Positions 1 to 64,000 of a DNA stretch of 64,000 nt are shown here, piece after piece (within the stretch, counting starts at the first letter, position 1; the number at the start of each line of letters is the position of its first letter). Under the pieces are notes generated by a model. The model had not been told where the DNA came from. It saw nothing but the letters and a program-made list of their open reading frames with translations, and ran no database searches. Made by a program: the position numbers and the translations under genes. The DNA comes from Vampirovibrionaceae bacterium NZW_1234 (GTDB lineage: Bacteria; Cyanobacteriota; Vampirovibrionia; Vampirovibrionales; JAGQHJ01): the NCBI GenBank assembly GCA_041697335.1, contig JBGUGD010000039.1:32001-96000 (forward strand), read 5' to 3'.

Positions 1-1082
1 GGCGGAACCAGAAAGCCGGTTTCACCGGGAATCACCAGTTCGGGAATCGCCCCCACGTCAGAACCAATCACCATCGTGCCGCAAGCAAAGGCTTCCAAAA
101 TACTCAGGCCAAAAATTTCCCCCCATCTTGAAGGCATTACCACGGCCCGGGCTTGCTGCAAATACGGTACCAATTCGGCCTCGGACAAAGCTCCGAGCCA
201 CGTAATGTGCGATAGCCCGTTACGCTCCGTCTGGCGGCGCAGGAATGGGTACATAGGCCCTTCCCCTGCAATTAGCACACGGATATCTTTTAAGGGCGCT
301 ACGGCTTGCAAGAAGGTGGTAATGCCTTTTTCCGGAGAAATCCGCCCGGCATACAAAAAGGTTCTACCCCCTTCGGGCTTGGTTAATGCCGGAGTAAACC
401 GTGTGGTATCAACAAAGTTTGGATGCAGCTGCAAGGTATGGGGTGCCACACCGGAAGAAAGCAATAAATTTCGTAAATACCCGCTCGGGGCCAAATGCAG
501 GTCGGGTTGAGTCCGATATCGCCGATGATTAAGGGACCACTCCAGTGTCGAAACAATGCTACGAGCCACGGAATTTTCCTGGCACCGATGTTGGACACAT
601 TTCCATGGCTGACCATACAGGCAGGGCATGCGTTCACAATAGGAGGCCTCCCCTTGTAACAACTTCCCGGTAGGGCAGGCCAGCTTGACGTAGTGATGGG
701 TTTGAATCAGGGGAATCTGCCGCCGTTGGGCCGCATCGTAAATGGCTGGCGAAAAACTGCGCATCAGCCCATGCACATGCACCACGTCAGGACGAAAATC
801 ATCTAAAAACGCCCCGAATTGTTTTCCCACTTGGGGATTGTAAATGCTCTGGGCCACATCGCGAAACACAAGCGGCAGCCGCTTGAGGGACAGCGAATAC
901 CGCTGGCGATCCACGTCCTTGGGAAAATAATGGCGGTAGGGCGAATCAAGATTACGTTCATGGGATTGGGCAAAAATAACGGCCTCATGCCCCCGACGCA
1001 GCAGTTCCTCGCGCTGGACCAGGACCACTTTGTCCATGCCCCCATCCAGCCAATCTCGATGGTTCACAAAGGCAATACGCAT
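1..1082 (-). CDS. Glycosyltransferase family 4 (GT-B), 3' end runs off the window
   Basis: Not in the ORF track. Manual translation from ATG at 1082 (TAATG overlap with the upstream gene): MRIAFVNHRD...PDVVHVHG...FLYAGRISPEKG...PSRWGEIFGLSILEAFACGTMVIGSDVGAIPELV, which are GT4 motifs. Confidence 0.9.
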   Translation of the reverse strand, partial: MRIAFVNHRDWLDGGMDKVVLVQREELLRRGHEAVIFAQSHERNLDSPYRHYFPKDVDRQRYSLSLKRLPLVFRDVAQSIYNPQVGKQFGAFLDDFRPDVVHVHGLMRSFSPAIYDAAQRRQIPLIQTHHYVKLACPTGKLLQGEASYCERMPCLYGQPWKCVQHRCQENSVARSIVSTLEWSLNHRRYRTQPDLHLAPSGYLRNLLLSSGVAPHTLQLHPNFVDTTRFTPALTKPEGGRTFLYAGRISPEKGITTFLQAVAPLKDIRVLIAGEGPMYPFLRRQTERNGLSHITWLGALSEAELVPYLQQARAVVMPSRWGEIFGLSILEAFACGTMVIGSDVGAIPELVIPGETGFLVP

Positions 1083-1930
1083 TAGTGGCTCGCTTCAAGG
1101 GTTTGAACAGATTGACGCTTAAGCCCGATATGGCAGGCCAGACGAAGGGCAAACGGAAAGTCCTGAACGATATAGCGCTCAAATAAACTGCGTTCTCGCC
1201 GCTGACGATCAAATAAGAGACGATACACCCATTCCAGTCCGGCATGTTGCATCCATACAGGGGCTCGGCCTACCGTTCCGGCAATATAGTCAAATGCTCC
1301 CCCAACCGGCACAATAACACAGTCAGGAAGCCTATCCCAATTGCGATCAATCCACATGGTCTGCCACGGTGAACCCAGGGCCACAAAGATGACCTGTGGC
1401 CGAGCCTCTTGAATTTGCTTGAGAACGGCATCATTGATCTGGGGATCGTCCAATAAATGACGCGGCTGAGACCAATGATGGATGGAACGGGGCAAACTAT
1501 TACTCGCCGCTAATTTACCCTTGGCCTGGGCCAGCGTAATTTCATTCGAACCCAGCACAAACACCCGATAAGATTCACGGGCGCACAAGCGCAGCATCAT
1601 GGGAACCACATCAGTCAGCGCTAATCTTTGGGGCACTTCAACACCCGCCATTTTTGCCAGCCAACATACCGGCACCCCATCCACCAGAATAATATTGGCA
1701 CGGTCGTTCAAGACCTGGCGATAGGCTGCGTCCTGACGTGCATGCCACAATATATCCATATTCACATTATCAATTAGAAGCTTACGGCCGTTTTGGCAGG
1801 CGAGTCGAACACCGTGCAAAAGCTCATCCATGGTCAAAAGCGATATTCCCACCTGAAGGGCTGGAATAAACACTTTGGAATACACCCATGTTGCATCCGC
1901 TTTGGGTCGCACATCGGTCATGCTAAACAT
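1082..1930 (-). CDS. WecB/TagA/CpsF family glycosyltransferase
   Basis: Motifs NVNMD, VDGVPV, FVALGSPWQ, VGGAFD, RAPVWMQHAGLEW. Confidence 0.93.
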   Translation of the reverse strand: MFSMTDVRPKADATWVYSKVFIPALQVGISLLTMDELLHGVRLACQNGRKLLIDNVNMDILWHARQDAAYRQVLNDRANIILVDGVPVCWLAKMAGVEVPQRLALTDVVPMMLRLCARESYRVFVLGSNEITLAQAKGKLAASNSLPRSIHHWSQPRHLLDDPQINDAVLKQIQEARPQVIFVALGSPWQTMWIDRNWDRLPDCVIVPVGGAFDYIAGTVGRAPVWMQHAGLEWVYRLLFDRQRRERSLFERYIVQDFPFALRLACHIGLKRQSVQTLEASH

Positions 1931-2367
1931 TGCATACAGCTCCTTATGCTTGATGCTTGCCGAAAAAGCAAATTCCGCATTTGATGAAAACTACCCCCAA
2001 TAAAAACAAAAAACCCGACATTAAAAATTACTCCCCCTGGCAGTGTTCCGCAAACGAGACCTATGCCCTCAGCTTGAAGACGCCAGGAGCAGCCAAGATA
2101 GGCAGTAAAAGGTGACACCCTACCCAGGGCTAAATAGTCGGCCTGGACCATATTGTCTACACCCTTGGGCAATAGTCTTCAATCCGCAAATTCGATAAGG
2201 TCTTCAACAATACAGAAATCAACCACAAGAACACTTGGACCCAGGACGAAGACCCTGAAATAAAAGGGTTTTCGATATTGATGCCACAGACGTTGGCAGA
2301 TGTTGGTATGGTTTCCAAACCACAAGCAATTGAGTCAGTTAGTTAGCATGGGGCAACAGAGGATTTC

Positions 2368-3075
2368 GTGGCAATGGCTTGGTTTAATCGCATCGGGTTG
2401 AATTCACCTTCTTTATTCTCCGACAGGATGACGAGAGATGTGACCATGCCCATGTCTCCACAAGCCAAACGCATTCAATGGTTTATGAAACGCGGCATGG
2501 ATATTCTTTTAAGTGGTGGCGGGCTGATTCTGCTGAGCCCGTTTTTAGCCCTCGTCATGCTGCTTATCAAGCTGGACTCTCCAGGCCCATGCTTTATCCG
2601 ACAACGCCGTGTCGGGTATTTGGGACAAGAGTTTTATATGTATAAGTTTCGAAGCATGGTGGCCGATGCCGATCGCTATCGCCAGGCCTTATTGGCTCAA
2701 AACGAAACCAACGATTTTATGTTCAAAATGAAGGCCGATCCCCGCATCACGCGCGTGGGCAAATGGATCCGCCGCTATAGCATTGATGAGCTGCCTCAGC
2801 TGATTAATGTGCTGAAGGGGGAAATGAGCCTCGTAGGACCTCGCCCTCCCTTGCCCGATGAAGTCTGTCGCTATCGTAAATCCTACCTCAAACGCCTGGC
2901 CACGGTTCCAGGTCTCACCTGCAACTGGCAGATCAGTGGGCGCTCGGACATCCAAAATTTTGATCAGGTAGTTGAATTGGATGTCAGCTATATTCGCTCA
3001 TGGTCTTTGTGGCGGGATCTGGAAATTCTGATAAAAACCGTTCCCATCGTGATTAGTGCAAAAGGTGCCGCATAA
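2368..3075 (+). CDS. Priming sugar transferase (WcaJ/CpsE-like, undecaprenyl-phosphate glycosyl-1-P transferase domain)
   Basis: KRGMDI, YKFRSM, DPRITRVGKWIRRYSIDELPQLINVLKGEMSLVGPRP. Start may lie a few codons downstream. Confidence 0.93.
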   Translation: MAMAWFNRIGLNSPSLFSDRMTRDVTMPMSPQAKRIQWFMKRGMDILLSGGGLILLSPFLALVMLLIKLDSPGPCFIRQRRVGYLGQEFYMYKFRSMVADADRYRQALLAQNETNDFMFKMKADPRITRVGKWIRRYSIDELPQLINVLKGEMSLVGPRPPLPDEVCRYRKSYLKRLATVPGLTCNWQISGRSDIQNFDQVVELDVSYIRSWSLWRDLEILIKTVPIVISAKGAA

Positions 3076-3099
3076 AAAAACGGAGTTGGAAGACACGCT

Positions 3100-3891
3100 A
3101 TGCTTCTACACACAACGTCATCTCGACCACGTGCGATTAAGCAATCGCTTTTGGAAGCTCCCTTGTTGAGCATTATTCCCTGGTTGGCAGAGCCGCTGTA
3201 TGCGGCATTTTATCCACCCAATTATCATCAAACCGATCGCCTGCCGGATGCCCCAGCCTATGCATTTTTAACAACGCGTCTCATGGAATTGCGCACGGAT
3301 ATGGAGCAGGCACTGTGTGTCAACGTCGCTTCGACAACCCGAGGCAAAAGCACCTCTTGGATGGTCATGAAACTGGTTCATTTTTTATCTCGCCATCATC
3401 AACGCGTACTGGTTATGGATGCGGATTTTTCATGGCCCACCCTGCACCTGGCCTTTGATCTGGCTTATGATTCGGGATTATCCTTTGTTGACTTGCTGAG
3501 GCATTGCCATCCGGAAATGAACTGGGCTGAAATGCCAAACGACTTCTGGAGGCGTTTTCAAGAACAATGCCATTCATCTTCAGATCTCCCCGGGGTCACC
3601 TTACTGCATAACACCCCGGCCTTAAAATCCGCAACCGAAGCCCAGCAAACGCTGACAGACAATTTGGCATTGCTGCCATCTTTGCTGAGTTATCTTAAAC
3701 CCCATTTCGACTGGATTGTGATGGATACCGGCCCCCTGACCGCAACCCCCGAGAATCGAGAACTCTGTGCCATCGGGGATGGGCTGGTTTTGCTTGAAGA
3801 TCGGCTCTTCAATGAAAAAGAACGCCGAGCCCTGCATCAAATCCTCTTAGATGACAATATTCATGTCCTGGGTCGCGTAAAGCGTCACTAG
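3100..3891 (+). CDS. CpsD/CapB (BY-kinase)-like or MinD-like P-loop protein
   Basis: RGKST P-loop-like motif, RVLVMDAD (Walker A'), FDWIVMDTGP (Walker B). Follows the priming transferase. Confidence 0.65.
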   Translation: MLLHTTSSRPRAIKQSLLEAPLLSIIPWLAEPLYAAFYPPNYHQTDRLPDAPAYAFLTTRLMELRTDMEQALCVNVASTTRGKSTSWMVMKLVHFLSRHHQRVLVMDADFSWPTLHLAFDLAYDSGLSFVDLLRHCHPEMNWAEMPNDFWRRFQEQCHSSSDLPGVTLLHNTPALKSATEAQQTLTDNLALLPSLLSYLKPHFDWIVMDTGPLTATPENRELCAIGDGLVLLEDRLFNEKERRALHQILLDDNIHVLGRVKRH

Positions 3892-3921
3892 TCTCACCCG
3901 GAGTTTGGGCAACGATATACA

Positions 3922-3954
3922 CAAAAAACACCACAACTTGTGTGGTGTTTTTTG
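3922..3954. terminator. Bidirectional intrinsic terminator
   Basis: CAAAAAACACCACA / TGTGGTGTTTTTTG inverted repeat between convergent genes. Confidence 0.85.
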
Positions 3955-3971
3955 AGTAACCCGATTAAACG

Positions 3972-4211
3972 TTAGTCGTTCTTACGACCGGCATGGCTGC
4001 TTTGTCCGCCTTTACGTCCAATAGCGGCCATATGCTCACGATTTTGGCTGACTTTTTCCCCACCTTTGCGGCCCGCTTCGCGAGCTTCATCCGATGTAAA
4101 TTCGTGAGCCGTTCCTTTTTCATGAGCAGCACGGCCGCCTTTACTAGCTATTTCACGTTGCTTCTCGGGAGGCATTGATGCAAATCCCCGTAAGCTTTTC
4201 CCTTCTGCCAT
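3972..4211 (-). CDS. KGG-repeat general stress protein (GsiB/YciG-like)
   Basis: RGFASM...EIASKGG...EAGRKGG...AIGRKGG repeats; SD AGGAGG upstream. Confidence 0.92.
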   Translation of the reverse strand: MAEGKSLRGFASMPPEKQREIASKGGRAAHEKGTAHEFTSDEAREAGRKGGEKVSQNREHMAAIGRKGGQSSHAGRKND

Positions 4212-4492
4212 TCTTCAGTCCTCCTTTCCTGGGAGTAATCCTAACCTGTCTATTTACCAGCTTGAGTTCAACCTCATCTTAGAAGGATTTCCAGCCTCAG
4301 AGTATTCTCCAGGTCTCCTATTCCCGGACAAATCACTCTTCATTCAATAGAATTACGCCAATTGACTAGCGCTTAGACAAGCCATTGACTTAAAACACTG
4401 ACACCCAATGGTGAGTTGGCGCTCCAAACAAGCCCTAATAGAGTGGCTCATAACAGACAGAGCCAAAGAAAAACTTCAAAACGGCAGTAAAC

Positions 4493-5524
4493 TTAAAGGG
4501 TCAGTTGATAAAGCTTCATCACCGAACGGACTTCACGCATGGTGTCTTGGCAGGTGGCCCGGGCTTTTTCAGTCCCTTCCCGTAACAGTTGGTGAACATA
4601 TCCCAAGTCGTTAGCCAACGCCTGACGCCGCTCACGAAGCGGACGCATCTCTTCCATAACGAAGTCCAATAAAATTTTCTTGCAGTCCATACATCCACGG
4701 GCTGCCGTGCGACATTCATCGGCAGCCAAAGCCTGCGCCTCAGCAGAGGCAAAGACTTGATAATATTTGTAGATGACTTCGCAATTTTCAGGGTTTCCCG
4801 GATCCGTGCGTTTAATACGAGCCGGATCGGTAATACCCTGTTTCAGTTTGGCCCAGGTCTCATCCTCGGTCTCGCTCAAATAAATCGCATTGCCATAGGA
4901 CTTGCCCATTTTACGGCCATCCAGCCCAGGCAAGAGCGGGGTTTGGGTCAACAGAGGCTGGGGAGGCACAAAGACTTGAGACTGGTATGTATGATTGAAT
5001 CGGGTGACGATGTCTCGGGCAATTTCCAGGTGGGCCAATTGATCCTTACCAACAGGAACCAGCGATCCTTTGACTGACAAAATATCAGCGGCCTGCAGAA
5101 TGGGGTAGCCCAATAAGCCATAGGTCAAATCAGCATTAACCCCATCTCGCAACATTGTCACCATGTCCTTGAGTGTTGGGTCTGTTTCTACCCACTTGTT
5201 GGGAGTGACCATGCTAAAAAGCAAATGCAACTCAGCAATCTCAGGCACCTGAGACTGGATAAACACCGTGGCTTTCTGGGTATCAATGCCAGAAGCCAGC
5301 CAATCCAACGCCACATTCAGGATGTTTTCTTGCAGCATCTCGGTGTTATCGTACTGGGTAGTCAGAGCATGCCAGTCAACAATAGAGAAATAACACTCAT
5401 ACTGGTGCTGAAGCTCAACCCAGTTTCGCAAGACACCCACATAGTGCCCCAGATGCAGTTTTCCTGTCGGCCGCATCCCGGACATAACACGCTTATGTTG
5501 CACTTGATTCGAAGCGGAACTCAT
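4493..5524 (-). CDS. trpS: Tryptophan--tRNA ligase
   Basis: SGMRPTGKLHLGH (HIGH), VPVGKDQ, KMGKS (KMSKS). ATG at 5524 chosen over the track start at 5542. Confidence 0.97.
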   Translation of the reverse strand: MSSASNQVQHKRVMSGMRPTGKLHLGHYVGVLRNWVELQHQYECYFSIVDWHALTTQYDNTEMLQENILNVALDWLASGIDTQKATVFIQSQVPEIAELHLLFSMVTPNKWVETDPTLKDMVTMLRDGVNADLTYGLLGYPILQAADILSVKGSLVPVGKDQLAHLEIARDIVTRFNHTYQSQVFVPPQPLLTQTPLLPGLDGRKMGKSYGNAIYLSETEDETWAKLKQGITDPARIKRTDPGNPENCEVIYKYYQVFASAEAQALAADECRTAARGCMDCKKILLDFVMEEMRPLRERRQALANDLGYVHQLLREGTEKARATCQDTMREVRSVMKLYQLTL

Positions 5525-5800
5525 ACCCTTTAGTGTACCCAAGAAAGACCACGAAGAACAACATTGGATTCAAATCACAATTCCCCAGAAGAGCAGGCTT
5601 TTCTCATCTAAAATCCATCAGCCCGATGAATTTTATTTCATCCCATTGAACCCACATTCAGACAGTACCGATACAGCAGATAGCCCTCTGAAGACCGGTG
5701 GTATTTTGGACAAACCCAAGTACACTGTCTCCAGTGGGCTATCAGGGTCCTGCCCCCATAACCCAATTCGCTTTTCCGGTAGTTGTCAAAGGATGCAACC

Positions 5801-6211
5801 ATGAGCCTGTTTTCAAGAATTGCAGCAGCCATCGTTCAAACCAGTGGCCACCCCATTCCGGCCAATGTGGCCAGAAAGTTGCCTAATTTCAACGGTTTGG
5901 CCAACTTTCAGAACATCATGCAAGCACGAGCCATGAATTTACCGGTGATGCCAACGCCGCCCACCCCGCCGGAAAACATGAATGACTCCAAAGCGATGCA
6001 AGAGTATCATATAGCCTTGCAGACCTATAATCAGAATTTTCAAACCTACAATACCCGAATGATGACCTTGTTTTTACAGCGTTTTCAGCTCTTACAGCAA
6101 GCGATCATGCGAGCACAGCAGAGCCAAAGCTCGACCTCAAGTAGCACAAGCCGACTCTCATCCCCAACGCTCGGTGTGGCGGGGATTATTGATAGCGGCA
6201 TTGACTTGTAA
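5801..6211 (+). CDS. Hypothetical Gln/Asn-rich helical protein
   Basis: ATG at 5801 after AAGGA. Its 3' end overlaps the rhomboid 3' end by about 54 nt. Confidence 0.65.
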   Translation: MSLFSRIAAAIVQTSGHPIPANVARKLPNFNGLANFQNIMQARAMNLPVMPTPPTPPENMNDSKAMQEYHIALQTYNQNFQTYNTRMMTLFLQRFQLLQQAIMRAQQSQSSTSSSTSRLSSPTLGVAGIIDSGIDL

Positions 6212-6904
6212 TTCTAAGGCCTCCAGTCGTCGGATTAATAAAATCACCAGCGTCAAAAGCCCACCGGTCAGTACGCCCCCCAGGTGAGCCATATGGGCAA
6301 CGTTGGCTTGAAGACCAAACTCCAGGTAAGCCCAAAGCATCAATGCTTGAGTTCCGGCCCAAAGGCCTAACAATATCGCTGAGACCATCACAAAGATACC
6401 TTGCCAACTTTTAAAGGGCACAGAGCAATGTCGGGGGAGTAACAGCAAAAACGCAGCCATAACACCGGACACCGGACCGCTGGCTCCGATACTGGGTACC
6501 CAGGACATGGGATTACTCCAGACTTGTAAAGCATCAGCGCCAAGGCCACAGACCAGAAAGAAAACCAGATAGGTCCAATGCCCCATTCGACGCTCCACAT
6601 AACTGCCAAAGACGAGTAAATAAATCATGTTTGAAAGCAAGTGAGCGACATCCACATGCAAAAACATCATGGTCCAGAGACTAATCCAGTAAGGATAAGG
6701 CCCCACCGGAGGCAGATCCGTATGAGTTGTGAATTCTACGGGCATCAGTCCATATTCAAAGATTCCGGCCTGAACATGACTGAGCGGCTTGTCCCACTGC
6801 CAATACCAGAACACCAACACATTGAGTAAAACCAAACCCAAAGTGACAAAAGGCCATCGACAAACCGGTCTGGCCACTGCCTCTCTGGGAATCCCGCGAT
6901 GCAT
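6158..6904 (-). CDS. Rhomboid family intramembrane serine protease
   Basis: MFLH...HLLSNM, GASG catalytic Ser, AHLGG catalytic His, multiple TM segments. Confidence 0.93.
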   Translation of the reverse strand: MHRGIPREAVARPVCRWPFVTLGLVLLNVLVFWYWQWDKPLSHVQAGIFEYGLMPVEFTTHTDLPPVGPYPYWISLWTMMFLHVDVAHLLSNMIYLLVFGSYVERRMGHWTYLVFFLVCGLGADALQVWSNPMSWVPSIGASGPVSGVMAAFLLLLPRHCSVPFKSWQGIFVMVSAILLGLWAGTQALMLWAYLEFGLQANVAHMAHLGGVLTGGLLTLVILLIRRLEALELQVNAAINNPRHTERWG

Positions 6905-7143
6905 GGGTACGCCTCTCCCCTCATACTATCCCTTCACCCTAACACACCCTTTGGAGACCCACCTTCGCCAAGTCGGCAAGTCCAGGACACCCCCTTCCCG
7001 TTTCTCTCGGCTCAGCCAGCTTCCCCAAAATCCGCTTGAAAACCCATCATCATCGCTGAAGTAGTTTGATTTTTAGTCGATACTCATGCAAAGTATCATC
7101 ATCAGTCATCCCCCATATCGGCTAACCCACGTGAGGAGGAATC

Positions 7144-8079
7144 ATGCCCGAGTCGGATAAATCCGTTTCCCGTTGGACCCAGCTGGGACATCAGTTATCA
7201 GAGCAGATTAGCCGATGGCTTCCCCCGTCATCAGCCCAGCAGTTCCGGATTGCATCTCACCGTACGTATATTCCGAACCTTCCGGACGCGCTCGAAGGGC
7301 TCCGGGTGGTGCAATTATCTGATATTCACTATTACGAATACAGCTCCCACTCCTATCATCAGCAAGTGGTTGATACTGTAAACCACCTGAACGCCGATAT
7401 TATTATCACCACGGGTGACATCATCCACTACGGCTCCAAATGCCTTGATACCGGCCACTCCTTCTTGCACCAGCTCAAGGCCCGACTCGGAAAGTTTGCC
7501 TGTTTGGGAAACCATGATTATAGCGACGGCCATCGAAGCCAAGGACTGCGGGTTATGCAACGAGAAGCCGGCTTTGACATGCTGGTGAATGACGCCATTA
7601 TTCTGGATATTGATGGGCAGCCCTTGTGTATTTCGGGCATTGATGATTGCCGCCATGGCACCCCGAATATTGAGAAAGCATTCCAGACCATTGATGCCTC
7701 GATGACTCATCTTTGCCTGATTCACAACCCCGCTTTGGCCCCACATGTGGCCAAAGCAGAGAATGCACCTCACCTGGTGATGGCAGGACATACCCACGGC
7801 GGGCACGTGAATCATATGGTCGTTAATTGGATCCAGCGTCATCTCCTGGATCATGACTACCAATATGGCTGGTTTACCTTTCAAGAAAAAACCCAGCTCT
7901 ACGTCACTAGTGGCGTCGGCTCGGCCAGCTTTGCCGTCCACAAACCCGAGCATGATTTTCATTTTGCGCTGCACCCGTTTCGGGTCAACAGTGCTCCGGA
8001 AATTGCCGTATTTGACCTCACCGGTCAAACACGCTTCGATGCCCCCGCTGTGATGGAATCGTCTCGCATCTGTGCATAA
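7144..8079 (+). CDS. Calcineurin-like metallophosphoesterase (YkuE/YaeI-like)
   Basis: SDIH, TGD, LGNHD, HNP, AGHTHGG motifs. Confidence 0.93.
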   Translation: MPESDKSVSRWTQLGHQLSEQISRWLPPSSAQQFRIASHRTYIPNLPDALEGLRVVQLSDIHYYEYSSHSYHQQVVDTVNHLNADIIITTGDIIHYGSKCLDTGHSFLHQLKARLGKFACLGNHDYSDGHRSQGLRVMQREAGFDMLVNDAIILDIDGQPLCISGIDDCRHGTPNIEKAFQTIDASMTHLCLIHNPALAPHVAKAENAPHLVMAGHTHGGHVNHMVVNWIQRHLLDHDYQYGWFTFQEKTQLYVTSGVGSASFAVHKPEHDFHFALHPFRVNSAPEIAVFDLTGQTRFDAPAVMESSRICA

Positions 8080-8167
8080 GCAAAAACCAGCTCTGGCATG
8101 ACTTTGCTGACGTCGCTGTTTGGCGTAACATGGTGACCGATGAAGATTAAGGATAAAGGGCATCGTC

Positions 8168-8641
8168 ATGACGCACCTCGCTTCAATCAACGACACTGTA
8201 CCCAACAGGGCAGCAAGGCCCAGATTTGGCTGGGTGGCCAATGACCAGGAGAAAGACCTGATTATTCACACCGCCCGGCAGTTGATGCCGTTATACCCAA
8301 CCCAGGCCGATTTGTATCTGGTGCAGGAATCCATCGGGCTGAATCGAGACTCGAAGAAACCCTTGGGATTCTTTAAAACCCTAACCTATTTGGCCAGCGC
8401 GATTCGAGACGAGCTTCGAATCAATCGGCTTCGCCGTGAAAAGCCGACGGTGAACTATTTTCTCTGGATCAAAAACGTAAACACCCCACCTCAATTTGTT
8501 GAGCAAAGCTTGAAAAACGTGGACGCGTTCGCCAAAAAAGAGTTGGCGCCTCAAGGAATCGACATAAACGTTCAAGCCAAGGCCGTGTCAGATAACGCGG
8601 TTTTAATGCGTTTTCGAGAAACGCGACCTCAGGACGAATAA
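8168..8641 (+). CDS. Hypothetical protein with N-terminal ...RPRFG leader
   Basis: 157-aa ORF with SD-like AAGGG; no recognised domain. Confidence 0.65.
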   Translation: MTHLASINDTVPNRAARPRFGWVANDQEKDLIIHTARQLMPLYPTQADLYLVQESIGLNRDSKKPLGFFKTLTYLASAIRDELRINRLRREKPTVNYFLWIKNVNTPPQFVEQSLKNVDAFAKKELAPQGIDINVQAKAVSDNAVLMRFRETRPQDE

Positions 8642-10785
8642 ACAACCTCGTCCTGATAAATGTCCTGGGACCAAACCGTTTCCTCGTGGCTGCCCCAATT
8701 AACCAAAACAGCTCCGATAATAGGCAACTGCCCATAACCCAAAGATCCAAGAATCCGTGTCACCTTGCGTCGAGACATAGCCGCATCCACCATTACCACC
8801 AGGCCCTCGATTTTGCCATCCAAATAGAAAAACGAATCCGAGTCCAACATCGCAGGCAACTCCAGAAATACCCAGTCAAACTGCTGCTTCAACGCGGCCA
8901 TCAACTCAGAAAACGCCTCGGTCCGGAACCACTCAGAAGCCTTCAGCATCTCCACCGATACCAAATGCTGAGGCAAGCGGGCATCGAAGTACTGTGAAAC
9001 CCAGGCTTGGGCATCCCAACCCGTCGTTTCGGCACGGGCCTGAGTGAATGCTTTCACCATGTCCAAAAAGGTCTCTGAACTCCGCTCAACAATGGCATCC
9101 GAAACCGTGAGCGTAAAAATCCGCTCACCTCGTTCCTTTAAGAACCGAGCCCAAAGGGGCACGACGGCCAAATTTTGCATCTCCAACTCATGAATTCCGG
9201 CAAAGGCCAGAATACGTTGATCTGCGTATCGAGAGCGCAGCTTGATATTGAGAACCCACTCTCGAAAGGCGGCAGAATGGGCTTCCGTTATCGAAGCATC
9301 CAAAGACGAGGGTGTATGGAGGTTAACTCTCGGAATCACAGCCAAAACGGGGGCTTGGAGCATTCGTGCCACAAACGCCGGGAAAACTTGGTCATCTTGA
9401 CATCGGCTCACAATCAAGATGCCTGCCATGAGTAAAAATGCGCTGATCGTCATCACACCCGACAATACATGAAGGCGGTTGGGAAACACCGGCTCAAATG
9501 GTCGGCTGGGAGCCTCCAAAACTCTAAGACGCCGATGTTCAACAGCTAAAATAGCCGCTTCCGTGTCATGGAATTTCTGATTCAAAACCGCCAACTTCCC
9601 AGCCTGAGCTTGGCGTTCCTCTTCAAGCGCCTTCAGCGTTAACTCTGTCTGACTGAAGTGTTGAACCTGCGTTTTTAACTGGCGAAGCTGGGCTTCCAGA
9701 ATTTGGCTTTGACGCGTTAGGCCTGACATTTCACTCTTGAGCATGACAAACCGTGTCAAGATTTCCTGGCGAGCCTCTTTCCATACTGCCCAATCGGCCG
9801 TCTTCAATCGAGCTTGAAGGCTCGCCAGGTCCACCTTGGGTGGTGGCTCAAACAAACTCACCGACTGGACCTGCTGTTCTGACGGGAGTGGGGGTGTCAA
9901 TAATGGCGAATAGGTCAACGGATAGATTCCCTGAGCAATCTTGGGCTTGGTGGTCACCGGCATACTGAGAAGCCAGGGATGCAACTGATCCAAGTCCTGA
10001 AGGGCCATTTTGGTGGAGTGGCCCAAAGCCTGCCGGGTGTGCTGAAGCTTGGTCTGGGTCAACGCCAATTTAACCTGAACCTGGTTCAACTGCTGATGAA
10101 CACTGGCCATTTCAGAGGCCAGGGCCTTGGCCGTTACCTGCACATCAGTGATATGCTCAGACGCTTTAAACGCCGCAATGGACTGATCCATGGCGGCCAA
10201 TTTATCATAAGATCGGGCCAGCCGATGCTCTAACGCCCCTCGCAATTCGTTTAAAGGCTCCAGAGCCATCGTTTTAACCAGGGTTTCGTAGTGCTTGAGG
10301 TATGCCTCCAACTGTTTTTGAGCTTGCTCCGGTTGCCGAGCTCGTAAAACTACAGAAACAAGGTTGCTCTCCGGCACTTTGTAAACCTGAATTCTATCTT
10401 CCGGCGGTGTCTTCCAGTCAGGATAAATCACTCTAAACAAGCGATTTCCCTTCAAAAGCCGCACCGTCTCTTCTGAAACACTGAGCCCCTTGGCTCGTAA
10501 CACGGGATTAGCCGACTCGGCAAAAACTGTCTTCGATTCGTACCACTCCGGGTAAACACGCCAAATCACAACCCCACTTACCACCAGCACGATGAGTAGC
10601 GAGCAGAACAAAAAGGCCCGGTAGCGGCGGAAGCAATCTTTCAGCCACCATTGTTCCAGTCCCAGAATATAGGCACTACAACGGCCATAATCAGGCAACG
10701 CCATCAAATACCCCTTTGATTGGCCTGCACATACGCGTCCCTGTTTTTCTCTTCTCGTGGACGACGACACTTCACGTCTCGCCAT
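8629..10785 (-). CDS. GumC/Wzc-like polysaccharide co-polymerase with degenerate kinase-like C-terminal domain
   Basis: N-terminal TM, long coiled coil, Pro-rich segment plus second TM (PFEPVFPNRL...), APVLAVIP, FDWVFLELP. No clear Walker A. True start may be downstream. Confidence 0.8.
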   Translation of the reverse strand: MARREVSSSTRREKQGRVCAGQSKGYLMALPDYGRCSAYILGLEQWWLKDCFRRYRAFLFCSLLIVLVVSGVVIWRVYPEWYESKTVFAESANPVLRAKGLSVSEETVRLLKGNRLFRVIYPDWKTPPEDRIQVYKVPESNLVSVVLRARQPEQAQKQLEAYLKHYETLVKTMALEPLNELRGALEHRLARSYDKLAAMDQSIAAFKASEHITDVQVTAKALASEMASVHQQLNQVQVKLALTQTKLQHTRQALGHSTKMALQDLDQLHPWLLSMPVTTKPKIAQGIYPLTYSPLLTPPLPSEQQVQSVSLFEPPPKVDLASLQARLKTADWAVWKEARQEILTRFVMLKSEMSGLTRQSQILEAQLRQLKTQVQHFSQTELTLKALEEERQAQAGKLAVLNQKFHDTEAAILAVEHRRLRVLEAPSRPFEPVFPNRLHVLSGVMTISAFLLMAGILIVSRCQDDQVFPAFVARMLQAPVLAVIPRVNLHTPSSLDASITEAHSAAFREWVLNIKLRSRYADQRILAFAGIHELEMQNLAVVPLWARFLKERGERIFTLTVSDAIVERSSETFLDMVKAFTQARAETTGWDAQAWVSQYFDARLPQHLVSVEMLKASEWFRTEAFSELMAALKQQFDWVFLELPAMLDSDSFFYLDGKIEGLVVMVDAAMSRRKVTRILGSLGYGQLPIIGAVLVNWGSHEETVWSQDIYQDEVVYSS

Positions 10786-11004
10786 AAACTATCCCTATTA
10801 AACGTGCCTGCCCCTCAAGCATCATCCCCTATTCGTTCGACATGACGGCCTAAAGAGAGAGCAGACCTCAAATTTCCTCTATCCGGCCGACAATCCTCTG
10901 GATAGCATCCCCGGTTTTGACAACCCCATGTCCTTCAGCCATAATGCCGCCTGTGGCTCGTTAAGGCCCTGTGTGCAGACAACGAATGAGAGAGGCGCCC
11001 TGCC

Positions 11005-11418
11005 ATGAAAGCCAGTACGCATTACCTGTGGTTTGAAACCCCCAAGCGCAGAGATTACATTCGCATTACCGATGACATTGCCGCCTTTGTCAAAGAGTCC
11101 GGCATTCAGGAAGGCTTTGTCCTGGTGAGCGCCATGCATATTACCGCAGGCGTCTACATTAACGACTGGGAAGACGGATTGATCCACGACATTGACCAAT
11201 GGGTTGAACAAGTTGCCCCAGAAAACCCGGATTATCTGCATCATCGAACCGGAGAGGACAATGGGGATGCCCATTTAAAACGCCTTCTTATTGGCCATCA
11301 GGTGACCATTCCCATTACCAAGGGCAAGTTGGATCTGGGCCCTTGGGAGCAAGTCTTTTATGCCGAATTTGACGGACAGCGACGTAAACGGGTCATTTTA
11401 AAAGCCTTGGGCATCTGA
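11005..11418 (+). CDS. yjbQ: YjbQ/UPF0047 family protein
   Basis: [28 protein letters not shown]. Confidence 0.93.
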
Positions 11419-12329
11419 TGTTAATCTCTGACATAATAAGAACTATGATGCATTCCTCTTCATCACTGCGCCCTTGGCTGTACCTGGCGATTCCCCTTCT
11501 ATTGCTGGGCTTGTTTTTTATCGTGCCCATGGGAATGGCCTTTTACATCAGCATGTTGGATTACGGGCACTCTATTTTTTCACCCGCTTTTATCGGCTTC
11601 AAAAATTACACCGACCTGCTTGCGGCCCCCCGATTCTGGCAAGTTGCCCTGAATACGGCGTTATTTACCCTTGCCGTCGTACCAGCCATGATATTCGTCC
11701 CCATTCTCGTGGCGCTGGTGGTCAATAATCAGCTCAAAGGCATCAGCCTGTTTCGGGCGCTGATTTACCTGCCCGTAGTGGTATCGCTGGTAGTCGCCGG
11801 GATTGCCTGGAAATGGCTGTATGCCTCTGATGGGTTGATCAATTATCTCCTCTCATGCCTCGGCATCCCCAAGATTCAATGGCTGGTGTCACCCGACATT
11901 GCCCTTTATGCCATTGGAATTATGGTGGTTTGGAAAGGGGTTGGCTATTACATGATGATGTATCTGGCCAACCTGCAAAGCATTTCCTCGGAACTGTACG
12001 AGGCTGCTGAGGTCGATGGGGCGACTTTATGGCAAAAGCACTGGCATATTACGGTTCCTCACTTGCGTCCGGCCATGGCCATGGTTGCCATTATCAGCAC
12101 CATCGGCGCTCTGAAAGTGTTTACAGAGATTTATGTGATGACCCGAGGCGGGCCGGTCGGCTCGACAGAAACCTTTGTCTATTACATCTATGACCAGGCC
12201 TTCGGGAATTTGAATTTAGGCACGGCCTCGGCGGCAGGGTTTCTGCTGATGCTGATTGTCTTTGTGCTGTCACTCATCAATATCAAGTACTTCTACCTGA
12301 AGGCTGAAAAGGAGGCCCTCAATGCTTAA
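11418..12329 (+). CDS. Carbohydrate ABC transporter permease (MalF/UgpA-like)
   Basis: GFKNY, ELYEAAEVDGA EAA loop, TRGGP. Confidence 0.93.
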   Translation: MLISDIIRTMMHSSSSLRPWLYLAIPLLLLGLFFIVPMGMAFYISMLDYGHSIFSPAFIGFKNYTDLLAAPRFWQVALNTALFTLAVVPAMIFVPILVALVVNNQLKGISLFRALIYLPVVVSLVVAGIAWKWLYASDGLINYLLSCLGIPKIQWLVSPDIALYAIGIMVVWKGVGYYMMMYLANLQSISSELYEAAEVDGATLWQKHWHITVPHLRPAMAMVAIISTIGALKVFTEIYVMTRGGPVGSTETFVYYIYDQAFGNLNLGTASAAGFLLMLIVFVLSLINIKYFYLKAEKEALNA

Positions 12330-13155
12330 GAGATGGGCCACCTACGGCATGTTGATTCTGCTGGTGCTGGTCTCTATCGGGCCGTTTTTGTGGCTCCTCT
12401 CCACGGCCTTGAAATCGTCGTCGGAAAATATTTTCCAATACCCGCCACAGTTGATTCCAGCCTCACCCACCTTTCAGAATTTTACCGAAGTCTGGCGTGT
12501 GGTGCCGATGGGCCTGTATTTTTTTCACAGCATTGTGGTTACAGGCTTGGCAGTCATTTTAAACCTGGTCTTTAGTGTTCTGGCGGCTTATCCCTTGGCA
12601 CGATTTGATTTTCGAGGCAAAAACAGCATCTTTTTAACTATCCTGGCCACCATGATGATTCCTTTTCAGGTCATTATGATTCCCTTGTACCTGATGGTCC
12701 TAAAGCTCAACCTGGTGGACACGGCAGGTGTTCTGCCTGCTTATATTGGCCTGGTTATTCCTTTTGTTGTGGGGGGCTTTGGCATATTCTTTGTGCGCCA
12801 AGCCCTGGTTAATGTGCCCAAGCAACTCGAAGAATCAGCCATTATGGATGGCTGCAACAGCTTTCAGGTCCTGACCTCGGTAATGCTGCCCCTCATTCGC
12901 CCAACTCTGGCGACTTTGGCGGTCTTTACCTTTATGGCAAACTGGGGCGAATTCCTTTGGCCTAGCATTGTCCTGTCGAAACCTCAGATGTACACCTTGC
13001 CCGTTGGGCTTGTCCATCTACAAGGGGCCTTTAGTGCCAACTGGCGTCTGATTGCAGCGGGTACAATCTTGGCCACGATTCCCGTGGTGGTCTTTTTTCT
13101 GTTACTGCAACGCTATTTCGTCTCGGGAACCTTGTCCGGTTCTATCAAAGGCTAG
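12322..13155 (+). CDS. Carbohydrate ABC transporter permease (MalG/UgpE-like)
   Basis: LEESAIMDG EAA loop, WGEFLWP, LQRYFVSG. Confidence 0.93.
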   Translation: MLKRWATYGMLILLVLVSIGPFLWLLSTALKSSSENIFQYPPQLIPASPTFQNFTEVWRVVPMGLYFFHSIVVTGLAVILNLVFSVLAAYPLARFDFRGKNSIFLTILATMMIPFQVIMIPLYLMVLKLNLVDTAGVLPAYIGLVIPFVVGGFGIFFVRQALVNVPKQLEESAIMDGCNSFQVLTSVMLPLIRPTLATLAVFTFMANWGEFLWPSIVLSKPQMYTLPVGLVHLQGAFSANWRLIAAGTILATIPVVVFFLLLQRYFVSGTLSGSIKG

Positions 13156-14951
13156 CGCCGGCGAGGCCGCTTGCCACGCTTGCGATCGGCTTCTTCCTGG
13201 GTCATCGGCATTTCCAATACCCCAGGATCGATCAAGGGTTTGCCTGGCTCAATGGGCACTAGGGAATAAAAATACCGTTGGCCCAGGGTTTGCATGGCTT
13301 CTTTGGCCGCAACCCCTGTGACGCTGATCAACGTATCTCTGGCAACTTGAATGGGATGCTTGAGGGACTGAGCCTGTTGATTCCCAGCCAGTTTTTTCTG
13401 AAGAAGCTCTTCCAGCTTTTCGTTTAACGTCGCCTGCCATGTCGGCCAAGCCTCGTCAGATTGTGGCATGGCTTTGTTCATCACGTCTGTGGCAAAGGGC
13501 TCGGTCAGTGCCTCGGTCAACTCTCGCCGGAGGGCTTTGAGAGCCGAGGTATGCTCCGGCTTTTCAACAGACAGGTTGGGATGCAAGATAGGCATCAAAA
13601 TCGAGGCCAAACTTTGCAGTTGCGCCTCTGGAATTTTCCGGGCCAGCATCCGTTTCAAGAATGCCCGATTCTCAGCATCTCGTTCCTGGCGGACTTCCAG
13701 TGCCAATTCGGGATCCAGGCAATCGGATTTGCTTTCCCATACTTTGCTGCCATCCCAGCCAAACAGATTCAGCGAAATATCCAGCTTGGGCAAGCCGGTA
13801 TCATCGTGGTAGACAGCGCTACCATGCTGAAACTTTAGAATATCGGTGATTCTCAGAGGCTGAGGCTTAAAAGGCACATGTTTTTCCAGGTAGGGACGGT
13901 TTTCCCTGACAAACCGAGCAATGACAGCGGCCTTTTCCTTGGGCAGCATTTTTTTCTTGGGGAGCTGTCGCTCCACGAACTTGGCCCATTCAACAGGGAT
14001 GCTGTGCTTTTGCAAGTATTTAAACGTATACTTCAAAACATCAACTGTCCCATCCACATCGGCCTGGGCATCATGTTGATTTTCAAAGGGTTTACCCATC
14101 AGAATTTCATAATGATCCGTTAATCGCTTGCTTAACGACACAAAGGGATGCACACGCTGAATGAGAACAAAGGGATCCAGCACCAGCGCTGGCTCTAAAG
14201 GCCTCAAATACCCATACTGCTTTCGATTGGGCGAACGATTCCAGTTATCAATGGCCTTATTGAAGAACTGGGTATCAAACTTGGCGTTATAGGCAACGAC
14301 TAAGCCGGTCTGCTTCATGCGCTCGTTTCGAATATTGTATAAAAACCCATCAATGGTAGGTTTATCAGCCACATCGGCAGCCGTAATGCCATGTACCCGA
14401 GAGGCCGCAGGATTAATCGGAAACATATGCCCAGTGGCATCTCGCCCCGGGTTAACGTAGGTATTGAAGTCCTGGTCGTGATCGACTTTATGATCTTTGT
14501 CTACTTGAGATGAAGCAATCTGGATAATGCGATCATAGTCCTTCAAACCGGTAGTTTCCGTATCAAAAACAGTATAGGGCACCTCACCCAAAGGTTTCCC
14601 GAACTTGACCCATGAAATATCCTGATAATACTCCCCGGAATTCGACAGGTACTTCTGAAGGGTCTGGGCATTCTTGTTGTGATAAGCCATGGCCTTGGCT
14701 GTGGCAAAGGTATGCCATGTCGACAAGGGGCACGCTGTGTTGTATGGGGTGTATTGAATAAATCGACGTTCCTTAGGTGTCTCATCTTTCCTGGAAGCCT
14801 CAGAAGAATGGGCCTCTCCCCAGAAACGCACCATGGGCACTGAGGCTGGGCGTCCTGCTGATTGTACAGCGACCCGAGGTACAACGGGTAAAGCTTGACG
14901 ATAGACATGCATTGAGGTCATGCCGTAGCCTTGAAGTCCAAGCCGCATCAT
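13152..14951 (-). CDS. DEDDh (DnaQ-like) 3'-5' exonuclease with long N- and C-terminal extensions
   Basis: ExoI VFDTETTG, ExoII YNAKFD, ExoIII HDAQAD. Confidence 0.85.
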   Translation of the reverse strand: MMRLGLQGYGMTSMHVYRQALPVVPRVAVQSAGRPASVPMVRFWGEAHSSEASRKDETPKERRFIQYTPYNTACPLSTWHTFATAKAMAYHNKNAQTLQKYLSNSGEYYQDISWVKFGKPLGEVPYTVFDTETTGLKDYDRIIQIASSQVDKDHKVDHDQDFNTYVNPGRDATGHMFPINPAASRVHGITAADVADKPTIDGFLYNIRNERMKQTGLVVAYNAKFDTQFFNKAIDNWNRSPNRKQYGYLRPLEPALVLDPFVLIQRVHPFVSLSKRLTDHYEILMGKPFENQHDAQADVDGTVDVLKYTFKYLQKHSIPVEWAKFVERQLPKKKMLPKEKAAVIARFVRENRPYLEKHVPFKPQPLRITDILKFQHGSAVYHDDTGLPKLDISLNLFGWDGSKVWESKSDCLDPELALEVRQERDAENRAFLKRMLARKIPEAQLQSLASILMPILHPNLSVEKPEHTSALKALRRELTEALTEPFATDVMNKAMPQSDEAWPTWQATLNEKLEELLQKKLAGNQQAQSLKHPIQVARDTLISVTGVAAKEAMQTLGQRYFYSLVPIEPGKPLIDPGVLEMPMTQEEADRKRGKRPRRR

Positions 14952-16603
14952 TTAGTTTCCCCCATAATCTTCTTCACCAGGTCGGCATAAGCAGGATGCT
15001 TATGTGCAGCTTCAAACTCCCCGTAGCCAGGAGGCTGTTGTGGCGGACTGTGGTCCCAGTCCAGCTTGAATTGTTTGAGAAAAGCAGCCGCGATTTTCTT
15101 AGATGGAATAACAACCGCCATATCCCGGTTCCCTCGGGTATAGCGCTGAGTCGGATAATTCGGGTAGTCCTCCCGCATGCCTTGTTCCAGGTTCGTCTCC
15201 AGGCCTCGGGCACTTAAATTGGCCGATCCAATCAAAACTTCATCATCGTTAAAAACCGTCCACTTCGCATGGAGCTTTTCTCCAATGGCTTCCCACTCGT
15301 TATAAAATCGAACCGGTAGGCCTTCTCGCATCAAATCAAAGACAGCTTTACGACTATAGGGGAACTGATCCACCACAGACGAGGAATGGAGCATTTTGAT
15401 ATTCACCCCTTCTCTGAAGCGCTTCACAATCAGCTCTTTGAGTTCCTTATGCGTGGCAATAAACTGCTCGGAGTGAATTGCTTTTAAATCCTCCGACGCC
15501 AATTTCTGTTTAAAGAAGTCCCCAATCCCCTCTTTTCCCTGAAAACCCACTTCCATGTACTCTCTGGGCCGGGTGTTATAGACCTTGAGGGCCGGATCTG
15601 TGACCGGATCGATTTGGGGCAACTCTTGAGTCAGCTCGGACAATTCGATATCCGGGTATTTTCGGTGCTTGGCCATTAGCCAATCCGGATGGAAGGTCTC
15701 GCTCTGAAGGTTGGCCACTTCAGCTCCTTCCAGAGACACACAGGCATCCCAGTTGGCTGCAGAGTGGTTGCTCAGGTTCATTCCGCCCAATAATGCCCGC
15801 TTGCCATCGGATACCAGGAGCTTAACGTGATAAATATGAGCCACTTTGCGAGGGAATTCCAAAACATCAATGGGTAATCCCTGTTCCTCTTTTAGGCGAC
15901 GCAAGTGCTGAATCATCTCATCGTTGGTCATTCGCCTTGGGAAAATGGGGTTGTTAAACTCATCTCGCTCCCGAACGACGCTGTTATCCAGTAGAATTTG
16001 GAACCGAACCCCTTTACGCGCCTTCTCTTCGATTAATTTCAAGATTTGCTGCTGCTTGAGCCAGCCTGGTGACAGATCGGCCCCAGCCACCTCTCGTCCT
16101 CCAGGCACCAGAATATTCTCAAAGTTGTACATGGAAATCTGGGCATACTTCTCCGTCGCCTTCAGAATGCGGATCCACTCATCAAAGATTTGTTCAGACC
16201 CAAACAAAGTGGTCACTTTGGTCTTCACCCGTTTGCCATGATGAAGCCCTGTAAGGGTATCTGAAACTTGTTCGGTAATTTTCTTGTCCGGAGCATCAAC
16301 CGTTAAGTAGGGAAGCGCATGCTGAATATAATCCCCAATATTCATCTGACGCTGTTTGGCGAGATTTACCAATCGCTCTAAAAAGTTTTTCTCAAACACC
16401 ACTTCGACTTTGGAAACCGCTTTTTTGGCCGATTCACCTCTCTTGACCCGACCAAAGGATACCTGGCCCAGAACCACCCGATCGGCCGAAAACAGCCTTG
16501 GCTGAACAACTGTAGTGTTCTGAGGAACTCGCCAGCCGTGATACCGATTATCGTTGTTCGGACGAGATTGAATACCGTGACCTATAAAGCCATTCAGGCG
16601 CAT
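14948..16603 (-). CDS. Phospholipase D superfamily protein with two HKD-type motifs
   Basis: HVKLLVSD...GGMN and HAKWTVFNDD...GSAN. No obvious TM anchor. Confidence 0.88.
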   Translation of the reverse strand: MRLNGFIGHGIQSRPNNDNRYHGWRVPQNTTVVQPRLFSADRVVLGQVSFGRVKRGESAKKAVSKVEVVFEKNFLERLVNLAKQRQMNIGDYIQHALPYLTVDAPDKKITEQVSDTLTGLHHGKRVKTKVTTLFGSEQIFDEWIRILKATEKYAQISMYNFENILVPGGREVAGADLSPGWLKQQQILKLIEEKARKGVRFQILLDNSVVRERDEFNNPIFPRRMTNDEMIQHLRRLKEEQGLPIDVLEFPRKVAHIYHVKLLVSDGKRALLGGMNLSNHSAANWDACVSLEGAEVANLQSETFHPDWLMAKHRKYPDIELSELTQELPQIDPVTDPALKVYNTRPREYMEVGFQGKEGIGDFFKQKLASEDLKAIHSEQFIATHKELKELIVKRFREGVNIKMLHSSSVVDQFPYSRKAVFDLMREGLPVRFYNEWEAIGEKLHAKWTVFNDDEVLIGSANLSARGLETNLEQGMREDYPNYPTQRYTRGNRDMAVVIPSKKIAAAFLKQFKLDWDHSPPQQPPGYGEFEAAHKHPAYADLVKKIMGETK

Positions 16604-16915
16604 TCTTCCCCCTTTGCGTCTCCATTTCTCAATCCTACCGAGCCATTCCTACTTTGGACGACCATATGTCACCCACTCATAAAACGTTGACTGTCTGATT
16701 CGCTGATGCCCAGAGGATATTACATGAGTTTGTCAATTCTATGGCAACCCAATAAAAACAACTTAATTCGTTACGTTTGTTTGTATTGGGCTAACAATCT
16801 TTACCCTCCCTTTATTTAAAACAACCTAAAATAATTAAAACAGACTTATCCCAAACATGTTTTTATATCAAGCTTTACCAACTGAGTCAAGCCTTGACTT
16901 CCAATTGATAAGCAC

Positions 16916-17211
16916 TTCCCTCCGCTTGAGGGAATAAACACAAGCACATCGCTAAAAATACGACTGAGCATTTTAGGTAGCAAACACACAAACCCAACGG
17001 TTTGAATGGATGGGAACATCCAATGCGAAACCGACGTCATTAAAACCAACACCCTTGAACCCCGACCGTGTATCGTCTTTTTCCAGACGGCGAGCCCCCT
17101 GTCGACCACAGGGTATCGCAATTCGGTTTGATTACACTCCAATATCCAATACAAGATGCTCTCTCTTTTCTACCCCGCCCCTTTCTCCTCAGGAACTCCG
17201 GTGGGGTTTTT
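16916..17211 (+). ncRNA. Candidate structured non-coding RNA (unassigned)
   Basis: At least six stems in the PLD-dnaB intergenic region, a GGAA-capped hairpin, a CU-rich tract and a terminator-like hairpin plus T run. Confidence 0.35.
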
Positions 17212-17238
17212 AATTGCAAACGCCCTGTTTGCAATGGT

Positions 17239-18618
17239 CTAGAAAATCTGAGTATTTTTTCCAGCCGGGTTCAAGAACTTGGTAATGCTGTTGCGGAAGA
17301 GCAGGTCGACTTCTCCCACCGGGCCGTTCCGCTGTTTAGCGATAATGACCGTTGCTGTGCCCGGTTTCTCAGACAGTTCTTTGGTATAGTACTCATCCCG
17401 GAACAAAAACATAACTAAATCCGCATCTTGCTCAATGGAACCCGATTCCCGCAAGTCGCTGAGCATGGGTTTTTTATCTTGACGACTTTCCACCGCACGA
17501 GAGAGCTGGGACAAGGCAATAACCGGCGCCTGAAGTTCCCGGGCAATGCCTTTTAACCCACGTGAAATGGCTGAAATCTCTTGTACCCGATCGCCACTGC
17601 CTTTTTTGTTGCCACCGGCTTCCATCAACTGTAAATAGTCAATCACAATCAAGCCCAGGTCTCCCAGCTCCATCTTGAGCTTACGAGCCTTGGCCCGAAG
17701 TTCCATGACGGATACGGCAGGGGTGTCATCAATGTACATCGGCGCATCACCCAGTCGCCCCATAGCCTGGGAGATTTTGGTGAAATCCTGCGGGTGAATA
17801 TCACCGGTACGAATACGCTGAGCATCAACTTCCGCCTCGGAGCACAGCATCCGTTGGACCAACTGTTCTTTTGACATCTCCAAACTGAAGATCAAGGTTG
17901 GGCGTTTCTCATGTAAAGCCACATGGGTTGCAATGTTCAAACAAAATGCGGTTTTCCCCATCGAAGGACGGGCCGCGACAATGATCAGATCCGACTTTTG
18001 GAAGCCCGAGGTCATCAGATCCAAATCATAAAAGCCGCTTGCGACCCCCATCAGGCTATCTTTGTTGTTAAAGCGCTCTTCGATTTGCTCGTAGCTGGTG
18101 GGTAAGATCTCCTTAATGGCCACCAAATCATCGGGCATACCTTGCTGAGCAATATTGAAAATGATTTGTTCAGCTTTATCGATAGCCTGATCCGATTCCA
18201 CATCCTCGTACGCCGTGTATACGATCTCGGTTCCCGCCTGAATCAGAGCCCGTAATATAGCTTTATCACGGATAATCTGGGCATAGTAGGCAACATTCTC
18301 ACTGGTGGCAACAGATAAAGCCAAATCGTTAATATAAGAACGACCGCCCACATCGTCCAGTTGCCCTCGATCCTTCAACAACTCCGATACGGTAACGATA
18401 TCCACGGGCTCATTCTTTTCAAACAACGTAATCACAGCATCAAAGATGAGCCGATGAGCATTGCGATAGAAATCTTTAGGCTTAACCAGTTCCACCACCT
18501 GGAGCAGGGCATCCGGATCAGCCAGCACGCATCCTAAGGTCGCCTGTTCAGCTTCCAGGCTTTGCGGCGGAATCTTTTCAAAAGGGTTTTCAAGCTCTCT
18601 CAGCGTCGAAACCGACAT
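17239..18618 (-). CDS. dnaB: Replicative DNA helicase
   Basis: PPQSLEAEQ, AARPSMGKT, FSLEMS, DYLQLM, LSQLSRAVE, SDLRESGSIEQDAD. Confidence 0.98.
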   Translation of the reverse strand: MSVSTLRELENPFEKIPPQSLEAEQATLGCVLADPDALLQVVELVKPKDFYRNAHRLIFDAVITLFEKNEPVDIVTVSELLKDRGQLDDVGGRSYINDLALSVATSENVAYYAQIIRDKAILRALIQAGTEIVYTAYEDVESDQAIDKAEQIIFNIAQQGMPDDLVAIKEILPTSYEQIEERFNNKDSLMGVASGFYDLDLMTSGFQKSDLIIVAARPSMGKTAFCLNIATHVALHEKRPTLIFSLEMSKEQLVQRMLCSEAEVDAQRIRTGDIHPQDFTKISQAMGRLGDAPMYIDDTPAVSVMELRAKARKLKMELGDLGLIVIDYLQLMEAGGNKKGSGDRVQEISAISRGLKGIARELQAPVIALSQLSRAVESRQDKKPMLSDLRESGSIEQDADLVMFLFRDEYYTKELSEKPGTATVIIAKQRNGPVGEVDLLFRNSITKFLNPAGKNTQIF

Positions 18619-18878
18619 GTGACCTAACTCATCTCACTGGCACAAAAAACTTCGTGTTGATGATCATATAACAAACCAAGGGTTCGCTGACGCCATGCTA
18701 CAGGATGTAACAATGGTAACGTGTCAGATAAAAATACCAACAGGCCCGAACAAAAATACATTTATTCAGCCCCTTTACAAACATACTGTTACAAATCAGG
18801 CGAAGCAGGTTTAAGAATTAGTCTAGTTGTGAATAGTACTCATAACAGTCTTTATCGTTACGAGAGGGTTTATTCGGC

Positions 18879-20198
18879 ATGCTCAGTTATCCAGACGAGA
18901 CATTACAGGCCGCAGAGGAAGATTCACAAACAACGCTACCCAAAGGCTACCCCAGCCTCCCAACACAGCTGGAAGACACAGGGCTGCCCGATGTGCTTAT
19001 TGAAGATTTGTTGCTCAAAAACTTGCTTGCCAAAGGCACCTTAACCGGGCGAGAAATGGCTGAAACCATTTGTTTGCCCTTTAAAATTGTTCACCCCATT
19101 CTGACCAACCTAAAAAACAAGATGATGCTCACCCACCGGACTACAGCATCCCTGGGGGACTTTTACTATGTCCTCACGGAGCAGGGCAAACAGCAGGCCG
19201 TTTTGTCGAAAGAATACTGTGCCTATAGTGGTGCTGCCCCGGTCGTCTTTAAAGATTATATTGATAGCGTTCATAGCCAAAGCATCCGCCATGAGCTGCC
19301 TCGGGTGGAGGACTTAAAGCGTGCCTTCTCCGATATTGTCACCCCCGAAGGCGTCCTGGAAACTCTGGGCCCAGCCATTAATTCCGGACGGGGGTTATTC
19401 CTGTTCGGCGAACCGGGAAACGGCAAAACGACCTTAGCCGAGCGAATTCGAGATTGCTTTTCAGAGGGCATTTATATCCCTCGGGCGGTTTGGGTGGATG
19501 GTGAAATTGTGCAGCTCTTTGATCCGCAAAGCCACGAGGTTCTCGATGAAGATCAGGGCGAAAAGTTCGACACCCGTTGGGTTAAAATCAAGCGACCTCT
19601 GGTTGTTGTGGGTGGGGAGCTGACCATGGATTCTTTGGAAATCAAGTATGACCCAGTTTACCGGGTTTCAGAGGCCCCACTCCAGATGAAAGCCAATGGG
19701 GGAACCTTCCTCATCGATGATTTTGGCCGCCAACGCATCGATCATCGAGATCTGCTGAATCGGTGGATTGTCCCGCTGGAAAAACGGTATGACTTCCTGA
19801 TTTTACCCAATGGCAAAAAAATACAGGTGCCTTTTGACCAGCTTATTATCTTTTCAACCAACTTAAACCCGAAAGAGCTTGTCGATGATGCATTCTTACG
19901 CCGAATCCCTTACAAAATCGAAGTCCATAGCCCTGATGAGATGCAGTTCCGAAAACTGTTCCAGTTCCAATGCGCTCGCGTGGGCATTGCCTACGATGAC
20001 ACCATGGTCAGCTACCTGATCAACCAGCACTATCAGGGAGTGCGAGGTTTTCGAGCCTGCCATGCCAGGGATATCTTGGATCAGGTTATCAATGCCTCGG
20101 CCTATTTTGGCGTGAAACCTACGTTATCCCAACAACTACTGGACTTGGCCTGCAAAAACTACTTCTCGGCCATGGCATGTAGTTCCGACAACACTTAA
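18879..20198 (+). CDS. AAA+ family ATPase with N-terminal wHTH-like region
   Basis: Walker A GEPGNGKT, Walker B FLIDDFGRQ, FSTNL, DAFLRRI. Confidence 0.85.
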   Translation: MLSYPDETLQAAEEDSQTTLPKGYPSLPTQLEDTGLPDVLIEDLLLKNLLAKGTLTGREMAETICLPFKIVHPILTNLKNKMMLTHRTTASLGDFYYVLTEQGKQQAVLSKEYCAYSGAAPVVFKDYIDSVHSQSIRHELPRVEDLKRAFSDIVTPEGVLETLGPAINSGRGLFLFGEPGNGKTTLAERIRDCFSEGIYIPRAVWVDGEIVQLFDPQSHEVLDEDQGEKFDTRWVKIKRPLVVVGGELTMDSLEIKYDPVYRVSEAPLQMKANGGTFLIDDFGRQRIDHRDLLNRWIVPLEKRYDFLILPNGKKIQVPFDQLIIFSTNLNPKELVDDAFLRRIPYKIEVHSPDEMQFRKLFQFQCARVGIAYDDTMVSYLINQHYQGVRGFRACHARDILDQVINASAYFGVKPTLSQQLLDLACKNYFSAMACSSDNT

Positions 20199-20260
20199 GC
20201 CTGCCTACTCTGAAAAAGACATCTGATCTGTTGCCGAGACACGAGGTTAGGTACGAAAGC

Positions 20261-21103
20261 TCACATTCGGATGAAATGGGGCTTAGGCCATAGCTTCATT
20301 GCAATCAGATGGCTGTCTTTCACAGCCTGAAAACTTAATTTCAAGCGAGGCTCGACTTCCAAAACCATCCCAGGCATTAAAGTTTCCTGATGCGTTGGAC
20401 TTTCAAAGAGCACTTGACCGGAAACCACAATAAAACATTGGGCTTCAGCAGTCCAATGAGGCTTTAGAGCTTTTCCCGCAGCAAGATAGATGTGGTACAA
20501 CCCTGCATAATCCTGCTGAAACAAGGGCTCATACACCACAGGCCTGGTGGCAGTCTCCCACAATGCTTTGTCCTGCAGCCGATACTCAGGCGTCTTAGAT
20601 GCTGATAAGAGGACTGAGAGATCCTCCAGGGCCTGGGTGTACACTGTCAGTTCCTGAAGTTTTCGAGCCACCAGGGCTTTTTCCTCAGGCTCCAGAACGG
20701 ATTGGGCCAGGGAAAAGACACCCTGCTCCTCTTCAAGAATATGAGCCTTCAGTCGATCTCGCCACGCAACCCATAAGGGATATAACGTTTCCAATGCAGG
20801 GAAGGGCTCGGAGGAAACCGCCTTTAAAAATGCATCTTGAGTATCCACTAGGCCTTCATGTTCCACATGCATAAGCACCATGGTTCGATACAAACTGAGG
20901 ACCGGGAACAACCCGTGTTCTTCGCAATAAAAATGACGGGCCAGATCCAGGGCCAAGGTCGAGGCTAATGTTTTTACTTGCGTTGGCTCAATGGGGTCAA
21001 CAAGGGCACTATCCATCTGGGTCATTAATCCTTCAGTCACCCGATGGGCCTGGTAGAGCAGGGCACAACACCCCTGCTTTATTTCATCGTCAGACGAGGC
21101 CAT
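20261..21103 (-). CDS. Hemerythrin-like (HHE) domain fused to C-terminal cupin-like domain
   Basis: HFYCEEHGLFP, EH, HILEEEQGVF; C-terminal LKPHW...VVSGQVLF...PGM beta-barrel pattern. Confidence 0.75.
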   Translation of the reverse strand: MASSDDEIKQGCCALLYQAHRVTEGLMTQMDSALVDPIEPTQVKTLASTLALDLARHFYCEEHGLFPVLSLYRTMVLMHVEHEGLVDTQDAFLKAVSSEPFPALETLYPLWVAWRDRLKAHILEEEQGVFSLAQSVLEPEEKALVARKLQELTVYTQALEDLSVLLSASKTPEYRLQDKALWETATRPVVYEPLFQQDYAGLYHIYLAAGKALKPHWTAEAQCFIVVSGQVLFESPTHQETLMPGMVLEVEPRLKLSFQAVKDSHLIAMKLWPKPHFIRM

Positions 21104-21185
21104 GCCAAGGTCCTCCCGATTTTACATATATTCCTTGTTCACACTGGGTATGGTGACTCGATTCAGCAGGTCACCTAGACCGGAA

Positions 21186-21827
21186 CTAGTCTACTTTGAC
21201 GAAAACACGTTGGTTTCGCAATTGCTGAGCCAATGCGTCGGCATTTTCACGATCACTAAAAATACCGAATTGAAGAACGACCTGGCCCCTGTGCTGGCGA
21301 ATATAGGGCTGGCTGGAAAGTTTCCGGTCCTGCAATTGCTTAATGGCTTCTTCCGCTGCCTCCCGGGATGAAAAGCCATCCAAATAGACAAAGTGAAGAC
21401 TTGGAGTTTGTGACGAGGACCCGGCTTCAAGAATTCGAGAACTAGGACCGGATTCGGCCTTTGGGGCATCCGGAAGTGGAACTTCCGGAGAACCATCCTG
21501 AGGGGTTACCTGAGGTTCCAGCGGAACCACTTCAGTAATGGTTTCCTGGGCATTGGGATTGGGGGTCGTCTGGGTGTTATCGGCTGTTTCCTGGGGCTGT
21601 GCTTCTTCTGGAGAACTGACTTTGGCAGGAACTTTTGTGCCTTCACTTTCACTCGTGTCTACCTGAGCACGATTGAAGGCATCAATCGGCGAAGGCGCCG
21701 ATTCCGGATTTTTGACGTTGAAGGAGATATCCATGTCCTTGATAAACACACCGTAAATAATCACCATAATGATGATGGAAAAGGACATGGCCGATAAAAA
21801 CAGAAGAAAAAGCTTTCGTTTACCCAT
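21186..21827 (-). CDS. SPOR-domain membrane-anchored cell-wall/division protein
   Basis: N-terminal TM, disordered linker, C-terminal GFSSREAAE...QFGIFSDRENA SPOR pattern. Confidence 0.8.
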   Translation of the reverse strand: MGKRKLFLLFLSAMSFSIIIMVIIYGVFIKDMDISFNVKNPESAPSPIDAFNRAQVDTSESEGTKVPAKVSSPEEAQPQETADNTQTTPNPNAQETITEVVPLEPQVTPQDGSPEVPLPDAPKAESGPSSRILEAGSSSQTPSLHFVYLDGFSSREAAEEAIKQLQDRKLSSQPYIRQHRGQVVLQFGIFSDRENADALAQQLRNQRVFVKVD

Positions 21828-21834
21828 GTCGACA

Positions 21835-22410
21835 CTACACCACAGCTTTAACCTTGCAACAACAGAGCTTAATGTCTTCCCATTCCTCGGACAGCGTTTT
21901 CATACAGGACAAGGCCAAAGCCTTCACCTGTTGAATTCCCATATCCGAACTCAAGCCGGCCGACTCGACAGGCGTACCCTCCGACTCCACATTAAGCCCG
22001 GCATGAATCAAAATAGAGGTTGGACTGACCGTACAAATAGATACTGAGAGCTTTTTGCTGTCATTAACAAATAAATCGTCTCCAATCCGACGCAGGCTAA
22101 TGTCGGGCCGATCGGCAATCATATCCATAAGTTTGCCTTGAATAATGGCTGAAAAAAGACGCTGCAGAATGACGCCTTCGCGTAAATCCATATCAAAAAT
22201 TTCAATAATAAAGTTCAGCATCCGAGGCGAATAGATCAGGTCATCGTTTAAAACGTCTTCCAAATCCACCATGCGTTTCTTATCAATGTCACACGGCCCT
22301 ACGAAGCCAACCACAGCATCACCCAGGATTCCAAAATTCTTGTAAATCCAGTGATTGGATAACTCTTCACCCGTATAGGGAAACTCTTCATCAATAAAGT
22401 GATACTTCAT
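21835..22410 (-). CDS. DUF366-like protein (lipoate/biotin-ligase-like fold)
   Basis: YTGEEL..HWIY, GDAVVGFVGPC, RRIGDDLFV..KKLSVSI, HAGLNV. Confidence 0.7.
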   Translation of the reverse strand: MKYHFIDEEFPYTGEELSNHWIYKNFGILGDAVVGFVGPCDIDKKRMVDLEDVLNDDLIYSPRMLNFIIEIFDMDLREGVILQRLFSAIIQGKLMDMIADRPDISLRRIGDDLFVNDSKKLSVSICTVSPTSILIHAGLNVESEGTPVESAGLSSDMGIQQVKALALSCMKTLSEEWEDIKLCCCKVKAVV

Positions 22411-22488
22411 AGAACCACACTAAGTGCATTGTTGATGTGCTTACGTACTTTCTTCAGAGTAGCGGATCCGACAGGCCAAGGGCAACTA

Positions 22489-24744
22489 TTAATCATTATT
22501 GAGATTCTCCTGCACCGAATCCAATGTATTTTTCCAGTTTTTGAACTTTTCAGCCTTTTCAGCGGGTGTTTCTTGAATAACGGGTGTTGCAGGACGCCCT
22601 GCATCCTGACCACCGGACTCGGGTTGAGCATCACCAACAGATACCGTAGATGCGGACTTCACAGACGTTTTACCCGATGCCGGCTTGTTGGCATCCTGTC
22701 CTGCCTTAGCTTTCTTGCCTGAATCCGTCTCAGTATCAAAATCCACTTTGTCTTTATCCAGGTTTTCAACACCCAGCTTACGCTTGGCATCGGCCAACCC
22801 ATCGGGATCTACCAAATGTATAATCCCCATTTTGGCCGCATAATCGCTTGAAGCGACAAAGAACTTTTGAGGCGGAATATTATGTGTTTTGTAATAGACA
22901 TCGGCAAAAGCATGCCAGACCTTGGCTGAGTTTGCTCCAAACACCCCGTGCATCGGTTTATTGGCCGGATCTCCCATCCACACCCCAGCAACCAAATCTG
23001 GGGTAAAGCCCATAAACCAAATATCACGCATCTGGTCGGTAGTTCCCGTTTTTCCAGCCACGACACGCTTTTCCAGGCGAGCGTTTTTCCCGGTTCCTTT
23101 TTCGACTACATCAATCAAAATATCCACCAGCGCAGCAACGTCATCTTGCTCAAAAACCCGTTTAGGTGCCGGGGTATCGATTTTAATCAGCTTACCCTGA
23201 CTATCCTCAACTCGCTTAATGGCCGTCGGCTGCACATAAATACCGCCACGAGCAAAGGTAGAATAAGCCGAGGCCAGCTCCAAAAGAGACACCCCGGAAG
23301 ACCCCAACAAGCTGGACGAATTGTTATCAATCGGGGAAATAATCCCGGCCAGTTGGCATGTCTTGATAACTTCATCCAGACCCACCTTCATCCCAACTTG
23401 AACTGTTGTTGTATTCCGAGACAGAGTCAAGGCTTTGCGGATGTCCATCCCCCCCATATACTTGCCGTCCCAGTTATGAGGCGACCAGCCTCCATAGGAT
23501 ACCGGGCGATCCGAAATGGGAGACTTGGTTGTGATTTTTCCCAAACGAAAACCGGTTAGATAGACGAACGGCTTGAAGGTGGACCCAACGGCTCGTCGAG
23601 ACTGCGTGGCAGCATTATATTGGTTCTTTTGAAAATCCACGCCACCAACCATAGCCAAAATTTCACCAGCTCCCACATCAATGGCGACCAAAGCCCCTTG
23701 CTTAATTCCCGATCCGGAAGGAGCGTTAGTCACCCCTTCATAGACGGCTTTTTCTGCCGCATCTTGTGCCTTTTCGTCCATAGTGGTATAGACTCTAAGC
23801 CCACCTCGACGAACCACATCTTCTCCGTAAGTGGCTTCCAGCTCCTGAATAACATAAGTAACAAAGTAAGGGTGCTTGGAAGGCTTAGAATCCCGGCTGT
23901 TTAACACAATTTCTTCTTCAACCGCTTCCTGGCGCTGCTTAGCGGTAATATAGCCGAACTCTTCCATTTTACCAATCACTTCCAACTGGCGGCGACGAGC
24001 AGCTTCTGGATACACATATGGAGAAAGCCCTTCCGGAGCCTTCAACAATCCGGCCAACATGGCTGACTGAGCAATCGTCAGCTGCTTGGCGGGACGTTTA
24101 AAATAACGCCGAGCTGCTTTTTCGACCCCGTAGCTCAGGTTCCCGAAATAAACCTGATTCAGATACATTTCCAGAATCTTGTCTTTGCTATAGTGCTTTT
24201 CAACCCGCAAGGCCAAAATCGCTTCGGCAATCTTACGGGTATAGGACTTCTCCGGGGTCAGGAACAGGTTCTTTACCAGCTGTTGCGTTACTGTACTTCC
24301 CCCTTGCACGTGGCCTTCGGCACTCACATCGGTAACAAAGGCCCGAGCCGTCCCGCGAAGGTCGATCCCGTTGTGTTCATAGAAGCGATTATCTTCTGTC
24401 GCAAGCACCGCACGAATCATATTGGGCGAAATATCCTTCAAGCGAACAACCACCCGATCTTCATCTCCATGAATATTGGCAATCAAAGTTCCACTGCGAT
24501 CAAAGATTTGTGTACTCTCGTTAGGCCGATAGGTTTCCAAAATCCGAATATCCGGGAGCTGGCTAGTGCTCTTGGAGATCAACATCCCCAAAACCACCGA
24601 GATGATTAACAAGAAGAATACAATACCCCACTTCAAGAAAAACCCCAGGGTGAACGTGGCTTTCTCTCGAGGATCTTCCGAGAAATCAACCGGAAGCTCA
24701 TAATAGCTTTGTTGGGGAGGGTTGTCGTGCAAATGATTAACCAT
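22489..24744 (-). CDS. Class A penicillin-binding protein (PBP1A family)
   Basis: Transglycosylase EDNRFYEHNG, GGSTVTQQLVKN; transpeptidase STFK, SRN, KTGT. Confidence 0.96.
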   Translation of the reverse strand: MVNHLHDNPPQQSYYELPVDFSEDPREKATFTLGFFLKWGIVFFLLIISVVLGMLISKSTSQLPDIRILETYRPNESTQIFDRSGTLIANIHGDEDRVVVRLKDISPNMIRAVLATEDNRFYEHNGIDLRGTARAFVTDVSAEGHVQGGSTVTQQLVKNLFLTPEKSYTRKIAEAILALRVEKHYSKDKILEMYLNQVYFGNLSYGVEKAARRYFKRPAKQLTIAQSAMLAGLLKAPEGLSPYVYPEAARRRQLEVIGKMEEFGYITAKQRQEAVEEEIVLNSRDSKPSKHPYFVTYVIQELEATYGEDVVRRGGLRVYTTMDEKAQDAAEKAVYEGVTNAPSGSGIKQGALVAIDVGAGEILAMVGGVDFQKNQYNAATQSRRAVGSTFKPFVYLTGFRLGKITTKSPISDRPVSYGGWSPHNWDGKYMGGMDIRKALTLSRNTTTVQVGMKVGLDEVIKTCQLAGIISPIDNNSSSLLGSSGVSLLELASAYSTFARGGIYVQPTAIKRVEDSQGKLIKIDTPAPKRVFEQDDVAALVDILIDVVEKGTGKNARLEKRVVAGKTGTTDQMRDIWFMGFTPDLVAGVWMGDPANKPMHGVFGANSAKVWHAFADVYYKTHNIPPQKFFVASSDYAAKMGIIHLVDPDGLADAKRKLGVENLDKDKVDFDTETDSGKKAKAGQDANKPASGKTSVKSASTVSVGDAQPESGGQDAGRPATPVIQETPAEKAEKFKNWKNTLDSVQENLNND

Positions 24745-24746
24745 AA

Positions 24747-26849
24747 CTACACCACCAGCTTTGTAAAGTCGGCATATTGGCGATAAGAACGATTCAATGC
24801 GCTGAGCAAGACATAGCGATTGGCTTTGACTGCCGCATCGTCAACATTCACCATCACATTATCAAAGAATGCTTCCACAGCGGGTGCCCAGTGTCGCATG
24901 GGTGCTAAAGCCGCCTCAAAGGAGAGGGCCTCAACCGCGTGTTTTTGGACAGTGTCGAACAATACCCGCTCCGAATCATCCTTAAAGAGTTGTCCATTCA
25001 CCTGACTCAAGGACGCAGTGGGATTATAAGCCTTTCCCAAGATCCGGGAAATCCGATTGGCAGGCTCATAAAGACTCTTAAACAGATCAACATCCTGCTG
25101 CAATTGTTTCAAGGTCCCCAGGCGTTGAACGGTATCAGCCAGGTTGGCAAACGGCGAGATATCGCTCTCTAAAACAGCATCAATGGTGTCATAGGAATAA
25201 TTCTGATCCAAAAGATAGCCTTTGAACCGTTGCAACAGGAACTGAGTAGTACGCTCCAAGGTATCCTGGCGAGACTCTTGTGCCAAAGCTCCCAGATTAT
25301 CGTAGGCTTGGCCAAGAGCTTCATCCAGATTAACAACAATTTTGTTGTCCAGGATAGTCAAAAGAATGCCGAGCGCCATCCGCCGAAGCCCCATAGGGTC
25401 TTTTGAACCGGTTGGATAGCGAGCGTCTTTTTGAGAAAAAACAGCAACCATTGTATCCAGCTTGTCCGCCAGAGACAGAATAATACCCAGCCTGGAGGAG
25501 GCAACAGCATCACCCATAAAACGAGGTTGATAATGTTCAGCAATCGCTATAGCTACATCAGGCTTTTCCCCGCTGAGTTGTGCATAGTGCTTACCCATGA
25601 CACCTTGTAATTCTGTGAGTTCACGCACCATATTGGTGACCAAATCCGCCTTACACAATTCAGCAGCACGCACTGCATCGGTCACTAAGGACGGATTATC
25701 CAGGCCAAGCCCAGGAGCTAAAGCAGCCACAAGGGTTTTTAATCGATTGGTCTTATCCAAGAGTGAGCCTAAGCCTTTTTGAAAGGTCACACCTTGAAGT
25801 TGAGCCACATAGTCACTAAACGGACGCTTACGATCTTCCTGAAAGAAGAAACTGGCATCTTCCAAGCGAGCTCGAAGCACTTTTTCATTCCCATGGCGGA
25901 TCATGTCATCGGCCTGATCGGTCGGGTTATTAGAAATGGTGATGAAGTAGGGCATCAAATTGCCCGAGGCATCCTCGACAGAAAAATATTTCTGGTGGGC
26001 TGCCATCACAGTTGTAATAACCTCTTTGGGCAAAGCCAAAAACTCAGGGGCGAAAGACCCATATACTAAATGCGGGGACTCAACCAGCATCGTAACCGTA
26101 TCCAACAAACCGGGATTCTCTGGAACAACTCCCTTTAAGGACGCGGCCACATTGGCAAGGCCTTCCTGAATCCGCTGACGTCGCACAGCCTGATCCACAA
26201 TCACCAAACCTTTTTCAGCCAGGGTTTGTTGATATTGTTCCACGCTGGGAATTTCAATGGCCTGGGCCTTGGCAAAAAAGCGATGCCCTCTAGTGATTTG
26301 TCCGGATTTTTGAAGACCAATCGTCACAGAAACAGGCGTCTTGTCCAGCATTGAAACCAACCAGCGTATGGGCCGCGAAAATTTGACATCACTGGAATCC
26401 CAGACCATGAAGTGCGAGCCGGAAAGACTCAACACTACATCAGGCAAGATTTCCGGCAAGACTTCGGCAGACGTACGCCCTTGTAACTGACGACGATAGA
26501 CCATATAGGGAGTTCCATCGATAGTTTCTTGAATCAATTGAGAGAAATCCACACCAACCTTTTTGGCGAAACCCAACCCTGCGGGAGTCGGATGGCCGTT
26601 CGCATCCAGCGCTACCGAGACGGGAGGACCTTTCAACACTTCTTCAGAGTCCGCTTGCGAGGACGCGAGGCCATCAATAAACAAAGCTAACCGGCGAGGG
26701 GTCTGGAGCACCCGGATATCACCGTAAGACAACTTGGCTTTTTCCAACGCATCCTGGGTCAGGTGTTTCAGCTCGCCTGCACATGTTTCCAAAAACCCAG
26801 ACGGAAGCTCTTCTGTACCGACTTCCAGCAAATATGTCGATCCGGTCAC
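24747..26849 (-). CDS. glyS: Glycine--tRNA ligase beta subunit
   Basis: LLEVGTEELP, TPRRLA, FSRPIRW, ELQGVMG, TGSKDPMGLRR. Confidence 0.97.
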   Translation of the reverse strand: MTGSTYLLEVGTEELPSGFLETCAGELKHLTQDALEKAKLSYGDIRVLQTPRRLALFIDGLASSQADSEEVLKGPPVSVALDANGHPTPAGLGFAKKVGVDFSQLIQETIDGTPYMVYRRQLQGRTSAEVLPEILPDVVLSLSGSHFMVWDSSDVKFSRPIRWLVSMLDKTPVSVTIGLQKSGQITRGHRFFAKAQAIEIPSVEQYQQTLAEKGLVIVDQAVRRQRIQEGLANVAASLKGVVPENPGLLDTVTMLVESPHLVYGSFAPEFLALPKEVITTVMAAHQKYFSVEDASGNLMPYFITISNNPTDQADDMIRHGNEKVLRARLEDASFFFQEDRKRPFSDYVAQLQGVTFQKGLGSLLDKTNRLKTLVAALAPGLGLDNPSLVTDAVRAAELCKADLVTNMVRELTELQGVMGKHYAQLSGEKPDVAIAIAEHYQPRFMGDAVASSRLGIILSLADKLDTMVAVFSQKDARYPTGSKDPMGLRRMALGILLTILDNKIVVNLDEALGQAYDNLGALAQESRQDTLERTTQFLLQRFKGYLLDQNYSYDTIDAVLESDISPFANLADTVQRLGTLKQLQQDVDLFKSLYEPANRISRILGKAYNPTASLSQVNGQLFKDDSERVLFDTVQKHAVEALSFEAALAPMRHWAPAVEAFFDNVMVNVDDAAVKANRYVLLSALNRSYRQYADFTKLVV

Positions 26850-27072
26850 TCTGTGTCAGCCTCTCCAAAACCTGATACTACACCAGTATTGTGAGTCAAA
26901 CCCAGCATTTGGACAAGAGGTTGTTTATCCAAGACAGACAGAACGACAGGATTAGCAACCTCGAGCATGGACTCACACCGGTCATTTTATCGCAGTTGAG
27001 CACCCTGAGGGCCTTCTCTTTATGAATTCTTGATAGCTTAATGACCATCCCTAAGCGCCACGGCCCCGTTTC

Positions 27073-27101
27073 TTGACAGTCCTTCCCAGGCCCATTAAGA
27101 T
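27073..27101 (+). promoter_or_regulatory. Sigma70-type promoter of tRNA-Leu
   Basis: TTGACA-N17-TAAGAT, 16 nt upstream of the tRNA. Confidence 0.75.
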
Positions 27102-27117
27102 GTAATTCGCACCCCAT

Positions 27118-27201
<84 letters not shown>

Positions 27202-27423
27202 AGTTTGACAATCTGCTCGGCTTTACTCTTCAGAGAGTCCTTTGGCTCTTCGATTTAAACGATTGTGCACCAGAGGGCTTGATCCATCTGAATACATTGG
27301 CTCCCAAGTACCCCGACAGTATTCATTAAAAGATTCTGAACTTTGACAACAGGGACCAAGCCTGGCGTTTTTATATAAATGAGTACATTTTGAACATCTT
27401 TTGTTCAGTGGTTAGGTGCGGTT

Positions 27424-27726
27424 TTGGCAATAGGGTGGAAGTTACGTCTTATGTCTGGAAATATACCGGTATCGAAAAGCAAGCCAGCAATGAATATACC
27501 CCAAGAAAAATCAAGGGAGAATGAGGCACCACGTCGAAAAAGCACCACATTAGAGCGCTTTGCGGCATTTGTTGGCGATGCTGTTGCACAAATTCCTCCT
27601 GGAAACCGAGGATTTAAACCATTTTCCAGAATGCTCGATATGAATGATCGCCTTGTGGATTTAGAGACTAACTTTCAGCGGCTCACCACCAAGTCTTCCA
27701 AGTCAGAAAGCTCTAAGCAGCCCTGA
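27424..27726 (+). CDS. Hypothetical protein
   Basis: Only sizeable ORF after the tRNA; start uncertain. Confidence 0.5.
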   Translation: MAIGWKLRLMSGNIPVSKSKPAMNIPQEKSRENEAPRRKSTTLERFAAFVGDAVAQIPPGNRGFKPFSRMLDMNDRLVDLETNFQRLTTKSSKSESSKQP

Positions 27727-28098
27727 GACCTATCTCATTTTTTCAACTTCGTAAGGGTTCTATACAAACTAACCCCGATTTTTTGGCATTGATCTGAAAT
27801 ATTGACACTACCAAAGAATAAAGAGACCCGTATTAGCATTTATTACTAACATGGCCTCTCTGAAAACGCTTTATATAAAAGAACAATAGATAACAAGGTC
27901 GGGGAAAGAGCCATTTTACATAAGGTTGTATTTATCTCATTCCTAAAATTCCAGCAGATTAAACCTGATGTAGCCAAATGTTACTCATCCAGCGGGCCCA
28001 GCAAAGGCACAACGTAATCAGCACCCCACACCGAAGCACGAACACCATGGTATAGTGATCTCACTGCTTCTTCTCGTGCTGTGTTATGGGAGGCACCT

Positions 28099-28713
28099 GT
28101 GAGTCTGTTACGCCGAACCCTAGTGGATGCCGTTGTCTTATTGACTGTTATCGCCATTGTCTACCCGCTAGTGATTACCTTTATCATCAAACCGCAGAAC
28201 CCCCTTGAAGCAGCCCCATTTACCATGGGCTATGTGGATCTTAATCGGGTTTTTACCACCTCGGACCATGGCAGCAAACAATATGCGGCGTTGCAGAAGC
28301 TTATCCGGGAGCAATCTGCCGCAGTGCAGGAGCAAAGTCGTAAAACCGAAGCCTTACGAAAAGAAATTAATCAGCTGTTAAGTCAAGGTAACGCCACAGC
28401 GGCCCAACAAAAAATGAGTGCTTATCAACAAAATGAAGTCGCGTTGAATACCCTACAGCAAAAAGCCTCAGCCCTCATTCAGGCGGCTCAATCGGAAGTC
28501 GACCGTAATTTCGTTGGCCAACTCAGGTTGGCCACCGACCAGGTTCGTGAAGAAGAAGGGCTAACTATTATTAATGCCATCGAACCCACCAAAACGTTGT
28601 CCTATGACCCCAAACTGGATATTACCGAGAAAGTCCTACAGAAGTTTAACCAGCTCTATCCGGCCACACCGGCATCTTCCGAAATCAAGCTCAATCAGAA
28701 AGCACCCCAATAA
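28099..28713 (+). CDS. OmpH/Skp family periplasmic chaperone
   Basis: GYVDLNRVF, coiled coil, LDITEKVL; GTG at 28099 after GGAGG. Confidence 0.82.
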   Translation: MSLLRRTLVDAVVLLTVIAIVYPLVITFIIKPQNPLEAAPFTMGYVDLNRVFTTSDHGSKQYAALQKLIREQSAAVQEQSRKTEALRKEINQLLSQGNATAAQQKMSAYQQNEVALNTLQQKASALIQAAQSEVDRNFVGQLRLATDQVREEEGLTIINAIEPTKTLSYDPKLDITEKVLQKFNQLYPATPASSEIKLNQKAPQ

Positions 28714-28714
28714 A

Positions 28715-28746
28715 AACAGCTGCCCCTCTAGCGAAGAGCAGCTGTT
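28715..28746. terminator. Terminator between convergent OmpH and pilin genes
   Basis: AACAGCTGC / GCAGCTGTT stem with flanking A/T runs. Confidence 0.6.
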
Positions 28747-28769
28747 GATTTTGATACGATCCTAGGGAA

Positions 28770-29510
28770 CTAGTTAACCAAGTGCTTACCAGCGTGGGTA
28801 CGGCCTTCCAGGAATGGAGCGGCTAAAGCAGTACCATTGGCGGCAAGAGGCGAAATGCCATTGGCCGGATCGGAAGCAACAGAACCGTTACCCCAGCGGA
28901 AGGACTTTTGGCCTTCTGCTTGGGAACCCACTACAGCGTCAAATGCACCCCACTGGTTAAAGTTACCGACGAAGGCATCTACACCAGCACGGTTGGGCTT
29001 ACTGCTACCGTTATAGTCAATACAGATCACGTTGTTATTTTGTGCGAATTCTCTGGGGAACGGACTGAGGTTCGGCCCGCGTAAACCAGCGATAACAACA
29101 CCATTAGGCAGTTGAACCCAGCCAAGGAAACCTGCGCAGGGGTGAGCCGGGCTCAAACCATTGAAAGGTCCAGCAGGGATGTTCCCGTTAGCAGCCGCAG
29201 CGACATCGTCTGGTGCATTCGCAACGGTGTTCAGGCTACCAATCAGATTGGCATATAAATCGGTGAGTGGGGTTGCGTTTGCCGTTGCACTGGTGTCCAA
29301 AGTGCCTTGGATTTGCTTGTTGTAATAAGCGCTTTCCAGGGTTGCGACCGCTTCACGGACTTTCGCTTGTGCTTCTTGAGATCCAGAGGATTGCAAGACT
29401 TTAGGAATGGTGAAAGCGGCAATAACACCGAGCAAAGCGAGTGCAATCAATAATTCTGCAAGGGTGAAACCCTTTTGTGCTGATGTCCTCATTCGTGAGA
29501 AAACCTCCAT
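28770..29510 (-). CDS. Type IV pilin-like protein (prepilin N-terminal methylation motif)
   Basis: KG|FTLAELLIALALLGVIAAFTIP class III signal; IDYNG..KPN..G.D motif. Confidence 0.9.
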   Translation of the reverse strand: MEVFSRMRTSAQKGFTLAELLIALALLGVIAAFTIPKVLQSSGSQEAQAKVREAVATLESAYYNKQIQGTLDTSATANATPLTDLYANLIGSLNTVANAPDDVAAAANGNIPAGPFNGLSPAHPCAGFLGWVQLPNGVVIAGLRGPNLSPFPREFAQNNNVICIDYNGSSKPNRAGVDAFVGNFNQWGAFDAVVGSQAEGQKSFRWGNGSVASDPANGISPLAANGTALAAPFLEGRTHAGKHLVN

Positions 29511-29561
29511 ATTACCTTGTTCTGTTACGGTGGTCTGAAAAGTAAACTATGATTACGGGGG

Positions 29562-29588
29562 GTATCGGCAGCTTTTGCAAAAAACTTA
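29562..29588 (-). promoter_or_regulatory. Sigma28 (FliA/SigD)-type promoter of the pilin gene
   Basis: Minus strand TAAG-N15-GCCGATAC versus consensus TAAA-N15-GCCGATAA, about 50 nt upstream of the ATG. Confidence 0.7.
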
Positions 29589-29692
29589 GAGTAAAATGGG
29601 GTCTATTGTAAAATAAATTTACAGCCCCAAAGACGGTGGCAAAACCCTTATATTTACAACTTTTTACTTATGCCACAAAGGAATAAGGTCCA

Positions 29693-30409
29693 ATGCATCT
29701 GACCCTTGGCCATCTCTATCCCGACCACCTCAATATTTATGGAGATCGGGGCAATATTTTGGCACTGTATCAGCGGGCTCGCTGGCGTGGTATTGAAGTT
29801 ACCGTAATGCCCTTGCCACCAGACAGTCTTTTTAACCCGGATGAAATTGATATTTTATTTATGGGCGGCGGACAAGATACCCAACAAACCAAAATTTGCC
29901 ACGACTTATACACCGTTAAATCTGAGCGCATTAAAACGGCAGTAGCCCAAGGCACCGTCATGCTTGGAATTTGTGGCGGTTACCAACTTATGGGGCATTA
30001 TTATCAGCCCCATCAAGGCGATCGACTGCTTGGGCTGAGCTTGATGGATGCCTATACGGTTGCAGGTTCAAAGCGCTTTATCGGAAATGTAAGTATACAA
30101 AGACCGGACGGATCAACGGTGGTTGGTTTTGAGAACCACAGCGGGCTGACCTTCCTAGGTGAAGGGGTAACTCCTCTTGGCAGCGTGCTTCATGGGTACG
30201 GCAATAATGGTCAAGATGGTAAAGAAGGCGCCGTTGTGGGCAATCTCTACGGCACGTATCTCCATGGGTCATTACTTCCCAAGAATCCAAACTTGACCGA
30301 TGAGCTTTTAACCAAAGCACTCCAGCGGAAATATGGCACCATTACCCTGGAACCGCTGCAAGATACACTAGAGCAGTATGCTCATGAAAAAGCGTTGAGC
30401 TTGCGTTAA
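29693..30409 (+). CDS. GatD/CobQ-like type 1 glutamine amidotransferase
   Basis: LYPDHLNIYGDRGN, GGGQD, ICGGYQ, GFENH, YLHGSLLPKNP. Confidence 0.92.
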   Translation: MHLTLGHLYPDHLNIYGDRGNILALYQRARWRGIEVTVMPLPPDSLFNPDEIDILFMGGGQDTQQTKICHDLYTVKSERIKTAVAQGTVMLGICGGYQLMGHYYQPHQGDRLLGLSLMDAYTVAGSKRFIGNVSIQRPDGSTVVGFENHSGLTFLGEGVTPLGSVLHGYGNNGQDGKEGAVVGNLYGTYLHGSLLPKNPNLTDELLTKALQRKYGTITLEPLQDTLEQYAHEKALSLR

Positions 30410-30419
30410 TTCACTGTGC

Positions 30420-31127
30420 TTAAAACAGCTCCGGACGTTGGCGCGTCAGTTGCTGGGTCTGTTGGACATATTGATCAAAAGTGGGAATGGACGCGTCCGG
30501 TAACCCCCGCTCTTGAGCAATACGCTCGCGAGAAGCCCGGCCAGTGGGGCCAATCTGTTGATTGGACCGGTCATTGGGGTTGGGTGTCTCTTGGAGTTCT
30601 TGATTCCCATCACGATCATTTTTCAGACCCGCCAAATCTTTCTTGGAAAGGCCAAACCAAGCCGCTGCTCCGGGATCAATGCTCTTAAACATAAGTGAAT
30701 TAATATTATTAGCCAAATTCTGCAAGACCTGTTCACCATTTTGCCCCAGGTCACCACCAGCGGATTGCTGTAAAATATCACCGGCAGAGTTCAGCTCGTT
30801 TTGATCCAAAAATTCATCACCATTCTGATCCACTTCATCAAAGTGCTCGATCAACAGGGCCAGGACATCAGGCTGATTGTTACCCATTCCACCACTCGAT
30901 GGGTCAGTCTGGGAGTTTCCTCCGTTCATCGGCCCTAACCCTCCCGAAGCATCTCGGGAAGGGCCTAAGCCACCACCAGCCCCAGAAGCATTGGTAGGCC
31001 CCATCCCTCCAGCACTCGCGTCCGTACCGGAGCCAATGCCGCCGCCATTACGACGAGATTCCTCCAATCGATTTCCCATCACACGAGAGAGAAAACCATT
31101 CGGCTGCATCCCAGCTTGAGTCACCAT
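30420..31127 (-). CDS. Gly-rich repeat protein with EF-hand-like motif
   Basis: GG[LMI]G repeats; DQNGDEFLDQNE loop. Confidence 0.65.
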   Translation of the reverse strand: MVTQAGMQPNGFLSRVMGNRLEESRRNGGGIGSGTDASAGGMGPTNASGAGGGLGPSRDASGGLGPMNGGNSQTDPSSGGMGNNQPDVLALLIEHFDEVDQNGDEFLDQNELNSAGDILQQSAGGDLGQNGEQVLQNLANNINSLMFKSIDPGAAAWFGLSKKDLAGLKNDRDGNQELQETPNPNDRSNQQIGPTGRASRERIAQERGLPDASIPTFDQYVQQTQQLTRQRPELF

Positions 31128-31442
31128 ACCACAGACCTCTTTGATTCTTGACCATTCACCATTCCAACCTCCACGCCGGAGGTATTTATCAGCACCCTAG
31201 GTTATCCGCTATCATAGGGCCATCGCCGGACAAAGCTTATTACACAACTTTAATAATGTACCGTTCACACGACCAGCCTTATAAATCAACGCAACAACCT
31301 GTTGCCAAGAAAGATATTCTCTATAGTTATAAAAGCAGCATAAAGAGAGGCGTTGTCAGAATGTTACCGGTTTGTAATATTATTCAACACCAGTAACCCC
31401 CTGAAATCCAGGCCCCAAAAGGTATTCAGACATTATTAGGAT

Positions 31443-31928
31443 TTAAGAAAGAAGCTTGTAGTAAACCTGATCCGCCGTGGGGGTCTGGCCTTTTTCATCT
31501 TCAGCCAACACAAATCCATTGCGGGTATAAAAGGGGACCGCTTGTGCCATGACCGAATTCACCTCAAGGCGCATGGTATGGAACCCACGGCGCTGGGCCT
31601 CTTCAACACAAGCATTTAGCAATTGCAAACCGATGGATTGGCCACGAAAGCGCTGCAATAAATAGATTTTACGAAGTTCACAGCTATTATCATCAACCCG
31701 AACAATACCAGCACAGCCAACAACACCCACATCCGGGTCTTCGGCAACAAAAAACACATCAAAGGGATTTGCCGTCCTGAGGGCTTCAAGCTCCTCTCGA
31801 TCCCGAACATTAGGCAAAAAGCCCCATTCTTGAAGGACAGAAAGCACCACAAACTCTACTGATGCTGCATCATCAGCTTCAAAATGGCGAATTTGCATCC
31901 GAACGCCCTGTGGCGAAGTCACTGTCAT
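31443..31928 (-). CDS. GNAT family N-acetyltransferase
   Basis: CELRKIYL, FRGQSIG, AVPFYTRNGF. Confidence 0.9.
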   Translation of the reverse strand: MTVTSPQGVRMQIRHFEADDAASVEFVVLSVLQEWGFLPNVRDREELEALRTANPFDVFFVAEDPDVGVVGCAGIVRVDDNSCELRKIYLLQRFRGQSIGLQLLNACVEEAQRRGFHTMRLEVNSVMAQAVPFYTRNGFVLAEDEKGQTPTADQVYYKLLS

Positions 31929-32102
31929 CCTTTGATACCCTCATTATTGGCTCGTCTAAGCCCATGTTAAAAACATGTAAAGGAAAAGTAAATTATATCT
32001 GCGACGATACCAAATCGCAATCAAACATCACCATTTGTTAAGTTACTTGAGACAATCGACCACCCCGGATTAGGGGATGATGTTCCAGATTAGCCAACCC
32101 AT

Positions 32103-33527
32103 CTAAAAAGGGAAGGGAGGCTTCTTACCACCTGGAAAGCCACCAGGAAACGGAGGAACTCCTTTTGCCCCTTTGGCTCCTCGAGCCATCTTCATTCCCA
32201 TGGGCATTTTGCCCTTCTTCATCTGGTCGGTCATCTGAGTCATCTGCTTCATCATCTGACGCATCATCTCAAAATCTTTCAGAAACTTGGAAATATCGGC
32301 CTCTTGCATACCGCAGCCTTTCGCAATTCGAAGCTTACGACTTCGGTTAATCTGCTCTGGCTTGCGACGTTCCTCCAAGGTCATACTGTTAATCATAGCT
32401 TCAACACGTCGAAGCTGCTCTTCCCCCCCATGGGCCAACATTTCCCGCATATCCTTGGTTAACCCTGGAATCGGAAGCATCCCCAGAATTTGATCTAAGG
32501 AACCCAAGCGCTTCATGGTGCGCTGTATCTTCATAAAGTCTTCCAAAGAAAACTCCTGCTTGCGCATCTTACGCTCAAATTCTTTGGCTTCATCCAGATC
32601 GATGGCTTCCTGAGCCCGCTCAACCAAGGAAACCACATCACCCATCCCCAGAATACGGGTGGACATCCGCTCGGGGTAAAAAGGCTCAAGTCCATCCATC
32701 TTTTCACCAGTACCCACCAGCTTAATGGGCTTTCCGGTGACCTCAACCACACTAAGCGCAGCCCCTCCCCGAGTATCGCCATCCAATTTGGTCAAGACAA
32801 TCCCGGTCACATCCAACTGGGTATTAAAGGTCTCTGACACATGGATGGCCTCCTGGCCCGTCATAGCATCAATAACCAACAGCTTCTCTTGAGGCTTCAC
32901 CATGCGCTCCAAAAGCAACAATTCCGCCATCATCTCAGTATCCACCTGAAGGCGGCCAGCCGTGTCAATGATAATGGTATTGAGCTGTTGCTCCTGCGCA
33001 TATTGAAGCCCTTGCCGGGCAATCTCAAGAACATCGGTGGAATTTTCAATAGAAAACACCGGTATACCGACCTGTTTCCCCAGAGAAATCAATTGGTTGA
33101 CCGCGGCAGGCCGATACACATCAGCGGCAATGAGCAAGGGTTTTTTGCCCTTTTTACGCAATTGAAGGGCTAACTTACCACAGGTGGTGGTTTTCCCCGA
33201 GCCTTGCAAACCAAACATCATAATGATTGCAGGATTGCCCTCCAGATCGAGGGGCTTGTTTTCACCCCCTAAAAGGGCAGTAAGCTCATCATGAACAATC
33301 TTAACCAACTGCTGAGAGGGAGAAACACTTTTAATGACGTTCTCGCCTTCTGCCCGTTCTTTAATACGCGTGATAAAGGTCTTTACAACACGCAAGCTGA
33401 CATCCGCTTCCAATAAAGCCCGGCGAACCTCTTTCAGGGCTTCGTCAATATTTTCAAGGGTCAGTTGCTTATTGCCACCAAGACTGGCAAAGCTCTCTTG
33501 TAACCGTTCTGATAACTGATCAAACAT
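32103..33527 (-). CDS. ffh: Signal recognition particle protein
   Basis: GLQGSGKTT, DTAGR, TKLDGD, Met-rich M domain. Confidence 0.98.
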   Translation of the reverse strand: MFDQLSERLQESFASLGGNKQLTLENIDEALKEVRRALLEADVSLRVVKTFITRIKERAEGENVIKSVSPSQQLVKIVHDELTALLGGENKPLDLEGNPAIIMMFGLQGSGKTTTCGKLALQLRKKGKKPLLIAADVYRPAAVNQLISLGKQVGIPVFSIENSTDVLEIARQGLQYAQEQQLNTIIIDTAGRLQVDTEMMAELLLLERMVKPQEKLLVIDAMTGQEAIHVSETFNTQLDVTGIVLTKLDGDTRGGAALSVVEVTGKPIKLVGTGEKMDGLEPFYPERMSTRILGMGDVVSLVERAQEAIDLDEAKEFERKMRKQEFSLEDFMKIQRTMKRLGSLDQILGMLPIPGLTKDMREMLAHGGEEQLRRVEAMINSMTLEERRKPEQINRSRKLRIAKGCGMQEADISKFLKDFEMMRQMMKQMTQMTDQMKKGKMPMGMKMARGAKGAKGVPPFPGGFPGGKKPPFPF

Positions 33528-33555
33528 ACTGGACTACCTAAATACGCTGCTTGGG

Positions 33556-34566
33556 TCAATCAAATAAGGCATTCACGAATGCTTGGGCATCAAAATCCCG
33601 AATATCCTCAATTTTTTCGCCCACACCTACCAATTTAACAGGTAAATGATACTGTTTTGCAATGTTAAACACAATGCCGCCCTTGGCGGATCCATCCAAC
33701 TTGGTCAATGCAACCCCAGTCAGCTGAACCGCTTCCTGAAACACTTCGGCTTGACGCAAGGCATTCTGCCCGGTCGTGGCATCAATCACTAACAAGGCTT
33801 CGTAAACTAAATCCGCAGGGGCTTCTCGCTCGATAATACGCTTGACCTTGCGAAGTTCTTCCATCAGGTTGAATTTGTTCTGAAGCCGCCCTGCCGTATC
33901 AATGATCAACACATCAGCCTTGGATTCAACGGCATGATGAATGCTGTCATAGATGACAGCTGCGGTATCCGCATTGTCTTTACGCACCAACTCAGCACCC
34001 GCCCGCTGGGCCCAAACTTCAATCTGGTCTTCGGCAGCGGCCCGAAACGTATCACCCGCCGCAATGACCACTTTTTTGCCTTGCTGGACGAATCGATGCG
34101 CCAATTTGCCAATCAATGTCGTTTTTCCAGCCCCATTGACCCCCACAATAAGGTAAAGATTCAATTTCCCCGCCTCATATCGCAATTCATTGGCATGAGG
34201 ACCTAATGCCAATGCTCGGGAAAATTCGTCCTGCAAGAATACCTTCAACTTATCGGTGGGGTGTACTGCTGGATTCTTGCGAATCTTTTCCGTTAATTCC
34301 ACAGCCATATCGACACCCACGTCCGCTCGGATCAATGTTTCTTCGATAGTTTCCAGATCGTCTTCCGTTAAAACCCGACTGGCATCAGCCCCCAAAGAGA
34401 GAATTTTACCAACCAAGGCTCGACCGGTAACAGATACAGCAGACTTGAGTTTATCCAAGCCCGACGCCGCTTCAGGAGAAGACATAGGTTCGGATGAGGC
34501 AGAAGCTACGGCTGAAGATTCCTGAGTCGTGCCTTCAACTGTTTTTTTGCCAAAGAGTTTAAACAT
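33556..34566 (-). CDS. ftsY: SRP receptor FtsY
   Basis: GVNGAGKTT, DTFRAAA, DTAGR, TKLDGSAKGG. ATG at 34566 (MFKLFGKK) overlaps the nusB stop. Confidence 0.96.
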   Translation of the reverse strand: MFKLFGKKTVEGTTQESSAVASASSEPMSSPEAASGLDKLKSAVSVTGRALVGKILSLGADASRVLTEDDLETIEETLIRADVGVDMAVELTEKIRKNPAVHPTDKLKVFLQDEFSRALALGPHANELRYEAGKLNLYLIVGVNGAGKTTLIGKLAHRFVQQGKKVVIAAGDTFRAAAEDQIEVWAQRAGAELVRKDNADTAAVIYDSIHHAVESKADVLIIDTAGRLQNKFNLMEELRKVKRIIEREAPADLVYEALLVIDATTGQNALRQAEVFQEAVQLTGVALTKLDGSAKGGIVFNIAKQYHLPVKLVGVGEKIEDIRDFDAQAFVNALFD

Positions 34567-35236
34567 TCCCTGGGACCTCGGCAACGGTTTTGGCGATTTG
34601 TCCCAGAACGCCGTGAATAAACTTCCGGCTTTCTTCATCGGTAAAACGCTTGGCCAGCTCCAAGGATTCATCAATAACAGTAGCTGCATCAATGCTGTCA
34701 ACATAAAGAAGCTCGGAGACAGCCATGCGAAGTAGCACCAAATCCATCTTGTGCATGCGATCAACACGCCAATCCTGGGCGGCTTCCTCTATTTTGGCAT
34801 CAATCTCGTCCTGATGGCGTGTCACACTGCGAACCAGCATCATGCAGTAATTCTGCACATCTTCTCGTTCGGACAAAGCTTTGACTTCGGGCAAATATAG
34901 TGCTTCTTGCAGGTTTTGCACAGCTGACAACAAAGTATCTAATTGGGCCTGCATATCATGAGTGGTTGGAATGGGCACAGCAACCGTCGGGAGTTGATGC
35001 GGTATATGCTCATTGTCTGGATGGTCAAGCTCATGATCCAGAAGTGTCTCTTTGACAGCTGCAATCTTATGGGTCACGGTTTCCAACTGTTCCTCCGCCA
35101 AAGACTCCAAAGCTCGAACGGTATCAACAATCTGTTCTTGCAGGGACAATTTTTCCCAGACAAGCTTTTCGCCTTTCTTTTCGGCTTGGAACAGTGCAAA
35201 GACGGCTAATTCTCTAGCAATAGAACGTGCTTTCAT
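34559..35236 (-). CDS. nusB: Transcription antitermination factor NusB (long form)
   Basis: RSIARELA..ALF, DWRVDRM..MD..LLR, ELAKRF, FIHGVLG; central insertion. Confidence 0.9.
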   Translation of the reverse strand: MKARSIARELAVFALFQAEKKGEKLVWEKLSLQEQIVDTVRALESLAEEQLETVTHKIAAVKETLLDHELDHPDNEHIPHQLPTVAVPIPTTHDMQAQLDTLLSAVQNLQEALYLPEVKALSEREDVQNYCMMLVRSVTRHQDEIDAKIEEAAQDWRVDRMHKMDLVLLRMAVSELLYVDSIDAATVIDESLELAKRFTDEESRKFIHGVLGQIAKTVAEVPGNV

Positions 35237-35420
35237 AACGATGGATCCTAGCACAAAAACAATGTGTCTAGTACTCTAGCACCTTTAGGGTCTCCATTTC
35301 ACCTGCTGATGAAAAAAATAGCCCGAATTTGCATCCAGCACAACGTTATGTTACAACCATAGCCATTATCTCCAGCGTGGTTTTGGAGAACAGAGTGAGC
35401 TTTCAGGGGAGATTACAAAA

Positions 35421-36458
35421 TTGCGCATCCGTCTCCAAGCCTACATCAGACCCAACCTGCAACATGTCAACGTCAGTCCTAAAGCACTGCCTATTGGAAA
35501 TCAGCGTTTCGCAAGCAGTCCGAGTTCCAGTTCTGATGAATCGCCTTGGATGGACCCACTCACAATCCGACTAAACCATCAAAGCTACCTAAATCCGATT
35601 CAGTCCGGCGAATCCATCCGTGTGACCCATTGTGCTAAGCTAGGCTCCTTGGGTGCTAAAGAGAGTGTTTATGCCAGTTACTGCCCGGAAATTGCTTCAG
35701 TTGCCGCAGAGGATCAAGTAAAATTAACCCATAGTGCCGTTTTGGGTGATATCCGCCCTAAACCCACAGAGCAAAATCCCACTCCATATGTAAACCGGTT
35801 AACCCTGAACCAAAGTAAACTGTTGGGAAGCGCCTTCGCTCGTAATATCGACGCCTATAAAAGCGATATCAATCACATTTACGCCAAAGAAAGCGCATTC
35901 CTCTTGGATACAACCGTACATGGCACAGTAAAGGTGGAAGCGCAAAAGCTTGTGGCCAAAAACTGTCCGAAATTGAATCATGTCATTTCACTGAATCAAG
36001 CCGAGTTAAGTCAGATTCCCGTCATTGGTCATCTAGAAACACAGGGAACCTTGGTTCTAAACAACTGTAAGGTCCAAGGCCATGTCAAAGCAGGACCTAA
36101 TAGCCTCATCCATAGCAGCCAGATTGCAGGCACACTCTCTGCCCGTAGCAATTACATGGTCTTACAGAACAGCACGGTTCACGACGTGAGCATCCAAACT
36201 CCGCTTCGATTACCAGAAATAGAGCACAGGCCACTGAAAATTAAACTCACCCGCTACATTCCCGCACCCCAGTATCTTCTCATCGACAAATCCTCTACCG
36301 TCAAGGGTGACATTACCTTTATGAATGGAGGGGGGTATGTTATCGCTGAGCGCGGCGCAAAAATTATAGGGGATATTATCAACGGCCATTTCTATTGGGC
36401 AGATTCTTTCCCCAAGCTTCTTTCCAGGGCGAATGAACTCTCTCAGCCCCCCCTGTGA
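35421..36458 (+). CDS. Hypothetical beta-solenoid-like protein with low-complexity leader
   Basis: Short repeating beta-type units (V.G.V, I.G.I); leader ends in ...NQRFA. Confidence 0.6.
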   Translation: MRIRLQAYIRPNLQHVNVSPKALPIGNQRFASSPSSSSDESPWMDPLTIRLNHQSYLNPIQSGESIRVTHCAKLGSLGAKESVYASYCPEIASVAAEDQVKLTHSAVLGDIRPKPTEQNPTPYVNRLTLNQSKLLGSAFARNIDAYKSDINHIYAKESAFLLDTTVHGTVKVEAQKLVAKNCPKLNHVISLNQAELSQIPVIGHLETQGTLVLNNCKVQGHVKAGPNSLIHSSQIAGTLSARSNYMVLQNSTVHDVSIQTPLRLPEIEHRPLKIKLTRYIPAPQYLLIDKSSTVKGDITFMNGGGYVIAERGAKIIGDIINGHFYWADSFPKLLSRANELSQPPL

Positions 36459-36744
36459 ACAAATATTACGGTAGTGTTTACAACGCTCTTAAAGCGGGAA
36501 TATCTCTAAATAGACACGGATCAATGAGACACTAATTGAGCGATACATACCCCATTAATAGAGTTCATCCGGGTTTCACCTATACCCTGCGTTGCGATGT
36601 TTCACCTGATGACCTGAACCCGGTACTGACCCTATCCTTCATTAACTGATATATCGGAATCAAATCTTCTGGCCATAAGGGCTCTCATTGGCCTGTCATT
36701 TCCTCGGGTTAACTGCTGTGAACTGACTTAGGAGACTGCTCGCT

Positions 36745-36906
36745 ATGACCATGCCGAATCCTTTTGTTGAAATGACCATGCCCAATCCTTTTGTCGAAGA
36801 TGCATTTGATCCTCAAGCCTATGAAAGCGAATCCTCTACAGACCTACCGTGGTCTATGGGTGTGATGGGTTTATGTGCCCTGATGCTGTTAACCTTTTTT
36901 ATGTAA
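36745..36906 (+). CDS. Small 53-aa membrane protein with tandem MTMPNPFVE repeat
   Basis: SD AGGAGA; MTMPNPFVEMTMPNPFVEDAFDPQAYESESSTDLPWSMGVMGLCALMLLTFFM; terminator downstream. Confidence 0.7.
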   Translation: MTMPNPFVEMTMPNPFVEDAFDPQAYESESSTDLPWSMGVMGLCALMLLTFFM

Positions 36907-36986
36907 CCATCTCGGAACCGTTCTCTCGTTGTGCGTATAACCCTATAGCCATGAAACCTTGTTCCTGTTTCATATGACCATCTTTG

Positions 36987-37016
36987 AAATCCTGTCAGAA
37001 TGGCAGGATTTTTTTT
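36987..37016 (+). terminator. Intrinsic terminator
   Basis: AAATCCTGTCA / TGGCAGGATTT stem plus T run. Confidence 0.8.
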
Positions 37017-37150
37017 GAGCGCTCTTATGATGAAAAAATAGAGTCTTGTAAAAAATATATAATATTTATATTAAATCAAGCAATATAGAGCTTGACTAGG
37101 TTTTTATTTAAATACAATTTATATAACAAGCCCAAAAAAGGTGTAAGGAC

Positions 37151-37351
37151 ATGGAACCAATCATAAGCACAAATACACGCTCATCCAGCCTCATTACGGA
37201 TGACGAGATTGCCAGTATTATTGACGCGTACTATAAACAAAAACACCAGGAAAATATGCCCACTCCTGGCGAGGTCAATACGTTAAAACTTCTATCCTCC
37301 ATGTCGAAAGATTCACCTTGGACACGTGGCAAACAAAGTATGGTCCACTAA
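37151..37351 (+). CDS. Small hypothetical protein
   Basis: 66-aa ORF with AAGG-type SD, followed by a terminator. Confidence 0.5.
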   Translation: MEPIISTNTRSSSLITDDEIASIIDAYYKQKHQENMPTPGEVNTLKLLSSMSKDSPWTRGKQSMVH

Positions 37352-37403
37352 ACCCCACAAGGCAACACTTTGGCAACACCATTGGATTGAGAAAAAATCA
37401 TAT

Positions 37404-37439
37404 AAAAGCCAGGTTTACATGAAATAAACCTGGCTTTTT
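37404..37439. terminator. Bidirectional terminator closing the MNIO operon
   Basis: AAAAGCCAGGTTTA / TAAACCTGGCTTTT 14-bp inverted repeat. Confidence 0.85.
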
Positions 37440-37445
37440 CAGTAT

Positions 37446-38354
37446 CTATAAAGGTTCCTCACCAGAAACTGCCCCTATAAAGCAAGACCCCAGCACAATA
37501 CCATTCTCAAGTAGCTGAGTGAGCATGGGGATAAATTGGCTATAGAAAAGTCCTGGGGTCAACCCGGGCATCTGCGACGCGATGTGGGAATAGACCGGCT
37601 GAATCGAATCCAAGTATGACAAAAGGGCATTAGGGTGGGACTGAAGCGAATTCAGCCAAGCTGCCAGAACCGAAGAAACCTCAAACGATCGGCAGCGAAA
37701 CGGTCTGTCAAACGACCGATACATCCATACCAAGGTTGATCGGGGGGATAAAAAATCGGGCGAAAGCCTTGTTTCAGGATCAGATTTTAACAGTGAGACC
37801 AAAGAAGGAATGGGATAGGACAACTCCAATAGCGCTGAGGCCTGATTCAGGACCGGTACCATCAATGCAAGCTGGTCCTCACTTTCTGGCATAACCTTCA
37901 AGCGAGATTCCGGATAAGTTGTATCTGGATAACTAAGTAGACAAGCCTGTACCCACTCATAACGTGCTAAATCAGGCAAATAGGGCCAACGTTCCTGAAC
38001 AACCGCATGCCCGGCTAAATAATCAGCAAAAGCTTCCCCAACGGACATCAACCGATAAGAGCGGCTGGCCGGAGTCCAATCATAATCCTCGAATACCTCA
38101 TCCCAAACATCAACCAATACCATTGCCGTCAAGGAAAAAATTGACCTTAAGGTTTGTTCTACATTGGCCTGGAGCATATAAGCATATTGACGGTAATGCT
38201 CAAGTACCGGCTGCTGCATCGCCTCTTTTTCTCTATCTGATAGAGATGATTGAGCCCAAAAAACAGCAAGAGCATCTGATGACTTGAGTGCGAGCTTGCC
38301 CTCAGAGGTTGTCATCAGTTGCTTAAAGATCTGTTGAAATTCTTGAAGCGTCAT
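37446..38354 (-). CDS. DUF2063/HvfC-like MNIO partner protein
   Basis: LQEFQQ.F N-terminus, Y..ML...LRSIF..T, LPDLARYEW; ATGA overlap with the DUF692 gene. Confidence 0.78.
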   Translation of the reverse strand: MTLQEFQQIFKQLMTTSEGKLALKSSDALAVFWAQSSLSDREKEAMQQPVLEHYRQYAYMLQANVEQTLRSIFSLTAMVLVDVWDEVFEDYDWTPASRSYRLMSVGEAFADYLAGHAVVQERWPYLPDLARYEWVQACLLSYPDTTYPESRLKVMPESEDQLALMVPVLNQASALLELSYPIPSLVSLLKSDPETRLSPDFLSPRSTLVWMYRSFDRPFRCRSFEVSSVLAAWLNSLQSHPNALLSYLDSIQPVYSHIASQMPGLTPGLFYSQFIPMLTQLLENGIVLGSCFIGAVSGEEPL

Positions 38355-39241
38355 TTTTGGTGAACCCCGAGCGGAAGGCTCACACCGTTGGATTTTCCTG
38401 ATGAATGACAGATAGAACGAATTTGATCCAATTCAGAGAGTAACGAATCAATGGGAGGCAGATTGTCATCTCGTTCAAGTAATATACCTTTGGCACAAGT
38501 CCGCTGAATTACCACTGCAAGTAAATCCCATACTTCCGAACAGACCGGCTCGGCATGCGTGTCGACAACAAGGTGCTTCTGTCGCAAGTGACCTGCCACG
38601 TGAAGCTGAACCACACGCTCAAGAGGGATAGCATTTAGAAATTCACCTGGGTCATAGCCATGATTTTGAGCATTAACAAAAATGTTATTCACATCAAGCA
38701 GCAAACCACAGTCGGAACGCTCGAGAATTTCAGCTAAAAACTGAGCCTCGGTCAGCTCTTGTGGCCCCATGGTTGCATAATACGAAATGTTTTCAATTAA
38801 AAACGGACGTTCCAGCCGTTCCTGAACAACCCGGATACGAGGCACAATATGATGCACCGCCTCCCAGGTAAACGGCAACGGAAGCAAGTCGTTCAAATAA
38901 ACACCATCCACGGATGAAAAACAGAGATGATCGCTAAACCATGGCGGATCAATGCGCTGAAATAACATGGCCAAATCCCGGAGATATTCTTCGGACAGCG
39001 GATCAACACTTCCGATGGAGAGATTAACGCCATGGGACACCATGGGGAACCCATAACTCCTGGCCTCTTCCAGCATCCAGATACTGTGTCCACCTTTGCC
39101 CATAAAATTTTCAGGCACAATCTCCAGCCAGTCAATGGTTGAGCGATGAGCCATGATCTCATCGAACAACCCATGTCGCAACCCCAAGCCAACACCAAGG
39201 TGCGGAAGATGCCTCATTTGCGTTTTAAAAAGACTCTCCAC
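38351..39241 (-). CDS. DUF692 multinuclear non-heme iron oxidative enzyme (MNIO; HvfB/BufB/MbnB family)
   Basis: GVGLGLR, WLEIVPENF, HGVNLSIGS, SDHL, IENI, LLLDVNN, QLHVAGH, DTH, LLERD. Confidence 0.95.
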   Translation of the reverse strand: MESLFKTQMRHLPHLGVGLGLRHGLFDEIMAHRSTIDWLEIVPENFMGKGGHSIWMLEEARSYGFPMVSHGVNLSIGSVDPLSEEYLRDLAMLFQRIDPPWFSDHLCFSSVDGVYLNDLLPLPFTWEAVHHIVPRIRVVQERLERPFLIENISYYATMGPQELTEAQFLAEILERSDCGLLLDVNNIFVNAQNHGYDPGEFLNAIPLERVVQLHVAGHLRQKHLVVDTHAEPVCSEVWDLLAVVIQRTCAKGILLERDDNLPPIDSLLSELDQIRSICHSSGKSNGVSLPLGVHQK

Positions 39242-39319
39242 AAAAACACCTCACAACAGTGACCCTGCAATTTCATTGTCCTTCAGCACACCCGAGAAAG
39301 CAATAACGGCCGGTGGCTA

Positions 39320-39353
39320 AAAACCCTACACCAGATAAGTGGTGTAGGGTTTT
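39320..39353 (-). terminator. Intra-operon hairpin between precursor and MNIO
   Basis: Perfect 14-bp stem AAAACCCTACACCA / TGGTGTAGGGTTTT, 6-nt loop. Confidence 0.7.
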
Positions 39354-39407
39354 AGACGAATTCACCTGCCTGTTGTTGCTAAAAACAGTGCAGACAGATG
39401 GTGAAAA

Positions 39408-39866
39408 TTAGTGCGCTTTTTTAGCGGCGCACTTTTTTTCCATGGATTTGGCTGCAGCACATCCTTTATCAGCATTCTTAACGGCTGCACACTTTTTCTC
39501 GACATGCTTGCCAGCAGCACATTTTTTCTCAGCAGACTTGCCGGCGGCGCACTTTTTCTCGGCAGTTTTAGCAGCGGCACATTTCTTTTCGGATTTTTTA
39601 GCGCCACACTTGGAGCCACACTTGTGCTCGGACTTTTTGGCGCCGCACTTGGAACCACATTTGTGCTCGCTCTTAGAACCACAAGAGCCTTTACCACACG
39701 CAGCATCGCCACCCTTTTCAGCAATCAATTGGCTGTTGGGGATTTCGCTCATCTGAAATAAACCGGACATGGAAGCATCTTCGGCCATGGCCATAGAGGA
39801 CAACATACCAGCACCCAATAACGACATACCCAAGGCTAACGAAGCGGCCTTTTTGGACTTTTTCAT
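39408..39866 (-). CDS. Putative MNIO RiPP precursor (HvfA/oxazolin-like): Sec signal plus 12 Cys in Lys-rich repeats
   Basis: SD AAGGAG; MKKSKKAASLALGMSLLGAGMLSSMAMA signal; ACGKGSCG, 2x SEHKCGSKCGAKK, 6x [ED]K[KG]CAA; directly upstream of DUF692. Confidence 0.88.
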   Translation of the reverse strand: MKKSKKAASLALGMSLLGAGMLSSMAMAEDASMSGLFQMSEIPNSQLIAEKGGDAACGKGSCGSKSEHKCGSKCGAKKSEHKCGSKCGAKKSEKKCAAAKTAEKKCAAGKSAEKKCAAGKHVEKKCAAVKNADKGCAAAKSMEKKCAAKKAH

Positions 39867-39922
39867 GGAATTGCTCCTTTTCAAAACTGTGAAATACTAC
39901 TACTTTTACTCTACAGGACGTA

Positions 39923-39944
39923 ATACTCCCCCTGTTGGGAGTAT
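39923..39944. promoter_or_regulatory. Palindromic operator resembling CsoR/RcnR-family sites
   Basis: ATACTCCC-cctgtt-GGGAGTAT, about 57 nt upstream of the precursor ATG. Confidence 0.5.
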
Positions 39945-40109
39945 CACTAAAATACCATATTTTTTGGGTTCTCCCGCTTCATAGGCTTAGAGGAATATTC
40001 TATCTAAGCCTACATTTCAGCGCATCAAGACGGTGTTTTTCCTGGCTTTTCAGCTATAATAGAGGGCCCTTCCTGTCTCATTATTTACCAAATAAAAGGA
40101 ATCACCATT

Positions 40110-40553
40110 ATGTCCCAAGTCACTCTGAACAATGCCCCGGACCTTCGAAGCAGTTATCCCAGAAGTCCCAATGATCTGGTGGGGGACTATATTTTACTGG
40201 GTCGAATTCTTGATAAATGCCGAGCCGTTCTTGCTGGAACAAATGGAGAGTATAATTATAACTGTCCGCTGGATCGACGGTTTTTCGACTTCACTGGAGT
40301 AGATGCCAACGCGTTCAAAGACCAGGTTGCCCAAGGAAAAACCGATGAGGAGATGCTCGCCTGGGTCAAAGCCAATAGTGCCCCCAGAAGTGAAGATGAA
40401 ATTCTCGCATGGAGCCATGAAAGTCGCTGGGCTCAACCTACAGAACCGGCCATGCGCGCCCACTTTGAACGAACACGTCGGGAAATAGCTCCTGACAGGC
40501 CTTACATCCAATCCTGGTTCCAGTTACTCGATACCGAAGAAGGTCGTTACTAA
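40110..40553 (+). CDS. DUF5069-like protein
   Basis: DLR..YPRSP, LGRILDKCRA..AGT.GEY.YNCPLD..FF.F.G, DEEMLAWV. Confidence 0.72.
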   Translation: MSQVTLNNAPDLRSSYPRSPNDLVGDYILLGRILDKCRAVLAGTNGEYNYNCPLDRRFFDFTGVDANAFKDQVAQGKTDEEMLAWVKANSAPRSEDEILAWSHESRWAQPTEPAMRAHFERTRREIAPDRPYIQSWFQLLDTEEGRY

Positions 40554-40577
40554 TCTTTCAGACTAATTGCTCATAAG

Positions 40578-40612
40578 AAAGCGGCCAAGGATAAATTCCT
40601 TGGCCGCTTTTT
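40578..40612. terminator. Bidirectional terminator
   Basis: AAAGCGGCCAAGGA / TCCTTGGCCGCTTT. Confidence 0.85.
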
Positions 40613-40632
40613 CATAATGGTGAGTATCGATC

Positions 40633-43398
40633 TTAAGAAAACGTCACCAGCTTCTTTACACCATCAACCGCCATCGCCTTAAGCAAATGGTAGAGCGATG
40701 CAAACTGTTGCCGGTTGTAACCGGCAGTTGCGGAGTCAACCAATCCCAAAATGGCATTATTACGACGCCGTGCATTTTTCAACATCGTCCCCAATTCGTC
40801 TAACGTGCATTGTCCGGCATCGGGTGTATCGGAGTTGTCAATCAAACGTTTTGCCACTTGAGCAGCTTCTCTGCTAAAGCGATGCCCTACTTCCTGCGAG
40901 AAAACCCTGGCTGCATCATCCAACTGGAACTGGGTCCTCATATCCGAGGGATAGGACTTGGCAGAAGGAAACCGAGAGAAGCCTCGCATCGAATCGTTAT
41001 GAACCGGATCTTTTTGAAGAAACTCCGGTTGCTCCAAAAGTTTCTCAAACGCATCATCAAGTTCTTGGCGGGTTGGCAACCCCTCTTTCACTGTTCCATC
41101 AGGTTGTTGAATTTTTAACGTGGTCACTAAACCAACCCGACGCGCTGTTTCCGCATCAAGCCGATAACCTGGCGTATTTAACTGCCAGCCCAGCACATTG
41201 TTAATCAGCTTTTTAGACCCGTTGGCCAACCATTTAAAGTTTGGCGGAAATTCATTAAAATACTTGTCCAAATCACCAATGCGCTGCTTGCCGTTCAGAA
41301 TCATGGCATAGGCCAAAGGCTTACCGGCTTTTTGAGCCAAGCGTTCCGTGCCACCCCAGGCAGGAAAGATACCTAAATTCACTTCAGGTAGTGTAAAGGT
41401 GGCTTTATCACATGCAACAATCTCATCGCATGCCAATGCAAGCTCTACACCTCCACCATAGGCATCGCCTTGAACTTTGGCAATCGTCTTAATTTTGGAA
41501 TTGGCAATGGTATCCATCACATAGCGGCCCAATTGTACCGCGCGATCAAAGTCTTTAGCATCTTTCAGGTTTTTCAGCTCATCCAGATCAGCGCCGCCAG
41601 AGAATACCTTACCACCATTGGTTTCGAGGACAATGGCTTTAATCTTATCCGGTTGTTGGTTCGCCTCTTCGACAGCCCGCTTCAAATCCAACAAGGTCTG
41701 AGAATCCAACGTATTGAAGTTATTCCCACCCATAAAGTTTTGTACTTTATCGATAGTGATGGTTTGGACCCCCGTTTTTGGATTAAAGCTGGTGGATACA
41801 TGGCTGACCTTCATTTTGTCAGAACTAAGTTCAGGGACTCGGAACGTCTCACCATAGCGTGTGCGAATGGACTCTAACGCAGAAGCCACCATGGCAGTAT
41901 GACTCAGCGGCTTTTTTGATTTTCCGAGCGACAGCCAAGAGGATTTTGGTGCTGGGCTATCTTGCTGCTGCATCCATTGAAACGGCCTAAAAGACCAGCT
42001 AAAACCTACCTGGACAATATTATCGACATCTTTGGCGTCACATAAACCTTCATCCACAATCTGCATGGCAGAGGCACAAAGAGCACCGCGAAGTCGATCT
42101 CCCACAAGCTTTTCCAACGCCTTTTTCTCCGCCGGTGTTTTGGGTTCAGGCTTATCCAATTTCGTCATACCATAGGGGAAATATTCTGCTTCAGCTTCCA
42201 GCTTCTTAATTTCCAGATCCAGTCTATCTACACCCTGCTTTTTCTGGTCTAATTGGTGCTTTTCTCGAAGCGCTTGCTTCTCAGAGTATGGTGCCTTCGA
42301 TTTCTCGAGGTTGTACTCCAGTAGAGCGACATCATACTCCCGCTGCTTAGCAGCTCGATCCTCACGAAGCTGCTTTAAGGGTCCACGCTTGATACCCTGA
42401 ACCCGTTCAAATTCTTTTTGAAGCAACTCGGAGACCTTGTAATAGGGGCCCAACTCTTCCATATTTTTGGCAATTTGTACTCCTAAATCACCATATTTCT
42501 TGAAGAGTTTAAAGGGCGGCATCAATTTTTCTTCGGCCACAACAGGCATATCTGCCAAATTGCCCCACAGAATCTTGGAAGCTATTTTATCAATGGTTTT
42601 TGGCCCAGCCAGTCCTTCTTCATAAAGCCGCATTGCTTCGGTAGCCACTGTAATCAACAAACGATTGGCGACAAATCCGGCGGAGTCCTTCTTCACCAGA
42701 ACCGGAATTTTTCCGACAGCTCTGGCATATTTCATGGTTTGCTCAACCACCTCGGGCTTGGTTACACCAGGAATAGGAACAACTTCCACCAACAGGTTCT
42801 GACGCGCAGGATCAAAGTAATGAAGCCCAATAGCACGCTCAGGATGCTTTAGAAGCTTGGCTACTTCCGAGACGCGTAACGAAGATGTGTTAGTTGCAAT
42901 TATAGTATCTTGATCAACACGGCTTTCTAGGTTCTTCAGGGTCTGCTGCTTCAAAGGCAAGTTTTCATTAATCGCTTCAATGACCAGACCCACCGAAGGA
43001 AGATCTTCACGTCGATAGCCTCCTTGTTCTGGAGTTAGGCTGAGACGCTTACTATCTAATGCACGGCCTTCGGTCTCCTTGGTAGCACGAAAGTACTCTC
43101 CAGGCTTAATAACGCCTTTAGAAGCACCAATTGCCATTTCGCGGCGCGCTTCAAATACAGCATTCAGAGCCACCTCTTCGGACATATCAGTCGTCAGACG
43201 ATTAAAACCGGCAGTAGCAGCATTTTGCATAATGCCTTGTCCCATTTTGCCGTTGCCGCCTAAAATGAGGACATATCGATCTCGGCGCATGGCCTCCAAC
43301 GAGCCAGGCTGAACCGTAAAGCGCCCAAAGCGCAATGCCTTAGAACCTCTAGCAATTCTCACCTTGGAAAACCCATCTGATTGAGGCTCTAGGAGCAT
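40633..43398 (-). CDS. 3-hydroxyacyl-CoA dehydrogenase / enoyl-CoA hydratase fusion (dehydrogenase N-terminal)
   Basis: GGNGKMG, VIEAINE, ATNTSSL, GLHYFDP...LVE, GFVANR; C-terminal FSGGADL, GGGVELALACD, LPEVNLG..P.WGGT. Start uncertain (43398 vs 43551). Confidence 0.88.
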   Translation of the reverse strand: MLLEPQSDGFSKVRIARGSKALRFGRFTVQPGSLEAMRRDRYVLILGGNGKMGQGIMQNAATAGFNRLTTDMSEEVALNAVFEARREMAIGASKGVIKPGEYFRATKETEGRALDSKRLSLTPEQGGYRREDLPSVGLVIEAINENLPLKQQTLKNLESRVDQDTIIATNTSSLRVSEVAKLLKHPERAIGLHYFDPARQNLLVEVVPIPGVTKPEVVEQTMKYARAVGKIPVLVKKDSAGFVANRLLITVATEAMRLYEEGLAGPKTIDKIASKILWGNLADMPVVAEEKLMPPFKLFKKYGDLGVQIAKNMEELGPYYKVSELLQKEFERVQGIKRGPLKQLREDRAAKQREYDVALLEYNLEKSKAPYSEKQALREKHQLDQKKQGVDRLDLEIKKLEAEAEYFPYGMTKLDKPEPKTPAEKKALEKLVGDRLRGALCASAMQIVDEGLCDAKDVDNIVQVGFSWSFRPFQWMQQQDSPAPKSSWLSLGKSKKPLSHTAMVASALESIRTRYGETFRVPELSSDKMKVSHVSTSFNPKTGVQTITIDKVQNFMGGNNFNTLDSQTLLDLKRAVEEANQQPDKIKAIVLETNGGKVFSGGADLDELKNLKDAKDFDRAVQLGRYVMDTIANSKIKTIAKVQGDAYGGGVELALACDEIVACDKATFTLPEVNLGIFPAWGGTERLAQKAGKPLAYAMILNGKQRIGDLDKYFNEFPPNFKWLANGSKKLINNVLGWQLNTPGYRLDAETARRVGLVTTLKIQQPDGTVKEGLPTRQELDDAFEKLLEQPEFLQKDPVHNDSMRGFSRFPSAKSYPSDMRTQFQLDDAARVFSQEVGHRFSREAAQVAKRLIDNSDTPDAGQCTLDELGTMLKNARRRNNAILGLVDSATAGYNRQQFASLYHLLKAMAVDGVKKLVTFS

Positions 43399-43636
43399 TG
43401 ATGTATCAGATACAGAATTATTTTTCAGGCCTTTCGCAACCCCCTGCGCAAATAAAAGCCTCCCCTTCGCTTGAATGTCCACGATGCATAGCCTCCCCAA
43501 AAACTGTGTATATTCTGTTATGACTTTTTCATTATCTGTAATCAATCTCAAAACGAAAGTCGCTCGTTAAGAGTTGTTACAGACCGATGTATTTTCCTGA
43601 GCCTCGACGCCAAAGAAAGAAACTCAGGCGTTCCAC

Positions 43637-43667
43637 AAAAAAAAGGCCCCAAATAATCAGGGCCTTT
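43637..43667 (-). terminator. Intrinsic terminator
   Basis: AAAGGCCC / GGGCCTTT stem with an A8 tract (U tract on the minus strand). Confidence 0.7.
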
Positions 43668-43703
43668 ATGAAACAAAATGTGTGTGTGTTCTTCAATTAA
43701 ACT

Positions 43704-44381
43704 TTAAAAATCAAAGTCTGGATCAATGCCTTGGTAACCATACCCATAGGCATCACCGTAATACCAGTTATTCAGATAATCTGGAAAAAGTCCATTGGAA
43801 GGTGTTCCTGTATATGAGGGATCATCCATGGTGCCCCAGGGCACTGGAGGTGCTGGATAATGCGGTAAATTGGGATATCCTCCTGGATAAACACCATAGG
43901 GCTCGAACTGATTCGGGTAGCCTTGAGGAGTCGGGTTCGGCAACAAGCCTTCATTACCCAAGAGCAAACCTGCAAAGAAAGCTAACATGCCTGTAATAGG
44001 GGCATAGTTGATATTGAGAATGTTGTAATATCGGTTGAATGAGTCAATATTTGTCAAATTGCCGGATTGCAAATCGCCGGCAGAGTCAAAATTACTATAG
44101 CTTGCTTGATTTCCGGAGCGACTATCACCGGACAGAAGAAAATCAATTGCATTCGGCCGGGAGTAGGCCCAGGGAGAGTTGGATGGATACGGGTAAGCCG
44201 AAAAGGGTGTTTCTTGAAAATTATCAAACCCTTGAGCATAACTGGAAAATGGGTTTACGTTAAACCCGGTATTGAAAGGAATCGAAGGACCTGCCCCTTG
44301 ATGAAAGCCAATACCACCATTATGGTAAGGCACCATTGGCCCATTAGATGGATAAATTGCTGGAGGATAAGGGACAGCCAT
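43704..44381 (-). CDS. Hypothetical Pro/Tyr/Gly/Asn-rich protein with one hydrophobic segment
   Basis: Low-complexity ORF with its own terminator. Confidence 0.65.
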   Translation of the reverse strand: MAVPYPPAIYPSNGPMVPYHNGGIGFHQGAGPSIPFNTGFNVNPFSSYAQGFDNFQETPFSAYPYPSNSPWAYSRPNAIDFLLSGDSRSGNQASYSNFDSAGDLQSGNLTNIDSFNRYYNILNINYAPITGMLAFFAGLLLGNEGLLPNPTPQGYPNQFEPYGVYPGGYPNLPHYPAPPVPWGTMDDPSYTGTPSNGLFPDYLNNWYYGDAYGYGYQGIDPDFDF

Positions 44382-44714
44382 AAAACACGACCCATAATAA
44401 AACTATACTAATATAATAAAAAATATATCCTTATTAAAATTGCCTGAGCAGGAGTTGATCGCGTGGCAGTTGTAACATTTCTTTATGAGCCAGGCAAACA
44501 CCCATAGAATTCACCGCATGCAATCTGCTTTGACCGACGTGAATCCCAACATCATGGACAAGAAAGCCATTTATCAGGAAGTACATTAAAGCTTCTCTTG
44601 AAAATCTGATTTCTCGAAGTTAGCCCAACTTTGTTAGAATGAAACAATAGTGCCCACTGTTTCATCAAGGGTTCTGGTTCCTTCCCCTGCAACCATTTAT
44701 AAAGAGGTTATTCG

Positions 44715-46970
44715 GTGACACCCCCTCGAGTCCTAGTTCGCTTACTCTCAGGCGCTTTTTTGCTTTCCTTAACATCAGGTTCTGTATTTGCCTCAGCCCC
44801 TATTCCTTTACCCTTTGAACCTTTAACGCCCCCCACACCTCAGGCGCCTGTCGCGCTCAGCACTATTTCTATAGAGCCCCACCAGATTGCCCTAGCCCAG
44901 TCTGTTTCCACAGCTCCCATTCCTCAGCTTCCCAACATATCAACAAATAACAGCAATTCAGTACCCCGAAAACAGATTGTGCCGTCAACATCTTTGCCTC
45001 CCTCTGAACCGATTACGCTCCGTTCAGACTTGGATGAGCTTGCTCAAAACCCACCTCAGAAAGGCTCGCTTGAATTAACTGCAACAGATCCGGATACAGG
45101 GAAACCCGTTAATATTAACATAAACAGTGACGAACTCTCCTACGACCCCCAAACAGCCATCTATACTGTCGAAGGAAACGTCTATATAATCATCCCTGAA
45201 AAAGAAACAGAGCTTCTGGCTGATAAAGTTACTTTTGACACAAAGTTATCCACCATGGTGGCAACGGGGAACGTCTTTATCATTAATGATGGTCAAGTCT
45301 TGGGCAGTCAAATGGCCCACATGAAATTGAAAGACAATCTCTCTTTCTATGCAGAACCCCGAACCATTACCGATGATGTTCGTGTCCGGGGCAAAATCGG
45401 TCTTCGCTCGGACCAGTACACCATTATGCGAAATGGTCGTATCATTATCACCACGGAAGCAATGAATAAGATTGCTAACAGTTATTCTGGCCGTCGTCTT
45501 CGGCTAGGACCCGGTGCACATTTTGCTTACTTTACTGCCTCCAATGGTAAAGCCATTTTAAGTGGTCGGCTTCAGCAGGCATTGATTGAAGGTGCAGGAA
45601 CATTCTATGATTTAGCAGATAATAACCTGGAAGGTTCTGGACAAGCAGCGGATTTACAGGTTGCAGACAAACCTGTTAGCCCCAAGGATATTGCAATTGC
45701 TGACTATGAAGGGCTAAACAGTGATTTCAAAGTCAAAATCAAAAACATCAACGTCTATCGAAAAAAAGACGGGTTTGACAAAATTTATCTGCATCACCCC
45801 TACTTTCGATACAAGAAAGTTCCTCTATTCTATATGCCGCTCATGGATTTCGGTTATCAGGAAAATCAACGTTTCCTGACCTATTTAGGTCCAGATATTG
45901 GATTTAGCGCAGACTATGGTGGTTTCTATGCAGGACCAGGCTGGGACTTTCCTGCCTTAAAAGGATGGTTAAAGCTCTCTCCCATAGTAACTTACGGAAG
46001 CTCCGTAAGAACGACCGATTCAAACCAGGCGGAACGTATTGATAATCAACTTGGCTTTGGTTTTTTAGGCCATTATCGTGCTCCGGGAAACCAGACTGAG
46101 TTCGGATACAGTACCACTGTCCGGCAACCCATTTTGATGATGCAACAACGCCTTTTTGGGCGAAATGGCACGCGTTTGCGGTTGGGAATGAATCACTTAC
46201 AAACAAACGGATTTTTCGGGCCCGAGCGCCCAAAAGACACAGCAGAAGTTATTGATTATCGTAATTTCAACCTGGGAGATCGGTGGAGCCTTGGAACTTA
46301 TCTATCTTCTGGGGTAATGACCGATAACTTCTTCCCGACCCGAAGCACGCGTTTCTTCGTGTCCCCTAAAGGCAGCGGGCCAGTTACGGCAGGACGATTC
46401 CAAGTCCAAGGTCGCCTTCTGAATTCACAGCCCCTACTTTATCTGGGTAACTTTGGCTCGATTGGTGCTTTAGCTCAAGCCCGTCTATCAGCTTACACGA
46501 CAGGGGATGTTTACGGGATCTTACAAGCCGGTCCCTATCTTAATCTCTTGACCGGTCCGGTATTTTCCCAAATCAGTTACCGTTACGGTGTTGAGGCCGG
46601 AGAGAGCCCCTTTGTATTTGATACCTTCTTCCAAGGCCGAAATAACATTCAGACCATTAATACAATTGACCTTGGCAAATTTGTGAATATTGGTGCCGTC
46701 CATGGGTTTAACTTGGATGAAGACAATGCCCGTAACAGCTTGTTGATTGATCAACGTCTGTTTATGACGGTTGGCTCGAAGGCATTAAGATTAACTGTCG
46801 GGGTCGATCTCATACAAAAACGTTCTTTCTTTGGGATAACTATTAACCCTCAAGGGGGACAAATTGCGACAGACTACAGCAATTTGAATATCTATGAGCA
46901 GGGCTATAACCCTCGGCGCCAACCTCCGGCGCCTGTTCCAACCGATATTCTAAACTTTGTGGGACAATAG
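44715..46970 (+). CDS. LptD/OstA-like outer-membrane assembly protein
   Basis: Signal peptide, OstA-like jellyroll (INSDELSYD, VEGNV, LADKV.FD, ATGNV), C-terminal beta-barrel-like region. Confidence 0.72.
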   Translation: MTPPRVLVRLLSGAFLLSLTSGSVFASAPIPLPFEPLTPPTPQAPVALSTISIEPHQIALAQSVSTAPIPQLPNISTNNSNSVPRKQIVPSTSLPPSEPITLRSDLDELAQNPPQKGSLELTATDPDTGKPVNININSDELSYDPQTAIYTVEGNVYIIIPEKETELLADKVTFDTKLSTMVATGNVFIINDGQVLGSQMAHMKLKDNLSFYAEPRTITDDVRVRGKIGLRSDQYTIMRNGRIIITTEAMNKIANSYSGRRLRLGPGAHFAYFTASNGKAILSGRLQQALIEGAGTFYDLADNNLEGSGQAADLQVADKPVSPKDIAIADYEGLNSDFKVKIKNINVYRKKDGFDKIYLHHPYFRYKKVPLFYMPLMDFGYQENQRFLTYLGPDIGFSADYGGFYAGPGWDFPALKGWLKLSPIVTYGSSVRTTDSNQAERIDNQLGFGFLGHYRAPGNQTEFGYSTTVRQPILMMQQRLFGRNGTRLRLGMNHLQTNGFFGPERPKDTAEVIDYRNFNLGDRWSLGTYLSSGVMTDNFFPTRSTRFFVSPKGSGPVTAGRFQVQGRLLNSQPLLYLGNFGSIGALAQARLSAYTTGDVYGILQAGPYLNLLTGPVFSQISYRYGVEAGESPFVFDTFFQGRNNIQTINTIDLGKFVNIGAVHGFNLDEDNARNSLLIDQRLFMTVGSKALRLTVGVDLIQKRSFFGITINPQGGQIATDYSNLNIYEQGYNPRRQPPAPVPTDILNFVGQ

Positions 46971-46982
46971 GTCTGCAACGGA

Positions 46983-47010
46983 AAAACGACGCTTAAAAAA
47001 GCGTCGTTTT
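46983..47010. terminator. Bidirectional terminator
   Basis: AAAACGACGCTT / AAGCGTCGTTTT. Confidence 0.85.
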
Positions 47011-47046
47011 AGAGGTTTATCAGAGTTCAGAACCCAAATCTTTGGT

Positions 47047-47214
47047 TTACATACCTTCAAACAAAAAGCTGCAATCACGGCCAAGCAAGGACACTTCCAT
47101 CATCAAACCCATTGCAGGGCGAATCATCTGGCGGTGGCTCAACAGGTTCACTTCCAGGCAGCTGCTGAGGCTGAGTAAATCGGCTTGGTTGTCCATCAAA
47201 ATCATTGTTTGCAT
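47047..47214 (-). CDS. Small 55-aa hypothetical protein
   Basis: Strong SD AGAGAGAGGAG; MQTMILMDNQADLLSLSSCLEVNLLSHRQMIRPAMGLMMEVSLLGRDCSFLFEGM; ends just before the bidirectional terminator. Confidence 0.5.
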   Translation of the reverse strand: MQTMILMDNQADLLSLSSCLEVNLLSHRQMIRPAMGLMMEVSLLGRDCSFLFEGM

Positions 47215-47373
47215 AGTTTCTATCTCCTCTCTCTTATTCGTACACCGAAGTAATCTCTTCTCTATGTTTGTATAAAAACAAACATTTTGATTTTGATTCT
47301 AGTTTGTAAAGTTATTTTAATTTCAAGTTTTAAGACATAGGGAAAGTCTGCATCAGCAGTGTATTTTGCAATG

Positions 47374-48066
47374 CTAACGCTGCACAATGCGCTCCAAGGT
47401 TCGCTCAATGGCCTCTCGATCCTCAGGTGCGGCATTGGCACGAAGCTGATCCGGCGTAAGGGCTGAATTCGAGTTATTATTTTGTGGTGACGGGTTCTGA
47501 TTGTTTCCTTGCGCCCCGGCGGGATTTACCGATTGATTCGGTGAGCGACCTTCCCGAGACCCATGCAAGAGATAATGTTCGTATCCCGAGGCGAAGTCGC
47601 CACGAGCTACTGCTGCAGCCACATCCGGATTACCCGCCAAATAAAAATCCTCATCGAAGCTCCCATTACCCTGTTGACCATTCTGTCGGCTTGCATTTAC
47701 CGTGGGATTGGTTCCCAAATCCCTTTCCTCTTCCAAGCCATGATCCAGGAAATGCTGGAAAGGGTTACGGCCATAAAAGGGGTCAGCCGCTACATCTGGA
47801 TTAGCTCTTAAATAGGCTTGTCCATCGAAATTCCCACCCCCCAAGTTCCGTCCCTCGTTTTGACCATGAAGGACATAATGGGCATAGGGATTACGGCTAA
47901 AAAACGGATCGGCAGCCACATCCGGGTTCTGTCGCAAGTAAGCTTGGCCGTCAAAATTTTCACGACCGCCGGTATTTTGCTGCGCCGTATTCACCGCATT
48001 CGCCAACCGAGCCACGGCTTGAGTCAGTAAATTGGCGCGAAGTTGCGCGCTTGCCAAGGGTCCCAT
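47374..48066 (-). CDS. FD..YL..NPDV repeat protein (paralog 1)
   Basis: Three repeats FD.xxYL.xNPDVAA...H[YF]..HG..E.R; ATG at 48066. Confidence 0.8.
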   Translation of the reverse strand: MGPLASAQLRANLLTQAVARLANAVNTAQQNTGGRENFDGQAYLRQNPDVAADPFFSRNPYAHYVLHGQNEGRNLGGGNFDGQAYLRANPDVAADPFYGRNPFQHFLDHGLEEERDLGTNPTVNASRQNGQQGNGSFDEDFYLAGNPDVAAAVARGDFASGYEHYLLHGSREGRSPNQSVNPAGAQGNNQNPSPQNNNSNSALTPDQLRANAAPEDREAIERTLERIVQR

Positions 48067-48250
48067 AACGCACCTTTCCTCAGTATTACCTATATCCATG
48101 CAGTCGTATCACTTAAAAATATAAAAACACTCATAAATTTAGCCCATGTCACTTTATTACTGCTTGTAAACCTTAAAAAAACCTTAAGGCTCTGACTGCA
48201 GGTGCATACCAAGGCCTTAATCAGGGAGAAACAAGCCCTCAAACACCGGG

Positions 48251-48796
48251 TTAAGCAATGGTTTGGTTTGGCGAGCGCCCTTCTCGGGAGCCATATAACA
48301 AGTCATGCTCATAGGCGGCGCTAAAATCCCCACGAGAAACAGCAGCGGCGACATCCGGGTTAGTTGCGAGGTAAAAGCCTTCATTAAATCCTGCACTCAG
48401 TTCAGGATTAGCCTGTCGACTCGTATTCACCCTCGGATTCGTGCCCAGATCCCGCCCCTGTTCCATACCTTCATCCAAAAAATGTTGAAAAGGACGCGTA
48501 ACATACATGGGATCAACAGCGACATCTGGGTTTGCCCGTAAATAGGCAGCGCCGTCAAAATTACCGACACCTAAATTCCGATTTTCAAACTGCCCATGCG
48601 CTGCATAATGAGCAAACGGATTACTCCTAAAAACCGGGTTCGCTGCAACATCAGGATTTGCACGCAGATAGGCCTCGCCATCAAAATTTCCGGGACCACC
48701 GGTATTACGCCTCGCCGTTTGATTTGCGTTTGCAAGCTGTCGAATAGACTGATTCATCACATTTGCACGCATTAAGGCACTAGCCAATGCACCCAT
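48251..48796 (-). CDS. FD..YL..NPDV repeat protein (paralog 2)
   Basis: Same three repeats and a similar N-terminus to the neighbour; tandem duplication. Confidence 0.8.
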   Translation of the reverse strand: MGALASALMRANVMNQSIRQLANANQTARRNTGGPGNFDGEAYLRANPDVAANPVFRSNPFAHYAAHGQFENRNLGVGNFDGAAYLRANPDVAVDPMYVTRPFQHFLDEGMEQGRDLGTNPRVNTSRQANPELSAGFNEGFYLATNPDVAAAVSRGDFSAAYEHDLLYGSREGRSPNQTIA

Positions 48797-48942
48797 AACA
48801 CACCATCCTCATCATATTTCGTATCAACGTAGCCTATACCCTAAAAATACAAAAACATCCTGTGGATATGACATGTCACATGGTCTCTAAATGTAAATGA
48901 CGCTTCCTTAGGACACCGGCAAACACCGGAAAGATCTGGCCT

Positions 48943-49040
48943 AAAAAGAAAAAAGTGTCTCTATTAAGGAGACACTGATTGAGCGATGAGAGATTATAGG
49001 AGAGAGAGGAGGGTAGATTATGTCATTGATGAATGACATT
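48943..49040 (-). ncRNA. Candidate small RNA (5' hairpin, anti-SD tract, terminator)
   Basis: Hairpin 49020-49039, CTACCCTCCTCTCTCTCCT tract, AGTGTCTC/GAGACACT stem plus long U tract; no credible minus-strand CDS feeds this terminator. Confidence 0.5.
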
Positions 49041-49182
49041 ACTGAATTCGGCTTTCCAAGAGCATTCTGAATACTCCACAAAGATGATTTAACAACCGTT
49101 CTTTATTGAGAAATCCCGTCACAAAATGCATGAATCCGGGTTTTATATAAATAAGGGGATATTATGATTTTGGGGGGACGCG

Positions 49183-49989
49183 ATGTCGTCATCGGTGGGG
49201 ATATTTCAGCGATTTGGCCAATTCTTGGAAACCCGGCTTTTCCGCGATGAAGGCTGGATCGGGAAACTGGTGGGCGGAAATAAAAATGGAATCGCAGCCC
49301 CACTCGGAAAAGATACCGTCGAATTTTTATCTCGCAATGTCAAACCTACACCCACAAAAGGGCTGGAAGGATTTGTGCAACGTGGACTTGGTATCTTGCC
49401 TCAAGGGATTCAATCTCGCCTGGGCGGTGCTCTCAATACATTTAACAATTTACCGGGGGTCAAAAATTTATCCGGCTTTGTAAAATTCTCTCTGCTGTTT
49501 GAAGCCATCAGCAGCACCGTCGGAGGGATTAAAGACGCTGCCGAGGGCTTTAGCAAAACTCAAGGAGGCATCCTCAGCAAACTTTGGGGTGGAGTCCAGT
49601 CCGGCTTTAAGTCGGTCGTAAAATCCATTGGCACATTTGCGGCTTCCACCGCAGCTGCTGTTGGAGTCCCGTTACTTCTGGGCATTTCACCTCTGGGTGC
49701 TGCCGGGATTATTGCTGGCACAATTGGCAGCCTAGTGGTAAGTTCTTTCGCTCGTAAAGGCCTTGACAAAGTAATTGACACGCACAGCCACACCAGCCAG
49801 CCCTCTGAGCAAGAGGTCGCAGCGCAGAATGGCAACCCACTGCTGTTAGCCACCCAAACGCCTCCCGACGCCAACCTGCCATGGCAAAGCCTGAGAGGAC
49901 GCAACCCGTTTATGGGAAGGTTCAATGGGGATGACCTGTCTCGCATTCCCAAACTGGACGATCGTCTGCTGTACCCAAACTTCAACTAG
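49183..49989 (+). CDS. Hypothetical Gly-rich membrane protein
   Basis: Amphipathic Gly-rich region plus hydrophobic hairpin (AAAVGVPLLLG...AAGIIAGTIGSLVV). Confidence 0.7.
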   Translation: MSSSVGIFQRFGQFLETRLFRDEGWIGKLVGGNKNGIAAPLGKDTVEFLSRNVKPTPTKGLEGFVQRGLGILPQGIQSRLGGALNTFNNLPGVKNLSGFVKFSLLFEAISSTVGGIKDAAEGFSKTQGGILSKLWGGVQSGFKSVVKSIGTFAASTAAAVGVPLLLGISPLGAAGIIAGTIGSLVVSSFARKGLDKVIDTHSHTSQPSEQEVAAQNGNPLLLATQTPPDANLPWQSLRGRNPFMGRFNGDDLSRIPKLDDRLLYPNFN

Positions 49990-50097
49990 CCTCACCATGA
50001 AACCAACCATGGAATTCCTGCAGATCCGATTTGGGATCTGACACCTGGTCGCGTATAATAGCACCAGAGATACTTTTGTGGGATGTGGGATTGATCC

Positions 50098-50754
50098 ATG
50101 CACCAAGCCCTCCAACTCACTCTGGAACAGGTAGCCAGGGACCTGGATTTATCGGAAAGCGTTGTCTTACGCTTGGCCCAATATTTTGACGTGCCCAGGA
50201 AGTATTATAAGGCGCCCAGTGGTCAGCCTCGGCTTATGTTATTTAGTCCTCAAGAGGTGGACATTTTACGGCAAACCAAAGCCAGCCTGCTTGCAGGCCG
50301 TTCTCTCCCAGAAATCAAGCAATCTTTGGCTCATGCCCTCATCTATCTTGACCGACCTGAAGTTCTGGAACCCTTATCACCAAGGTCAGCATCCGCTGGA
50401 CACCCTGCAGAAGAAACCTCTGAAGAAGAATTGCCTTTGATTGAGTACGAACAGGATCATGCATTGAAGCAATACCTGGCTCAAGAAACTTTCCGACAAT
50501 ACCGCCATAATAATGAAGCCCCCGAAGCACCTTTTCAGAGGTTGGCCCAGGCACTTAAGAAGGAACCAACGCTACAGGCATTTGAATCTATGCCGACTAA
50601 ATCTTCATTAGGGTATGTGTCCCCCCCCAGCACAACCATTTTTCCCCGCTTGGAAGCCCCCCAGCCTGAACCACTACCATCGGATTTGAAAAATCGGATT
50701 CTTGAGCTAAAACAACAATTACTCCCGATACCTGCTAGCAATAATCTTGTTTGA
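50098..50754 (+). CDS. MerR-type HTH domain protein
   Basis: TLEQVARDLDLSESVV...FSPQEVDIL...L.AGRSLPEIK. Confidence 0.7.
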   Translation: MHQALQLTLEQVARDLDLSESVVLRLAQYFDVPRKYYKAPSGQPRLMLFSPQEVDILRQTKASLLAGRSLPEIKQSLAHALIYLDRPEVLEPLSPRSASAGHPAEETSEEELPLIEYEQDHALKQYLAQETFRQYRHNNEAPEAPFQRLAQALKKEPTLQAFESMPTKSSLGYVSPPSTTIFPRLEAPQPEPLPSDLKNRILELKQQLLPIPASNNLV

Positions 50755-50827
50755 GGGGATTTAATAAGTTGATTCCCTATCAATTGCCCATTATGTCAGG
50801 AAACCCATTCGGATTGAGGGACCTCGA

Positions 50828-51574
50828 ATGCGCCTTTCGTCTTCTCCCGTAAGCCCTAATGTTCAGACCAAACCAGGATTTGGTTACGCTGCTATGTATC
50901 CATCCTATGGTTATGGTCCAGCCATGCCGTATCCTGCACAGTCTTCCTATCCTCAAATTTATTATCCACAACCTTACTGGCAGACCGGCTGGCCTCAATC
51001 GCCACCAACTTCACGCATACCCTCTTGGAATTCGTCAGGGCCTTTTGAGTCAGCTCACTCTCAAATCGAGCACAACCATGCGGATAATACACCACCAGGA
51101 TTACCAAACCTGCAAGAACGTTCATCGCAGGTCTGGAAACCTTTAACCGATGGCGAACCTCAGCCATCGGGTACGGCATCCAAAACATCGGACATAAAAA
51201 CCAAGACTCACTCAAGCGATGTTACACCAGCAACCACAACCAACGACCCTGATAAAGCTCAGTTTCTAGAATTGGCAGGCCAACTCTATGATCAGCCTGA
51301 GGTTCGTCGATTGCTTACCCCAGAAGCGGTCAAGAAACTGAAAACAGCCATCCAAAATCCTCTTCAGCTTCGTCAAGACATTATCGGCATTTTAGGACAG
51401 ACTCCTAAAGGCCAAGAAGTTCTAAGCCGCTTTAAGACAGCCCTTGGGGCCAGCCCCATGGCTACAAAATTGATGGAAAAAACTCTGAATTGGGTTGTTC
51501 CAACTCAATACAAAGATCTGGTTCAAGGCTTCTTTTCTCAGATCAGAAGCCCGAGTGCCGCTATAGCCCCATAA
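50828..51574 (+). CDS. Hypothetical protein with Pro/Tyr-rich N-terminus
   Basis: MRLSSSPVSPNVQTKPGFG leader; helical C-terminal domain. Confidence 0.65.
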   Translation: MRLSSSPVSPNVQTKPGFGYAAMYPSYGYGPAMPYPAQSSYPQIYYPQPYWQTGWPQSPPTSRIPSWNSSGPFESAHSQIEHNHADNTPPGLPNLQERSSQVWKPLTDGEPQPSGTASKTSDIKTKTHSSDVTPATTTNDPDKAQFLELAGQLYDQPEVRRLLTPEAVKKLKTAIQNPLQLRQDIIGILGQTPKGQEVLSRFKTALGASPMATKLMEKTLNWVVPTQYKDLVQGFFSQIRSPSAAIAP

Positions 51575-51586
51575 GAGACCCTGGCC

Positions 51587-54514
51587 TTAAGTTCCTGTGG
51601 TCCCTACAGTGACTTGCATCAGACCATTCTTCAAAATTCGAGCATAGTCAGCAAAGCTTAACAGATCATTTCGCCAGTTTTGGTAGGTTGCCAGCAGCCC
51701 ATTCGTGCTGAAATCGGAGCGTCGCTTGTCACCAAAATGCTGGTTAATCGCATCCTCATAGGTTGCTCTAGCACCCGGGTTAGCCCAACGATAGGTGTAT
51801 CCGGCATATCCGGTTGAACGCACCGCTTTAGAAGCGTCCGTAACCGTCATATGAATATCCATAAAGTCACTGTTGCCCTGGAAGATTTGCTCGGCGCCAG
51901 CTCCTGATATCTTAAGCTGACTACCATCATAAACAACCGTGTAGGTCACGGTATCACCATCATCGTTGGTAGCCGTATATTTGTATTCCCGAGAGACTTG
52001 CATTGGAACAAACTGGCCGTTTTCTTCAATATGTGGCACTGTGTCGTTGCCATTTCGAGCCGCAGCCGGTGTATGCACAAAGTGAGCAGGATCTTCATAG
52101 CGCTCCCAAACAATGCGTTTGGAAATCTGATTGCCAGCAGCATCTTTACCCAGATCCAATACCGCACCCATTGCTTTGGTTACAGTGCTTGTACCCCAGG
52201 TGGCTGTTTCACGGTTATCTACAACCGTTCTAATACCGACAGAACCATCGAGCCTATCTGTCATTGCGTAGAAAACGGCTGGCCCCACACTATAATCTTC
52301 GGCATAGGCACCATCGTGATAGGTAAAGTGTGGGTCACCCGTTGAGCTGATTTCAGCATAGGTAAAGGGCACATTACTGCTGATCCAGTTCTGGAAATCA
52401 ACCCAATTGTCACAACCGGTAGCAAAGACATTATCTTTAGTCGATATCGAGGCCAAGCGAATCGAATTCAGCTCAGTACCTGTTGGCAAAGCACGGGTTT
52501 TCATAATCTGCCCCAAGAAACCGGTCGCATCACCACGGAAGCCTTGAGCACCGACTTTCCCAGTGAAATTGACGGTATTGCCCTTATCTTCCCAAGTATA
52601 GACACCTTTTTCGTTGGTTAAGGTCACCTTCGCATTGCCGCCCAGACCCGTCACGCGAATTACGCTGTCCTCATCCAGGCGATAGTTTCCATTAGCATCT
52701 AAATCAGCAGCAGTCAGCACTTTCTGTGTAATCGTGCCGTTGTTATTAATCCGAACAGTGACGGTATTATTCACCGCATCAATATAAACTTCGTCATCAT
52801 CATCCAGGAATGCCCCCTGTGTAGACACCGTGTTTGTGGTGTTAGCAGCATTCTGCTGGAATGCGTTAACCTGAAAATCCTTGGATGCAAACAGGTTAAT
52901 GGCACCGGTCATAGTATTACCCAAGGTCGTTGGTTCACTGAACCAACCAACCCGGGCTGCAGACGTCGCTCCGTCAAAAGAAAGCTCAAGATTTTCACTA
53001 TGAGCAGACTGGTTCTGACAGACATCGGTGCCCGTAGTTTCCCCATTGTTACTGACGATAGCAAAACCATCCACAGCACCATTACAGCCATTTACATAGG
53101 TTTGCCAATTAACGGCTTTCGCACCCGCTTCCATCACCATGGCCCGCAAGGCGTTTTGATCCGGCGCTTGCCCCTTAAGCAGGGCATGTCCAACCACACC
53201 ACTAACTTTGCCTTTGATACCACCGGTCAGTTGGCTCGATACTTTAAAGAAATCCCCTTGATCTTCAAAGACCAGACGTTGCTCTTCATCCTGGAAGATT
53301 AAGTTACCATTTTGAATCGTGACCGTATGACCACTGGAAAGCGTTCTGGTTTCATTAGCACCCAACGTAATAATTTGGCCATTGTCTTCAATACTATAGC
53401 GGTTTTGAGCTGCGTCCCCATGAATCACGATACCTTTATCAATTAAATCCAGTTTAGTAATTACCTTATTCGCTTGGCCTGCTACAGTCCCTTGGGTGGC
53501 ATTAAGTTGAAAATCTTTGTAGGAGAGCAGATTAATGGGCCCTTGTAAGCGAGGATCAAACTGCAACGGCTTACCTGTCAACCAACCTACACTTAAAGTA
53601 TTATTACTAGTCACTTCCCAGGTTACACCAGCACCTTGCAGCGGATCATCGGCACAGGCATCTGCAGGTGGTAGGGGCGGAGCTGGAGGCTGTGGTGGTA
53701 GACACACACCCGGTGAAGGAGCAGGTTGAGGTTTAGGAGCACAAAGACCCGTGGGCATCGGAGGCGGACAAACCCCGGTAGGAATCGGGGGATTACAAGT
53801 GCCAGGCAGAACTAAAGGTGACCAGAAACCACCGTTACCCCCCAAAAAGTAATTATTAGTTATATGTTGGGTAATATTGTTGACCAGATTTCCAACCCGG
53901 CCGTAGTTATTCCCCATTCCTCCGCCACCACCTGTGGAGGAACCACCAAAGAGCGACTTCAGGAAAAACATTTCCATCAACCCGGACATATCAAATGATG
54001 GTCTGCTTCCACCCGGGAAGTACACAGGTTTCTCAATATATATGGGTTGAGGTACCGGAACAGGGACAGGATAGTATTGCGGAGGCAATGGCCGTGGCGG
54101 AGGCGCCTGAACAGGCGCCGGAGCCGGAGCAGGGGGAACTGGTCCAGGAAACCCAGGATTTAAACCAAAATCAGGAAATGGATTTTGTGGAAAAAAGCCT
54201 GGAGGGGGTTGGTCGGTATAGTAATTACCGTAACCATTGGCAAAGGGATCTTCTATTGGGGATTGATAACCCATGTCCCCAATCGGCTCAAAGTTGAGTC
54301 GACCAAAATCAGAATTCATCCCGTAGAAACCAGTTGCCTGAACCGGGCTCCAATCAGACTCAAAGTTCGGCACCCAAGTCGGACTGGTTTTTCCTTGTAC
54401 CCACCCCTCGGCGAACACGTGGATTCGCTCATTTGGATTAAGGGAAGGCGGAATATACCAGGAGCTCTGGGACACCTGTCCTATAGGTCCAATATTTGTC
54501 CGATTAACAGACAT
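51587..54514 (-). CDS. Large Pro-rich protein with repeated VWD-like beta domains and a GDPH motif
   Basis: Internal repeats INLLSYKDFQLNA / INLFASKDFQVNA; SSTGDPHFTYHDG; Cys-Pro linker; ATG 54514 after GGAG. Confidence 0.7.
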   Translation of the reverse strand: MSVNRTNIGPIGQVSQSSWYIPPSLNPNERIHVFAEGWVQGKTSPTWVPNFESDWSPVQATGFYGMNSDFGRLNFEPIGDMGYQSPIEDPFANGYGNYYTDQPPPGFFPQNPFPDFGLNPGFPGPVPPAPAPAPVQAPPPRPLPPQYYPVPVPVPQPIYIEKPVYFPGGSRPSFDMSGLMEMFFLKSLFGGSSTGGGGGMGNNYGRVGNLVNNITQHITNNYFLGGNGGFWSPLVLPGTCNPPIPTGVCPPPMPTGLCAPKPQPAPSPGVCLPPQPPAPPLPPADACADDPLQGAGVTWEVTSNNTLSVGWLTGKPLQFDPRLQGPINLLSYKDFQLNATQGTVAGQANKVITKLDLIDKGIVIHGDAAQNRYSIEDNGQIITLGANETRTLSSGHTVTIQNGNLIFQDEEQRLVFEDQGDFFKVSSQLTGGIKGKVSGVVGHALLKGQAPDQNALRAMVMEAGAKAVNWQTYVNGCNGAVDGFAIVSNNGETTGTDVCQNQSAHSENLELSFDGATSAARVGWFSEPTTLGNTMTGAINLFASKDFQVNAFQQNAANTTNTVSTQGAFLDDDDEVYIDAVNNTVTVRINNNGTITQKVLTAADLDANGNYRLDEDSVIRVTGLGGNAKVTLTNEKGVYTWEDKGNTVNFTGKVGAQGFRGDATGFLGQIMKTRALPTGTELNSIRLASISTKDNVFATGCDNWVDFQNWISSNVPFTYAEISSTGDPHFTYHDGAYAEDYSVGPAVFYAMTDRLDGSVGIRTVVDNRETATWGTSTVTKAMGAVLDLGKDAAGNQISKRIVWERYEDPAHFVHTPAAARNGNDTVPHIEENGQFVPMQVSREYKYTATNDDGDTVTYTVVYDGSQLKISGAGAEQIFQGNSDFMDIHMTVTDASKAVRSTGYAGYTYRWANPGARATYEDAINQHFGDKRRSDFSTNGLLATYQNWRNDLLSFADYARILKNGLMQVTVGTTGT

Positions 54515-54839
54515 GAGACACACACACTCCAGTAAATTACCATTTCGTAATAAAATAAAAACGCAAAGAGATATTAAATTGCCATATTAAAGACATAATA
54601 ATGTTTTTTGTTACATTTAGCAACATTCGTAATAAAATACGGAGTAAATCAAGACCTTAAGTCTCAAAATCAAATCAAATATCCCCGTCACAAACCGAAA
54701 CAAAGTATATCTTGTTTAAATCCAAATATCCGCCTTAAAAGACGCAAAACATGAAACCTACTTAAATATTGCTTCATGCCTTGTGGGCATCATTCAAGAT
54801 AAACCGCTATCCAAGAAAACAATAGCGCCTTTTATGGCT

Positions 54840-55919
54840 TTAAAACTGGAATGGAGCCTCAAACACCCCATGCTCGGTAATAATGCCCGTGATGAGATCA
54901 GCAGGAGTGACATCAAAGGCAGGATTATAAAACTGGACGCCTTCTGGACAAATAGCCTGTTCGTGGATGGTCCCTATTTCTTGGCCATCACGCTCTTCAA
55001 TGGGAATTAACTCACCCGAAGCCAAAGAAGCATCAATCGTCGAAGAGGGAGCAGCCACATAAAAGGGAACCTGGTGAGCCTTTGCTGCCAAAGCCAGTAA
55101 ATAGGTCCCGATTTTATTGGCCACATCACCATTGGCAGCAATCCGATCGGCCCCAACAATCACGAGATCTACACGCCCTTGTTTCATAAGCCAAGCCGAC
55201 ATATTATCCGAGATCAAGGTCACCGGAATACCCTCCTGCACCATTTCCCAGGTAGTCAGACGAGCTCCCTGCAATCGAGGCCGTGTTTCATCGGCATAAA
55301 CTTGAATCGAGGCGTCTTTGGCAAAAGCAGCACGAACGACCCCAAGCGCTGTACCATAGCCAGCCGTAGCCAATGCTCCGGCATTACAATGGGTTAATAT
55401 CCGGGCTCCCTGTGGCACTAATGCGGCCCCATGTCGACCGATAGCCCGACACATGGCTACATCCTCTTCAAAAATCGCATTGGCCTCAGCCGTAACACGC
55501 TGAGTCAATTCCAATACGGATGGTCCTTCAAAAGATTGGATAACCTTCAACAACCGATCCACAGCCCATTGAAGATTCACAGCCGTGGGACGCGCCATCG
55601 CAAGATGATGAGCGTCTCTAGCCAAAGCACCTTTGAACGCGGTCATATCGTCTTGAAGCGTCTTTTGATGATAACGGGCGCTTAAAACCAACCCATATGC
55701 ACCAGCAACACCGATGGCTGGAGCGCCCCGAACGATCATGGTCTGTATGGCAGAGACCATCTCCGACACGGTATCAACCGACACATAGTGTACCGACTGA
55801 GGAAGGGCCGTCTGATCCAAGAGAATAACGGCTTCATCCGTCAATCGAACAGCTTGGACCGCAGAACCCACAGGAAGCGAGCCCGGACTGTCTGAAAATG
55901 TGACGGCGGATGATGTCAT
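54840..55919 (-). CDS. mtnA: S-methyl-5-thioribose-1-phosphate isomerase
   Basis: VRGAPAIG, RPTAVNL, THCNAGALAT.GYGTA, ETRPRLQG, ANKIGTY. Confidence 0.97.
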   Translation of the reverse strand: MTSSAVTFSDSPGSLPVGSAVQAVRLTDEAVILLDQTALPQSVHYVSVDTVSEMVSAIQTMIVRGAPAIGVAGAYGLVLSARYHQKTLQDDMTAFKGALARDAHHLAMARPTAVNLQWAVDRLLKVIQSFEGPSVLELTQRVTAEANAIFEEDVAMCRAIGRHGAALVPQGARILTHCNAGALATAGYGTALGVVRAAFAKDASIQVYADETRPRLQGARLTTWEMVQEGIPVTLISDNMSAWLMKQGRVDLVIVGADRIAANGDVANKIGTYLLALAAKAHQVPFYVAAPSSTIDASLASGELIPIEERDGQEIGTIHEQAICPEGVQFYNPAFDVTPADLITGIITEHGVFEAPFQF

Positions 55920-55936
55920 GCGGACACGGACAAGCC

Positions 55937-57226
55937 TTATTTCTTGCGTCCCAGGAAATCAGGCAAATCCAGCAAACGGCGAGCGGCTTCTTGGATCGCT
56001 GGTGGTGGCTCCTTCTCGTATAAAGCCGATTTATTCAACTTATCGTCTACTTTCTGAGCCAAAGCATTTGAAGGATTCTGGGGTACAGCAGCTCCGTAAA
56101 CGCCCGGTGTTCCGGGTACCATACCTTGAGGCCACAACCCAGGTGCATTCTGAAAGGGAATATTGACCCCATGTTCACGTCCGGCAGCAGCACGGGCTTT
56201 CAGCTCAAACCCAGTCGCAATAACGGTAATCTGGATTTCACCTTGAATACGCTCATCAATAACAGCACCAAAGATGATATTGGCATCTTTATCAACGGCT
56301 TCGTAAATCACTTCAGCCGCTTCATTGACCTCATGCAACGTCATATCGGCACCACCCGTTACATTGAAGATCACGCCGCTGGCACCTTCAATAGATGTCT
56401 CCAGCAAGGGTGAATTCACAGCCATACGAGCGGCTTCCAGAGCGCGACCTTCGCCTGAGCCAATGCCAATCCCCATAATGGCAGAACCTGCCATACTCAT
56501 CACGGCCTTAACATCAGCGAAGTCAACGTTAATCAAGCCAGGAACAGTAATAATATTGGAAATACCCTGAACCCCACGCTGCAATACTTCATCAGCAATG
56601 CGGAAGGCTTCCTGCATGGAGGTGCGACGTTCAACCACTTCCAGAAGCTTGTCATTCGGGATCACAATCAAGGTATCAACAGCTTCACGTAAGCACTCCA
56701 GACCTTGAAGAGCCTGTTGTTGACGACGACGACCTTCAAAAGTGAACGGTTTGGTCACCACGCCCACAGTCAATGCTCCAATATCACGAGCCACCTCTGC
56801 AACAATGGCAGCGGCACCGGTTCCGGTCCCTCCACCCATACCGGCAGTAATAAAGACCATATCAGCGCCTTCTAAGGCTGCCATAATATCATCGCGGCTC
56901 TCTTCTGCAGCTTTTTGCCCGATTGCAGGATTCCCACCGGCGCCAAGGCCACGGGTAATTTTCTGCCCCAACTGAACCCGATGCGGTGTGGAGGCTGTAT
57001 CAATCACTTGCGAGTCTGTATTCATGACCCAAAAATCAATTCCAGTTAAACCACTGGCAATCATTCGGTTAACAGCATTACTGCCACCGCCACCAACACC
57101 AACAACCTTAATGACAGCTTTCGATTGGCTCATCTGAGGCGCAGCACCCTGATTCAGCGTCCGAAATAGCGGATTGTCATTATACTCTTGGTGCTCAAAT
57201 TGCTGCCCTTCGAAATTGTCCATCAT
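55937..57226 (-). CDS. ftsZ: Cell division protein FtsZ
   Basis: [26 protein letters not shown]-terminal LDLPDFL. Confidence 0.99.
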
Positions 57227-57310
57227 GTCGCATCCCTTTGTTTCTTTTTCTAAAACGCTATGTACTTATGCGCAATAGCAGTAGTCTAGCCTCTTTGGCC
57301 CTATTATTGA

Positions 57311-57703
57311 TTAAAACTGAAGCTTTGAAAAGAACTTTTGAGAAATGTAAGCAAGATTGCTAAACAATTTGATCCCAAACACAATAAACAAGGCAATATA
57401 AAGGTCAATGCGCATCAAATGACCAATAGTCAGCAGAAAATAAGCAAACAACAGGTTAAAAAAGTAGGTCAACATCATCGAGCGCAAGCTAAACTTCCCG
57501 CTTAAAAACTGCGACGTCCCCTCAACAAGGAGATCCAAGGTAATAATCAGCCCAACGGCAATAAACACCGAAAGATCTTCCGTAATCGAAAAACTTAGCG
57601 TGTTGGCCAGGACAATCCCACAGATCAGTCCTACCACCGGCATCAAAAAGAACCAAATCATTTTCATAGGGGCGATTATACGAGGAGGATCGTCAAATGA
57701 CAA
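57311..57703 (-). CDS. Small basic protein Sbp / DUF1290-like membrane protein
   Basis: Four TM segments; FFNLLFA..L..IG....DLYIA...FGIKLFSNLA; lies between DUF881 and ftsZ. Start probably 57667. Confidence 0.75.
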   Translation of the reverse strand: MSFDDPPRIIAPMKMIWFFLMPVVGLICGIVLANTLSFSITEDLSVFIAVGLIITLDLLVEGTSQFLSGKFSLRSMMLTYFFNLLFAYFLLTIGHLMRIDLYIALFIVFGIKLFSNLAYISQKFFSKLQF

Positions 57704-57720
57704 TGAAGCATCACAAGCAG

Positions 57721-58431
57721 CTATGACGAGGAAGCGAGATTGGGAGCAGCAGCAGGAATGGCAACCTTAGCTTTCATCACTTTTGTCTCAATACCGTATT
57801 TTGAAAGACTCTTAACAAAACTTGTAGGGCGATTCAAATAAGCAGAAATCTTTTCCGGGTTTCCTAGTGCCTGCACCTTAAATGGAGAGGCAACCCGAGT
57901 ACCATTAATAACAATAATAGGTCCGGAGCAGTTGATCCCCGTCATTGAGGTAACAGGCTGGCCATTAATGGCAACGGCTGTAGCGCCAGCGGCCCTCAAA
58001 TCGTTGACCACTTCAGCTAAATCTGTATTATGCACAATCCCAACATTCGGATCGTCCCCCAACAATAAGGGTTTACTGCTATCTTTAACCAGAACTTCAA
58101 CCCCAGGACCCTCTTGCGGCACAAGACCTATAAATTTAGAGAGCTGCTGAATAGTTTCCTGATGGGCTCTCGAGTAGCGCCCCGAAGCTTGCAAACTCAA
58201 TTCTGTAATTTCCGATTCCAAGCTGGCATTGCGGTATTCCACATGTCGCAGGCGATGAGACAGTGCCCGAGACCTCAGAATCTCGGCCGTAGAATAACGA
58301 GAGCGCGAAAATTGCTTTTCGTGTTGCACATAATACTGGGTTCCCAAAAAGCCAAACCCCAGAAAGAGCAAGAACAAGAAGAAGAAAAAAGTCTGTTTTT
58401 TGAACGGGGTCAGCCGCATACAGAACATCAT
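57721..58431 (-). CDS. DUF881 family protein (YlxW/YlxX-like)
   Basis: N-terminal TM, coiled coil, GL....GPGV.V...D, VH..DL..VVNDL.AAGA.AVAING. Confidence 0.88.
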   Translation of the reverse strand: MMFCMRLTPFKKQTFFFFLFLLFLGFGFLGTQYYVQHEKQFSRSRYSTAEILRSRALSHRLRHVEYRNASLESEITELSLQASGRYSRAHQETIQQLSKFIGLVPQEGPGVEVLVKDSSKPLLLGDDPNVGIVHNTDLAEVVNDLRAAGATAVAINGQPVTSMTGINCSGPIIVINGTRVASPFKVQALGNPEKISAYLNRPTSFVKSLSKYGIETKVMKAKVAIPAAAPNLASSS

Positions 58432-58639
58432 CCATCAATAATACTTCTCCTATTGTAGGCGATGTTATCCGGCAAAAAAAGACTTAGCGGCTCTTCCTGA
58501 AACCGGAAAATAGGTAAAGCGCACTATGCTTAAAGCCTGTTTTGCCTCAAAACAAGATAGAAACCGCACACAAAACGGCAAAGTTTACCTATTCAATCAG
58601 ACATGAAGCTCCAGAAATCATTCTTTTGCAAATTCGATT

Positions 58640-58666
58640 CAAGGGAAGTGGTATTTGGGTCGATTC
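58640..58666 (+). promoter_or_regulatory. Possible sigma28-type promoter of the HDOD-cheD-HDOD operon
   Basis: CAAG-N15-GTCGATTC (degenerate match to consensus). Confidence 0.4.
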
Positions 58667-58732
58667 TTTAGAGGACGTCTAATTGCATTGTAAATGGTAT
58701 AACAGTAAACAAACCCCACTGGATCTTGAGGC

Positions 58733-59635
58733 ATGGCTTCCCCAAATATCCTCGAAGAAATACTGTCCAATTTAAACCACTTGCCAGAGCTGCCTGCGGT
58801 TGCCTTGCAAGTGTATCGTCTTATGGAAGATCCTCAGACCAGTGCCCGTGACTTGGCCAAGGTCATCATGATCGACCCAGGCCTCACAACAAAAGTTCTA
58901 CGACTGTGTAACTCTGCTGAATACGGTATCCCTCGAAAAATTGCGACCATCAGTGAAGCTGTATCCATTTTGGGATACAAAGAAATCAAGCGTATTGTCT
59001 TCGTCATTATTTCTCACAGCTTCCTCAACCGACCTGTACGAGGATATGCCCTGGAAAAAGGAGAGCTTTGGGATAACGCACTGACCTGTGCCTCCTATGC
59101 TCAGCACATTGCTCGCAAAGTTCATTTTATGGACGGTGAATTGGCCTTTATTGCAGCGCTGCTTCGCGATGTCGGCAAAGTCGCTTTGGAAAGTTATATG
59201 GTGGGGCAAAGCGAACTGCTGGAAGACAACGCTCGAAAAAACAAAATTTCTTTTGCCGAAGCCGAGGAAAATGTCCTGGGTGTCAGCCATACCGAAGTCG
59301 GATCACAGTTGGCTAGCCGATGGAACTTACCTGACTCTCTGGTGACCGCCATTGCCTACCATCATACGCCTTCAAAAATGCCTGCCTCACTCAGCCCTCA
59401 AGATGTTAAGTTAACCTGTATCGTGCATCTCGCTGACGTCTTTACCATGATGACCGGTAAAGGTGTTGGCGTAGACGGATTAATGTACCCACTCGACCCA
59501 AAAGTCTTTGAAGTGCTCCCTCTGGAACCAGACTCCATGGAACTGGAAGTGCTTTATGCAGAATTGCTGAAACTGCAAGAGAAAATCAATGAAATTACTA
59601 CCTCCTTTGATGGCGTAGGGGAGGTTATTCCGTGA
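58733..59635 (+). CDS. HDOD domain protein
   Basis: LPELP, DPGLT.KVLRLCNSA.YG, AVSILG, ALLRDVGK, WNLP...AI.YHH.P. Confidence 0.92.
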   Translation: MASPNILEEILSNLNHLPELPAVALQVYRLMEDPQTSARDLAKVIMIDPGLTTKVLRLCNSAEYGIPRKIATISEAVSILGYKEIKRIVFVIISHSFLNRPVRGYALEKGELWDNALTCASYAQHIARKVHFMDGELAFIAALLRDVGKVALESYMVGQSELLEDNARKNKISFAEAEENVLGVSHTEVGSQLASRWNLPDSLVTAIAYHHTPSKMPASLSPQDVKLTCIVHLADVFTMMTGKGVGVDGLMYPLDPKVFEVLPLEPDSMELEVLYAELLKLQEKINEITTSFDGVGEVIP

Positions 59636-60138
59636 ATGTTCAAACCACCCGAGAGACGCTGGTCTCGGTCGGCCAGATTTATATCACCAAATACGCCAAG
59701 GAAATTGTCAAAGCCACCCGGGTTGCAACTGGCATTGTGGTAGTGGTGTACGATACCGAAGCCAAAATGGGTGGAATGGCCCATATGGCACTACCGGATA
59801 GCAAAATGTCTTACACCACGGGTGATGCTCCGGAAAAATATGTCGATCTGGCTATCCCGTTGTTTATCAAAGAACTCACCGAAAAAGGACTCATCAAAAA
59901 CGCAGCCCACTTTAAGATCATTGGGGGCTCTCAATTGTTTAATTTTGGTGGGGGCAGCGGCAATATCTTAAACATTGGAACTCGAAATGCCATTACCGCT
60001 CGCACGATGCTGACACGAGAAGGTATTCAGGTTGAAAAAACAGAAACCGGGGGCAACAAGCCTAGAACCGTAATCTTAGATATGACCTGCGGACAGATCA
60101 AAGTCTTCCATCCCGGCGAAACCCCACGAATTATCTAG
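59632..60138 (+). CDS. cheD: CheD-like protein lacking the catalytic Cys
   Basis: GGMAHMALP, PEKYVD.AI, KIIGGSQLF, NIGTRN, TGG...R; the LGSC motif reads VATG. Confidence 0.82.
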   Translation: MNVQTTRETLVSVGQIYITKYAKEIVKATRVATGIVVVVYDTEAKMGGMAHMALPDSKMSYTTGDAPEKYVDLAIPLFIKELTEKGLIKNAAHFKIIGGSQLFNFGGGSGNILNIGTRNAITARTMLTREGIQVEKTETGGNKPRTVILDMTCGQIKVFHPGETPRII

Positions 60139-60153
60139 CAAGGAAGCCAGACC

Positions 60154-61041
60154 ATGATCCACGAAACACAAATTGACGACATGATCAACACAATGGAAAC
60201 ACGCCATGAGCTTCCTCTTGTTGCCATAGAAGTTAACAAGATGCTTGATAACCCGGACGTAGAGGTTCACGAGCTGGCCAATGTCATTATGATGGATCCC
60301 TCCTTGACGATGAAGATCCTGAAACTCTGTAACTCTGCTCAATATGGGTTTTCCCGGCAAATTGCAACACTGAGCGAAGCCGTATCGATTTTAGGATATC
60401 AAACCCTCAAGCGTGTTATCTTTACCATCATTTCTCATGGGTGTCTCGATAGAGCCGTTCTGGGATATGCGCTAGAGCGGGGCGACCTCTGGGAAAACGC
60501 CATTACCTGTGCAGTGTACGCTCGAAATATCGCCCAACGACTGGAATTTAAAGATCCAGAATTAGCCTTTGTGGGTGCCTTGATACGAGATATTGGAAAA
60601 ATTGCGTTGGAAGAGCACATTGACGGCAAAGGACAAGACTTGGCCGAAACAGCCCTACAACAAAAGTCGTCCTTTAGCGACGCCGAGGAAACCATTGCAG
60701 GGGTGAGCCATACCATAGTAGGTCTCCATATCGCCCAGCGCTGGAAGCTTCCGGACTCACTTTGCCATGTCATCCGTTATCATCATCAGCCTTCGAAGTT
60801 GCCGGCAGACATCTCTCAAGACGATGCCCAACTGGTCACTATCGTTCACCTGGCAGATACCTACACAATGATGACAGGCTCAGGTCTTGGCATTGACGGG
60901 CTTATGTACCCTTTAGATTTGGAGGCGCTGAAGTTTATCAATTTAACACCAGAAAACGCCGTTTTAGAGCCGATTTACTGCGACTTACTAAAACTAAAAG
61001 AAGAAATCCATACCTTGATGTCGACGTTTTTAAACGGTTAA
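60154..61041 (+). CDS. HDOD domain protein (paralog)
   Basis: DPSLT.KILKLCNSAQYG, ALIRDIGK, WKLP...HH.P; similar to 58733-59635. Confidence 0.92.
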   Translation: MIHETQIDDMINTMETRHELPLVAIEVNKMLDNPDVEVHELANVIMMDPSLTMKILKLCNSAQYGFSRQIATLSEAVSILGYQTLKRVIFTIISHGCLDRAVLGYALERGDLWENAITCAVYARNIAQRLEFKDPELAFVGALIRDIGKIALEEHIDGKGQDLAETALQQKSSFSDAEETIAGVSHTIVGLHIAQRWKLPDSLCHVIRYHHQPSKLPADISQDDAQLVTIVHLADTYTMMTGSGLGIDGLMYPLDLEALKFINLTPENAVLEPIYCDLLKLKEEIHTLMSTFLNG

Positions 61042-61062
61042 AACGTCACTCTGGCAGAAAAA

Positions 61063-61416
61063 TTATGCGGTTGCCTGCTCCGCTGCGGACATACACCGTT
61101 TCAACATTTGCAGATACAGGCGCTGCTCACCGTTCATCACAAAATCCGCAAACGTGGCAATGGGATTTTCTTGGCGCTGCTCTTCTTCATCATCCAACAG
61201 ATAAGACCATTGCTCTAAAACATCGGCCTGAAGCCAGTCATCAAAATGCTCTTCCTCAACACCCATCGCCAAGGCAGACACTTTGGCAGAACTCAGCATC
61301 ATGGCCGTCTTTTCCAGCATGACCCGATCATCATCCGTCATTTCAACTTCTTCTATTGTTTCAAACCAATCGGTTAACATGTCCGTTAACTCAGAAACAT
61401 ACAATGCATCGCTCAT
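61063..61416 (-). CDS. Acidic hypothetical protein
   Basis: 117-aa ORF, no recognised motif. Confidence 0.6.
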   Translation of the reverse strand: MSDALYVSELTDMLTDWFETIEEVEMTDDDRVMLEKTAMMLSSAKVSALAMGVEEEHFDDWLQADVLEQWSYLLDDEEEQRQENPIATFADFVMNGEQRLYLQMLKRCMSAAEQATA

Positions 61417-61651
61417 TGAAAAACTCTTTCAAACTATCCACAACATCATCAACCAAGTCGCAAGAGGCGGCTTTGATTCCATCATAGTGGACTCTGCCAA
61501 TAGGGCAAGCCCCTGCTGACTCCAGAAGCACTCTGAACATGCCCGAAAATTAATTTCCGCGCCAAGCCCCCCCTTAAATTCTGATGCCCACCCAACCTCC
61601 CTAGGTTAAAATACAGATATTGCCCATAACACATACTAGAGAGGTTGTTCA

Positions 61652-61801
61652 ATGAATCCCACATCCCGCCCAACCAATTGCTACTGTCCTCAGTGTCATC
61701 AACACCCTCAGACTCCGCCCATCGAAGTGCGGGGTCATCTGGAGTGCCCTATCTGTCATTGGGTGGTTGAAACCTGTTGTGAAGGAGGCCCCCAGAATTA
61801 A
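61652..61801 (+). CDS. Small Cys-rich (zinc-ribbon-like) protein, 49 aa
   Basis: SD AGAGG; MNPTSRPTNCYCPQCHQHPQTPPIEVRGHLECPICHWVVETCCEGGPQN. Confidence 0.75.
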   Translation: MNPTSRPTNCYCPQCHQHPQTPPIEVRGHLECPICHWVVETCCEGGPQN

Positions 61802-61836
61802 TCCCAAGCTTTCAGGCGAATTGAGGGGGTAAATAA

Positions 61837-62544
61837 ATGACGACATACCGAACTGGGCAGCCTAATGACCAAAAAGCCGAACAATTAAGGCTTAAGATGG
61901 TCTGTGACCAACTCGAAAAACGAGATATTCACGACATAAACGTTTTAAACGCCATGCGCAAGGTTCCTCGCCACTTATTTGGCAAATTTACAACACTTGA
62001 AGAGGCCTATGGGGATTTTCCCTATCATATTGATTGTCAACAAACGATCTCTCAGCCCTATATGGTTGCCTTCATGACCCAAGCCCTCGAGATTGAACCC
62101 TTTCACAAGGTGCTCGAAATCGGCACCGGTTCAGGCTATCAAACCGCCATTCTCTGCGAACTATCCAGCAAGATCTACAGTATTGAACGTCATGCAGCAT
62201 TATCACAACAAGCCCAAAGTCAATTAGAATCACTTGGGTACCATCCTAGAAAGCTCATCATCGGTGATGGTTCCCAAGGCCTCTCACAAGACAGCCCTTT
62301 TGATCGCATTCTGGTAACAGCCGCCTGCGACGTCTACCCGCAAAATCTGATTCAGCAGTTAAATCCTGATGGCGGTATCATCATTTTCCCCATAGATACT
62401 GGAAAAGCCTATCAGCGCTTACTTAAAGTCATCCGACATAGCCTAGACCAAACCGAGGAAATCGACTTAGGCGAAGTGCGTTTCGTCCCTCTCATCCGAG
62501 CAGAAGCACAAGCGAATTCTCAAAACGCCAATCCATCGGATTAG
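61837..62544 (+). CDS. pcm: Protein-L-isoaspartate O-methyltransferase
   Basis: VPRHLF, QTISQPYMVA, VLEIGTGSGYQTA, PFDRILVTAA, VRFVPL. Confidence 0.96.
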   Translation: MTTYRTGQPNDQKAEQLRLKMVCDQLEKRDIHDINVLNAMRKVPRHLFGKFTTLEEAYGDFPYHIDCQQTISQPYMVAFMTQALEIEPFHKVLEIGTGSGYQTAILCELSSKIYSIERHAALSQQAQSQLESLGYHPRKLIIGDGSQGLSQDSPFDRILVTAACDVYPQNLIQQLNPDGGIIIFPIDTGKAYQRLLKVIRHSLDQTEEIDLGEVRFVPLIRAEAQANSQNANPSD

Positions 62545-63746
62545 TGTCGGCTAATACCGCCAGAACGCCCCATATAGACGTTATAGTCGAAGGTAAATTC
62601 AACGCTAATGCTGTTGTTGCGATATTCCGGAGGTAAAGGCCGAAACGGAGCAGAGCGTTCCACAGCAGCTCGAGCGGCAGCATCGGCATTGGCAAACCCG
62701 GAGGAGCGTTTCACATTCACACTTAAAAGACGTCCATCGCGAGAAATACTAAACAGCAGAACCACACTTTTATCTTCCCGATCATCGGGTGGAGTCCAGT
62801 TGCGACGAATGCGACGCTGAAGCTCCGCAAGATAGGGACCGAAATCCGGCTCCGCAATGGCATCGACCCCGGGTCGGCCACCGCCGCCACCAGGGCTCCC
62901 GTACTGAGAATAAGGACTACGACCACCTTGGCCCGATGAGCCTGCAGAAGAAGGTCGGCCACCCCCGGAAAACTGCCCAGGAACGGTTGCCGGGGAGCTG
63001 GCACCGCCACCACCGGAACCAGAACCAGCCGTGCCACTTCCGCTGGCAGGTCCTCTTACGAGGGGTCCGGTTGTCGTGACCGGCCCAGCCGACTCGGGAA
63101 CTTGGATTGGCGCGACAGGATTAGGCACAGCAGAAATGCGTTGGCGATCCGTGGTAGGCCGAGGAGCTGTTACCCTGGGCCGAGGAGGAGCCGGGGGCGT
63201 ATTATCGGGTTGCTGAGAAGGCTGTTGTGCTACCGGCTTAGCTTGTTGCTGGGGACGTTGAGGCTGAGGCGTCTGGTTTGGAGCAGAACGAGACCGAGGT
63301 GTCGGCGTCGCTGAAACACTGGGTTGAGGACGCTGACGAGGTTGAGGGTTACCTGCCTGTCGCTGGGTTTGGGCCTCACGCATATTGGGTATTTTTTCTC
63401 CCCCTGCACGGGTATTGTGTTCCGCCCGATTTCGAGTCTTCGGGTTACGGGGGGCCTCTTCAGGTGCATTCACCAATTGAAACTCAATATCCTGAACCGG
63501 CTGAGGCCGATCAAAGGTGAGCAAGTGAATGCCGAAAAACTCCAAGAGAATCAAGAACAACCAGATTAACAAGATGCTACCGATGTGAACACCGGCGGAA
63601 ATCAGCAAGCTGCGCGTCATGCCAATATCATTATCTTGGTAAGTCAGCACCATAGCCGGAACATCGCCCACTGTCGCAGGCTGAAACGGCTTCGGCTCGG
63701 GGGTAAATGAATTCGGTGCGTTACTCACCACGAGGTTGTCTCTCAT
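62541..63746 (-). CDS. TonB/TolA family energy-transducer-like protein
   Basis: N-terminal TM with S...H motif, Pro-rich linker, C-terminal FGPY..LQRRI.RNW.PP...SSG...D.AA..AV...APF.PLP. Confidence 0.85.
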   Translation of the reverse strand: MRDNLVVSNAPNSFTPEPKPFQPATVGDVPAMVLTYQDNDIGMTRSLLISAGVHIGSILLIWLFLILLEFFGIHLLTFDRPQPVQDIEFQLVNAPEEAPRNPKTRNRAEHNTRAGGEKIPNMREAQTQRQAGNPQPRQRPQPSVSATPTPRSRSAPNQTPQPQRPQQQAKPVAQQPSQQPDNTPPAPPRPRVTAPRPTTDRQRISAVPNPVAPIQVPESAGPVTTTGPLVRGPASGSGTAGSGSGGGGASSPATVPGQFSGGGRPSSAGSSGQGGRSPYSQYGSPGGGGGRPGVDAIAEPDFGPYLAELQRRIRRNWTPPDDREDKSVVLLFSISRDGRLLSVNVKRSSGFANADAAARAAVERSAPFRPLPPEYRNNSISVEFTFDYNVYMGRSGGISRH

Positions 63747-63796
63747 CTTGACTTCCTTTACTATTTTAGGACGAAACGCAGGAAAACTTTAGTCCT

Positions 63797-64000
63797 ATGA
63801 AAAATGTAACGGTTATCCGTGCTTACCGGGGTGGCATTTGTGAAAACATTCATATCGCCTCAACCGCTGTTTGCTCAGAGACGGGAACGGTTTGCCAAAT
63901 GTTCCCAGACTTGGAAGAGAGCCATGTATTCCTGCGTTCTGCGGCCAAGCCATTCCAAGCCTTACCGTTATATCAAAACCCTCAATCAAAAGACATTCCC
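63797..64000 (+). CDS. L-asparaginase II family protein, 5' part only
   Basis: Manual translation MKNVTVIRAYRGGICENIH...FLRSAAKPFQALP; runs off the window. Confidence 0.8.
   Translation, partial: MKNVTVIRAYRGGICENIHIASTAVCSETGTVCQMFPDLEESHVFLRSAAKPFQALPLYQNPQSKDIP

Follow-up and report, generated by a model that had tools for sequence, protein, structure and literature searches.

A putative captophorin-type operon with a Lys-Cys repeat precursor in a Vampirovibrionales genome

Gene organization, enzyme and partner

The window, a 64,000-nucleotide stretch from the genome of Vampirovibrionaceae bacterium NZW_1234, contains three co-oriented genes on the minus strand, as the initial annotation had described. 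Gene A (39408-39866; 152 aa, ATG start) encodes the putative precursor, gene B (38351-39241; 296 aa, GTG start) an MNIO of the DUF692 type and gene C (37446-38354; 302 aa) a PME1-like partner with DUF2063 and an RRE-fold. A Shine-Dalgarno sequence, AAAGGAG (39874-39880, minus strand), is located 7 nt before the ATG of gene A, and GAGGTG sits upstream of the GTG of gene B. The ATG of gene C overlaps the TGA of gene B in an ATGA (TCAT at 38351-38354), through which we judge the two genes to be translationally coupled. The gap between genes A and B contains a perfect 14-bp hairpin (39320-39353, minus strand; z = -4.2 for the fold of 39262-39407) that probably makes the precursor mRNA more abundant than the enzyme mRNA. 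A 15-bp hairpin resembling an intrinsic terminator closes the operon (37404-37438, minus strand; fold z = -5.1), again as first described.

The Vampirovibrionia origin suspected from the sequence fits: of the named matches, the best comes from a Vampirovibrionales MAG (71%), and PF00124 was not found in the 94.75%-complete genome. It had also been stated that neither DoxX nor ECF sigma/anti-sigma genes are adjacent, and the window indeed gave no DoxX or sigma-family match: the three DoxX matches of the genome come from other contigs, and its 23 sigma-family matches all lie outside this stretch. A divergent gene for a DUF5069 protein (40110-40553) was considered as a fourth component and rejected. 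Of 49 genomes in the order, 45 have this gene, and among 20 DUF5069 loci examined it adjoins a precursor gene only in this genome (G000) and in G003, so that it is taken as a neighbour.

The product of gene B matched PF05114 with E = 1.2e-101 and has all conserved ligand columns of the family (H70, D104, H105, E150, D183, N186, H214, H218, D227, H229, E256 and D258), so that its description as a DUF692 protein with intact metal ligands holds. It also matched the structure 3BWW (E = 1e-55). The score of 313.8 against the BufB (bufferin maturase) model NF050167 passes the cut-off of 310 and places the enzyme in the large bufferin/oxazolin cluster of MNIOs, whereas 292.4 bits against the HvfB-type maturase model NF003818 is below the cut-off of 360, and the models of other classes scored far under their cut-offs (MbnB 56, ChrH 50 and ApyH 112 bits). 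The positions that match Arg16 and Phe250 of FonB are occupied by His23 and Asp259, the FonB numbering having been transferred through the ERDF motif without the FonB sequence itself. Instead of the HvfB-type specificity residues (Arg-Arg, Asp-Phe), the enzyme has Arg-His and Asp-Asp. The His/Asp pattern at these two positions has been tied to Cys-Lys enzymes (10.1101/2025.11.18.689057) and, like the HvfB-type score, counts against a Lys-Cys captophorin. The idea that Asp259 marks an enzyme for Cys-Lys substrates was dropped because the residue after the catalytic Asp (D258) varies freely among kin MNIOs (D, Q, T, L, S, G or F). The MNIOs of the lineage formed a clade of their own in a quick tree from which two duplicate rows had been removed (SH-aLRT 96).

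The partner scored 20.1 bits against the Pfam model, below the cut-off of 27.2, and its earlier description as DUF2063-like is upheld by the fold and by the kin profile. DUF2063 was detected at E <= 0.001 in 25 of 28 aligned kin partners, and their profile matched 3DEE (E = 1.6e-7), while the partner sequence alone retrieved nothing useful from the PDB. The predicted structure (pLDDT 91) matched only three entries at E <= 0.001, 8HI7, 8HCI and 3DEE, which represent TglI and NGO1945; the matches to 3DEE and TglI span 232-308 columns in a search that cannot tell PME type 1 from type 2. With predicted DUF2063 and RRE domains and a gene adjacent to that of the MNIO, the partner agrees with the description of a PME1 protein.

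Precursor repeats, kin loci and a second operon

Residues 1-28 of the precursor form a Sec-type signal with a predicted cut after A-M-A, called by inspection and hydropathy (basic N-terminus, hydrophobic core, A-x-A), and the leader carries a conserved LFQxxE..LIAE. The predicted mature chain comprises 124 aa and 12,612 Da, with 29 Lys and a pI of 9.4. Its 12 Cys (residues 57, 62, 70, 74, 83, 87, 96, 106, 116, 126, 136 and 146) are arranged as a DAACG-KGSCG pair, two EHKCG-SKCG units and, with a single Cys apiece, six units of 10 residues (five EKKCA, one DKGCA); in the gene, a 39-nt unit is repeated 2.1 times and a 30-nt unit 3.5 times. Lys precedes Cys at 9 of the 12 positions, and the Lys-Cys 5-mers are EKKCA (five copies), EHKCG (two) and GSKCG (two). 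Judged by these repeats, the precursor belongs to the Lys-Cys category of Gadgil et al., which is characterized by a repeated 5-mer with Lys-Cys.

EGKCG is absent from the sequence, as are Cys-Lys dyads. The precursor gave no match at E <= 1 to the HvfA and Buf_EGKCG models NF050137 and NF050188, for which an EGKCG precursor used as control (L061) scored 64.6 against a cut-off of 19.5, and no Pfam or NCBIfam match to the bufferin precursor families (DUF2282, Buf_6/12Cys). The Cys repeats had been called unusual but are less so than claimed: the Lys-Cys-Ala type recurs in 5 of 24 lineage precursors and in 4-5 database homologues. Two close homologues, P0004 and P0005, consist mainly of xxKCA units.

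Among 60 related genomes, 29 contain the MNIO, and in 25 of these 29 loci a signal-bearing Cys-repeat gene is located directly upstream. The conservation of the precursor beside DUF692, on which the initial annotation had made its reading depend, is thereby confirmed. In 24 lineage precursors with a total of 164 Cys, the residue after Cys is Gly at 115 positions and Ala at 38, which corresponds to the small-residue rule measured for FonBC (10.1101/2025.11.18.689057), and the residue before Cys is Lys at 95. NF050137, the curated model of the HvfA domain, does recognize three kin precursors with the same leader (L008, L017 and L031). The orthologous small gene in G003 is not adjacent to the MNIO. 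Neighbours of the kin operons include genes for YceI and AhpC/TSA proteins.

A second captophorin-type operon is present in the same genome (contig C16). Its precursor contains Ser-Cys-Ala repeats and its MNIO is 54% identical to that of the window. It is located directly behind the only CsoR-family gene of the genome, an arrangement of csoR beside an MNIO operon that is seen in no other genome among the kin examined. The encoded regulator shows a Tyr-Cys/His/Cys/Glu pattern, which is that described for Cu(I)-CsoR, although the Cys/His fingerprint does not foretell the metal sensed (PMC4235346).

Candidate regulatory elements

No regulator gene adjoins the operon in the window, and its regulation is therefore placed in trans. 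An inverted repeat at 39920-39947 (no strand assigned; 11 pairs including one G-T, 6-nt centre) has TACT/AGTA arms and C/G tracts and spans the predicted transcription start. It provides a lead to an element resembling a CsoR/RcnR-type operator or, alternatively, to a 5' RNA stem-loop. Its shape agrees with the type-2 CsoR/RcnR operator (PMC3902906), and it is the single such site in the 3.7-Mb genome, with 8 occurrences in 5000 shuffles for a pattern that was defined post hoc. The pattern is absent from the G003 orthologue of the same family and the other upstream regions scanned, as well as from the regions upstream of the genome's own csoR and copA, and no such palindrome was found upstream of 20 kin csoR genes. 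A CsoR operator as an established feature was rejected, being without support beyond this genome.

A candidate housekeeping promoter is indicated by an extended -10-like element, TG-n-TATTTT (39949-39957, minus strand), that the consensus scan did not list; G003 has the 11-nt block TGGTATTTTAG at this element, letter for letter, in its orthologous intergenic region. An ECF-type motif, GGAAC-N15-17-[C/A]GTC, was found in 14 of 28 upstream regions versus 0.27 in shuffles, a count for a motif chosen after inspection and for kin regions that are not independent. The copy in the window, TGAAA-15-CGTCT (40028-40052, minus strand), has one mismatch, occurred in 12 of 2000 shuffles in a post hoc comparison and was not found in the G003 orthologue, the nearest one; it is a weak lead. 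Elsewhere in this genome the motif is found ahead of several genes whose products are apparently exported, and contig C22 carries an RpoE-like gene together with a probable anti-sigma gene.

Predicted function and alternative readings

The likeness to the HvfABC and bufferin clusters proposed at the outset is supported: the order of the genes, the enzyme, the fold of its partner and, in the precursor, the Sec-type leader and the Lys-Cys repeats all agree with HvfABC/FonABC/BufABC. The assignment of the locus to the captophorin class is supported by the sequences of the MNIO and the precursor and by the modelled partner. With the Lys-Cys / EGKCG captophorin systems FonABC of Fontimonas thermophila, for fontiphorin, and HvfABC(X) of Haemophilus influenzae, for oxazolin (10.1101/2025.11.18.689057, which is PMC13097082; PMC11252979; 10.64898/2026.06.05.730506) the locus shares the precursor-MNIO-PME1 order, the Sec-type leader, the repeated 5-mers of Lys-Cys followed by a small residue, and the initial two Cys five residues apart; the minimal three-gene set is shared with fon. 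Unlike these systems, it contains EKKCA and EHKCG but no EGKCG, has a single Cys every 10 residues, a strongly basic mature chain, an enzyme under the HvfB-type cut-off with His and Asp at the Arg16/Phe250 equivalents and no DoxX, and is found in another phylum. Bufferin 2 of Caulobacter vibrioides (BufA2B2C2; Buf_6/12Cys, Cys-Lys captophorins; PMC11626156, PMC12452194) is similar in that the enzyme passes NF050167, has an Asp after the catalytic Asp and is accompanied by a Sec leader and a PME1 partner, but differs in its Cys-Lys dyad, its precursor model and the adjacent SigF/NrsF and DoxX genes. MbnABC, ChrH (chryseobasin), TglHI (pearlin) and ApyH belong to the same MNIO superfamily, and TglI has the same fold as the partner, but precursors and products are different.

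Most probably, then, the locus is a Lys-Cys captophorin-type operon in which the enzyme pair forms 5-thiooxazoles on a precursor that would be exported by Sec and bind excess copper outside the cytoplasm, judging by analogy with the characterized systems. B and C would form a heterodimer, as do HvfBC, FonBC and BufBC, and a mixed-valent Fe(II)/Fe(III) centre with O2 would carry out a four-electron oxidation at each X-Cys-(Gly/Ala), with a change of -4 Da per Cys. The mature chain would change by about -48 Da with all 12 Cys converted, or about -42 Da if Cys57 and Cys62 form a disulfide, compare the N-terminal pair of HvfA. After removal of the signal peptide behind Ala28, the unstructured Lys-rich chain would accumulate in the periplasm, where its thiooxazole thiols would chelate Cu and buffer copper stress; more tentatively, the hairpin 3' of the precursor gene may keep substrate mRNA above enzyme mRNA. 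The initial annotation had likened the locus to oxazolin and bufferin clusters, with their copper-binding heterocycles, and predicted a secreted, modified metal-binding protein. The class stands, and its product, oxazolin included, is now assigned as 5-thiooxazole (10.1101/2025.11.18.689057; 10.64898/2026.06.05.730506), the group found in all characterized MNIO-PME1 products, for which Cu binding is general (10.1101/2025.11.18.689057).

It is much less probable that the same chemistry acts on the tandem Cys-Gly sites (Cys57-Cys87) only and that the six Lys-Cys-Ala units remain as free thiols or disulfides, the basic tail serving as an envelope tether or a thiol metal sponge. FonBC left a single-repeat peptide unmodified, which counts against full conversion because six of the precursor Cys are isolated at 10-residue spacing; it required two adjacent repeats and modified several natural 5-mers once only (10.1101/2025.11.18.689057). 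Single Cys at this spacing are not among the substrates assayed in the cited literature, and a weak H1-like match likens the tail to Lys/Ala proteins of low complexity. On the other hand, FonBC processed EAKCAEGKCA in vitro, which means that Lys-Cys-Ala is accepted, and before Cys it tolerated Ala, Arg or Thr (10.1101/2025.11.18.689057). HvfA and FonA are fully modified over spaced repeats, and the xxKCA-dominated P0004 and P0005 suggest selection on such sites.

Somewhat more doubtful is a combined reading in which both operons, the Lys-Cys-Ala and the Ser-Cys-Ala one, would be run by a sensor of the CsoR family, with the palindrome at 39920-39947 as its site in trans, and the Asp/His enzyme would convert up to twelve spaced Cys into a polycationic, envelope-bound string of thiooxazoles. 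If true, no captophorin under CsoR control would have been described before, and the published rule that ties the type of substrate to residue 250 of the enzyme would no longer hold. None of the literature matches listed combined CsoR with MNIO or DUF692.

We consider it unlikely that, instead of copper, the task of the modified peptide is a general response to envelope or oxidative stress, or another soft metal, under the control of an RpoE-type sigma factor. The frequency of the ECF-type motif, its presence before exported-protein genes, the sigma and anti-sigma genes on C22 and the YceI and AhpC/TSA neighbours of the kin operons are in its favour, as is the reported link of oxidative stress to hvf expression. 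Characterized products generally bind Cu, however, the copy in the window is mismatched and not kept in the nearest orthologue, and ECF control is compatible with a copper role since the copper-induced bufferin operons are also governed by an ECF sigma factor, SigF.

A different Cys modification, either oxazolone-thioamide or new, is improbable. The two non-canonical specificity positions, Asp259 and His23, and the separate clade of the lineage MNIOs would fit such a product, but the former of these positions is variable in kin, and the F250D and Arg-to-Ala variants of FonB still gave 5-thiooxazole (10.1101/2025.11.18.689057).

More than 20,000 captophorin loci have been catalogued, and the characterized ones in the cited literature are all from Pseudomonadota. 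The class is very common and the locus neither rare nor indicative of a new kind of system; what is added here is an uncharacterized member from Vampirovibrionia. The initial annotation knew of no characterized example from this lineage, and we found none either, but MNIO-PME1 pairs from Vampirovibrio chlorellavorus and Vampirovibrio sp. had been catalogued (WP_303673921.1/WP_303673922.1 and WP_373532323.1/WP_373532322.1; Dataset S1 of PMC13097082), which share lineage and the enzyme-partner pair with the locus by listing rather than by sequence. Their precursors are not in Dataset S2 of that paper by accession, and Vampirovibrio and Melainabacteria are absent from the text and two spreadsheets of PMC12452194. 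The literature search found no paper on DUF692 with Vampirovibrionia or on MNIO with YceI. Coming from a sister group of cyanobacteria that is not photosynthetic, the locus makes a compact test case, and its natural substrate with Lys-Cys-Ala and one Cys per ten residues, combined with non-standard specificity residues, would test the reach of the FonB substrate rules. The two paralogous operons in one genome make a comparison of cross-specificity possible.

It is hardly credible that chance alone has put the small ORF, as the gene of some unrelated basic protein of low complexity, next to an orphan pair of enzyme genes, as its lack of a curated precursor-family match and the separate location of the G003 orthologue might suggest. 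Against this, the MNIO has this leader and these Cys motifs ahead of it in 25 of the 29 kin loci and in the second operon, and stand-alone precursor genes are common in this class in MNIO-bearing genomes.

Operon organisation and predicted chemistry

All three co-oriented genes proposed in the initial annotation were recovered on the minus strand. The precursor gene (39408-39866; ATG start, AAAGGAG seven bases upstream) encodes 152 aa. A Lys-rich start, a hydrophobic segment and an A-M-A motif that closes at residue 28 together read, by inspection, as a Sec signal, in line with the exported product envisaged at the outset. The mature chain is predicted to contain 124 aa (12,612 Da, pI 9.4). 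The signal is followed by a short LFQxxE-type leader, recognisable in 21 of the 26 listed lineage precursors, and the twelve Cys residues occur in the contexts DAACG, KGSCG, EHKCG-SKCG (twice) and six 10-residue units, five with EKKCA and one with DKGCA; tandem DNA units of 39 nt and 30 nt match these protein repeats. We rejected membership in the curated HvfA/EGKCG family, since the precursor failed both profiles while an EGKCG control precursor (L061) passed; it is likewise a non-member of the bufferin precursor families.

The MNIO gene (38351-39241, minus strand; GTG start, GAGGTG upstream) matched PF05114 (DUF692) at E 1e-101, and the metal-ligand motifs are intact in all twelve conserved His/Asp/Glu/Asn columns, which we take to be the iron ligands. 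The protein passed the NCBIfam bufferin-maturase model (313.8 vs a cut-off of 310) but stayed under the 360 required by the HvfB-type model, at 292.4; its scores against the ChrH, MbnB and ApyH models were 50-112 bits. Its partner gene (37446-38354, minus strand) overlaps the MNIO stop by ATGA. The partner sequence alone scores below the DUF2063 cut-off, but 25 of the 28 aligned partners matched DUF2063, a PDB search with their profile returned NGO1945/3DEE as the only match, and the AlphaFold model (pLDDT 91) gave three fold matches at E <= 0.001, to TglI and NGO1945. A 15-bp terminator-like hairpin, identified by hairpin and fold analysis, closes the unit as had been proposed.

The MNIO-partner heterodimers of FonABC, HvfABC, NgoABC and BufABC are reported to turn Cys into 5-thiooxazole (-4 Da, about 305 nm), oxazolin having originally been assigned as an oxazolone-thioamide and later reassigned (10.1101/2025.11.18.689057; 10.64898/2026.06.05.730506). 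HvfB reaches its mixed-valent diiron centre only with HvfC (10.64898/2026.07.17.739211), and bufferins are Sec-exported and protective against copper (PMC11626156). FonBC requires a small residue after Cys, which may be Ala; at the preceding position Ala, Arg or Thr are all tolerated, and a one-repeat peptide was left unmodified (10.1101/2025.11.18.689057). Because all twelve precursor sites satisfy the small-residue rule, the operon probably, by analogy, directs the same 5-thiooxazole chemistry, export and copper buffering. Conversion of the six singly spaced Cys residues would be one possible extent of modification, and Cys57/Cys62 may form a disulfide resembling that of HvfA Cys38/Cys43 (PMC11252979).

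MNIO residues His23 and Asp259 sit at the positions of FonB Arg16 and Phe250, as placed indirectly through the ERDF motif, taken from 3BWW and L061 in place of FonB itself. Asp at the latter position has been linked to Cys-Lys enzymes (10.1101/2025.11.18.689057). We regard this Asp as a curiosity rather than a sign of new chemistry, because the Phe250 position varies widely among kin MNIOs and the FonB-F250D variant is reported still to make thiooxazole (10.1101/2025.11.18.689057).

In every feature that can be judged from sequence, the operon agrees with the captophorin class and with the Lys-Cys category of its precursors, which upholds the initial HvfABC/bufferin-type reading; it probably works in the manner of fontiphorin and oxazolin. 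One survey has already recorded, next to enzymes of this kind, hundreds of signal-bearing Cys precursors that are unclassified, as well as genomes with several such operons (PMC12452194). We found no paper characterising such an operon from the Vampirovibrionia, as initially supposed, but two Vampirovibrio enzyme-partner pairs are already catalogued in Dataset S1 of PMC13097082.

Distribution among related genomes

PF05114 was present in 30 of the 61 genomes searched, the window's own included. The expected conservation of the precursor next to the MNIO was borne out, with a signal-bearing Cys-repeat gene directly upstream in 25 of 29 fetched kin loci (24 by script and one by reading the locus). 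Of the remaining four, L014 had a DoxX gene at this position, L024 nothing within its flank, L026 a transposase-like ORF (2459-3424) in place of the expected precursor, and L029 a gene that carries the leader but has no Cys in its body. At L014 (1-3212), the MNIO-partner pair lies behind arsenite-transporter-like and DoxX-like genes, both identified by eye, and no precursor was found in between. The L025 precursor (708-1358) is a very acidic protein of 216 aa, in which the leader motif occurs twice as part of an internal duplication.

Two of the 25 precursors (L003, L004) are of the Cys-Lys type and the other 23 of the X-Cys-Gly/Ala type; in 24 precursors with 164 Cys sites, Gly or Ala follows the Cys at 153 of them. 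The Lys-Cys-Ala repeat, initially described as unusual, is in fact a common local variant, since 5 of these 24 precursors carry at least two such units. In the same-family genome G003, the orthologous Cys-bearing precursor (L087 1489-1878, minus strand) lies beside the same divergent DUF5069 gene on a different contig from the MNIO, and modification there would therefore have to occur in trans. The G003 MNIO is itself preceded by a gene (L029 1403-1819, minus strand) whose product has a similar signal and leader but an acidic body devoid of Cys.

Among named matches to the window's MNIO, a Vampirovibrionales MAG ranked first (71%), ahead of Myxococcota and others (about 35-53%). In a quick, provisional tree the enzyme fell inside a 29-row clade drawn entirely from its own order or class (SH-aLRT 96), and the genome, 94.75% complete, yielded no gene for a photosynthetic reaction centre. 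On these grounds the suggested Vampirovibrionia lineage is likely.

A YceI-like exported gene follows the partner as fourth gene in about a dozen kin operons (L005-L008, L010, L011, L013, L015-L018, L025), many of which lie behind an ileS-like gene. Two of these genes were confirmed as PF04264; our literature search found no paper joining MNIO and YceI.

Candidate control elements

A perfect 14-bp hairpin between the precursor and enzyme genes (39320-39353, fold analysis) would favour substrate over enzyme mRNA. Upstream, an extended -10-like element (39949-39957) lies inside an 11-nt block identical in the orthologous G003 region, and just downstream of it is an inverted repeat (39920-39947). 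This repeat is shaped like the type-2 CsoR/RcnR operators described in PMC3902906, and the genome has no other site of this kind, although the search pattern was set after the repeat had been seen. Against an operator, G003 has a different, G-U-paired hairpin at this position, and no such palindrome occurs at the genome's own csoR and copA or in the 20 regions upstream of kin csoR genes (L110-L129). The repeat may instead be a 5' RNA stem-loop. A second inverted repeat in the divergent intergenic region (39982-40012; 10-bp arms, 11-nt centre) was not seen in G003.

The ECF-type promoter motif GGAAC-N15-17-[C/A]GTC is similar to the sigma-E elements given in PMC2893595, namely the -35 of E. coli and the -10 of Neisseria. 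It occurred in 14 of 28 upstream regions, where 200 rounds of shuffling gave 0.27 on average, with the motif set post hoc and the kin not independent. The 14 regions precede the kin precursor genes of L006, L009, L012, L013, L015, L017, L018, L020-L023, L025, L027 and L028; at 40028-40052 the window itself carries a version with one mismatch. The motif also precedes several apparently exported proteins of the window genome (contigs C5, C7, C10, C13 and C30), and the genes carrying it are a candidate regulon of an RpoE-like gene on contig C22; a probable anti-sigma gene comes directly after this RpoE-like gene in the sequence.

The divergent DUF5069 gene (40110-40553, plus strand) has a TATAAT box at 40055-40060; members of its family were found in 45 of the order's 49 genomes, frequently as multiple copies, whereas 14 control genomes had none. 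Beyond it, 40633-43551 (minus strand) encodes a fatty-acid oxidation protein of 972 aa whose domain order is opposite to that of FadB/FadJ: 3-hydroxyacyl-CoA dehydrogenase comes first and enoyl-CoA hydratase second.

A second operon beside csoR

The genome's second MNIO, 54% identical to that of the window, is located on contig C16 at a locus (L066 5298-8824) with a CsoR-family gene, a precursor, the MNIO, a DUF2063 partner scoring above the cut-off and an AhpC/TSA gene. Its precursor combines a CxxxxCxxxC head with Ser-Cys-Ala repeats. The CsoR-family gene directly before this operon is the only one in the genome, and as compared by match positions, no other searched genome has a csoR gene adjoining an MNIO operon. 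The encoded protein shows the residues Tyr-Cys, His, Cys and Glu in the pattern described for Cu(I)-CsoR, although PMC4235346 cautions that this pattern gives no prediction of the metal. CsoR-family proteins were found in 20 of the 49 genomes of the order and are well conserved, mostly without the RLxR motif. A perfect CsoR-operator-like palindrome at C16:33541 (L066 about 9535-9560), which lies between convergent genes 1.4 kb past the end of this operon, is possibly a terminator.
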